Positions 1 to 28,078 of a stretch of DNA of 28,078 nucleotides are shown here, one piece after another; within the stretch, counting starts at the first letter, position 1, and every line of letters begins with the position of its first letter. The notes beneath the pieces are model-generated. The model was not told where the DNA came from and searched no databases. It saw only the letters and a program-made list of their open reading frames with translations. The stretch comes from Bacteroidota bacterium (GTDB taxonomy: Bacteria > Bacteroidota > Bacteroidia > J057 > JADKCL01): contig JAYSVQ010000023.1 in assembly GCA_043718485.1 (NCBI GenBank), positions 1 to 28,078 on the forward strand. Direction: 5' to 3'. A program made the translations under genes and the position numbers.

Positions 1-195
1 AAATTATATGCGTAACCGTATCGTTCAAAATACACAACCCCGTACTAAAAAATACTCAACAAGACGAGCAAAATTCAGTAAAATCATTATTCTTTTGCCC
101 ATTTTAATGATAAATCGCATTTTTTTTGAACTAACCCATTTTCGGGAATCTTCTTTGCAAGGAATGAAACGTAGATCATTTAATCGTACAGAATT

Positions 196-795
196 ATGAA
201 AAAGCACAACTCAAATTCGACCCATCTTCTAATCACACTCGGACTATTTCTGAGTCTAGTTGGGTGCCATGTAGACGTGTATCACGAACCACCCCCACCT
301 CCTTGCTATCAAGGCAGAAACGGAGTCACGGGCCAGGCTTTTTTTGCTCTCAATTATTCGGTTGCAAAGCCCTTATACATCTGGGGCAATAACCCCTCAT
401 TTCCTAATCACTTTTATTTCGACACTTACTATTTCACTTATCCTGGATCTTACCAATTGTACTACGAGGGCGCATTCTATAACGGTCCCAATTATGTAGA
501 ATACTACTGGGATGTGAACTATGAAATTTGGGTAAACCCTGGAAGTTATGGCGGCCCTTGTTATGACGGTGCGAATGGTGCTGACTCTTACCTCAGCCTT
601 TGGTTAGACCCTTACGGCCCAGGGGTTGAGCGAATAAACAAAAAAGAGGTAGAATATGAATTGATTAGCAGCAGTTCAGACAAAATTGAAATTGAATTGA
701 AAAATTCGGGCGGTGGAATGCGTGCGACCTTTTTAAGATTGACAGAAAGCAAAAAAGGATTGCACGATCATGGCAGCGAATACATTGTAAAATAA
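196..795 (+). CDS. Hypothetical Tyr-rich lipoprotein
   Basis: 199 aa ORF; basic N-terminus, hydrophobic stretch and lipobox LVG-C24; no family recognised. Confidence 0.75.
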   Translation: MKKHNSNSTHLLITLGLFLSLVGCHVDVYHEPPPPPCYQGRNGVTGQAFFALNYSVAKPLYIWGNNPSFPNHFYFDTYYFTYPGSYQLYYEGAFYNGPNYVEYYWDVNYEIWVNPGSYGGPCYDGANGADSYLSLWLDPYGPGVERINKKEVEYELISSSSDKIEIELKNSGGGMRATFLRLTESKKGLHDHGSEYIVK

Positions 796-824
796 AATTG
801 TTTCTACGTTTGGGTTTTGGTTGA

Positions 825-859
825 TGAATTCGGGCCTCCTGCAAGGGCGGCCCGATTCA
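825..859. terminator. Hairpin between convergent genes, probable bidirectional terminator
   Basis: tgaattcgggcc-tcct-GCAA-gggc-ggcccgattca; GC-rich stem with GNRA loop, overlaps the asnB stop; T-run follows on + strand. Confidence 0.55.
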
Positions 860-2689
860 ATTTTTAGCCAACCAATAATTTAAAACAGCCAATCGCCAAA
901 CCAATTGGGCATTTCTTACATCTCCCTTTTTATATTTCTCTAATTCAAGTTTTGCTCTTTTCCCATCTATAAAATCAATTTTTGAAGGATCAAAATTAAG
1001 AAGGTGCTTTAAAGAACCTGCTAACCACTTTTTCTCACCTGGCGTTACGAATCCCTTTTTATCTGTTCGCAATCTAATTCCTTCGGGCAAAATGCCTTTC
1101 ATTGAGGACCTAAGAATTTGCTTGGTCCATGTGTCACGAATTTTGTCTTCAATCGGCAAGGAATAAGCAAATTCTACTAATCTATGGTCTAAAAATGGAA
1201 CGCGGGATTCTATCGAAAACCACATTGAATTACGATCCTCAAAGTGCAAGAGCGAAGGCAAAGTCGTATCAAACAAAAGGTTTGAAGAAAATTCTCTAAC
1301 CCTATCTGTTTGATAATCTGGCAAAGAAACCGCCCTTTTTGCAGAAATTTCAGGAATGAGGAGGGGAAATTTCATGTTATACTCTAATTCGAGAATTTGA
1401 GATTCTGTTCGAAATAAAGTTACCAGGCTTTTCATTAAGATTTGGGAAGACTCTTTTACCGACAAACCCAAAACCTTTTTCCGTTTTGCGATATCCTGCA
1501 AAACTTTAAGCCATTGAAATTTCTTAATCCACTCCGCGTATACCCTAAAAAAAGTGTGATGATAACCCGCCAAATATTCATCTGAGCCTTGTCCATCTAA
1601 CAGTACTTTCATCTTTTCTGAAGCTGCCATTTTCATGACAAAAAACTGCGAATAAGGAGAAGAACCGGGTGGGGGGATTTCCTGACAATTCACAAATGAA
1701 TCAAAATCCTCCAAAATTTCATCGTGTGTCGGCTCTTTAAAAAAGGGTTTAATATTTTTATTTTGGTCAAGAATTTGATTTACAAAAGGTCGCTCATCAA
1801 CTTCATTTTGTCCTGTATAAAAAATAGTAAAGGTTCGAAAGGATTGGTTCGGAAAAAGGGAACAATACAAAGAAGCTATGCTTGAACTATCGAGGCCACC
1901 ACTAAGACAAGCCCCAACTTCAACATCACTTCGTGAATGCAATCGTACGCTTTGTTCGAAACCATTTTTAAAAGCATTTATTTTTTCTGCCTCAGAAAGG
2001 GGAATTTCTTTTCCGGCTTCAAGTTTCCAATATTGTTCAATTCTAATTTTACCATCATAGTACCACAAATTATGTGCTGAGGGTAACTGAGAAATAGAGG
2101 CAAAATAGGTTTCGTTTCTATGAGAAGTAAAACCCAATTGCAAACCACGGCTAACTTGGGCTAAATTTAACCCAGAAGTAAAGGCAGGAGAAATTTTTAA
2201 TGACCGATACTCTGATGCAAAATAAAACGCATCTCCTTTTACGCAATAGTTAAAAGGTTTTATTCCAAAACGGTCTCTTGAGCAAAAAAGCGTTTTTGCT
2301 TTTTTGTCCCAAATGGCTAAGGCCCACATTCCCATAAATTTCTTTACACAGTCGCCTCCCCATTGTTTAAAAGAAGAAAGGATAACCTCTGTATCAGAAG
2401 CGCTTGTAAAAAAATGACCTAAAGTTTCTAGTTCCTTTTTAATCTCTAAATAATTGTACACTTCGCCATTAAAGGTTATGACCAAGCCGTCCTTCTCCAT
2501 CGGTTGCGCACCTGTATCTGTTAAATCTATGATGCTTAATCGATTATGGCCAAAAACCAGAGGGCCATCGGCAAAAAAGCCAAAAGCATCAGGCCCGCGG
2601 TGATGGGTAAGCTTGAGCATAGTATGCATCAAGTCTTTACCCTGGTCGGCGGTTAAGCTTGAATCAAAAAATCCGGCGATTCCACACAT
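857..2689 (-). CDS. asnB: Asparagine synthase (glutamine-hydrolysing) family amidotransferase
   Basis: N-terminal MCGIAG Ntn nucleophile, HRGPD, GHNRLSIID, FNGEVYN, RDRFGIKP, LSGGLDSS, DGQGSDE, ESRVPFLD motifs. Confidence 0.95.
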   Translation of the reverse strand: MCGIAGFFDSSLTADQGKDLMHTMLKLTHHRGPDAFGFFADGPLVFGHNRLSIIDLTDTGAQPMEKDGLVITFNGEVYNYLEIKKELETLGHFFTSASDTEVILSSFKQWGGDCVKKFMGMWALAIWDKKAKTLFCSRDRFGIKPFNYCVKGDAFYFASEYRSLKISPAFTSGLNLAQVSRGLQLGFTSHRNETYFASISQLPSAHNLWYYDGKIRIEQYWKLEAGKEIPLSEAEKINAFKNGFEQSVRLHSRSDVEVGACLSGGLDSSSIASLYCSLFPNQSFRTFTIFYTGQNEVDERPFVNQILDQNKNIKPFFKEPTHDEILEDFDSFVNCQEIPPPGSSPYSQFFVMKMAASEKMKVLLDGQGSDEYLAGYHHTFFRVYAEWIKKFQWLKVLQDIAKRKKVLGLSVKESSQILMKSLVTLFRTESQILELEYNMKFPLLIPEISAKRAVSLPDYQTDRVREFSSNLLFDTTLPSLLHFEDRNSMWFSIESRVPFLDHRLVEFAYSLPIEDKIRDTWTKQILRSSMKGILPEGIRLRTDKKGFVTPGEKKWLAGSLKHLLNFDPSKIDFIDGKRAKLELEKYKKGDVRNAQLVWRLAVLNYWLAKN

Positions 2690-2818
2690 AAATTAACCGC
2701 TGAAATTAACCTTAAACTTGCAGAATCGAAATAGCTAAACCAGTTTCAGAAATGACTTGAAAGTATTTTTGGTTTTGAAATTGCCTCCTTAGCTTGCGTT
2801 AAAACATAAAAGCCATTT

Positions 2819-4078
2819 TTGAATAAAAAAATTTTAATCGTTTCTTTTAGTTTCCCTCCCTACCCCGGTATTGGCGGGAGGCGATGGGCAAAATTTGCAA
2901 AAGCACTTTGTCACCTCGGATATGATGTTTTTGTGCTTTCTGCACAAGCACCAAAAGGCGCTACATCGGAATGGACAAAAGACATAGAGGGACTAAAACT
3001 AAAACGATATTTTTTCAAAGATCGCTATCCAAGGGTCTTAATTCAACCTGCTCAACATTTGGGTGACCGAATTTGGTTTAAGGTTCTTACTTTTTTGCTC
3101 TCCCTTTTCACAAAAGGAAATTATTTTGATCGCAGTTTTTTCAACAAAAAGGAGATAAAACAAATTACAGAAAAAATAATTAAAGAAAATGAAATCGAAA
3201 CGGTCATTGCTTCCGGAGGGCCGTTTCATATGCTGTATAGTTTGGCTCAATTGAAACAAATTCAAACAACCCTTAACTTCATTGTTGACATCAGAGACCC
3301 TTGGGCAAACAATCAAGAATTTTATGGAATGTCTATTTTGCCTGAAAAAAAGAAACAAGAGGAAAAAAGAATGGAGAAATTCGTAATTTCTCAGGCAGAC
3401 ACCGTATTTACCGTGGCAGATGAAATGACCGAATATTTCAGAAAAATAAATGAAAAAGAAAACTTGCAGATTATCACCCTACACAATGGCTTTGACCCTG
3501 CCGATTTTAACTTTGAAACTAAAACTCAAGAATCAGAAAAAACTCGATTTATTTTTGCAGGTAGCTTGTACCCGGGAACTGAGTATGCATGGTTGCCCTT
3601 TCTTCAGGCCCTGCATGATTTGAAGAAAAACTATCCTGACATCGAAGCGCTAATGCAATTTGATTTTTATGGCCAATTACCTCATTCATTTATTAAGCAG
3701 GTAAAAGAATTCAACCTACAATCCATTCAAATTCATGGACAGGTTCCGCTCCTAAAAATTCATGAAGAAATTTCGAAATCCCAATACTGTTTATTGTTTC
3801 TAAACCGCAGCCTTAACTTTTCATTGAGTACAAAATTTTTTGAATATTTAGCCTTTAACAGAATGATTGTGGTTTGCGGAGAAAGTGGAGCGACCTCAGC
3901 CTTTGTAAAAAATAAGGGAATCGGATACGGATTTGAACCTCAAAAAATGCTGCCCGGTTTTCTTGAATTGATGAAGGATTTTGACTCGGGAAAAATACAG
4001 CCCAATGCATCTTTTGACCGCAATACTTTCTCACTGCCAGAAATAACAAAGAAATTGGACGAAATTCTAAAAGGATGA
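2819..4078 (+). CDS. Glycosyltransferase family 4
   Basis: FPPYPGIGGRRWAKF N-terminus, DIRDPW, HNGFD, STKFFEYLA; TTG start; ATGA overlap with next gene. Confidence 0.85.
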   Translation: MNKKILIVSFSFPPYPGIGGRRWAKFAKALCHLGYDVFVLSAQAPKGATSEWTKDIEGLKLKRYFFKDRYPRVLIQPAQHLGDRIWFKVLTFLLSLFTKGNYFDRSFFNKKEIKQITEKIIKENEIETVIASGGPFHMLYSLAQLKQIQTTLNFIVDIRDPWANNQEFYGMSILPEKKKQEEKRMEKFVISQADTVFTVADEMTEYFRKINEKENLQIITLHNGFDPADFNFETKTQESEKTRFIFAGSLYPGTEYAWLPFLQALHDLKKNYPDIEALMQFDFYGQLPHSFIKQVKEFNLQSIQIHGQVPLLKIHEEISKSQYCLLFLNRSLNFSLSTKFFEYLAFNRMIVVCGESGATSAFVKNKGIGYGFEPQKMLPGFLELMKDFDSGKIQPNASFDRNTFSLPEITKKLDEILKG

Positions 4079-5280
4079 AAATTCTTTATTTTTCACCTAG
4101 TCCCCATTTGAATCTATCTGCGCCCGCAGGCTACGGCACTCATATGCGTGAAATGATAGAGGCATTTCGCAAAGAGGGTACAATTGTTTCTACTTTTATT
4201 GCGGGAGGAGAATTGCCAGATGAATTGCCTAATTCAAATTCTGACCTTGCTTTTAAATCCAAAATAAAAAAATGGATTCCCGGCATCATCTGGCAATCCC
4301 TTAAAGATTGGCGGTCAATTCAATTTGACAAAAAACTTGAAATTGAATTGGAAGCCAGAATTGTCAAAGAAAAGCCAGACTTAATTTATGAACGCGCGGA
4401 AACTTTTTGCGTTTCTGGTTTGCGGATGTGCAAGAAATTAGGCATTCCACATATTCTGGAAATCAACGCACCCCTTTTAGAAGAGCGTTACAAGCTCGGC
4501 CAAAATTCCCTTTTTTATCGTGTTGGCAAAAAGAGAGAGTGTGAGCAACTTAAATATGCAGGAAAAGTGATAACGGTTTCAAAAACCTTAAAAAATTATT
4601 TTGTAACGCAGTATAAAGTAGAAGAACATCAAATTGTTGTTATTCATAATTCAATCAATCCAGAGAGAATTAATCTATCAAATTTAAATGTACTGTCTAA
4701 ACAAATTTTATTCCCAGAATTTGAACACCCGAAAATAATTGGGTTTGTGGGTTCTATTTTTCCGTGGCATGGCATTGATATTCTCATCGAAAGCGTGAGT
4801 TTGCTTCAACAATTGTACCCGAATATTTGCCTATTAATTGTCGGTTCTGGAGAAATAATACCTGACTTAAAACAATTAGCTTCCAAGACATTAAAAATAA
4901 ACAGTTATCATTTTACAGGAAATATTGACCATAAAAAAGTATTTACCTACCTCCCTTTATTTGATTTTGCCGCGATTCCAAATTCACACTGGTACGGATC
5001 GCCCGTCAAACTTTTTGAATATGCGGCCTTTGGCATACCCATTGTTGCCGTCAAAAATGGACCGGTAAGTGAAATCATAGAAGATAGACAAAATGGATAC
5101 TTAATTTTGCCTCAACCCAAAGAAATGGCAGACACATTTATAGAGGCCCTTCAAAATGAAGCCCTTTCAAAAAAAATGGGAGAAAGGTTAAAAGAAAAAG
5201 TGATGACTGAACACACATGGCAGGGCACTGCTAAAAAAGTAATCGCTTTAGCAAAAATGCTCTCCTCAAAAAGGGGTTAA
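4075..5280 (+). CDS. Glycosyltransferase family 4
   Basis: GFVGSIFPWHGID, SPVKLFEYAAFGIPIV GT-B C-terminal motifs. Confidence 0.9.
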   Translation: MKILYFSPSPHLNLSAPAGYGTHMREMIEAFRKEGTIVSTFIAGGELPDELPNSNSDLAFKSKIKKWIPGIIWQSLKDWRSIQFDKKLEIELEARIVKEKPDLIYERAETFCVSGLRMCKKLGIPHILEINAPLLEERYKLGQNSLFYRVGKKRECEQLKYAGKVITVSKTLKNYFVTQYKVEEHQIVVIHNSINPERINLSNLNVLSKQILFPEFEHPKIIGFVGSIFPWHGIDILIESVSLLQQLYPNICLLIVGSGEIIPDLKQLASKTLKINSYHFTGNIDHKKVFTYLPLFDFAAIPNSHWYGSPVKLFEYAAFGIPIVAVKNGPVSEIIEDRQNGYLILPQPKEMADTFIEALQNEALSKKMGERLKEKVMTEHTWQGTAKKVIALAKMLSSKRG

Positions 5281-5368
5281 ATTGACCTTCTAAATAAAAT
5301 TTTATGCTCACAAACGGGGTATGGTATGCCCGAAAATTTCAACTAGATTTACAACCAAATTAATTTCC

Positions 5369-6289
5369 ATGAAAAAAATTAACCTATTGATTGCATGCCT
5401 GATTGTTTTGGTTTTTAGCCATTGCAGCAAGGACCTTTATCCTTTAAAATTTAACCCCCAATCCGGTGTTTCCTACAAGTTCACAAGCAAATTAACACAA
5501 GTCATTGCCCAAGAAATGATGGGCCAAAAAGTGAATATGGAACAAAAAATGGGGTTTGAGTATTTATTTAAAATAATTGATGCCCCAGCTGGCGGAGATG
5601 CTTCCATCGAAGTAACCTACAGCCGAATTACCCTGGACGTTGATAATGAAATGATGAAAATACATTTCGACTCAGACAATATTAAACCCGAAGACAATGA
5701 TAATGCAATGGTTGCCGTTTTTTCGGCTTTAAAAGGGGTACAATATAATATGGTTGTGGGTCAAGATGGTAGCGTAAAAAAAATGGAAGGCCTTGAGAAA
5801 ATGATAAGCCAAATGGTTGAATCTCTCGGTGCTGTCAGCAAGTTGAGCGAGGCCGAAATAGAGGAAATGCATCAAACCATGAAGAATGAATACTCTGAGG
5901 AAAAATTAAGAAATCAAATGGAAAACACTTTTCGTATTTTCCCGCCTAAAGACGTTGGTGTTGGCGATAAATGGACGCTCAACAAGAAAATTGACGGCAT
6001 AGTTCCCATCGATTCCGAAACGCATTACCAATTAAAATCGCTTGATGAAAGTTTTGCGATTATTGACATGGAATCAGAATTTGACACAAAAGAAGAAGTA
6101 GACATACAAGGAATGAAAGCAAAATTGAAAGGAAAGCAATCTGGTTTTTTCAAGGTAGATAAAGAAAGTGGATTTATTATGGAATCTACTATGGATCAAG
6201 AATTTTCCGGAAACATGGAAATGATGGGAATGTCGATTCCCTTGAGCATTAAATCAACCATGTTAATGACTTCGGAAAAATTAAAGTAA
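5369..6289 (+). CDS. DUF6263-like exported/lipoprotein
   Basis: Start moved to MKKINLL (ATG 5369); signal peptide ending FSH-C; beta-rich Met/Glu-rich body resembling Bacteroidota DUF6263 proteins (recognition only). Confidence 0.6.
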   Translation: MKKINLLIACLIVLVFSHCSKDLYPLKFNPQSGVSYKFTSKLTQVIAQEMMGQKVNMEQKMGFEYLFKIIDAPAGGDASIEVTYSRITLDVDNEMMKIHFDSDNIKPEDNDNAMVAVFSALKGVQYNMVVGQDGSVKKMEGLEKMISQMVESLGAVSKLSEAEIEEMHQTMKNEYSEEKLRNQMENTFRIFPPKDVGVGDKWTLNKKIDGIVPIDSETHYQLKSLDESFAIIDMESEFDTKEEVDIQGMKAKLKGKQSGFFKVDKESGFIMESTMDQEFSGNMEMMGMSIPLSIKSTMLMTSEKLK

Positions 6290-6294
6290 AGGGT

Positions 6295-7377
6295 CTATTC
6301 CCCTTGAATTTCAATAGATTCGAGATGCAACAGGGTAAATATTCGAATTACGAACTCCTCTTTGAGGCCTAATTTTTTTGCTGTAATTCGGGCTTGTTCT
6401 AAAACCTCGCTCCAACGATTGTATTCATAAAAAGGTAAATTGTTTGCCTTTTTCAAGGCGCCAATATTTTTACTGATATCCATTCTTTCTGCTAAAAGTT
6501 CTACCAAATGCGAATCGATCTCATCAATCTGGTTTCGGTGAAGGCGAATTCTTTCCTCATAAATAGGATTAATGGAACCTTGTTTTCGAAAATGCAATTT
6601 GGCCAACATGGCGAGTAATTCCTCTGGCTTCAATTGCTGTTCTGCATCTGACAAAGCCTGAGTAGGATTAGGATGGGTTTCCACCATTAACCCTTCATAT
6701 CCTAAATCCAGCGCCTTTTGTGATATATAAGCGATATATTCTTTTTTTCCTGAAATATGGCTTGGGTCACAGATCATTGGGAGCAGGGGAAAGCGCCTCT
6801 TCATTTCAATGGGAATTTCCCATAAAGGCATGTTGCGCAAAAGTGTTTTTGCGTACACATTAAACCCACGATGGCAAACCCAAATTTCTTGAATATCGGC
6901 ACGCATGATTCTTTCTACCGCACCTGCCCACAATTCTACATCGGGGTTTATTGGGTTCTTTACCATCACCGGAATATCTACTCCTTTTAATGCATCGGCG
7001 ATTTCCTGCACCGTAAATGGGTTAACGGTGGTTCTGGCTCCCAACCACAGCAGGTTAATTTCATTTTTTAAGGCTAATTCAACATGGCGAGCATTTGCCA
7101 CCTCGGTCGCAGTTTTCAACCCGGTTTCTTTACCAGCGTCTCTTAACCATTTTAAAGCTGAATCTCCGGCACCCGCAAAACTATCGGGTCTGGTTCTCGG
7201 CTTCCATATGCCTGCCCGGAAATATTTAATTCCACTGTTTTTAAGGGCATGCGCTGTTTCAAATACCTGCTTTTTAGTTTCTGCGCTGCAGGGCCCGGCA
7301 ATAATAAAGGATTGACTCGAATCAAATCCTGCCTCAGAAATATTTTTATCCCCCTGCAATAATTTTTTCTCTGTCAT
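6295..7377 (-). CDS. Bifunctional DAHP synthase (type I beta) / C-terminal chorismate mutase
   Basis: IAGPCSAE, RAGIWKPRTRP, WLGARTTVNP, KNP, CHRGF, DPSH, GLMVETHP; C-terminal AroQ-like helix RNQIDEIDSHLVELLAERM. ATG 7377 preferred to TTG 7395. Confidence 0.9.
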   Translation of the reverse strand: MTEKKLLQGDKNISEAGFDSSQSFIIAGPCSAETKKQVFETAHALKNSGIKYFRAGIWKPRTRPDSFAGAGDSALKWLRDAGKETGLKTATEVANARHVELALKNEINLLWLGARTTVNPFTVQEIADALKGVDIPVMVKNPINPDVELWAGAVERIMRADIQEIWVCHRGFNVYAKTLLRNMPLWEIPIEMKRRFPLLPMICDPSHISGKKEYIAYISQKALDLGYEGLMVETHPNPTQALSDAEQQLKPEELLAMLAKLHFRKQGSINPIYEERIRLHRNQIDEIDSHLVELLAERMDISKNIGALKKANNLPFYEYNRWSEVLEQARITAKKLGLKEEFVIRIFTLLHLESIEIQGE

Positions 7378-7551
7378 AGATGAAATTGGCTGCAAGATAA
7401 GGTAAGTTTAGCATAGGATTGTTTAGATTAGCCTTTGAGATTTGTTTTGAAAAGCTTAGAAAAAGAATTTTTTCTAATAGATTAGACTTTTTATTCATTT
7501 TTCTTTGAATTTGATTTATTTCTTGCTCAAAAACTGTAATTCTAATCCCTT

Positions 7552-8691
7552 TTGAGAACGTTTAAACGGGTAATTTTGTTTTTCGTTTTATTTGGAATTC
7601 CAGGCTTTCAAATAAGTCAAACAGCTGGGCATTATATAATATTGGGCGATAACCTATACCGCTCAGGCGACTATCCGGGTGCCTTAAACGAATATCAAAA
7701 AGCATTAAAAAAAAACAGAAAACAGGGCGAGGCTCGATTTAACGTCGGTCTTTGTCATTACCAATTGGGGGCGTTTAAAGAGGGCGAAAAACAATTCAAA
7801 AAATCGCTGAAGCATTACAGAAACAAATCAGAGCCTAGATTTTATTTGTCTCTTTGCCAATCCGGAAGGGGAAAAACAAAATTAGCGGAAAGAAGTTTGA
7901 TAAAATCGCTAAAAAGCGATTCAACAAATGCCCAAGCGTGGTTTTATCTGGGAAAAGTCAGAATGGCAAGATCCCACCCAAATTCTGCCGTGACAGCATT
8001 TGAGCAGGCAACAAAATTAGACCCCTTAAATCCGCAACATTGGATGGAGTTAGGTAATGCTAGTTTTATCTCCGGAGATTTATCATCGGCAGTAAATCAT
8101 TTTGGAAATGTTTTACAACTCGAGCCGGAAAATGCTAAAGCCTTTTATAATCGGGGCAGGGCAAAAAGTCTAATGAAAAATAATGTGGGTGCCTTAATGG
8201 ACTTTACCGGCGCTATATATTCCGACTCTCTTGATAAATTTTCTTATTTGAGTCGAGGTGTGATTTATTTGCGATTGAATTTATCGCGCGAGTCAATTCA
8301 AGATTTTAGCCATGCCATTGAAATAGACTCTAATGATGCTGAAGCGTATTTTAATCGTGCCTTTGTAAACCTTCAAATTCAATTTTGGGACAAATCAGAA
8401 AGTGATTTTAAAAAATGCATGGAGCTGAATCCTTCAGATTACGAATCTGCCTATTTTCTTTCTAGGGTTTATTTTGCCAAAGGCCAGGAAAAAATTGCAA
8501 TTGCTTGGGCTAATCGTTGTTTGAAAATTAATAAAAAATACTTTCAGGCCTATGTAATCAAAGGGGATATTTATCTTGCACAAGGTGCATTTAGTAAGGC
8601 TTGTAATGTTTGGAAAAAAGCAAGTCGCTCAAAAGACCCAGATGTTAGGAAGGCCGCTCGATTCAGAAGTCAAAAGAATTGTGGTTCCTGA
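7552..8691 (+). CDS. Tetratricopeptide repeat protein, probably exported
   Basis: About nine tandem 34-aa TPR units (e.g. AWFYLGKVRM, AFYNRGRAK, AYFNRAFV); hydrophobic N-terminus; TTG start. Confidence 0.85.
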   Translation: MRTFKRVILFFVLFGIPGFQISQTAGHYIILGDNLYRSGDYPGALNEYQKALKKNRKQGEARFNVGLCHYQLGAFKEGEKQFKKSLKHYRNKSEPRFYLSLCQSGRGKTKLAERSLIKSLKSDSTNAQAWFYLGKVRMARSHPNSAVTAFEQATKLDPLNPQHWMELGNASFISGDLSSAVNHFGNVLQLEPENAKAFYNRGRAKSLMKNNVGALMDFTGAIYSDSLDKFSYLSRGVIYLRLNLSRESIQDFSHAIEIDSNDAEAYFNRAFVNLQIQFWDKSESDFKKCMELNPSDYESAYFLSRVYFAKGQEKIAIAWANRCLKINKKYFQAYVIKGDIYLAQGAFSKACNVWKKASRSKDPDVRKAARFRSQKNCGS

Positions 8692-8694
8692 ATT

Positions 8695-9606
8695 TCAGAC
8701 GTTTTTCTCAAATTTTCGTTCCAGCATCGGATGCAGAAATACAGAACCAACCACCAATAAGGCCCCCAAATAGAATCCTACACCCATTTCTTTGTGTTCC
8801 TTAAATATTGCGATAGCCATAATGATTCCATATACCGGCTCAAGATTAATGGTGAGGTTTACAGTGAAGGTGGATAATACTTTTAAGGCTTTAAGAGAAG
8901 AAATATAGGCTAAAGAAGTACATAGCAAAGAAAGAACTAAAAGCCACAGCATATCCCAACCCTTTGGAATCACCGAAGGCAAACCCTCAGACCAGATTTG
9001 CCAAATAAAAATTGGAGAAAATAAAAATAGCCCAATTCCCATTTCTGCAAATGTGACGAGTGAGGGGGAAATTTCAGTTACCCACTTTTTATTCAATACA
9101 GAAAAAAGAGTGCCTAAAATTGCAGATGCAATGCCCATAACGATTCCTGCAATTGGCACCTCAGTAAACGTATAGATAAGGTAAATTCCGGGTACGACTA
9201 AAAGCCCAAGTAAGGCCTCATGCATACGGAATGGCTTTTTGATAATTAATGGCTCTAAAAGTGCGGTGAAAAAACTAGCGGTAGCAATACAACATAGCGT
9301 AACTGAAACATTGGAAATTTTTATGGCGCCAAAAAATAACATCCAATGGGTTGATAATAAAAAACCTACCGTGGCAATCTTTAATAAATCGAGGGTTGAA
9401 AGGCTTTTAAAAGCCTTGAGCATTCCCGGTAGTGCAATAAAGGAAAGGGTGGTAAACAACATTCTGTACCAAACGGTAGCTATTCCTCCCAAAGAAATTA
9501 ACCTCCCTAAAATGGCTGTAAAACCAAAAAGAAAAACAGCAAAATGTAAATGAATAAAGGCCTCAGACCTTGTTACCTTTCCACTCCCAAAGATTTTTTT
9601 TATCAT
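8695..9606 (-). CDS. EamA/DMT family transporter
   Basis: About 10 TM helices in two repeats; FGFTAILGRLI, INLEPVYGI motifs. Confidence 0.88.
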   Translation of the reverse strand: MIKKIFGSGKVTRSEAFIHLHFAVFLFGFTAILGRLISLGGIATVWYRMLFTTLSFIALPGMLKAFKSLSTLDLLKIATVGFLLSTHWMLFFGAIKISNVSVTLCCIATASFFTALLEPLIIKKPFRMHEALLGLLVVPGIYLIYTFTEVPIAGIVMGIASAILGTLFSVLNKKWVTEISPSLVTFAEMGIGLFLFSPIFIWQIWSEGLPSVIPKGWDMLWLLVLSLLCTSLAYISSLKALKVLSTFTVNLTINLEPVYGIIMAIAIFKEHKEMGVGFYLGALLVVGSVFLHPMLERKFEKNV

Positions 9607-9618
9607 GCCTTCTCAGGT

Positions 9619-9626
9619 CAAAATTA
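9619..9626 (-). promoter_or_regulatory. Bacteroidota -7 promoter element for the EamA gene
   Basis: TAATTTTG on minus strand matches TAnnTTTG, 12 nt upstream of ATG; no clear -33 box. Confidence 0.45.
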
Positions 9627-9859
9627 GTACCTGATTGCATTTTAATGGGTAAAGTGTAGAAAATCGTCGTCTCTTTTTTTACATTGATTATCAACCATTT
9701 ACAAATAATATGCAAGGCCCAACCGGTACTAAAAAACAAATGGAGGGTAGATTTTAACCGTTGGGTCTTTTTAGAGGATTAACTCTACTGATTTTCGCAA
9801 TTTTAGGATTCAATTTACAGAAATAGCTTTTGCTTTTGAACATTTCAACCCAATCTCCA

Positions 9860-12800
9860 ATGACATTTAGGAATTTGAAAAAGGTTTGTTTGCTTTTGTG
9901 TATGACCTTCGCATTTGGTCAGGGAAAAGCCTCCCACATGATGGGTGTAGACTTAAATTATGAGTGCATAAACAATTGCACCATTAGAGTGCATCTCAGG
10001 GCTTATCGCGATTGTACCGGTGCATCCTCAATCGGAAACAATGTGATTTTTACAGGCCAAAACGCAAGTTGCGTTACGCCTGTCGCCTTAGGTCCTTGGT
10101 CAACCCAAGTTACAACTGAGGTTACCCCGGTTTGCCCCAACTGGCCCACACGGTGCACCAGTTCGACTGCAACATTAAATGGCGTTCAAGAATTTTACTG
10201 GTATAGAGATTACAATATTTGCGCAGCAAGCAATTGTATTTTTACCTTGTCTTGGACAGACTGTTGTAGAAATGGCTCCATTACATCGGGTGCGGCGAAT
10301 CAAACCATGTACATTGGCGCAACTACCTTAAACACAACCCTTCCCATTTGTAATTCCTCAGCCTTTTTTGCTAACCCTCCTGTACCTTATATATGTGCAG
10401 GGCAGCCCTTTACCTTTAATCAAGGCGCCTTCGACAATGACGGTGACTCTTTAAGTTATTCCCTTGGCCCTTGCTTTCAATCTGCTGGTGGACAGGTTAC
10501 CTATAATGCTGGGTTCAGCGCAACGGCCCCTCTAGGTTCAACATGGAATTGTTCAATTGATGCGCAGACGGGTGACATTTCCTTAATCCCAAACCCAGGT
10601 AGCACCTTAACGGCTGTGCTTTGTGTTTATGTAACCGAATGGAGAAATGGGGTGGCGATTAATAATATCGTGAGGGACATTCAAATTACGGTCTTGAACT
10701 GTCCAAGCAATAATCTTCCATCAAGTACTGGTGTTTCGGCCTTGTCAGGTGGAGTTCAAAATGCCCCTTTTGAGGTTACAGTTTGTAGCGGCACCCCACT
10801 ATCATTTAACCTACCTGCTACTGACCCGAATGCGGGTCAGGTTGTGAGAATGTATTGGAATCATAATATTCCTACAGGTCAGTTTTATGAAACCGGAAAT
10901 CCTGGTGTTATTGACACCATTTCAGGAACAAATCCTTCAGCGACTTTTAATTGGACACCCACAACCGTTGGTCTTCACACCTTCTTAATTACGATTAAAG
11001 ACGATGCTTGTCCGATTATTGGACGAAATCAATATACAGTAAAAATAAATGTGATTTCCGGATTACAGGGCGCATCTGCTACCTGGAATCCAATTGGATG
11101 TACAAATATTCAATTCACAGCAAACCCAGGAATAAACGGAACAGCACCCTTCTCCTATTTATGGACGGGTACTGGTAATATTGGCACCAATCCTGGTGCT
11201 TCAACAGGTTCGTTTGGTCATACTTACCCAGGACCTAGCACCTATTTATACTCTGTAACTATTACAGACAATTATGGCTGTACAGAAACTATAGACGATT
11301 CCCTTTCTGTATTGACGGGTCCAACTGCTGATGCAGGCCCGGATGTTTCATTGTGTTCTGGTTTTACAACCAATATTGGTGCACCCTTTATTCCCGGTCA
11401 AACCTATAGTTGGTCGCCTCCAGCCGGTGTAAGTAATCCTGCTGCGGCAAACCCAACCGTGACCTTGACCAACACGGGTCCGGGCCCAATTACGCAGACC
11501 TTTACATTAACAGCTTCGGATGCTTTTTGCACCGCAACCGATATGGTAACCATAACGATTTATCCAAACCCGGTACCCACGATTACAGGAAATTTGAGTA
11601 TTTGCAATGGAAACTCCACTACCTTGACCGCAAGTGGAGGTTCAAATTATACATGGAGCACAGGTGCAACCACATCTTCCATTACTATTAATCCTGCCCA
11701 AACCACTACCTACACAGTTACTGCAGCAACCAATGGATGTGCAAGTCCGCCTGTTTCCGCAACTGTTACGGTTTCACCAGGTCCTTTGGCCATTGTTTCT
11801 GGTCCTACAGATGTTTGCCCTGGTTCGAGTGCAAATTTAACTGTCGTTGGCGGTACCTCATGGCAATGGAATACCGGGCCAACAACCCAAACCATTACCT
11901 TATCAAATTTACAAACTACGACTACCGTTTCGGTTACAGCAGCTAACGGAACCTGTGTTGGCCCTCCGACTAGTTATACGGTAAATATCTTACCTACACC
12001 TGTGGCGGGTTTTGTGAGCCCAACTGTTTGTCACGAACAAAGCATGCAATTCGGAGATAATACAACCTATCCCAACGGCTTAAATTCGGGATGGAATTGG
12101 AGTTTTGGAGATCCACTTTCTGGTCCTGATAACACTTCTCCATTATCTAATCCAATTCATGTTTTTTCCGGTCCGGGAACGTATTCTACAACCCTTATCG
12201 TAACTGCAGGAAACGGCTGCAAAGATACAATTTCACAAAATGTAACTGTATTAGATTTGCCTAATCCCGCATTCTCTTTCTCAAATGTGTGCGAAGGAAG
12301 TTCTGTTTCATTTATAGACCAAACCCCGGGTACGATAAGTGCATGGAATTGGTCTTTTGGTGATGGCAGCACCTCAACCCAACAAAACCCAACCGTATTG
12401 TATGCAAGTCCAAACGGGTATAATGTTACTCTTTGGGTAACTGATAATGCAGGATGTCAAGAAAAATCAGTTCGTACTGTTTTTGTTCATCCGAATCCGA
12501 TTGCTGATTTTTCTTACATCAATAAGTGTTTCTCAACCATTACTGATTTTAAGGACGAAACGGTATTGAATGATCCTTTTGGTACTCAACTTTCATCTTG
12601 GTCTTGGGATTTTGGCAACCCTATTTCTGGGACAAATAATTTCTCTGACCTAAGAAATCCAAGGCATCTTTATTCACCAGGAAATTACCAAGCAACCTTA
12701 ACCTCAACGTCTTCTGTTGGTTGCGTTGGCACGGTTACCTTGCCCGTTTTGGTGGAATCACCACAAGAAATGATAATGCTTCAGGATACGGTTTGCCAAG

Positions 12801-13552
12801 GATTTGTTGCAGAATTATCAATTGTGAATCCATACCCACAATACGGCGTCTTTTGGTTTGACAATTATACTGCTACTACGCCTATTTTTATTGGTCCGGT
12901 CTTTACTACTCCTGCAATCGTGGCAGGGTTAGGAACGTATTTTGTAACCGTGAGAGATAATTACGGATGCGAATTGCCGAGAACAATGATACAAGCTCAT
13001 AACCATCCCGTACTTTATTCAGGCCCTTTAGCTGACCGTCAAGAGGTTGAAATTCCAAATGCAACCGTAGAATTTACCCTTATTAATTATGCTCAGGTTA
13101 GAGATAATATCGTGTCTGTATTATGGGATTTTGGAGACAGATCTTCGGCGATTGAACCGAGTGTAATTCATCAATATACCAAAGAGGGGGTTTACGACAT
13201 TGAACTTACGCTTATGGATATATTTGGTTGTATCTGGAAATATGACCTTCCTGAATACATTGAAGTAGATGAGGTTGTAAACCTATGGGTGCCGAATGCC
13301 TTTTCACCTAACAGCGACGAAAAGAATGAGTATTTTGAAGTAAAGACCCAATTGATAACCGAGTTCCAAATTGGTGTATATGATCGTTGGGGCAAACTCA
13401 TGTTTGAAAGCACAAATGTAAATTTCCGCTGGGATGGAAAAACGCCTGAAGGTACTTTAGCACCAGAAGGGGTTTATATGTATGTCATTCGGGGCCGCAA
13501 TTTTAGTGGCTTTGAGGTTGAAAAATCCGGCAGCGTTACCTTATTACGTTAA
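9860..13552 (+). CDS. PKD/Ig-like repeat surface protein with T9SS type-B (gliding-motility-associated) C-terminal domain
   Basis: Signal peptide; SHMMGVDLNYEC/YRDC/CCRN N-domain; four WxFG(D/N) PKD repeats; C-terminus VPNAFSPNSD...YDRWG...WDG...GVY...GSVTLLR. Start at ATG 9860. Confidence 0.9.
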   Translation: MTFRNLKKVCLLLCMTFAFGQGKASHMMGVDLNYECINNCTIRVHLRAYRDCTGASSIGNNVIFTGQNASCVTPVALGPWSTQVTTEVTPVCPNWPTRCTSSTATLNGVQEFYWYRDYNICAASNCIFTLSWTDCCRNGSITSGAANQTMYIGATTLNTTLPICNSSAFFANPPVPYICAGQPFTFNQGAFDNDGDSLSYSLGPCFQSAGGQVTYNAGFSATAPLGSTWNCSIDAQTGDISLIPNPGSTLTAVLCVYVTEWRNGVAINNIVRDIQITVLNCPSNNLPSSTGVSALSGGVQNAPFEVTVCSGTPLSFNLPATDPNAGQVVRMYWNHNIPTGQFYETGNPGVIDTISGTNPSATFNWTPTTVGLHTFLITIKDDACPIIGRNQYTVKINVISGLQGASATWNPIGCTNIQFTANPGINGTAPFSYLWTGTGNIGTNPGASTGSFGHTYPGPSTYLYSVTITDNYGCTETIDDSLSVLTGPTADAGPDVSLCSGFTTNIGAPFIPGQTYSWSPPAGVSNPAAANPTVTLTNTGPGPITQTFTLTASDAFCTATDMVTITIYPNPVPTITGNLSICNGNSTTLTASGGSNYTWSTGATTSSITINPAQTTTYTVTAATNGCASPPVSATVTVSPGPLAIVSGPTDVCPGSSANLTVVGGTSWQWNTGPTTQTITLSNLQTTTTVSVTAANGTCVGPPTSYTVNILPTPVAGFVSPTVCHEQSMQFGDNTTYPNGLNSGWNWSFGDPLSGPDNTSPLSNPIHVFSGPGTYSTTLIVTAGNGCKDTISQNVTVLDLPNPAFSFSNVCEGSSVSFIDQTPGTISAWNWSFGDGSTSTQQNPTVLYASPNGYNVTLWVTDNAGCQEKSVRTVFVHPNPIADFSYINKCFSTITDFKDETVLNDPFGTQLSSWSWDFGNPISGTNNFSDLRNPRHLYSPGNYQATLTSTSSVGCVGTVTLPVLVESPQEMIMLQDTVCQGFVAELSIVNPYPQYGVFWFDNYTATTPIFIGPVFTTPAIVAGLGTYFVTVRDNYGCELPRTMIQAHNHPVLYSGPLADRQEVEIPNATVEFTLINYAQVRDNIVSVLWDFGDRSSAIEPSVIHQYTKEGVYDIELTLMDIFGCIWKYDLPEYIEVDEVVNLWVPNAFSPNSDEKNEYFEVKTQLITEFQIGVYDRWGKLMFESTNVNFRWDGKTPEGTLAPEGVYMYVIRGRNFSGFEVEKSGSVTLLR

Positions 13553-13577
13553 TAATTTTCCACGAGGAAATAGTCTG

Positions 13578-13606
13578 AAAGCCACCCTTAGGGGTGGTTT
13601 TTTTTT
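13578..13606 (+). terminator. Rho-independent terminator
   Basis: aaagccaccc-tta-ggggtggttt hairpin running into a 9-T tract, 25 nt after the adhesin stop. Confidence 0.85.
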
Positions 13607-13620
13607 GGTTATTGGCAAGG

Positions 13621-13628
13621 TATCTTTG
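13621..13628 (+). promoter_or_regulatory. Bacteroidota -7 promoter element for the ccm operon
   Basis: TATCTTTG(C) exact TAnnTTTG match just after the terminator, 4 nt before the ccmB ATG. Confidence 0.65.
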
Positions 13629-13632
13629 CGCC

Positions 13633-14298
13633 ATGGCTACTTGGTTAAGAGAAACAACCGCACTACTAGAAAAAGAATTTCGGGTGGAATGGAAACAGAA
13701 GTATGCGATGAATGGCCTTTTTCTTTATGCCATCGTTATGGTATTTATTGTTTCGCTGGCCATTGGCAATCAGATGGAGCCCGAATTCTGGAATCTTCTC
13801 TTCTGGATTTTGATGCTCTTTATTTCTGTAAATGCAGTCGCGCGAAGCTTTATGGCTGAGTCTAAAGGCCAAATGCTGTATCAATTCAACCTTGCGGGAC
13901 CTTCGGCTGTTTTTTTTTCAAAATTAATTTACAATTTCCTTGTACTGCTTGCTGCCGGTTTTGTAACCGCTTTTTTTTGCCAATTTTTTAACCCTCAAGA
14001 AATACGACAGCCCGGCCTTTACTTTTTCGGTGTTTTTCTTGGCGCAATTGGCTTTTCATCCAATTTAACGCTGGTTTCATCCATTACTTCGAGTGCAGGA
14101 AACAAAAGCACTTTATTCGCTGTTTTAAGCTTTCCATTAACTTTGCCCTTGATGCTCAGCCTAATTCGAATAACTAAGAACGCCATGGAGGGCGAAAATT
14201 GGAGTGATTCAAGCCCAGACTTAATATTTACTGCAACCTTTATTGTCATTATTTCTTCCGTTTCCTTTATTTTGTTTCCCTCTTTATGGAGGGAGTAA
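13633..14298 (+). CDS. ccmB: Heme exporter protein CcmB
   Basis: LLEKEFRVEW, six TM helices, LFAVLSFPLTLP; first gene of the ccm cluster; start moved to ATG 13633. Confidence 0.88.
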   Translation: MATWLRETTALLEKEFRVEWKQKYAMNGLFLYAIVMVFIVSLAIGNQMEPEFWNLLFWILMLFISVNAVARSFMAESKGQMLYQFNLAGPSAVFFSKLIYNFLVLLAAGFVTAFFCQFFNPQEIRQPGLYFFGVFLGAIGFSSNLTLVSSITSSAGNKSTLFAVLSFPLTLPLMLSLIRITKNAMEGENWSDSSPDLIFTATFIVIISSVSFILFPSLWRE

Positions 14299-14301
14299 AA
14301 A

Positions 14302-15015
14302 GTGCAGAAGGAAAGCTATAGATGGATTTATAAAATCACAGGAATCCTGCTCGTTACCTATGGGTTTTGGAGGGGATTGAGTTTGGAGATACCCAATATC
14401 CCGATACTGGAAGAAACGTGGCGTAACATCATCTTTCACGTTCCAATGTGGTATTGCATGATGGTAATGTTGTTGATTTCACTTGCATACAGCATTATCT
14501 ACCTAAATCGCCCAAATGAAAAAACGGATTTACGTGCTTCTGTTGCTGCGCAAATAGGTTTATTGTTTGGATTATTAGGCCTCGCAACGGGTATTGTTTG
14601 GTCAAGAGTAACCTGGGGTTCGGCCATCGCATCTGATTTTAATTTTAAAGCATGGTGGTCTTGGGACCCCAAACAAACCTCTGCTCTTTTTCTTATTCTT
14701 ATCTATTTAGGATATTTTTTATTGAGAAGCAGTTTAGAAGAGCCCGAACAAAAAGCCAGAATCTCTGCAGTGTTTAATCTATTTGCAGCTGCGATGATTA
14801 TTCCCACCTTTTATTTAATTCCCAAATTTTTAGGTGGCTTGCATCCAGGTTCAGGAGAAGAGGGTCCACTTGCCTCCTTAAAAAGTTTATCCGCAAATCA
14901 CAGATTATTGGTTTTGCCAACGGCGCTCGGCTTTTTACTCATCGGCCTGTGGTTGATGGAAATAAAAATCAGAATACGTACCCTTCAAGAAAAAATGGAT
15001 TCCCAAGCCTTATGA
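14302..15015 (+). CDS. ccmC: Heme exporter/delivery protein CcmC
   Basis: HVP and LHP heme-ligand His, WWD motif WG...WWSWDPKQT; GTG start. Confidence 0.9.
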   Translation: MQKESYRWIYKITGILLVTYGFWRGLSLEIPNIPILEETWRNIIFHVPMWYCMMVMLLISLAYSIIYLNRPNEKTDLRASVAAQIGLLFGLLGLATGIVWSRVTWGSAIASDFNFKAWWSWDPKQTSALFLILIYLGYFLLRSSLEEPEQKARISAVFNLFAAAMIIPTFYLIPKFLGGLHPGSGEEGPLASLKSLSANHRLLVLPTALGFLLIGLWLMEIKIRIRTLQEKMDSQAL

Positions 15016-15212
15016 CATTTCTCAGCATCTTTCTTCAAATCGCTTCTTCCGAATCGAGACTTCTTTTTCAAAACGGAAAAATATTTACCGTAATCGTGGT
15101 TTTATTTTTGATTTTTCTCGGCTTCGTATTCTATTTATTTTTTACAGAACGTAAATTAAAATCACTTGAGAAAAAATTTCAAGAATTCGAAAAAAGAAAT
15201 TTAGGATTATGA
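15012..15212 (+). CDS. ccmD: CcmD-family small membrane protein
   Basis: 66 aa from ATG 15012 (ATGA overlap with ccmC); GKIFTVIVVLFLIF single TM followed by charged ERKLKSLEK; position between ccmC and ccmE. Confidence 0.75.
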   Translation: MTFLSIFLQIASSESRLLFQNGKIFTVIVVLFLIFLGFVFYLFFTERKLKSLEKKFQEFEKRNLGL

Positions 15213-15625
15213 GTAAAGTAAGATTGATTTTGTTAATTATATTAGCAGGCGCCTTTGGGTTAGCATTTACCTTTTTTTTCATGAGCAATCTTTTTTCTGA
15301 AGCGAGCATCTATACTGATTTCACTAAGGCTGAATCCCTAAATAAAAAAGTTCATGTTGTAGGAAAATGGACACGTCGCGATGATTATTTCTATGACAGC
15401 CAAAGAGACGTACTCGATTTTTGGATGGCCGATTCTTTGCAAAGGGAGGTAAAAGTTCGCTTTCATGATCCCATGCCGGCCAATTTTGAATCCGCAGAAA
15501 AAATTGTCGTAATTGGTAAAATGGAAGATGGCCATTTTGAAGCTGATCATATTCAAATGAAATGTCCTTCCAAATACAATAAGGAAGAAATTGAAGACCC
15601 TTCCCAACCCAATCTCTCAAACTAA
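15209..15625 (+). CDS. ccmE: Heme chaperone CcmE, CxxxY variant
   Basis: N-terminal anchor, OB-fold-like body, PANFESAEKIVVIG, KCPSKY heme-binding motif. Confidence 0.9.
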   Translation: MSKVRLILLIILAGAFGLAFTFFFMSNLFSEASIYTDFTKAESLNKKVHVVGKWTRRDDYFYDSQRDVLDFWMADSLQREVKVRFHDPMPANFESAEKIVVIGKMEDGHFEADHIQMKCPSKYNKEEIEDPSQPNLSN

Positions 15626-18600
15626 ATGGAATTTAATGGAGGTAAACTCGGCGAGTTATTTGCAGCATTATCTTTTTCTGCATCCCTCGTTGCAAGTTTT
15701 TCATTTTTTTTAGCCGAAAGAAGAAATAATTCCGAAAAAAAGGGATGGGAAAAAATCGGAAAATCAGCCTTTTTGATTCATTCCCTCAGTGTGGTCGGCG
15801 TTTTTTCTAGTCTTTTTTATCTCATCGCCAGTCATCAATATCAATTTCATTATGTGTGGGCGCACTCCTCAAACGAGTTGCCGATTTATTATATGATTTC
15901 TTGTTTTTGGGAAGGACAAGAAGGCAGTTTTCTATTGTGGACGTTTTGGCACGCTGTGTTAGGGTGTATTTTATTATTCAACAAAACTGAATGGAGAAAT
16001 CCGGTAATGGCAGTCATCGCTTCGGTGCAGGCTATTCTCTCTTCCATGATTTTAGGGGTCTTCCTTAGCAAAACCGAAACCCAATGGGTTTTTCTCCTTG
16101 CCGTTTTTGGACCCTCCTTGTGGTTGCTTTTCAATAGTGGAAAGGAAAATAATCTCTTGGGAAGGAAAGGGCTTCCGGCTACAGTATCCATAATTATTTC
16201 ATTGGTAATTGCAGGCATGACCTTCAATGATTTTCATGGATTTTGGGCTGTGTTAAAAACAGGTCAATTTGTTGGTCTTGAAAATTTTCTAGGTTGGTTA
16301 CTCGCTTTTGCCTTTTTGCTTTCCATCGTTTGGCTTTTCGTCTTGCTTTTTCAAGCTGCTTTTTCAAAACAACAAACGTATTCCGGTATTTCAATTTTGA
16401 TTTTGGCCTGGAGCATTGTGCTTTTTGGCATCACCCTACAAACAGGATTAGCCCCCTGGAAAATAGGAAGCAGCCCATTCACGTTGTTAAAAGACGCTTT
16501 GCCTAACGCACCCGTTTTTATTCTCAACCCTGAATTTGTGCCCTTAAATGGAAATGGATTAAATCCACTTTTACAGAATTATTGGATGGTCATTCATCCA
16601 CCCACTTTATTTTTAGGTTTCGCCTCTACTCTCATTCCATTCGCCTACGCCATTTCAGGCTTGTTACGAAAAGACGTTACCGGATGGATAAGACCCTCTT
16701 CCCCTTGGTTGGTATTCTCAGTCATGATTCTTGGGGTAGGCATTATTATGGGTGGGTATTGGGCTTATGAAACCCTAAGCTTTGGAGGCTACTGGAATTG
16801 GGATCCGGTAGAAAATGCATCCTTCGTTCCCTGGCTTACCGGAATCGCATCTCTTCATGGATTACTTGCATGGCGAAAATCAAAATCCTTTTTGGGTTTT
16901 TCCATGGCGCTTGTCCTCAGCACATTTCTATTAGTATTGTACTCTACCTTTTTGACGAGAAGCGGAATTTTAGGAGAAGCTTCTGTTCATACTTTCACCG
17001 ATTTAGGTTTATCGGGCCAGTTGCTTTTACTGCTTGGCGCGTATTGCCTCGCTGTTTTCGTGTTGTTTGTATTCAGACTAAAGGACCTCACCGGACCAAA
17101 CAAAGACATCCCTTTTATTTCAAAAGAATTTTTTCTTTTTCTTGGAACCCTTACCATCATTTTTGCTGCCTTGGGCATTTGTCTTGCAACTTCATTACCT
17201 GTTATTAACAAGCTTTTAGGAACCCATCTTGCCCCACCACCCGATGTTCCTTTTTTCTATTTCAAATGGAATGTTTGGTTTGCTATTCTCATTGGCATTC
17301 TATCGGGAATCGGACAATTTTTGTACTGGAGACGAATCGAAAAAAAGGACATGCTAAAGTCTTTGTTTCGTCCTTTTTTGTTGGCCATTATCTCCTCCTC
17401 CATTATTCTCATTTTACTCGCCCTCAATCGATGGACATTTGCCTACGAAAACCAGTATCGTGATTGGTTAGAATTAGCTGGCTTGAGTGAGAATTTTATA
17501 AATAAGGCAAGTTATTATATTCAATTTTTTGTCGTCGGATTTGCAGATGAATTCTTGTTAACTAGTGCGCTTTTTATGGCTTTTTCAGCTATTGATGTTG
17601 CCTATCATCTGTTAAAAAGTGGTGGTGCAAAACGAATCCGAATTCTGGGTGGCACTTTTGCTCATACGGGATTTGGCTTGATGCTCATGGGTTTTGTTTT
17701 TTCCTCCGGGTATAGCTCGATTGTTTCCAAAAATATGAATCCGACCGAACTCACCCTTTTTGATGAAAATGAGAGAACAGACAATGTGCTTTTGGTAAAA
17801 AACAAACCGCGATTCATAAATGGATATCAAGTAACTTATAAAGGAAAAAAACAGGCGATAATACCCTTGCGTCGTTTCGAAATTTTAGAAAAAAATAATT
17901 CGTCTTTTAAATTTTCTTTCCTCGATAGTCTGGGCGAAAAATTTAGTCATGAATTGCCATTAACTCATTTTTTCACTTTAGCCTCTGAAGCAACTCAGTT
18001 TCTCGACACCTTTTTTCTGCAACAATACATGGAAGAAAGGTTGAGTTATTTGCAACCTAAACTTATTAATTCCCGATCCTTATACGGAGTAGAATTTGTT
18101 CCCCTGCTCAACTCAACAGAAAATCTGGATTTAGATTCATCCAAAATTTTTACGCTTTGGCCAGAAGCTGAAATTAATAAGGGAATGGGCCTTATTGCCC
18201 ATCCCTCTCGCAAAATGTATTTGAATCGTGATTTATACATTCATGTAAGTTCAATTCCCAAAGAAGATGAGGAACGAAAGTTTAAAAATCAGTTTTTAGA
18301 TTTAAGCATTGGGCAAACGGATTCTATTCCCGGAGGGAAAATCCAATTAATTTCTTTGACGAATGAGGATGCAACTGACCTTTACGAATTAATCGTGAGA
18401 GCAGATTTCAAAATAATTAAGGAAGACCAAGAATTAACCGCTCAGGTCAAGTTTAGGGTTTCAAGAAAAAACGAAGTACATCCGGGGGTTACCTGGCTCG
18501 AAGGCCCTCGTTGTATTGTTTCCTTTCTGGGCATAGACCCTGATCGCGAGAAAATGCAGTTTTCGGTGCAGGTTGAGGAAAATCCAAAAGAAGATTTTAT

Positions 18601-18709
18601 TGTTTTAAAGGCCATTCACAAACCTTGGATTGGTTTGGTTTGGCTTGGCACTTTTGTGCTCGTCATTGGTTTTATCTTAAGTATCATGCGCAGAAGGAGC
18701 GAAATATAA
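15626..18709 (+). CDS. ccmF: Cytochrome c heme lyase subunit CcmF, unusually long (1027 aa)
   Basis: WEGQEGSFLLW, NPLLQNYWMVIHPP, GGYWNWDPVENAS, four conserved His (H324, H411, H455, H680). Confidence 0.92.
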   Translation: MEFNGGKLGELFAALSFSASLVASFSFFLAERRNNSEKKGWEKIGKSAFLIHSLSVVGVFSSLFYLIASHQYQFHYVWAHSSNELPIYYMISCFWEGQEGSFLLWTFWHAVLGCILLFNKTEWRNPVMAVIASVQAILSSMILGVFLSKTETQWVFLLAVFGPSLWLLFNSGKENNLLGRKGLPATVSIIISLVIAGMTFNDFHGFWAVLKTGQFVGLENFLGWLLAFAFLLSIVWLFVLLFQAAFSKQQTYSGISILILAWSIVLFGITLQTGLAPWKIGSSPFTLLKDALPNAPVFILNPEFVPLNGNGLNPLLQNYWMVIHPPTLFLGFASTLIPFAYAISGLLRKDVTGWIRPSSPWLVFSVMILGVGIIMGGYWAYETLSFGGYWNWDPVENASFVPWLTGIASLHGLLAWRKSKSFLGFSMALVLSTFLLVLYSTFLTRSGILGEASVHTFTDLGLSGQLLLLLGAYCLAVFVLFVFRLKDLTGPNKDIPFISKEFFLFLGTLTIIFAALGICLATSLPVINKLLGTHLAPPPDVPFFYFKWNVWFAILIGILSGIGQFLYWRRIEKKDMLKSLFRPFLLAIISSSIILILLALNRWTFAYENQYRDWLELAGLSENFINKASYYIQFFVVGFADEFLLTSALFMAFSAIDVAYHLLKSGGAKRIRILGGTFAHTGFGLMLMGFVFSSGYSSIVSKNMNPTELTLFDENERTDNVLLVKNKPRFINGYQVTYKGKKQAIIPLRRFEILEKNNSSFKFSFLDSLGEKFSHELPLTHFFTLASEATQFLDTFFLQQYMEERLSYLQPKLINSRSLYGVEFVPLLNSTENLDLDSSKIFTLWPEAEINKGMGLIAHPSRKMYLNRDLYIHVSSIPKEDEERKFKNQFLDLSIGQTDSIPGGKIQLISLTNEDATDLYELIVRADFKIIKEDQELTAQVKFRVSRKNEVHPGVTWLEGPRCIVSFLGIDPDREKMQFSVQVEENPKEDFIVLKAIHKPWIGLVWLGTFVLVIGFILSIMRRRSEI

Positions 18710-19506
18710 TGGAGCGCCCTGCAGAAACAGCAGGTATTATTGGCTCCGGAAATTTAGCCTGGAGTCTCGCAGCCAACCTGCAAAAATTTCATTTTTCTGT
18801 TGAGCAGGTTATTTCGCGCAACCCTGAAACTGCGAAGCAGATTTCTAAAGAATTTCAAATTCCGGCATGTGAATCTGACCTCGAAAAGATCTTTCCTGAT
18901 TTGGATATGGTTTTTCTTTGTGTTCCTGACGATACATTGCCTTTGGTCGCCGAAAAATTAAAACACTTAAAAGGGCATGAAACCTTATTCATTCATTGTT
19001 CCGGTGCTTCCAACCTTCAAACTTTGTTGTCTTTAGGTGAAAATATTGGGGTGATGTGGCCATTGCAAACCTTTCGCTTTGGCAGAACGCTGGATTTGTT
19101 GCCTGTTCCTTTATTCATTGAAAGTGATGGTAATGCCTTGGTCAAACTCAGAGAAATCGCTTTTACTTTATCCAACAAAGTTATTTTTCAGGACTCAGAA
19201 AATCGCCTGAAAATGCATCTTGCGGCTGTATTAGCTGGAAATTTCAGCACCTTTTTAATTTCTGAGGCAGAAAAAATATCGGAAGACATAGGTGCAGGAA
19301 ATATTAAACTCTTTGAAAGTTATCTTAAAGAAGTGATTGAAAAGTCTTTGGAACTTGGCCCGGATCAAGCCTTAACCGGACCTGCAAGAAGGGGAGATCA
19401 AGAGACCATAAAACGACATTTGCAATTGTTGAAGAATGCCGGAAAACCAGATTTAGAAGAGATTTATTTGAAAATTTCAGCTCTAATTGGAAAAAAATAT
19501 TCTTAA
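18709..19506 (+). CDS. Rossmann-like + DUF2520 domain oxidoreductase
   Basis: IIGSGNLA dinucleotide-binding motif, VPDD, HCSGA, TGPARRGD; start at ATG 18709 (TAATG overlap). Confidence 0.85.
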   Translation: MERPAETAGIIGSGNLAWSLAANLQKFHFSVEQVISRNPETAKQISKEFQIPACESDLEKIFPDLDMVFLCVPDDTLPLVAEKLKHLKGHETLFIHCSGASNLQTLLSLGENIGVMWPLQTFRFGRTLDLLPVPLFIESDGNALVKLREIAFTLSNKVIFQDSENRLKMHLAAVLAGNFSTFLISEAEKISEDIGAGNIKLFESYLKEVIEKSLELGPDQALTGPARRGDQETIKRHLQLLKNAGKPDLEEIYLKISALIGKKYS

Positions 19507-19517
19507 GGATTTTTTAC

Positions 19518-20024
19518 CTAATCAATTCTTACGAAAATCTTTCGTCTGTGCGCCTTACCATCAGAACTAAAATACTTAAAAATCACCGAGGCTTTTCCTT
19601 TTGCTTTTCCTGTTTTTACTTCCAAATCTAACTCGCCAAGTTCATTTGCCTGATATTTGGTTTTGGTAAGACCAACTCCCACCTTCTCCAGCTCCATTTC
19701 AATCCAAGATTGAGGCAATAATTGTTTCACCTGAATACTCATCACCTTATTTCTATAGGCTACAAAATCCTCTGAAATTTTTTTCTCTTTTCCGTCAATA
19801 ATAATTTTTACCTCAGGGAATTTCGCTACGACGGGTCGCGGTGTCTGACTTTCCCATTGTTCATCTTCGTCTCCATCTTCCAAATCTTCTTGATCATCGG
19901 GCACACCATTCATATTCTTGTCGCCTTCTTTTTGATCTCTTAAATCAGGGCGTTGCGCACTTACACGGGCTCCGAAAAAAAGGCCCAATGCAAAAAGAAA
20001 AAAAGTCAATCTCAGAATCTTCAT
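19518..20024 (-). CDS. Hypothetical secreted protein
   Basis: Start MKILRLTFF (ATG 20024); signal peptide ending VSA-Q; acidic linker then beta-rich domain. Confidence 0.7.
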   Translation of the reverse strand: MKILRLTFFLFALGLFFGARVSAQRPDLRDQKEGDKNMNGVPDDQEDLEDGDEDEQWESQTPRPVVAKFPEVKIIIDGKEKKISEDFVAYRNKVMSIQVKQLLPQSWIEMELEKVGVGLTKTKYQANELGELDLEVKTGKAKGKASVIFKYFSSDGKAHRRKIFVRID

Positions 20025-20137
20025 ACAAATTACTACGATGAAATTAAGCAAAAATTGAGCCTGAATGAAAAAACCTTCCAAAATCATCAGATTTCAATTA
20101 ATTTGAAGAAATTGCAAGCGCTTACCTTATTTGTTTA

Positions 20138-21850
20138 GTGAAGATGATTAAGAAATTCTACTCCATTTCATTCCTGTTCCTTTGGTTTGCCGGCTCGGGA
20201 TGCAGCCAAAAAGGTGAGCCTCCAAAGCCGCAACAAGATTGCAAAGGAATGGTAGTAAGTGCGCACCCGGAAGCCAATCGGGTTGGAATTTCGATTTTAG
20301 AAAAAGGGGGAAATGCAGTGGATGCCGCAATCGCAGTTCATTTTTCTCTTGCTGTTTGCGCTCCCTTTGCAGGCAATATTGGCGGAGGCGGATTCATGAT
20401 GATTCGAGATTCCTCAGGCCAATTTTATTCGCTTGACTTTAGGGAAGTTGCAGGAAGCATGGCAAAAAAAGAAATGTATTTGGATGCGAAAGGCAACGTT
20501 ATTCCAGGGAAAAGTACCGAAGGCCAAAGCGCAAGTGGGGTACCCGGATCTGTTGATGGAATGTGGAAGGCACATCAGAAATTGGGAAGCCTTTCATGGC
20601 AGGAATTGGTTGCGCCCTCAATACAATTGGCGAAAAATGGTTTCGCAATTACCAAGCAACAAGCCGATGAAATGAATTCCCTGCAAGAGAGTTTTAAAAA
20701 AAATAATGTGAATAAAAAGGCTTGTGTTTTTATTCGAGAAAAAAAATGGCAAAAGGGAGATGTTTTAATTCAAGAAGACTTAGCGGAAACGCTTGAGGAA
20801 ATTCAGGAAAAAGGTAGAGATGGGTTTTACACCGGACCCGTTGCTGAGAAAATAATTTTTGAAATAAATCGAGGAAAAGGCAGTTTCAACCTTGAGGATT
20901 TAAAAAATTATTCAGCTGTTTGGAGAAGCCCTTTAATCGGAAAATATAAAAATTACTCAATAATTACGATGGGTCCGCCCAGTGGTGGTGGCTTTAGCTT
21001 ATTACAAATGCTGGGCATGACCGCGCATTTTCCAATGCGGGAGTGGGGAAAAGACTCTGCACTTTCCTATCACCTTATGATCGAAGCAATGCGCCAAGCA
21101 GCATGCGACAGAGTCCATTTTGCCTCAGACCCAGATTTTAATTCAGTGCCCATAGCGGAGCTATTAGATTCAAATTATTTAAGAAACAGAATTTCTGCTT
21201 TTGACCCACACAAAGCAATTGCATCTGACAAAATTTCACATGGAAATGTTTCAGAAGAATCAGAAGAAACCACCCATTTTTCTGTAGTTGATCGCTGGGG
21301 AAATGCAGTTTCGGTAACTACGACGCTCAATTCATGGTACGGTTCCAGGGTCGTGGTTGAGGGTGCCGGATTTTTGCTCAACAACGAGATGGATGATTTT
21401 GCGAGTAAACCCGGTGCGCCCAATCTTTACGGTTTAGTCGGGAGTGAAGCAAATGCGATTGCCCCTAAAAAACGAATGGTAAGTTCGATGACGCCCTGCA
21501 TTTTAGAAAAAGATGGAAAATTATTTCTCGTGATTGGCACACCGGGAGGAACCACCATCCCCAGTCAGATTTTTCAGGCCTTGGTGTATTTGATTGATTT
21601 TGATATGTCATTGCAGGATGCCATTAACAAACTGCGATTCCATCATCAATGGTTACCCGATAAAGTATTTATTGAAGAGGGTGCCTTTTCACCTGAAATT
21701 TTCAATTCACTTTCCCAAAAGGGCCATGTAATAGAAAAAAGATCCTCCTTTGGCAGAATAGATGCGATTTTAGTGCATCCTAATGGCAGTCTTGAAGGGG
21801 GAGCTGATTATATGCGAGGGGATGATGCTTCTGAATGTCAACAGAAATGA
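20138..21850 (+). CDS. ggt: Gamma-glutamyltransferase (lipoprotein signal)
   Basis: GGNAVDAAIA, GNIGGGGF, DFRE, catalytic ETTHFSVVD, LLNNEMDDF, SSMTP, GTPGG motifs. Confidence 0.97.
   Translation: MKMIKKFYSISFLFLWFAGSGCSQKGEPPKPQQDCKGMVVSAHPEANRVGISILEKGGNAVDAAIAVHFSLAVCAPFAGNIGGGGFMMIRDSSGQFYSLDFREVAGSMAKKEMYLDAKGNVIPGKSTEGQSASGVPGSVDGMWKAHQKLGSLSWQELVAPSIQLAKNGFAITKQQADEMNSLQESFKKNNVNKKACVFIREKKWQKGDVLIQEDLAETLEEIQEKGRDGFYTGPVAEKIIFEINRGKGSFNLEDLKNYSAVWRSPLIGKYKNYSIITMGPPSGGGFSLLQMLGMTAHFPMREWGKDSALSYHLMIEAMRQAACDRVHFASDPDFNSVPIAELLDSNYLRNRISAFDPHKAIASDKISHGNVSEESEETTHFSVVDRWGNAVSVTTTLNSWYGSRVVVEGAGFLLNNEMDDFASKPGAPNLYGLVGSEANAIAPKKRMVSSMTPCILEKDGKLFLVIGTPGGTTIPSQIFQALVYLIDFDMSLQDAINKLRFHHQWLPDKVFIEEGAFSPEIFNSLSQKGHVIEKRSSFGRIDAILVHPNGSLEGGADYMRGDDASECQQK
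21743..21850 (+). repeat. Direct repeat copy 1 (functional 3' end of ggt)
   Basis: 101/108 nt identical, ungapped, to 23823-23930; 45-nt exact core 21749-21793. Confidence 0.95.
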
Positions 21851-21906
21851 TTCTGTTTGAATTGCCTGGGGATGTCATTGCTTTATACTTCCTGTTTGCC
21901 ATAATA

Positions 21907-22851
21907 TTATATAAGCTCCAATTGCCTATATCTTTTTTCAAGCAAATCACGATAAGCCGTTTTCATTTCTTTTGACAGGAAGGAACGATCGATCCAATCA
22001 AATGCACTTGATTTATTCTTTATCATTCGATTGAAGGCACCTTGCATCTGTTTAGAAGTCATGCCCAATTCTTCTCCTAACTGTTCAAAATGCGCTCGTT
22101 TCAACTTCCTTTTCTTTCCAACTAAGGTCAATGCAAGCTCCTCAGCATCTTCCGGGAACACAATTGCAACATTTAAAAGATCGTATGCAGGAGACAATAC
22201 CCAACCAGAAGGACTTTCAACCATTGAAAAGTTTTTCAGGTGCATATCACTATTTCCAGTTAGGAAGGAGAACAGCGCTAAGTCAAAGTAAAAAGTTTTA
22301 TCAAGCAAGGTGTTGCCCGAATAGCTGTCCAATGCTTTACCCACTTTCTCCATTGAACCTTTGTACTTATCAAACGCTTCTGTGATTTGGAACATATCAA
22401 TCATGTGTATTTTTTCGCCAGCTTCATTCCGATCCACTCGCTTCGTGATATAAGACAACTCTCCAGATGATAATCGAATTAATGAAGAAGGTACTACACG
22501 AATTCCAAAAGATTCTGCGATTCGCATGGTTACATGCTCGTTTTCGGGCATTTCGGAAAATCTATCTGAAGGGGGTTTAAAAATATAATATCCACCTAAT
22601 ACCCCAACTACAGTTAACCGTGCATCTGAACTCTCCTTACTTTTTTTAATTAGTGACATAGACAGTTTTGGCTGAACACCCGGGACGGCAACACTTCTTT
22701 CAACCACCACTTTTGCAAGTTCATTCATTTGGTCAAATGAATATTCCATTCTTGGAGGCATTGGTGTTCCAAAGAATGCCATTGAACATCTTTGGTGAAA
22801 TTCCAGTTTGTCTTCAACCCGTTTATAACAATATAAACATCTATGCTCCAT
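21907..22851 (-). CDS. HipA C-terminal-domain kinase toxin (HipT-like)
   Basis: Gly-loop PGVQPKL, YIFKPP, ENEH, ITKRVDR, catalytic GNSDMHLKN, LSPAYDLL; lacks the HipA N-subdomain. Confidence 0.9.
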   Translation of the reverse strand: MEHRCLYCYKRVEDKLEFHQRCSMAFFGTPMPPRMEYSFDQMNELAKVVVERSVAVPGVQPKLSMSLIKKSKESSDARLTVVGVLGGYYIFKPPSDRFSEMPENEHVTMRIAESFGIRVVPSSLIRLSSGELSYITKRVDRNEAGEKIHMIDMFQITEAFDKYKGSMEKVGKALDSYSGNTLLDKTFYFDLALFSFLTGNSDMHLKNFSMVESPSGWVLSPAYDLLNVAIVFPEDAEELALTLVGKKRKLKRAHFEQLGEELGMTSKQMQGAFNRMIKNKSSAFDWIDRSFLSKEMKTAYRDLLEKRYRQLELI

Positions 22852-23176
22852 CTTCTTCTGTTATTAGCACCACACTCACCGCACCGATACAATTCTGACA
22901 ACATGCCAGAAGTAATCCCATGCGATCATTTTTATTGATCTTCCAGTTCTCGGAAGCTATTTCTAACAACCATCCTTCAGGAATTAATCCCTCAAAAAAT
23001 GGGAAGAGTCGTTTCTCTGTATAGGGTTTAACTGTAACGGGCATAGTGAACGTGATGAAATCATGAGGATGGTCTTTTACGTATTGATCATCATATTGAA
23101 ATACATATTCCCCCTCATTCGTTTCCGTAAGGATTCCGGCCAAATGGATTTTATAAAAAACTCTTCCCTGTCTCAC
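22841..23176 (-). CDS. HipA N-terminal-domain protein (HipS-like antitoxin)
   Basis: 111 aa; AGILTE, YVFQYD, LFPFFEGLIPEGWL, CIGAV typical of the coupled HipA N-domain; overlaps both neighbours. Confidence 0.88.
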   Translation of the reverse strand: MRQGRVFYKIHLAGILTETNEGEYVFQYDDQYVKDHPHDFITFTMPVTVKPYTEKRLFPFFEGLIPEGWLLEIASENWKINKNDRMGLLLACCQNCIGAVSVVLITEEDGA

Positions 23177-23382
23177 TCATTCAGATTTTTACTATCAACA
23201 GGGGCCAGTTCATGTCCAAACATGTGAAGAACCAGATTAACTTTATCCATATTCAGATTCGTTTTATCCTGTTCAATTTTTCGTATTACAGTGAGTGCAA
23301 CTCCTGCACGATCTGCGAACTCTTTTTGAGTCAGATTAACTTCCTTTCTCCGGTCTTTGACAAACTCAGCCAGGGGCTTCAT
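23173..23382 (-). CDS. XRE-family HTH regulator (HipB-like)
   Basis: 69 aa; RRKEVNLTQKEFADRAGVALTVIRKIEQ HTH; ATGA overlap with the hipS-like gene; alternative start 23391. Confidence 0.88.
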   Translation of the reverse strand: MKPLAEFVKDRRKEVNLTQKEFADRAGVALTVIRKIEQDKTNLNMDKVNLVLHMFGHELAPVDSKNLNE

Positions 23383-23480
23383 TATATGCATTTGAATATA
23401 AAACTTAGCAAAGTTAGCTTTTTATATGCAAATACATATAGTTTCGCTAAAAAATATCTTTTTATATGCTAAAGCATATA
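23383..23480. promoter_or_regulatory. Three palindromic operators TATATG-N6-CATATA
   Basis: 23383-23400 (1 mismatch), 23423-23440, 23463-23480; the third extends to a perfect 11-2-11 palindrome (23460-23483). Confidence 0.8.
23409..23416 (-). promoter_or_regulatory. Bacteroidota -7 promoter element for the hipBST-like operon
   Basis: TAACTTTG(C) on minus strand, between operators 1 and 2. Confidence 0.7.
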
Positions 23481-23691
23481 AAAGGTAATCAAAAAAAATA
23501 GTTCTAATGACCGAAGACATTTCTAATGTGCTAAATTTCACTATTTTATAGCTATTAGCCTCGTACCAAAGGAAAAATATAAAGCGTGCTCGATGTTAAC
23601 GTTTGCCTAACTCGGTTCATAAATCAAAGTTTATTACCTGTTGTGTAAGGCCGATGCGGGTTATCTATTTTCCGAATTTTACATTCAAAGC

Positions 23692-23822
23692 GTAACCCTC
23701 CACATAAGTCCGTCTTGCTAATTCAATTTATTCTTTTTTGCAGTTTATGGCAAAAGTTTTTCAATTCGATTAAGAGTGTGATTAGCAATTTTTGTGAAGA
23801 TGGCTCGAAATCAAAAAAATGG
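23692..23822 (-). mobile_element. IS66-family right-end relic (TnpC C-terminus plus IRR)
   Basis: Minus frame PFF*FRAIFTKIANHTLNRIEKLLP* resembles the IS66 TnpC C-terminus (P..WL..VL.RI.DHP.NRI.ELLP); followed by a GTAA-type terminal repeat GTAACCCTCCACATAAGTCCGTC at 23692. Confidence 0.7.
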
Positions 23823-23930
23823 TCCTCATTTGGCAGAATAGATGCGATTTTAGTGCATCCTAATGGCAGTCTTTAAGGGGGCGCTGATTAAATGTGAGGG
23901 GATGATGCTTCTGAAGGTCAACAGAAATAA
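23823..23930 (+). pseudogene. Direct repeat copy 2: degenerate ggt 3' fragment
   Basis: 7 substitutions vs 21743-21850, three of them creating stop codons in the ggt frame. Confidence 0.9.
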
Positions 23931-24038
23931 TGCTGGTTAACTTAGGTCATGTATAGGAAAGTGCGGTTTTCTTTACACGTTCACTTTGACGTACAAAGAT
24001 TCTGAGCGTTTTCTTTACATGCTTCTATCTCGCAATTG

Positions 24039-24818
24039 CTATGCTTCATTTTCTTTAACCTTGAAAGATTTTTTGAACTGTTCAAAAACGCTATTTGGAT
24101 TGATAGTACCCAATCCCATTTCCTTGAAAATAGCTTTATCTGGCAAGTCACTTGCGGTCAATACTGCAAACTGATTAATATGGGCTTGAATCGTTTCAGG
24201 CAAATCAAATTCTGATTCAGGAGTGAGCATAACTGTTAATCGAAACACATCCGCTTTATGTTTTCTCAACTGCTTCGCATCTTCTTTGCCACCCCTTTCA
24301 ATTCTTTCTTTGATTTCCAAAAAAGCTTTTGCTTTTAAACTTATCAATGCTTCGATACTTGCATAGTGAAGGCCATCGTCCACCTTACTATTGTCAATCA
24401 TGTAATTATAATAGTCATCATTCAGCAAAATGGCGGATAGGCTAGAAAGGTCATCATCGATTGGAATCGGTGTGAGATGCGCCTCACTATCCAAAATAAT
24501 CATATCAGGTGTTCTTGAGAAAAGCTCTATTTGATGCGGGAAGGCGGCATTTTCAGGTTTTATGAATCGATAATATTCTCTTTCGTCATTACTTTTTTCT
24601 CGTTGCTGATATTTACCATCATTGATGAATTGCCAAAACTGCTTTACGAATTCTTTACTTAATGCTTCTACAACCAAAATTATGTCAATATCTTTTGTGG
24701 CTCTTGGAATAAATCCAGCTTCATCAATGATGATATCGCAGGCAGTGCCGCCAATAATCACGTAATTATTGGGATAATGCTCAAAGTATTTTTTAAAAAT
24801 GTCTAATCCTCTTACCAT
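24039..24818 (-). CDS. AbiEii-like (Pol-beta superfamily) nucleotidyltransferase, putative toxin
   Basis: IIGGTAC...RATKDIDII matches the GG.A...R.T.D.D motif; 7-nt overlap with the upstream gene. Confidence 0.75.
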   Translation of the reverse strand: MVRGLDIFKKYFEHYPNNYVIIGGTACDIIIDEAGFIPRATKDIDIILVVEALSKEFVKQFWQFINDGKYQQREKSNDEREYYRFIKPENAAFPHQIELFSRTPDMIILDSEAHLTPIPIDDDLSSLSAILLNDDYYNYMIDNSKVDDGLHYASIEALISLKAKAFLEIKERIERGGKEDAKQLRKHKADVFRLTVMLTPESEFDLPETIQAHINQFAVLTASDLPDKAIFKEMGLGTINPNSVFEQFKKSFKVKENEA

Positions 24819-25822
24819 ATATATTTTTCCAATAACTGCTTTAATGCCATTTCAACCCTTTCATCTCTTGTATCTTTAACGCTTAGGTAAAGAGAAAGTG
24901 GATCTACTGCATTCAAATCATTGGGTAATTCGCCCACTAAATTCAACGGGTTATATTTCCAGATTTCCAGGACAAATCGGCCCTCGTATTCATTCAGGGT
25001 CACCAAGGCATTTCTTTTCTTCAGGCTATAGAACGCTGATTTCTCAATTGCAAAGTATTGCTGATTGCTTGGATTCAGGTCAGTATATTCCGGCAGCGCA
25101 GATGCGTTACTTTGCAAAAGGCTGACCTCCTCTGGCTTTTCATCTACGAAAACCGTTTTTAACACCGGGTTCACCAGCAGGTTTTTTTGATGGGCAATGT
25201 TCCACAACTCATTTCTATCGTATTTAAAACGGATAAACTTTTCCTTTTCGCCCTGTACCTCTACCCATTCATGATGCTTTAAATTGTCAATGGCATTGGT
25301 AATCGCCATTGGCGTGTAATCAAATTTTTGGGCGATTTCTTTGAATGAATGTTCTTCGAGTTTCCAATTATTGTTACGATGGAGGATGTGGTAAATCAAC
25401 AAGAACTGAGCAGATGGCAATAGCTTTTCATTTTTTTGCTTCGCCTTAGGATGGGTGTAGCTTTCTCGTAAATCAACCATCAAGTCAGGCAAGTAAAGTT
25501 GTTTGCCGGGTACGATAAAATTGATGCCTTTTTCAATCAGTCTCTTACGTTTGTATGCCTGTATATTTTCAAACACCACCACAACTTTCTGGTTCAATAA
25601 ATCTTTAATTTGTTGTACCTGCTTTTCAGTTTGATGAATACTCAGTTCCTTATCGTTTTTCAATTCGGCCAGAATGATTTCGGTATTGAAAAATTCGGTT
25701 TTGTATAGTTTATAGGTTTCGTGGATATACAAAGGCAGCCTGTCCAGATTGCTTTTGGCTATGGGTGTTGTTGTAGCCTGAATACCCAGCGTTTCCAGAA
25801 TATATTTTAGTGCTTCCTTCAC
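24812..25822 (-). CDS. Winged-HTH protein, putative AbiEi-like antitoxin/regulator
   Basis: 336 aa, GTG start; central HTH SFKEIAQKFDYTPMAITNAIDNL; C-terminal VDPLSLYLS; coupled to the nucleotidyltransferase. Confidence 0.65.
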   Translation of the reverse strand: MKEALKYILETLGIQATTTPIAKSNLDRLPLYIHETYKLYKTEFFNTEIILAELKNDKELSIHQTEKQVQQIKDLLNQKVVVVFENIQAYKRKRLIEKGINFIVPGKQLYLPDLMVDLRESYTHPKAKQKNEKLLPSAQFLLIYHILHRNNNWKLEEHSFKEIAQKFDYTPMAITNAIDNLKHHEWVEVQGEKEKFIRFKYDRNELWNIAHQKNLLVNPVLKTVFVDEKPEEVSLLQSNASALPEYTDLNPSNQQYFAIEKSAFYSLKKRNALVTLNEYEGRFVLEIWKYNPLNLVGELPNDLNAVDPLSLYLSVKDTRDERVEMALKQLLEKYIW

Positions 25823-25832
25823 TTTATGCCTG

Positions 25833-25895
25833 ATAATAAAGCATATTATGCTCGATAAAGTTATTTAATTTATTATGCAACAATAGCTTTATTAT
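25833..25895. promoter_or_regulatory. Inverted repeats upstream of the wHTH gene, putative operator
   Basis: ataataaagc (25833-42) / gctttattat (25886-95); palindrome agcata-t-tatgct (25840-52); TATTATGC twice; near-consensus -7 TAACTTTA (minus, 25856-63). Confidence 0.45.
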
Positions 25896-25903
25896 TTTGG
25901 TTT

Positions 25904-26662
25904 TCAAAAGACAATACACTTATTCACCTCAAAAAATTCATGCTCGTTCCTTTGCACATAGCCTAACTGATTGGTAATGAGCTTTGTATTGCCTATGCTG
26001 AACGCTGGGGTGTTGAAATGGTGGTGGCCATAAACCCAATAGGCAATGCCGGATGCTTCAACCAAATCATACAACTCTACGGCAAAAGCTTCATTCAGCA
26101 CACTGCCTTTGTATTGCTCGGGATAGTTTAGAAAAGTAGGGCAGTGGTGTGTGAAAACAGCTAACTTTTCACCATTTGTTGCACACATTTCGTTTTGAAT
26201 ACATGCAAGACTCTCTTCATGCAATTGGTTATACTGCTCTACTGAAAAGCGAAAGCCGTTATGCCTGATTAAATGAAAATCGTTTAGATTCTTTTCTACT
26301 TCCCACTGGTGTCCCAGACTGATTTTGCTCCAAAGGGTAGAGAAAATCAGTTTGGCATTTTTATAATTCACAGAGGTGTTGTTCACTAGAAAAACATTGC
26401 TGCGGATTTTCTCATGCAGCACACCACTTTTTTCAGCTATTTCAAAATGGTAATACTCATGATTACCGGGTAGCCAATACGTGCGCTCAAAATGATCAGA
26501 GACAAAAGTGAAAAAGTCCTTGTGCTTGTCCATCACTGCAAAAGGAACTACATCACCCGCAAGCACCAATACCTCAGCCACTGGCTGCAAAGGATGTAAC
26601 TTTAAGAAATTTTTGTTGGCAGGAAATTCCAGATGGAGGTCGGAGGCGTATTGAAGTACCAT
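25904..26662 (-). CDS. Calcineurin-like metallophosphoesterase
   Basis: All five metal-binding motifs: DLH, GD, GNHE, THH, GHHH. Confidence 0.9.
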   Translation of the reverse strand: MVLQYASDLHLEFPANKNFLKLHPLQPVAEVLVLAGDVVPFAVMDKHKDFFTFVSDHFERTYWLPGNHEYYHFEIAEKSGVLHEKIRSNVFLVNNTSVNYKNAKLIFSTLWSKISLGHQWEVEKNLNDFHLIRHNGFRFSVEQYNQLHEESLACIQNEMCATNGEKLAVFTHHCPTFLNYPEQYKGSVLNEAFAVELYDLVEASGIAYWVYGHHHFNTPAFSIGNTKLITNQLGYVQRNEHEFFEVNKCIVF

Positions 26663-26993
26663 TGACTGATTCAGGATTAATTGAACGTTAGAATTTTCTG
26701 AATTGCGTAATCGCTTCTTACCAAGTATTGGTCATTCATTTTGTTAATTTTTTAATTCTACAGACTCAGGTTCAGGCATTTTTTTACTTCAACCAACACT
26801 TGTGTCAAACCTTTTTTCTGAACTCAAAGCTTCACTGCTTGAGCTTTAAGAAACATTCTTATTTTCAGGCACTTTCTGAAATGCAGTGTCTAAACCTTCT
26901 TCAAATCAAGTTACAAAGAAATCACGCATTGGGTCAGTTGTCAAATTTCCTTTCGCATCCTTAGCGATTTGGCGAATAAAATTCATTGGCGTT

Positions 26994-28078
26994 TCACTTA
27001 CCCGTATAATTACCAGGTTCGATTCTGAGCAATTCTTTTTTTACAGAATCTGAAACCGACAAACTTTCAATAAAAGTTCGAATGGTTTCGCGGGTAATCG
27101 TGGCGTTTCCTCTTGTAAGCGCCTTTAGCGCCTCATATGGTTCAGGAAAATTCTCCCGACGAAGAATGGTTTGAATGCCCTCTGCTACTACCGCCCAATT
27201 GGCTTCCAAATCAGCGGCGATTTTGGCTTCATTCACATCTACCTTTCCCAAACCTTTTTGCAGGGATTGAATCGCGAGCCAGGTATGCGCAAAAGCTACT
27301 CCCGTATTTCTAAGTTTGGTGCTATCGGTAAGGTCTCTTTGCAAGCGAGATTTAGGCAAGCTTTCAGAAAGAAAATTAAATATCGCATTGGCAAAACCAA
27401 AATTGCCTTCCGCATTTTCAAAATCAATAGGATTGACTTTGTGTGGCATGGCCGAAGAGCCAACCTCATTTTTCAATGCTTGTTGTTTCAGGTAATCAAA
27501 GCTGATGTAGAGCCAACAATCCACGCATAAGTCTGTAAGCAAAACATTGATTCGCCGCAGGTTATCGAAAATTGCCGCAAGACCATCGTAGTGCTCAATT
27601 TGGGTGGTTGGAAAACTGCGACTTAAGCCCAGGGTTTCTTCCACAAATTTTTTGGCAAATCCCTGCCAATCTTTGTCTGGATAGGCAACGTAATGGGCAT
27701 TTAAATTTCCGGTTGCGCCTCCAAATTTGGCAGGGAAAGACTGATTTTTTAAGTTGTCTAATTCCTTGCGCAAGCGCTCAACGAAAACGGCAAATTCCTT
27801 GCCTAATCGAGTGGGTGTTGCCGGTTGGCCATGCGTGCGACCTAATACGGCAATGTCTTTCCATCGATCAGCCTTTGATTTAAGGTCAGTGAGCAAAGAT
27901 TCCAAACCCGGAATCAAAACCTGTTTTATTCCATCGCGCAACATTAAGGGTGTTGCCGTATTATTAATGTCTTGTGAGGTGAGTCCGAAGTGAATGAATT
28001 CCTTGTATTTGTCAAGCGAGGAATTCAATGCACTGAATTTTTCTTTCAGAAAATACTCGATGGCTTTCACATCGTGGT
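26994..28078 (-). CDS. purB: Adenylosuccinate lyase, 5' part outside the window
   Basis: HDVKAIEYFLKE, HFGLTSQDIN, RTHGQPATPT, signature SSAMPHKVNPIDFENAEGN; frame open to the window edge. Confidence 0.97.
   Translation of the reverse strand, partial: HDVKAIEYFLKEKFSALNSSLDKYKEFIHFGLTSQDINNTATPLMLRDGIKQVLIPGLESLLTDLKSKADRWKDIAVLGRTHGQPATPTRLGKEFAVFVERLRKELDNLKNQSFPAKFGGATGNLNAHYVAYPDKDWQGFAKKFVEETLGLSRSFPTTQIEHYDGLAAIFDNLRRINVLLTDLCVDCWLYISFDYLKQQALKNEVGSSAMPHKVNPIDFENAEGNFGFANAIFNFLSESLPKSRLQRDLTDSTKLRNTGVAFAHTWLAIQSLQKGLGKVDVNEAKIAADLEANWAVVAEGIQTILRRENFPEPYEALKALTRGNATITRETIRTFIESLSVSDSVKKELLRIEPGNYTGK

What the first reader, a model, noticed from the sequence alone, without database searches (positions are those of the whole stretch)
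21743..23930. 2080-bp unit bracketed by a 108-bp duplication of the ggt 3' end: integrase-free TA islet
21743-21850 recurs at 23823-23930 (101/108 identical, no gaps), with weaker similarity for about 10 nt past the stop. Between the copies lie only the hipBST-like operon, its control region and an IS66 relic. Duplication of a gene 3' end is the established signature of site-specific integration that restores the target gene. ggt is not a target I recognise, and no recombinase is present. It may be a satellite or cassette mobilised in trans, or excised by homologous recombination and held in place by the TA system (inference).
Basis: partly seen in the sequence, partly recalled or inferred. 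Interest (0 to 1): 0.8.

Follow-up and report, generated by a model that had tools for sequence, protein, structure and literature searches.

The report
Toxin-antitoxin cassette duplicating ggt's tail
A three-gene hipBST toxin-antitoxin cassette sits just behind the ggt gene between two copies of ggt's last ~130 bases with no recombinase gene nearby, an example of a known but unexplained way in which 'addictive' genes enter genomes.

Summary
Copy A is the true tail of an intact ggt. Copy B is a dead fragment with three in-frame stops.

Between the copies lie an intact hipB-hipS-hipT operon with three HipB operators, about 200 nt of unassigned DNA, and the ~110-nt end of an IS66-like element. 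The 28-kb window holds no integrase or transposase gene.

The cassette is horizontally acquired. HipT has 77-83% identical relatives across Bacteroidota, while the nearest ggt among 5.8 billion proteins is 59% identical. That also means no relative is close enough for an empty-site test.

The architecture recurs. Repeats bracket hipBST in about 20% of other loci I examined, against 1 of 344 control windows. The targets differ (hemL tail plus terminator, a ferredoxin gene tail, a PBP1C tail), although some bracketing repeats are dispersed repeats rather than target copies.

The closest known phenomenon is 'insertion with long target duplication', described for restriction-modification genes (Nobusato 2000; Furuta 2010); its mechanism is unknown. 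Earlier reports of this scan noted the same hipBST architecture on other DNA (argG, rplT terminator, btuC). This locus is an old, fixed insertion, with no sign of present mobility. Verdict: real, a new member of a known kind, moderately interesting.

The parts
20138..21850 (+). ggt (gamma-glutamyltransferase), intact, 570 aa; target gene whose tail is duplicated
   Evidence: Pfam PF01019 5e-157 over profile 2-510/512; NCBIfam TIGR00066 1e-161
21735..21863 (.). Repeat copy A: last 116 nt of ggt including the stop, plus 13 nt downstream
21864..21906 (.). 43-nt spacer between copy A and the hipT stop; not conserved among related cassettes
21907..22851 (-). hipT, HipA C-terminal-type Ser/Thr kinase toxin, 314 aa, convergent with ggt
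   Evidence: Pfam HipA_C 8e-43; Legionella HipT 7vkb/8ezr E 6e-43 over the full length, catalytic DMHLKN stretch present
22841..23176 (-). hipS, 111 aa, homologue of the HipA N-terminal subdomain; overlaps hipT by 11 nt
   Evidence: Pfam Couple_hipA 1e-24; TIGR03071
23173..23391 (-). hipB, HTH repressor, 72 aa (an in-frame ATG at 23382 may be the true start); overlaps hipS by 4 nt
   Evidence: Pfam HTH_3; TIGR03070 couple_hipB 70.2 bits, cut-off 71.65; sequence read
23383..23480 (.). Three 18-nt palindromic operator-like sites (TATATGC-N4-GCATATA type) spaced 40 nt apart; homology to other hipBST cassettes ends at about 23484
   Evidence: repeats D3, D11 and I4; sequence; homology boundary 23481-23484 shared by 17 other loci
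23485..23691 (.). Unassigned non-coding DNA; no match in the own genome or in other hip loci
23692..23810 (+). Left-end relic of an IS66-like multicopy element, truncated within 12 nt of copy B. The 60-nt core 23714-23773 is 97% identical to the live element; the flanks are about 60-67% identical.
   Evidence: Logan contig at depth 58 against about 7 for the chromosome, with loose ends; a complete IS66-family element in own contig C560 has a similar GTAAGCC terminus
23815..23943 (.). Repeat copy B: decayed duplicate of the ggt tail with three in-frame stops, followed by the native downstream flank
24039..24818 (-). First gene beyond the islet, 259 aa, no family match; the right-hand flank

Best explanation
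A horizontally acquired hipBST toxin-antitoxin cassette (three HipB operators, hipB, hipS, hipT; about 1.6 kb, window ~21883-23484) was inserted 13 nt behind the ggt stop codon without any element-encoded recombinase. The event left two copies of the ggt tail. The copy joined to ggt keeps the enzyme whole; the distal copy is junk and has decayed. Later an IS66-like element landed between the cassette and the distal copy and was mostly deleted, which probably also trimmed that copy.

This is the architecture called 'insertion with long target duplication'. My preferred mechanism is an inference, not a demonstration. Incoming DNA carrying the cassette next to a homologous ggt tail circularised and recombined once, through host homologous recombination, with the resident tail (Campbell-type integration). 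That automatically gives tail-cassette-tail.

The module is then retained because loss of a HipT kinase/HipS antitoxin pair is expected to harm the cell. The same 129-nt repeats could in principle loop the unit out as a 2080-bp circle.

Shown: the repeat, the intact genes, the absence of recombinase genes, the foreign origin of the cassette, and the recurrence of the architecture elsewhere. Inferred: the order of events, the recombination route, and the addiction.
For: Repeat and anatomy.
No integrase or transposase in the 28 kb.
Cassette foreign to the lineage: HipT has thousands of relatives at 77-83% identity in several Bacteroidota groups (Flavobacteriaceae, Cytophagales, Cyclobacteriaceae, Bacteroidales records), while the best ggt relative in the same database is 59% (56% among genomes).
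A discrete unit: homology to 17 other loci stops at 23481-23484, 19 at 23477-23484, and near the hipT stop. Many metagenome contigs are just the ~1.6-2.0-kb cassette, including the 1980-nt Logan contig of this locus.
Recurrence: bracketing direct repeats occur in 7 of 29 and 5 of 29 genome loci and in 8 of 40 metagenome loci, against 1 of 344 control windows.
Two-copy, target-derived cases: the hemL tail plus terminator in two complete genomes, a ferredoxin gene tail in four genomes, and L146, whose repeat has only two copies in its genome but whose target gene I did not identify.
Orientation: in the window and in the hemL and ferredoxin cases the intact gene converges on hipT and the fragment lies upstream of hipB.
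For recombination at pre-existing homology rather than de novo duplication: some bracketing repeats are whole units of dispersed repeats. One locus has three copies of a PBP1C tail delimiting two successive cassettes. The fragment in G298 is no closer to its own hemL tail than to other species' tails.
Precedent: restriction-modification units inserted with 46-423-bp target duplications and no mobility genes, mostly in naturally competent species (PMC2853133).
Against: No empty-site allele exists for this lineage, so it is not shown that the two copies derive from one target.
The left end of copy B abuts a truncated IS relic, so the repeat's extent may be secondary.
The differences are spread evenly along the repeat, with no donor/recipient mosaic.
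A first association of the cassette with a ggt tail still needs an illegitimate event.
No circle junction or 2080-nt skip was seen, though only contigs were available.
Toxicity and addiction are untested.
Part of the recurrence signal comes from dispersed repeats and from related genomes that share one event, so the number of independent target duplications among the genome loci is small: three besides the window (hemL, the ferredoxin tail, L146). Repeats in metagenome loci (for example the PBP1C tail) could not be checked for uniqueness.
Confidence: 0.55

Rival explanations
1. De novo long target duplication. Foreign linear DNA was joined illegitimately at two staggered positions of the target, either at widely spaced nicks or by template switching at a stalled fork near the end of ggt. 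The roughly 130 nt between the joints was therefore copied on both sides. No homology was carried by the incoming DNA.
For: The targets are unrelated unique sequences at different loci (ggt, hemL, a ferredoxin tail, a PBP1C tail). Cassette ends share no terminal motif. The restriction-modification precedent is described as 'long and variable' target duplication. Any first arrival at a new gene needs an illegitimate step.
Against: It does not explain repeats that coincide with whole dispersed-repeat units. It does not explain repeated use of the same tail in an accretion array. No microhomology at the joints could be assessed, because the empty site is unknown.
Confidence: 0.2
2. Remnant of a site-specific integrative element (CIME-like). 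An element with a tyrosine or serine integrase and a ggt-tail attP integrated into ggt. The integrase and the rest of the element were later deleted, perhaps through the IS66-like element, leaving the toxin-antitoxin module between attL and attR. It could still be mobilised in trans.
For: Duplication of a gene's 3' end that restores the gene is the classical footprint (established knowledge). A truncated IS relic lies exactly where an integrase gene would be expected, abutting copy B. There is a 45-nt identical core. Accretion of cassettes at one tail elsewhere resembles att-site accretion.
Against: No integrase is present in 28 kb. In the other loci the cassette is flush with both repeats, leaving no room for lost genes. 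The targets differ from lineage to lineage for one small cassette family. None of 74 ggt loci has a tail copy.
Confidence: 0.12
3. Leftover of a replacement or of a former tandem ggt pair. Either an incoming segment carrying ggt plus hipBST replaced most of the resident ggt by homology on one side and an illegitimate joint on the other, or a second tandem ggt copy was mostly deleted. In both cases only the last ~130 nt of the old gene survive.
For: Tandem ggt paralogues exist in some Flavobacterium loci. The left edge of copy B coincides with a deletion-like joint to a truncated IS. The 9% divergence could be donor against recipient.
Against: It needs more steps. Tandem ggt paralogues elsewhere are only 70-75% identical. 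It does not explain the same architecture at hemL and other genes that are not tandemly duplicated.
Confidence: 0.08
4. Assembly artefact. The 45-nt identical run was mis-resolved in a metagenome assembly, and the cassette is not really between two ggt tails in one molecule.
For: The genome is a 575-contig MAG. Logan contigs break inside the identical run, so they give no independent linkage.
Against: The copies differ at 11 positions on both sides of the run. Depth is even. The alternative linkage would give ggt a premature stop. The same architecture exists in single-contig finished genomes (G130, G298, G138).
Confidence: 0.05

Closest known systems
Insertion with long target duplication of restriction-modification gene complexes (Nobusato et al. 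2000, Gene 259:99; Furuta et al. 2010, NAR, PMC2853133)
   Same: A small 'addictive' gene unit with no mobility gene, flanked by direct repeats well over 30 bp that are copies of the target. The repeat often overlaps the 3' end of a neighbouring gene. Repeat length varies from case to case, and the mechanism is unknown.
   Different: The cargo is a kinase toxin-antitoxin operon, not restriction-modification genes, so double-strand breakage by the cargo (the authors' suggestion) cannot be the common cause. No empty-site genome is available here, which was their defining test.
HipBST tripartite toxin-antitoxin systems of E. coli O127:H6 and Legionella pneumophila (PMC6581861, PMC10627512, PMC9325769; PDB 7vkb, 8ezr, 7ab3)
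   Same: The gene order is hipB-hipS-hipT with overlapping genes. HipT is a HipA C-terminal-type kinase, HipS corresponds to the HipA N-terminal subdomain, and HipB is an HTH protein.
   Different: Only sequence membership was tested here. The target of the kinase and neutralisation by HipS are unknown for this Bacteroidota subfamily. A full-text term search of the one HipA-family phylogeny paper I checked (PMC8262856) found no mention of direct repeats or flanking; the other HipBST papers were not searched for this.
Cis-mobilisable elements (CIMEs): integrase-less remnants of integrative elements flanked by attL and attR, as at the 3' end of fda in Streptococcus thermophilus (from my own knowledge, not checked here)
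   Same: A short unit without a recombinase, flanked by repeats at the 3' end of a housekeeping gene that stays intact.
   Different: CIME repeats are att sites of a known integrase family and the target is constant. Here no integrase or att core is identified, and the targets vary between lineages.
Campbell-type single-crossover integration of a circular molecule by homologous recombination
   Same: It gives exactly homology-insert-homology, with repeat length equal to the homology carried, and it can reverse to a circle.
   Different: It is known mainly from laboratory suicide plasmids. Its use by natural toxin-antitoxin cassettes is an inference.

Membership tests
HipBST tripartite toxin-antitoxin module | HipT: kinase of about 300-335 aa consisting of the HipA C-terminal domain only, with the catalytic loop | tested here: met
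   Pfam HipA_C 7.6e-43. Full-length alignment to Legionella HipT 7vkb, E 6.4e-43, with the DMHLKN and YDLLN stretches conserved.
HipBST tripartite toxin-antitoxin module | HipS: separate protein of about 100 aa homologous to the HipA N-terminal subdomain, encoded just upstream of hipT | tested here: met
   Pfam Couple_hipA 9.8e-25 and TIGR03071 4.5e-27. The gene overlaps hipT by 11 nt.
HipBST tripartite toxin-antitoxin module | HipB: HTH protein encoded first in the operon, with palindromic operators upstream | tested here: met
   HTH_3 5.6e-10. TIGR03070 scores 70.2 bits, just under its 71.65 cut-off. Three 18-nt palindromes are spaced 40 nt apart.
HipBST tripartite toxin-antitoxin module | HipT is toxic (phosphorylates an aminoacyl-tRNA synthetase) and is neutralised by HipS | not testable with these tools
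   Needs expression and rescue assays.
Insertion with long target duplication (criteria of Furuta et al. 2010) | Direct repeats longer than 30 bp flank the inserted unit | tested here: met
   129 nt at about 90% identity.
Insertion with long target duplication (criteria of Furuta et al. 2010) | Insert under 20 kb with no mobility gene or other mobile element responsible | tested here: met
   The unit is 2080 nt with no integrase or transposase in the unit or the window. The only mobile DNA is a terminal IS relic of about 110 nt without a gene.
Insertion with long target duplication (criteria of Furuta et al. 2010) | Both repeats align to one single-copy target in a related genome that lacks the insert | not testable with these tools
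   The nearest ggt is 59% identical. There is no close genome, and contigs of four runs show no skip.
Insertion with long target duplication (criteria of Furuta et al. 2010) | The repeat is unique to the locus, not a dispersed repeat | tested here: met
   Only two copies are present in the 72.64%-complete MAG. One copy is coding sequence of ggt.
Site-specific integrative element or CIME | Integrase in the element, or a known integrase family that uses this att site | tested here: not met
   No recombinase in the window. No integrase was sought genome-wide for this site.
Site-specific integrative element or CIME | The same gene tail is used recurrently as an attachment site in other genomes | tested here: not met
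   None of 74 Bacteroidota ggt loci with at least 1 kb downstream carries a ggt 3'-fragment copy. Hits were terminator hairpins or full tandem paralogues.
Site-specific integrative element or CIME | Excised circular form or empty site detectable | tested here: inconclusive
   No 2080-nt skip or circle joint was found in contigs of four runs. Contigs drop rare variants, and raw reads were not available.
IS66-family composite transposon | Two IS copies, or at least two IS ends, flank the cargo, with an 8-bp target duplication | tested here: not met
   A single truncated end lies on one side only, and no second end is present.

The most novel reading that the evidence does not exclude
hipBST cassettes, and perhaps addiction modules in general, may be a class of recombinase-gene-free mobile units. 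On this reading they travel together with a copy of their target's tail or of a dispersed repeat ('portable homology') and integrate through the host's own recombination. They would pile up at the same tail, and they would be enriched among survivors because cells that fail to integrate them are poisoned. The ggt islet would be one fossil of that life cycle.
Probability: 0.3. Interest if true: 0.8.

Novelty: new member of a known kind. Interest (0 to 1): 0.5.

Why it matters
How toxin-antitoxin modules reach their scattered chromosomal sites without transposases or integrases is poorly understood. This locus, together with the survey made here, indicates that hipBST cassettes often arrive with a long duplication of the neighbouring gene's tail. 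That is the same footprint the Kobayashi group described for restriction-modification genes.

Those two kinds of module share only the ability to punish their own loss. This points to selection for integration, or a host recombination route, rather than an activity of the cargo. The idea is testable with a marked hipBST circle that carries a target tail, in recA-proficient and recA-deficient hosts.

For this particular genome the consequence is small: ggt stays intact and the insertion is old.

Tried and rejected
Empty site in relatives. A DNA search of 41 related genomes found nothing above about 73% identity. ggt loci from 80 genomes are at most 56% identical. The best ggt among 5.8 billion proteins is 59%, and its contig is not syntenic. 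The exact ggt protein is not on record.

Reads. The four runs of one sediment study that hold the locus are kept only as Logan contigs. They show no 2080-nt skip or circle joint, and the contigs break inside the 45-nt identical run, so they neither confirm nor refute linkage.

ggt tail as a general attachment site. Rejected for 74 loci.

Composition. There is no GC or skew step at the islet borders.

Promoter and terminator scan. No better than shuffles.

RNA genes or tRNAs in the repeats. None.

Plasmid or phage carriers. Only seven plasmids carry a HipT relative, at 41-48% identity, and no phage does.

Clean filled-versus-empty comparison for a second unique-repeat case (L146 in G330). The left flank turned out to be a multicopy element and the other genomes carry rearranged or scarred sites, so this was abandoned.

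Short bracketing repeats of 30-41 nt were first counted as duplications. At least L105 is a dispersed hairpin repeat and L114 is a 107-nt repeat with 35 copies, so these are not target duplications.

Tree-like comparison of hemL-tail copies. One fragment is closest to its own partner (96.6%), while the other is equidistant from many species. This is not decisive between gene conversion, independent events and donor-derived fragments.

Full report
OBSERVATION

The repeat is real. The repeat finder reports one outstanding direct repeat in 20000-25500: 21735-21863 against 23815-23943, 129 nt, 90% identical, ungapped, start-to-start 2080 nt (alignment). Similarity runs 13 nt beyond the stop and then stops. 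On the left it stops sharply at 21735/23815, and the longest identical run is 45 nt.

Copy A is the last 116 nt of an intact gamma-glutamyltransferase gene (20138-21850; Pfam 5e-157, NCBIfam equivalog 1e-161). Read in the ggt frame, copy B differs from copy A at six positions in sense codons, and three of these make stop codons. Under uniform substitution that has P of about 0.0013. Copy B is therefore a dead fragment.

The sequence occurs only twice in the MAG, which has 2.8 Mb, 575 contigs and 72.64% completeness.

WHAT LIES BETWEEN THE COPIES

On the minus strand lie three genes:
- hipT, 21907-22851 (HipA_C).
- hipS, 22841-23176 (Couple_hipA).
- hipB, 23173-23391 (HTH).

They overlap by 11 and 4 nt. 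HipT aligns over its full length to Legionella HipT (7vkb, E 6e-43) with the catalytic loop intact.

Upstream of hipB are three 18-nt palindromes of the TATATGC-N4-GCATATA type, 40 nt apart.

Homology to other hipBST loci begins at 23481-23484 in 17 loci (19 at 23477-23484) and ends at or just after the hipT stop. The conserved unit is therefore about 1.6 kb: operators, hipB, hipS and hipT.

The remaining 330 nt up to copy B are extra:
- 23485-23691 matches nothing.
- 23692 to about 23810 is the left end of a multicopy element.

For that element, a 60-nt core is 97% identical to the end of own contig C54 and to a Logan contig at depth 58, against about 7 for the chromosome. Its terminus starts GTAAGCC, like the inverted repeats of a complete IS66-family element in own contig C560.

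'IS66 relic' is therefore reasonable, but it is only a terminal stub. It ends within 12 nt of copy B. The left edge of copy B may thus be a deletion joint, and the original duplication may have been longer (inference).

No integrase, resolvase or transposase gene exists anywhere in the window, which otherwise holds housekeeping genes: asnB, a glycosyltransferase, DAHP synthase/chorismate mutase, the ccm genes, ggt and purB.

IS IT AN ARTEFACT?

Probably not.
- Depth is even, and the same organism is present in four runs of one study.
- Logan contigs cover 21764-23743, 23718-23873 and 23844-26131. They break inside the 45-nt identical run, so they do not prove the linkage.
- The alternative linkage would truncate ggt.
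- The same architecture is present in single-contig genomes.

ORIGIN OF THE CASSETTE

HipT has thousands of relatives at 77-83% identity, in records labelled Flavobacteriaceae, Cytophagales, Cyclobacteriaceae and Bacteroidales. The best ggt relative in the same 5.8-billion-protein collection is 59% identical; among one genome per species it is 56%.

The cassette is therefore far more widely shared than the host's own gene, which points to horizontal transfer. Contigs of the four runs show no 2080-nt skip.

IS THE ARCHITECTURE PECULIAR TO THIS LOCUS?

No.

Genomes. Of 29 other hipT loci from a 400-genome sample of the phylum, seven had a direct repeat bracketing the operon. Of a further 29, five did.

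Metagenomes. Of 40 metagenome loci with enough flank, eight did.

Control. Windows of the same geometry cut from 80 ggt loci gave 1 of 344.

The clearest cases:
- Two complete genomes of one genus, where 206-213 nt comprising the tail of hemL (Aminotran_3) plus its terminator flank hipBST.
- Four genomes of another genus, with 66-90 nt of the tail of a small ferredoxin gene.
- A 150-nt repeat that occurs only twice in its genome.
- A metagenome locus where the tail of a PBP1C-type gene occurs three times and delimits two successive cassettes.

In the window and in the hemL and ferredoxin cases, the intact gene converges on hipT and the fragment lies upstream of hipB. The cassette is flush with the repeats, 12-60 nt from the hipT stop and 0-30 nt from the first operator.

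In the hemL genus of 26 genomes the site is polymorphic:
- Four genomes have hipBST.
- One has a hipT remnant.
- Four have a 'scar' in which the genes are deleted but the operators and the hipT tail remain.
- At least five have a clean single hemL tail.

Many metagenome contigs are just the cassette (1.5-2.0 kb), which suggests that assemblies break at both of its ends.

CAVEATS ON RECURRENCE
- Genomes of one genus share one event.
- Some bracketing repeats are not target copies. One 41-nt repeat is a dispersed hairpin element. One 107-nt repeat has 35 copies in its genome. Three metagenome loci share one repeat family.

Independent unique-target duplications among the genome loci therefore number three besides this one (hemL, the ferredoxin tail, L146). 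The metagenome cases, such as the PBP1C tail, could not be checked for uniqueness.

MECHANISM

The footprint matches 'insertion with long target duplication'. [quoted passage not shown] A full-text term search of the one HipA-family phylogeny paper I checked (PMC8262856) found no mention of direct repeats or flanking.

I favour integration by host homologous recombination of a circularised fragment that carried the cassette beside a homologous tail. The reasons:
- Bracketing repeats elsewhere sometimes coincide with whole dispersed-repeat units.
- The same tail is reused in an accretion array.
- One hemL fragment is no closer to its own partner than to other species' tails.

A de novo duplication at staggered joints remains possible, and it is needed anyway for the first arrival at a new gene. 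A decayed integrase-bearing element is less likely, for three reasons. The cassettes are flush with their repeats in many lineages. The targets differ between lineages. ggt tails are not duplicated in 74 other loci.

A leftover of gene replacement or of a tandem ggt pair needs more steps and does not explain the other loci.

AGE AND ACTIVITY

The locus shows about 9% divergence between the copies, three stops in copy B and a decayed IS. This is an old, fixed insertion. Nothing shows that it moves today, although 129-nt repeats with a 45-nt identical run could support occasional loop-out. Retention by addiction is inferred from the family, not tested.

COMPARISON WITH EARLIER NOTES OF THIS SCAN

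After I had reached this reading, a look-up showed earlier reports of the same architecture on other DNA:
- hipBST between copies of the argG tail in a Treponema.
- hipBST between copies of the rplT terminator in a Bacteroidota-type bacterium, with empty strains.
- hipBST behind the tail of a small gene in an Ignavibacteria genome.
- Stacked cassettes at the btuC tail.

Some of those reports named the same closest known phenomenon. They are unchecked leads and not independent evidence, but they agree with the survey made here.

VERDICT

It is a new member of a known, mechanistically unexplained kind, and of moderate interest.

Noticed in passing
window 23823-23930: Of six substitutions in the 35 sense codons of the dead ggt-tail copy, three create in-frame stop codons (GAA>TAA, TAT>TAA, CGA>TGA). 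That is P of about 0.0013 under uniform substitution. In the hemL case (L123) the fragment also begins with a stop in the old frame. Either AT-biased decay or selection against translating the fragment could explain this.
   Followed up: partly
window 23692-23810; own genome C54:21757-21854; C560:100-2460: A multicopy IS66-like element ends contig C54 and has Logan depth about 58 against 7 for the chromosome. A complete but different IS66-family element with GTAAGCCATCCG termini sits on contig C560. The relic in the window has a 97% identical 60-nt core flanked by stretches only 60-67% identical, an odd mosaic.
   Followed up: partly
window 24039-25822 (minus strand): Two overlapping genes (259 aa and 336 aa) directly beyond the islet have no Pfam, NCBIfam or PADLOC family apart from a weak MarR-like stretch, and lie in a lower-GC stretch (0.33-0.38). 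They may be another acquired unit at the same site.
   Followed up: partly
L164, L166, L170, L172 (genomes G444, G441, G110, G394), downstream of hemL: These are 'scars' of hipBST. The three genes are deleted internally, but the operator region and the ~70 nt after the hipT stop remain, sometimes with the hemL-tail fragment. In these genomes loss occurred by internal deletion, not by recombination between the flanking repeats.
   Followed up: partly
L212:2022-2080, 3809-3867, 5741-5781: Three copies of the tail of a PBP1C-type gene delimit hipBST and a second two-gene unit. This looks like stepwise accretion of cassettes at one gene tail.
   Followed up: no
L114 (G422:C28) and 34 other places in G422: A 107-nt dispersed repeat (35 matches at 78-100% identity) flanks hipBST on both sides in direct orientation. 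It is a MITE- or REP-like element that I did not characterise.
   Followed up: partly
L231:1511-2297: A second small gene pair sits inside the same repeat bracket as hipBST. Its second product ends in a sequence that reads like the C-terminus of a PIN-domain VapC toxin (my reading of the ORF translation; no family search was run). If so, two toxin-antitoxin modules lie in one bracket.
   Followed up: no
window 23380-23391: hipB has two in-frame ATG codons, at 23391 and 23382. By comparison with a related cassette (L105), the second, which abuts the third operator, is probably the real start (69 aa rather than 72).
   Followed up: no
metagenome loci L195, L197, L210, L243, L245, L264, L272 and others: Many public metagenome contigs carrying close HipT relatives are 1.5-1.7 kb long, that is, exactly the cassette. 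Assemblies seem to break at both of its ends, as expected if flanks are repeated or differ between co-occurring strains.
   Followed up: no

Follow-up and report, generated by a model that had tools for sequence, protein, structure and literature searches.

AbiE of Streptococcus agalactiae and Lactococcus is an abortive-infection system classified as a type IV TA, for which type VII has now been proposed. In AbiE a gene for a wHTH antitoxin/repressor lies upstream of, and overlaps, a gene for a nucleotidyltransferase (NTase) of the DUF1814 superfamily, the promoter carries inverted repeats, and the NTase has an R-x-T-x-D-x-D motif containing both catalytic and phospho-acceptor residues (R63, T65, D67 and D69 in AbiEii, with T65 two residues before D67). 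MenAT1 (Rv0078A/B) and MenAT3 (TglT/TakA) of Mycobacterium tuberculosis have the same NTase fold, and MenT1 is a COG4849-type relative. In the MenT proteins the antitoxin induces auto-phosphorylation at a Thr or Ser that precedes the first catalytic Asp by two residues; AbiEi and MenA both induce toxin auto-phosphorylation, which silences the widespread MenT/AbiEii toxins. AbiEii is reactivated in vitro by a cellular phosphatase, while the reactivator in vivo is not known. Neither MenAT1 nor MenAT3 encodes a dedicated phosphatase, and the housekeeping enzyme PstP alone is known to dephosphorylate MenT3, in vitro only.

A further group is formed by the COG4861-COG4849 pairs (AbiEi_2, PF09952, and AbiEii, PF08843), a canonical example of which is present on another contig (C401) of the genome analysed here. 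The prr locus, in which the anticodon nuclease PrrC is encoded in the EcoprrI type I R-M operon, represents a translation-targeting suicide module between hsd genes and is considered here as an analogy only. We compared these systems with a three-gene locus, encoding a metallophosphoesterase (MPE), a wHTH protein and an NTase, in a 28,078-nucleotide stretch of DNA from a Bacteroidota bacterium (contig JAYSVQ010000023.1), referred to as the window. In the literature searched, no paper combined DUF1814 and metallophosphoesterase.

Organization and genomic setting of the locus

Exactly three minus-strand open reading frames are listed for the locus, in agreement with the earlier note, which had described three co-oriented genes with a 7-nt overlap of the wHTH and NTase reading frames and an 81-nt gap between the MPE and wHTH genes (Table 1). 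For each of the three proteins, homologues with 55-88% identity number in the hundreds to thousands, and the same triplet with the same spacing is found in dozens of genomes. Thus, the reading frames did not arise by chance, and the locus represents a genuine unit of three intact genes that is widely conserved. The wHTH gene is located directly upstream of the NTase gene in 118/125 loci, and the 7-nt overlap was found again in distant relatives. Among sequencing runs, only DNA runs from sediment metagenomes contain the stretch; no RNA run is listed.

Table 1 Features of the locus (positions refer to the window)
Feature	Position	Strand	Remarks
MPE gene	25904-26662	(-)	252 aa, ATG start
wHTH gene	24812-25822	(-)	336 aa, GTG start
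NTase gene	24039-24818	(-)	259 aa, ATG start
wHTH/NTase overlap	24812-24818		7 nt
Putative promoter/operator of the wHTH-NTase pair	25823-25903	(-)	-7 box within nested inverted repeats
Inverted repeats in the gap	25833-25859/25869-25895		
Inverted repeats in the gap	25855-25865/25882-25892		
Conserved 3' flank, relic of the NTase-hsdR intergenic region	23946-24038	(-)	DNA homology to relatives
Probable relic of the hsdS 3' end	26791-26850	(-)	In-frame stop; tblastn; weak on its own

The gap between the MPE and wHTH genes carries a Bacteroidota-type -7 box (consensus TATATTTG, window TATTGTTG) and two sets of inverted repeats, and an alignment of the gap from 18 loci contains 25 invariant columns. 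These sites probably act as promoter and operator, as judged from their sequence.

In relatives the trio usually resides in type I R-M operons (19/45 genome loci), a setting that the earlier note did not mention and that also distinguishes the trio from AbiE. The pair of wHTH and NTase genes is furthermore carried on conjugative plasmids. The window copy is an orphan without R-M genes, apparently left between purB and ggt after R-M gene loss, with a probable hsdS relic upstream and a relic of the hsdR leader downstream. The upstream relic was detected by tblastn within a 331-nt spacer (LKAQAVKL*VQKKGLTQVLV against residues 386-405 of HsdS from locus L003 of Paenimyroides aquimaris; 14/20 identical, E 6e-4). 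A DUF3010-like stretch upstream of it (E 0.04) is out of order and was taken as noise. Downstream, DNA homology extends about 93 nt past the NTase stop codon in at least 12 loci. ATGTA(A/T)AG is the basis of two perfect palindromes that this flank contains in relatives, e.g. in L003, and that are decayed in the window. An interpretation of the flank as an integron attC-like site or an sRNA was dropped, as in relatives it is simply the intergenic region between the NTase gene and hsdR. The proteins of the trio are unrelated to those of prr (NTase TA versus ABC-ATPase/nuclease), and control of the trio by an R-M complex is not indicated by the present evidence.

The NTase and its wHTH partner

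No match to the window NTase was obtained by sequence searches of Pfam, NCBIfam, PADLOC or the PDB, and PF08843 gave no match even at E<=10. Nevertheless, 16/40 members of its family (31-55% identity to the window NTase) match PF08843, the best at 1.2e-6, and the family profile retrieved 5uvd and MenT1 from the PDB weakly (E about 0.3-0.7). In an AF2 model (pLDDT 82) a Pol-beta NTase fold of the AbiEii/MenT type spans the whole protein. VIA-align gave Z scores of 11.2 for 5uvd, 10.2 for MenT3 (6y5u), 8.8 for MenT1 and 8.4 for JHP933, and MenT3/TglT was the best full-length fold match (rmsd 4.2 over 205 aligned residues).

Motifs I and II, defined as hG[GS]-x(n)-DhD with an Arg in motif II (Dy et al. 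2014), are present as I22-G23-G24 and, 18 residues further, D43-I-D45, with R39 four residues before D43. The key residues accordingly read G23-G24, R39-A-T41-K-D43-I-D45, K162 and D190. The residues of motifs I and II and T41 are invariant in alignments A1 and A3, as is the R-x-T-x-D-x-D motif. The first catalytic Asp follows T41 by two residues, the spacing of the phospho-acceptor in type VII toxins, and T41 aligns with T39, the phospho-acceptor of MenT1 within F-T-R-D-V-D. The region of motif III, a Lys in hydrophobic surroundings, reads L161-K162-A-K-A165-F166 and fits the start of the COG4849 version KLxAaxxR, but the Arg (R172) is found at +10, not +7. Motif IV (+DxxD) reads K188-A-D190-V-F-R193, in which the second Asp is missing and K-x-D-x-x-R is found instead. 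The protein is acidic (pI 5.0, family median 5.07). Sequence and structural model together mark the NTase as a candidate for a divergent toxin of the AbiEii/MenT (DUF1814-superfamily) group.

The wHTH protein shows a weak MarR-type wHTH match in Pfam at residues 135-191. It consists of an endonuclease-like N-terminal domain (1-120), a MarR-like wHTH domain (130-216; Z up to 8.2 in an AF2 model with pLDDT 88) and an acidic C-terminal domain (217-336). Neither PF09952 nor any other AbiEi Pfam family matched it at E<=10, and none matched its 29 homologues at E<=0.01. Searches with the whole model by Foldseek and VIA gave per-domain matches only; among the matches listed there was no full-length solved relative and no AbiEi structure, a result that does not speak against the family assignment, and a search of AFDB clusters returned uncharacterised 'MarR family' proteins only. 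An alignment of the family was compared by hhalign with 17 Bacteroidota AbiEi_2 proteins and gave a probability of 93.8% (E 1.8e-7) over 276 colinear columns (query 40-330, template 60-348) covering all three domains. When run against a small database, an HMM built from the same 17 proteins recovered the wHTH protein at 1.3e-6. By this sequence comparison the wHTH protein is a divergent antitoxin/repressor of the AbiEi_2/COG4861 type, a remote homologue over its full length. The earlier note had considered it large (336 aa) and had assigned it to no named system; its size is in fact normal for AbiEi_2/COG4861 proteins (roughly 340-360 aa; 335-365 aa in the COG4861-COG4849 pairs).

Gene order and overlap, inverted repeats in the putative promoter and the R-x-T-x-D-x-D motif are shared with AbiE. 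The antitoxin differs in belonging to COG4861/AbiEi_2 and not to COG5340, with three domains and the wHTH in a central position, and the NTase differs by its shorter length, its acidity, the variant motif IV and its escape from PF08843. MenA1, in contrast to the antitoxin described here, is small and has no wHTH. The COG4861-COG4849 pairs have the same antitoxin length, the same colinear three-domain layout and an NTase gene overlapping the antitoxin 3' end, whereas identity is about 18% and the NTase profiles align weakly (hhalign 25%, E 7.8e-4). The AbiE-like nature of the pair, proposed in the earlier note, was supported by the NTase fold and the homology of the antitoxin, and we consider it very probable that the wHTH protein and the NTase form a divergent module of the AbiE type, one that escapes recognition by Pfam and PADLOC. 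The PADLOC search proposed earlier, run against PADLOC-DB v2, assigned none of the three proteins to a named system and yielded weak hits only, to the candidate PDC-S10 for the MPE and to CasR (0.0057) for the wHTH protein.

The MPE and its linkage to AbiE-type pairs

The MPE matches PF00149 (Metallophos) at 2.8e-12. All five calcineurin-like motifs are present (D8-x-H10, G36-D37, G66-N67-H68-E69, H172-H173 and G212-H213-x-H215), and D8, H10, D37, N67, H68, H172/H173, H213 and H215 are invariant in 29 homologues, which bears out the earlier description of an intact calcineurin-like phosphoesterase upstream of the pair. The PPP signatures GDxHG and GDxVDRG are absent, the sequence reading SDLHLEF and AGDVVPF at these sites, and membership of the PPP family is not supported by the sequence. 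Other MPE clades also dephosphorylate proteins, therefore the missing signatures are compatible with phosphatase activity. Beyond PF00149, weak matches were obtained to CpdA (E 0.0076) and YfcE (E 0.00068) in NCBIfam and to MPPED2 (E 0.11) in the PDB. Since these are of the phosphodiesterase type and PPP signatures are absent, a phosphodiester substrate would be at least as compatible with the sequence. The match to PDC-S10, a single-gene PADLOC candidate, is weak and partial (6.2e-7, residues 27-105). Like the NTase, the MPE is acidic (pI about 5.8, 63 homologues).

In 78/98 loci with enough flanking sequence the MPE gene adjoins the pair. It is located upstream in 53 and downstream in 25 of these loci and is missing in 20. 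The order follows the NTase clades: in one clade the MPE gene is upstream, in another it is downstream and translationally coupled, starting 2 nt past the NTase stop codon or overlapping it by 4 nt. The MPE tree mirrors this split, and loci with an adjacent MPE gene span 42-87% NTase identity. The co-occurrence of the three families, which the earlier note had suggested to check, therefore places the MPE within the unit, and the lack of co-occurrence that the note had named as refuting was not observed. The earlier caveat that the gap has its own promoter-like signals was correct with respect to a conserved promoter/operator, while the independence of the MPE that it had raised is contradicted by this adjacency.

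MPE relatives also adjoin three other types of AbiE pair, namely a DUF6088/AbiEi_3-type pair (G307), a canonical AbiEii pair (G219) and an AbiEi_2-AbiEii pair (G011). The antitoxins next to the MPE vary, and the NTase always belongs to the AbiEii superfamily. The pair in G011, a COG4861-COG4849 pair with an upstream MPE gene as in the window, was counted as a single extra instance and not as a clade-wide association, for its MPE belongs to a distant clade, family f25 (about 28% identity), in which proximity to an AbiE pair is not general and was seen only in G011. Among canonical COG4861-COG4849 pairs an MPE gene was adjacent in 1/20 examined, compared to about 80% in the subfamily of the window. 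One genome (G275) has a related MPE and no AbiE pair nearby. At least 6 losses of the MPE with retention of the pair were inferred, and the MPE is therefore not needed to keep the toxin silent. Comparative genomics thus shows the MPE to be an integral and anciently associated but dispensable third component, a conserved third gene that AbiE does not have, and we have little doubt that it is functionally part of the module.

A model for the trio and competing explanations

We give roughly even chances to the reading set out here as a whole, that the trio is a three-component NTase TA (abortive-infection) module of the AbiE/MenT group with the MPE as its third part. By analogy with MenT and AbiEii, the NTase would be the toxin and would add nucleotides to tRNA 3' ends, thereby halting translation; tRNA targeting as such has been shown for MenT and would extend to the window NTase. 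The wHTH protein probably represses the promoter of the pair via the inverted repeats nested in the gap between the MPE and wHTH genes. By analogy with MenT1 and AbiEii, it would probably also neutralise the toxin via its acidic C-terminal domain, by binding the NTase and by inducing its auto-phosphorylation at T41. The MPE would most likely reverse a phosphoester made by the NTase. In the version we prefer, it would strip the inhibitory phosphate from T41 and so re-arm stockpiled toxin, acting as a fast phospho-switch. The earlier note had proposed a nucleotidyl mark or a nucleotide signal as the substrate; the work on AbiEii and MenT points instead to an inhibitory phospho-threonine on the toxin itself. 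The assignment of the MPE as a toxin-re-arming phosphatase is tentative, and we rate it at somewhat less than even. The toxin, phosphorylation and phage roles of the family are predictions from sequence, models and analogy. Further points against this reading are that neither protein of the pair reaches a Pfam or PADLOC AbiE model directly and that motif IV is altered. An acidic NTase is unusual for a tRNA-binding toxin, and the MPE has no PPP signatures and only phosphodiesterase-type weak matches. To co-translate the toxin and the enzyme that re-arms it also looks risky, although opposing enzymes are made in this way from kinase-phosphatase operons.

The MPE might instead erase the product of the toxin and not a mark on it, as a phosphodiesterase that trims tRNA 3' additions or heals RNA ends. 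Its role would then be in recovery or repair, or that of a second antitoxin acting on the target, which comes close to the removal of a nucleotidyl mark suggested in the earlier note. The weak matches to CpdA, YfcE and MPPED2 and the absent PPP phosphatase signatures fit such an enzyme, as does the constancy of the AbiEii-superfamily NTase beside the MPE while the antitoxin types vary, and the close coupling with the toxin gene, seen in the clade with the downstream MPE, suits a limiter of collateral damage. However, RNA-binding enzymes do not typically have a pI as low as that of the MPE, the pair has survived repeated MPE loss, which argues against an essential antidote, and host exonucleases could do the same job. 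We regard this alternative as rather unlikely. The MPE could also be an independent effector, such as a DNase or a nucleotide-degrading enzyme, or a co-travelling defence gene with no dependence on NTase or antitoxin. Some proteins of the MPE fold act as toxic DNases or as ssDNA endonucleases, as in the case of phage Gp48 (PMC12287305). The partial PDC-S10 match, the position of the MPE gene outside the promoter of the pair in the clade with the upstream MPE, and the solitary MPE in G275 are in line with this idea. An MPE of P. putida is reportedly a further example of an MPE-fold DNase or ssDNA endonuclease. Nevertheless, the adjacency across two gene orders and a wide range of NTase identity, the co-diversification, the translational coupling and the independent recruitment of the MPE to three further types of AbiE pair are not easily explained unless its function depends on the pair, and we consider an independent role improbable.

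Lowest of all we rate the proposal that the pair is not a TA system, the NTase modifying a small molecule or a protein in the manner of aminoglycoside and lincosamide nucleotidyltransferases, the wHTH protein being a transcriptional regulator and the MPE recycling or reversing the product. The acidity of the NTase, the prediction-only status of its toxicity and Z scores for LnuA (8.6) and ANT(2'')-Ia (8.1) that are only slightly below that for MenT1 would agree with it. It is made highly improbable by the best full-length fold matches to MenT3/TglT, by the family members that match PF08843, by the homology of the partner to AbiEi_2 antitoxins over its whole length, by the gene overlap, and by the occurrence of the unit in R-M operons, defence-like neighbourhoods and conjugative plasmids.

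Returning to the re-arming model, the trio within a type I R-M operon possibly represents a second line of defence. That a cis-encoded MPE re-arms an AbiE/MenT-type toxin and that, in an R-M operon, the switch would fire when a phage disables restriction is a combination we consider doubtful at present. If it were true, a stockpile of phospho-silenced toxin would be released in active form within minutes by the MPE. A large NTase/wHTH family (2375 representative clusters), annotated as 'hypothetical' and missed by domain-based defence finders, belongs to the AbiE group according to this analysis, and in Bacteroidota this family recurs as a passenger of type I R-M operons. The MPE could be the unknown enzyme that switches AbiE/MenT toxins back on, and a subfamily with a phosphoesterase in most of its loci provides a concrete three-gene system for the question of toxin reactivation.

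Identity of the encoded proteins

The three minus-strand ORFs of an earlier note, with an 81-nt gap between the metallophosphoesterase (MPE) and wHTH genes and a 7-nt overlap of the wHTH and nucleotidyltransferase (NTase) genes, were confirmed by ORF listing. They belong to a metagenome-assembled genome of 72% completeness, of which the 28-kb contig was taken whole. The table gives an overview of the features. Most homologues of the wHTH protein are 340 aa long, as their ATG start lies four codons further upstream; the window has ATC at that position, and its ORF begins with the GTG.

Coordinates of the three genes, of relics and neighbours in the window, and of loci used for comparison
Feature	Position	Strand	Remark
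MPE gene	window 25904-26662	minus	252 aa
wHTH gene	window 24812-25822	minus	336 aa, GTG start
Upstream start region of wHTH homologues	window 25820-25834		ATC in window
NTase gene	window 24039-24818	minus	259 aa
Probable hsdS 3′-end relic	upstream of MPE in window		20 codons
Decayed NTase-hsdR spacer relic	window 23946-24038		equivalent to L003:8798-8871
ggt 3′-end copies	window 21735-21858 and 23815-23938		91% identical over 124 nt
hipT, hipS, hipB	window 21907-23391		HipBST-type cassette
Canonical AbiE pair, contig C401	L094:934-2800		same genome (G000)
DUF3010 + Ser/Thr protein kinase	L003:4624-6147		Paenimyroides aquimaris; same layout in L005
DUF3800 protein	L004:5262-6143		between hsdS and MPE
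Pair after hsdM	L177, 9-2886		metagenome contig Ga0102934_1014023
Pair and 772-aa protein	L185, 4762-7080		Methylocella tundrae plasmid, NZ_LR536452.1
wHTH-NTase-MPE	L186, 4024-6541		MT835494.1, unverified viral scaffold, human faeces

The NTase matched nothing in Pfam, NCBIfam, PADLOC or PDB sequences. In structure comparison its AF2 model (pLDDT 82) superposes over the full length on solved NTases, including the fungal NTase-like protein 5uvd (Z 11.2), MenT3/TglT (Z 10.2, 205 residues aligned), MenT1 (Z 8.8) and JHP933 (Z 8.4). An exhaustive HMMER search yielded a family of 2375 representative clusters; when 40 diverse members were compared with Pfam AbiEii, 16 matched, unlike the query. The residues G23-G24 and R39-A-T41-K-D43-I-D45 are invariant. 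The resulting R-x-T-x-D-x-D arrangement is common to AbiEii (R63, T65, D67, D69) and MenT1, and T41 pairs with the MenT1 phospho-acceptor T39 in a profile alignment. With a pI of about 5 the NTase is acidic, and its motif IV is altered; both observations caution against simple transfer from MenT.

The wHTH protein gave only a sub-threshold MarR wHTH match in the Pfam scan, and no AbiEi Pfam model matched it or any of 29 homologues. Its model (pLDDT 88) comprises an endonuclease-like N domain, a MarR-like wHTH and an acidic C-terminal domain. A language-model search suggested AbiEi_2, and AbiEi_2 proteins were gathered from Bacteroidota genomes for comparison. Because of the profile-profile match to these proteins (93.8% probability, E 1.8e-7, 276 colinear columns), the wHTH protein is predicted to be a divergent COG4861-type antitoxin. 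Its 336 aa, which had been noted as large, are normal for this type: the collected AbiEi_2 proteins have 335–365 aa, each followed by an overlapping AbiEii gene. Several JGI records label homologues as ‘phosphoribosylformylglycinamidine synthase PurS component’; Pfam scans revealed no PurS similarity, and the label looks like an annotation artefact. Contig C401 of the same genome carries a canonical pair of AbiEi_2 (PF09952, 1.5e-29) and AbiEii (PF08843, 4.5e-9), and therefore the genome has two distantly related AbiE-type modules.

Association of the metallophosphoesterase with the pair

The MPE is a calcineurin-like metallophosphoesterase (PF00149, 2.8e-12), and all its metal-binding motifs are invariant in an alignment of 29 homologues. 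We surveyed 45 genome and 80 metagenome loci with NTase identities of 42–87%. The wHTH gene adjoins the NTase gene in 118 of 125 loci. Since many metagenome contigs are too short, MPE adjacency was judged in the 98 loci with enough flank: the MPE adjoins the pair in 78 (53 upstream, 25 downstream) and is missing in 20. These loci are mutually related and the counts are not independent events, so that minimum numbers of changes on a tree are the safer measure; supported branches of the NTase tree force at least six changes in MPE state. Loci with the MPE upstream group in a single well-supported clade (56 rows), those with the MPE downstream mostly in another (30 rows), and those lacking an MPE appear as a basal clade plus scattered losses. 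The MPE tree shows the same split. In the downstream clade the MPE start follows the NTase stop at a distance of 2 nt, or the two overlap by 4 nt. Adjacency in two gene orders bears out the earlier proposal that the MPE is in one unit with the pair.

MPE relatives also flank three further AbiE pair types: the MPE precedes a DUF6088/AbiEi_3-like antitoxin and AbiEii in genome G307, where it nests inside the upstream clade, follows antitoxin and AbiEii in G219, and precedes AbiEi_2 and AbiEii in G011. The shared element of these associations is the NTase and no particular antitoxin. Two loci (L010, L012) have a broken MPE next to an intact pair; thus, the pair tolerates MPE loss.

An unverified, putative phage scaffold of 99.8 kb (L186) encodes a trio with the MPE downstream, and Pseudomonas conjugative megaplasmids carry the MPE-less pair, annotated as ‘hypothetical’. 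On the Methylocella plasmid the gene of a 772-aa hypothetical protein comes after the pair in place of an MPE and overlaps it by 4 nt; this protein may be an alternative third component.

Residence in restriction-modification operons

DNA homology among the loci sets in at the MPE start codon and continues beyond the NTase stop for about 93 nt. Type I R-M operons harbour the trio in 19 of the 45 genome loci, either as hsdM-hsdS-[DUF3010 + Ser/Thr kinase, or DUF3800]-MPE-wHTH-NTase-hsdR-ygjP or as hsdM-MPE-wHTH-NTase-hsdS-...-hsdR; at other loci the neighbours are different restriction- or defence-like genes. Where present, the kinase gene stops 4 nt ahead of the MPE start, which may be relevant to the phosphorylation theme. 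An R-M-embedded pair without MPE directly follows hsdM in L177.

In the P. aquimaris locus L003 the stretch from the NTase stop to the hsdR start contains two perfect palindromes (9-nt arms, 12-nt spacer; 13-nt arms, 6-nt spacer) with the common half-site ATGTA(A/T)AG. These are kept before hsdR across many loci, decayed in the window, and may control hsdR as an operator or as an RNA structure. The window neighbours purB, hipBST and ggt were not kept beside the trio in other loci. Given the spacer and hsdS relics, the best reading is that an R-M island between purB and ggt eroded and left this copy of the trio behind as an orphan. The tripartite HipBST-type cassette (HTH, HipA N-domain, HipA kinase) sits between two ggt 3′-end copies and separates ggt from the trio; its insertion behind ggt came later.

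Possible mechanism and relation to known modules

Homology, conserved catalytic residues, gene order and co-inheritance are observed; beyond these we infer, by analogy with MenT and AbiEii, that the NTase would extend tRNA 3′ ends and so block translation, and that the wHTH antitoxin would repress the promoter and neutralise the toxin. The strongly conserved 81-nt gap contains a Bacteroidota −7-type box inside nested inverted repeats, a layout as would be expected for AbiEi-style autoregulation.

The antitoxins of MenT1, MenT3 and AbiEii induce auto-phosphorylation of the Thr/Ser corresponding to T41 as part of the neutralisation. AbiEii was reactivated in vitro by a housekeeping phosphatase. 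The MPE could tentatively be regarded as the enzyme that re-arms the toxin, a role that fits its conservation with the toxin, yet dispensability for toxin silence. The main alternative, which we consider somewhat less likely, is that the MPE trims the nucleotides added by the toxin, or heals RNA ends. PPP-phosphatase signatures are absent from the MPE, and its weak resemblance is to members of the diesterase type; on account of these two features the MPE sequence does not decide between re-arming and trimming or healing.

In the literature searched, no paper treats DUF1814 and metallophosphoesterase together, and related searches found such a trio described nowhere. The wHTH-NTase core belongs to the known AbiE/MenT kind, in which it forms a new branch that lacks annotation; what is new about it is that an MPE is conserved with it and that it habitually resides within hsd operons.
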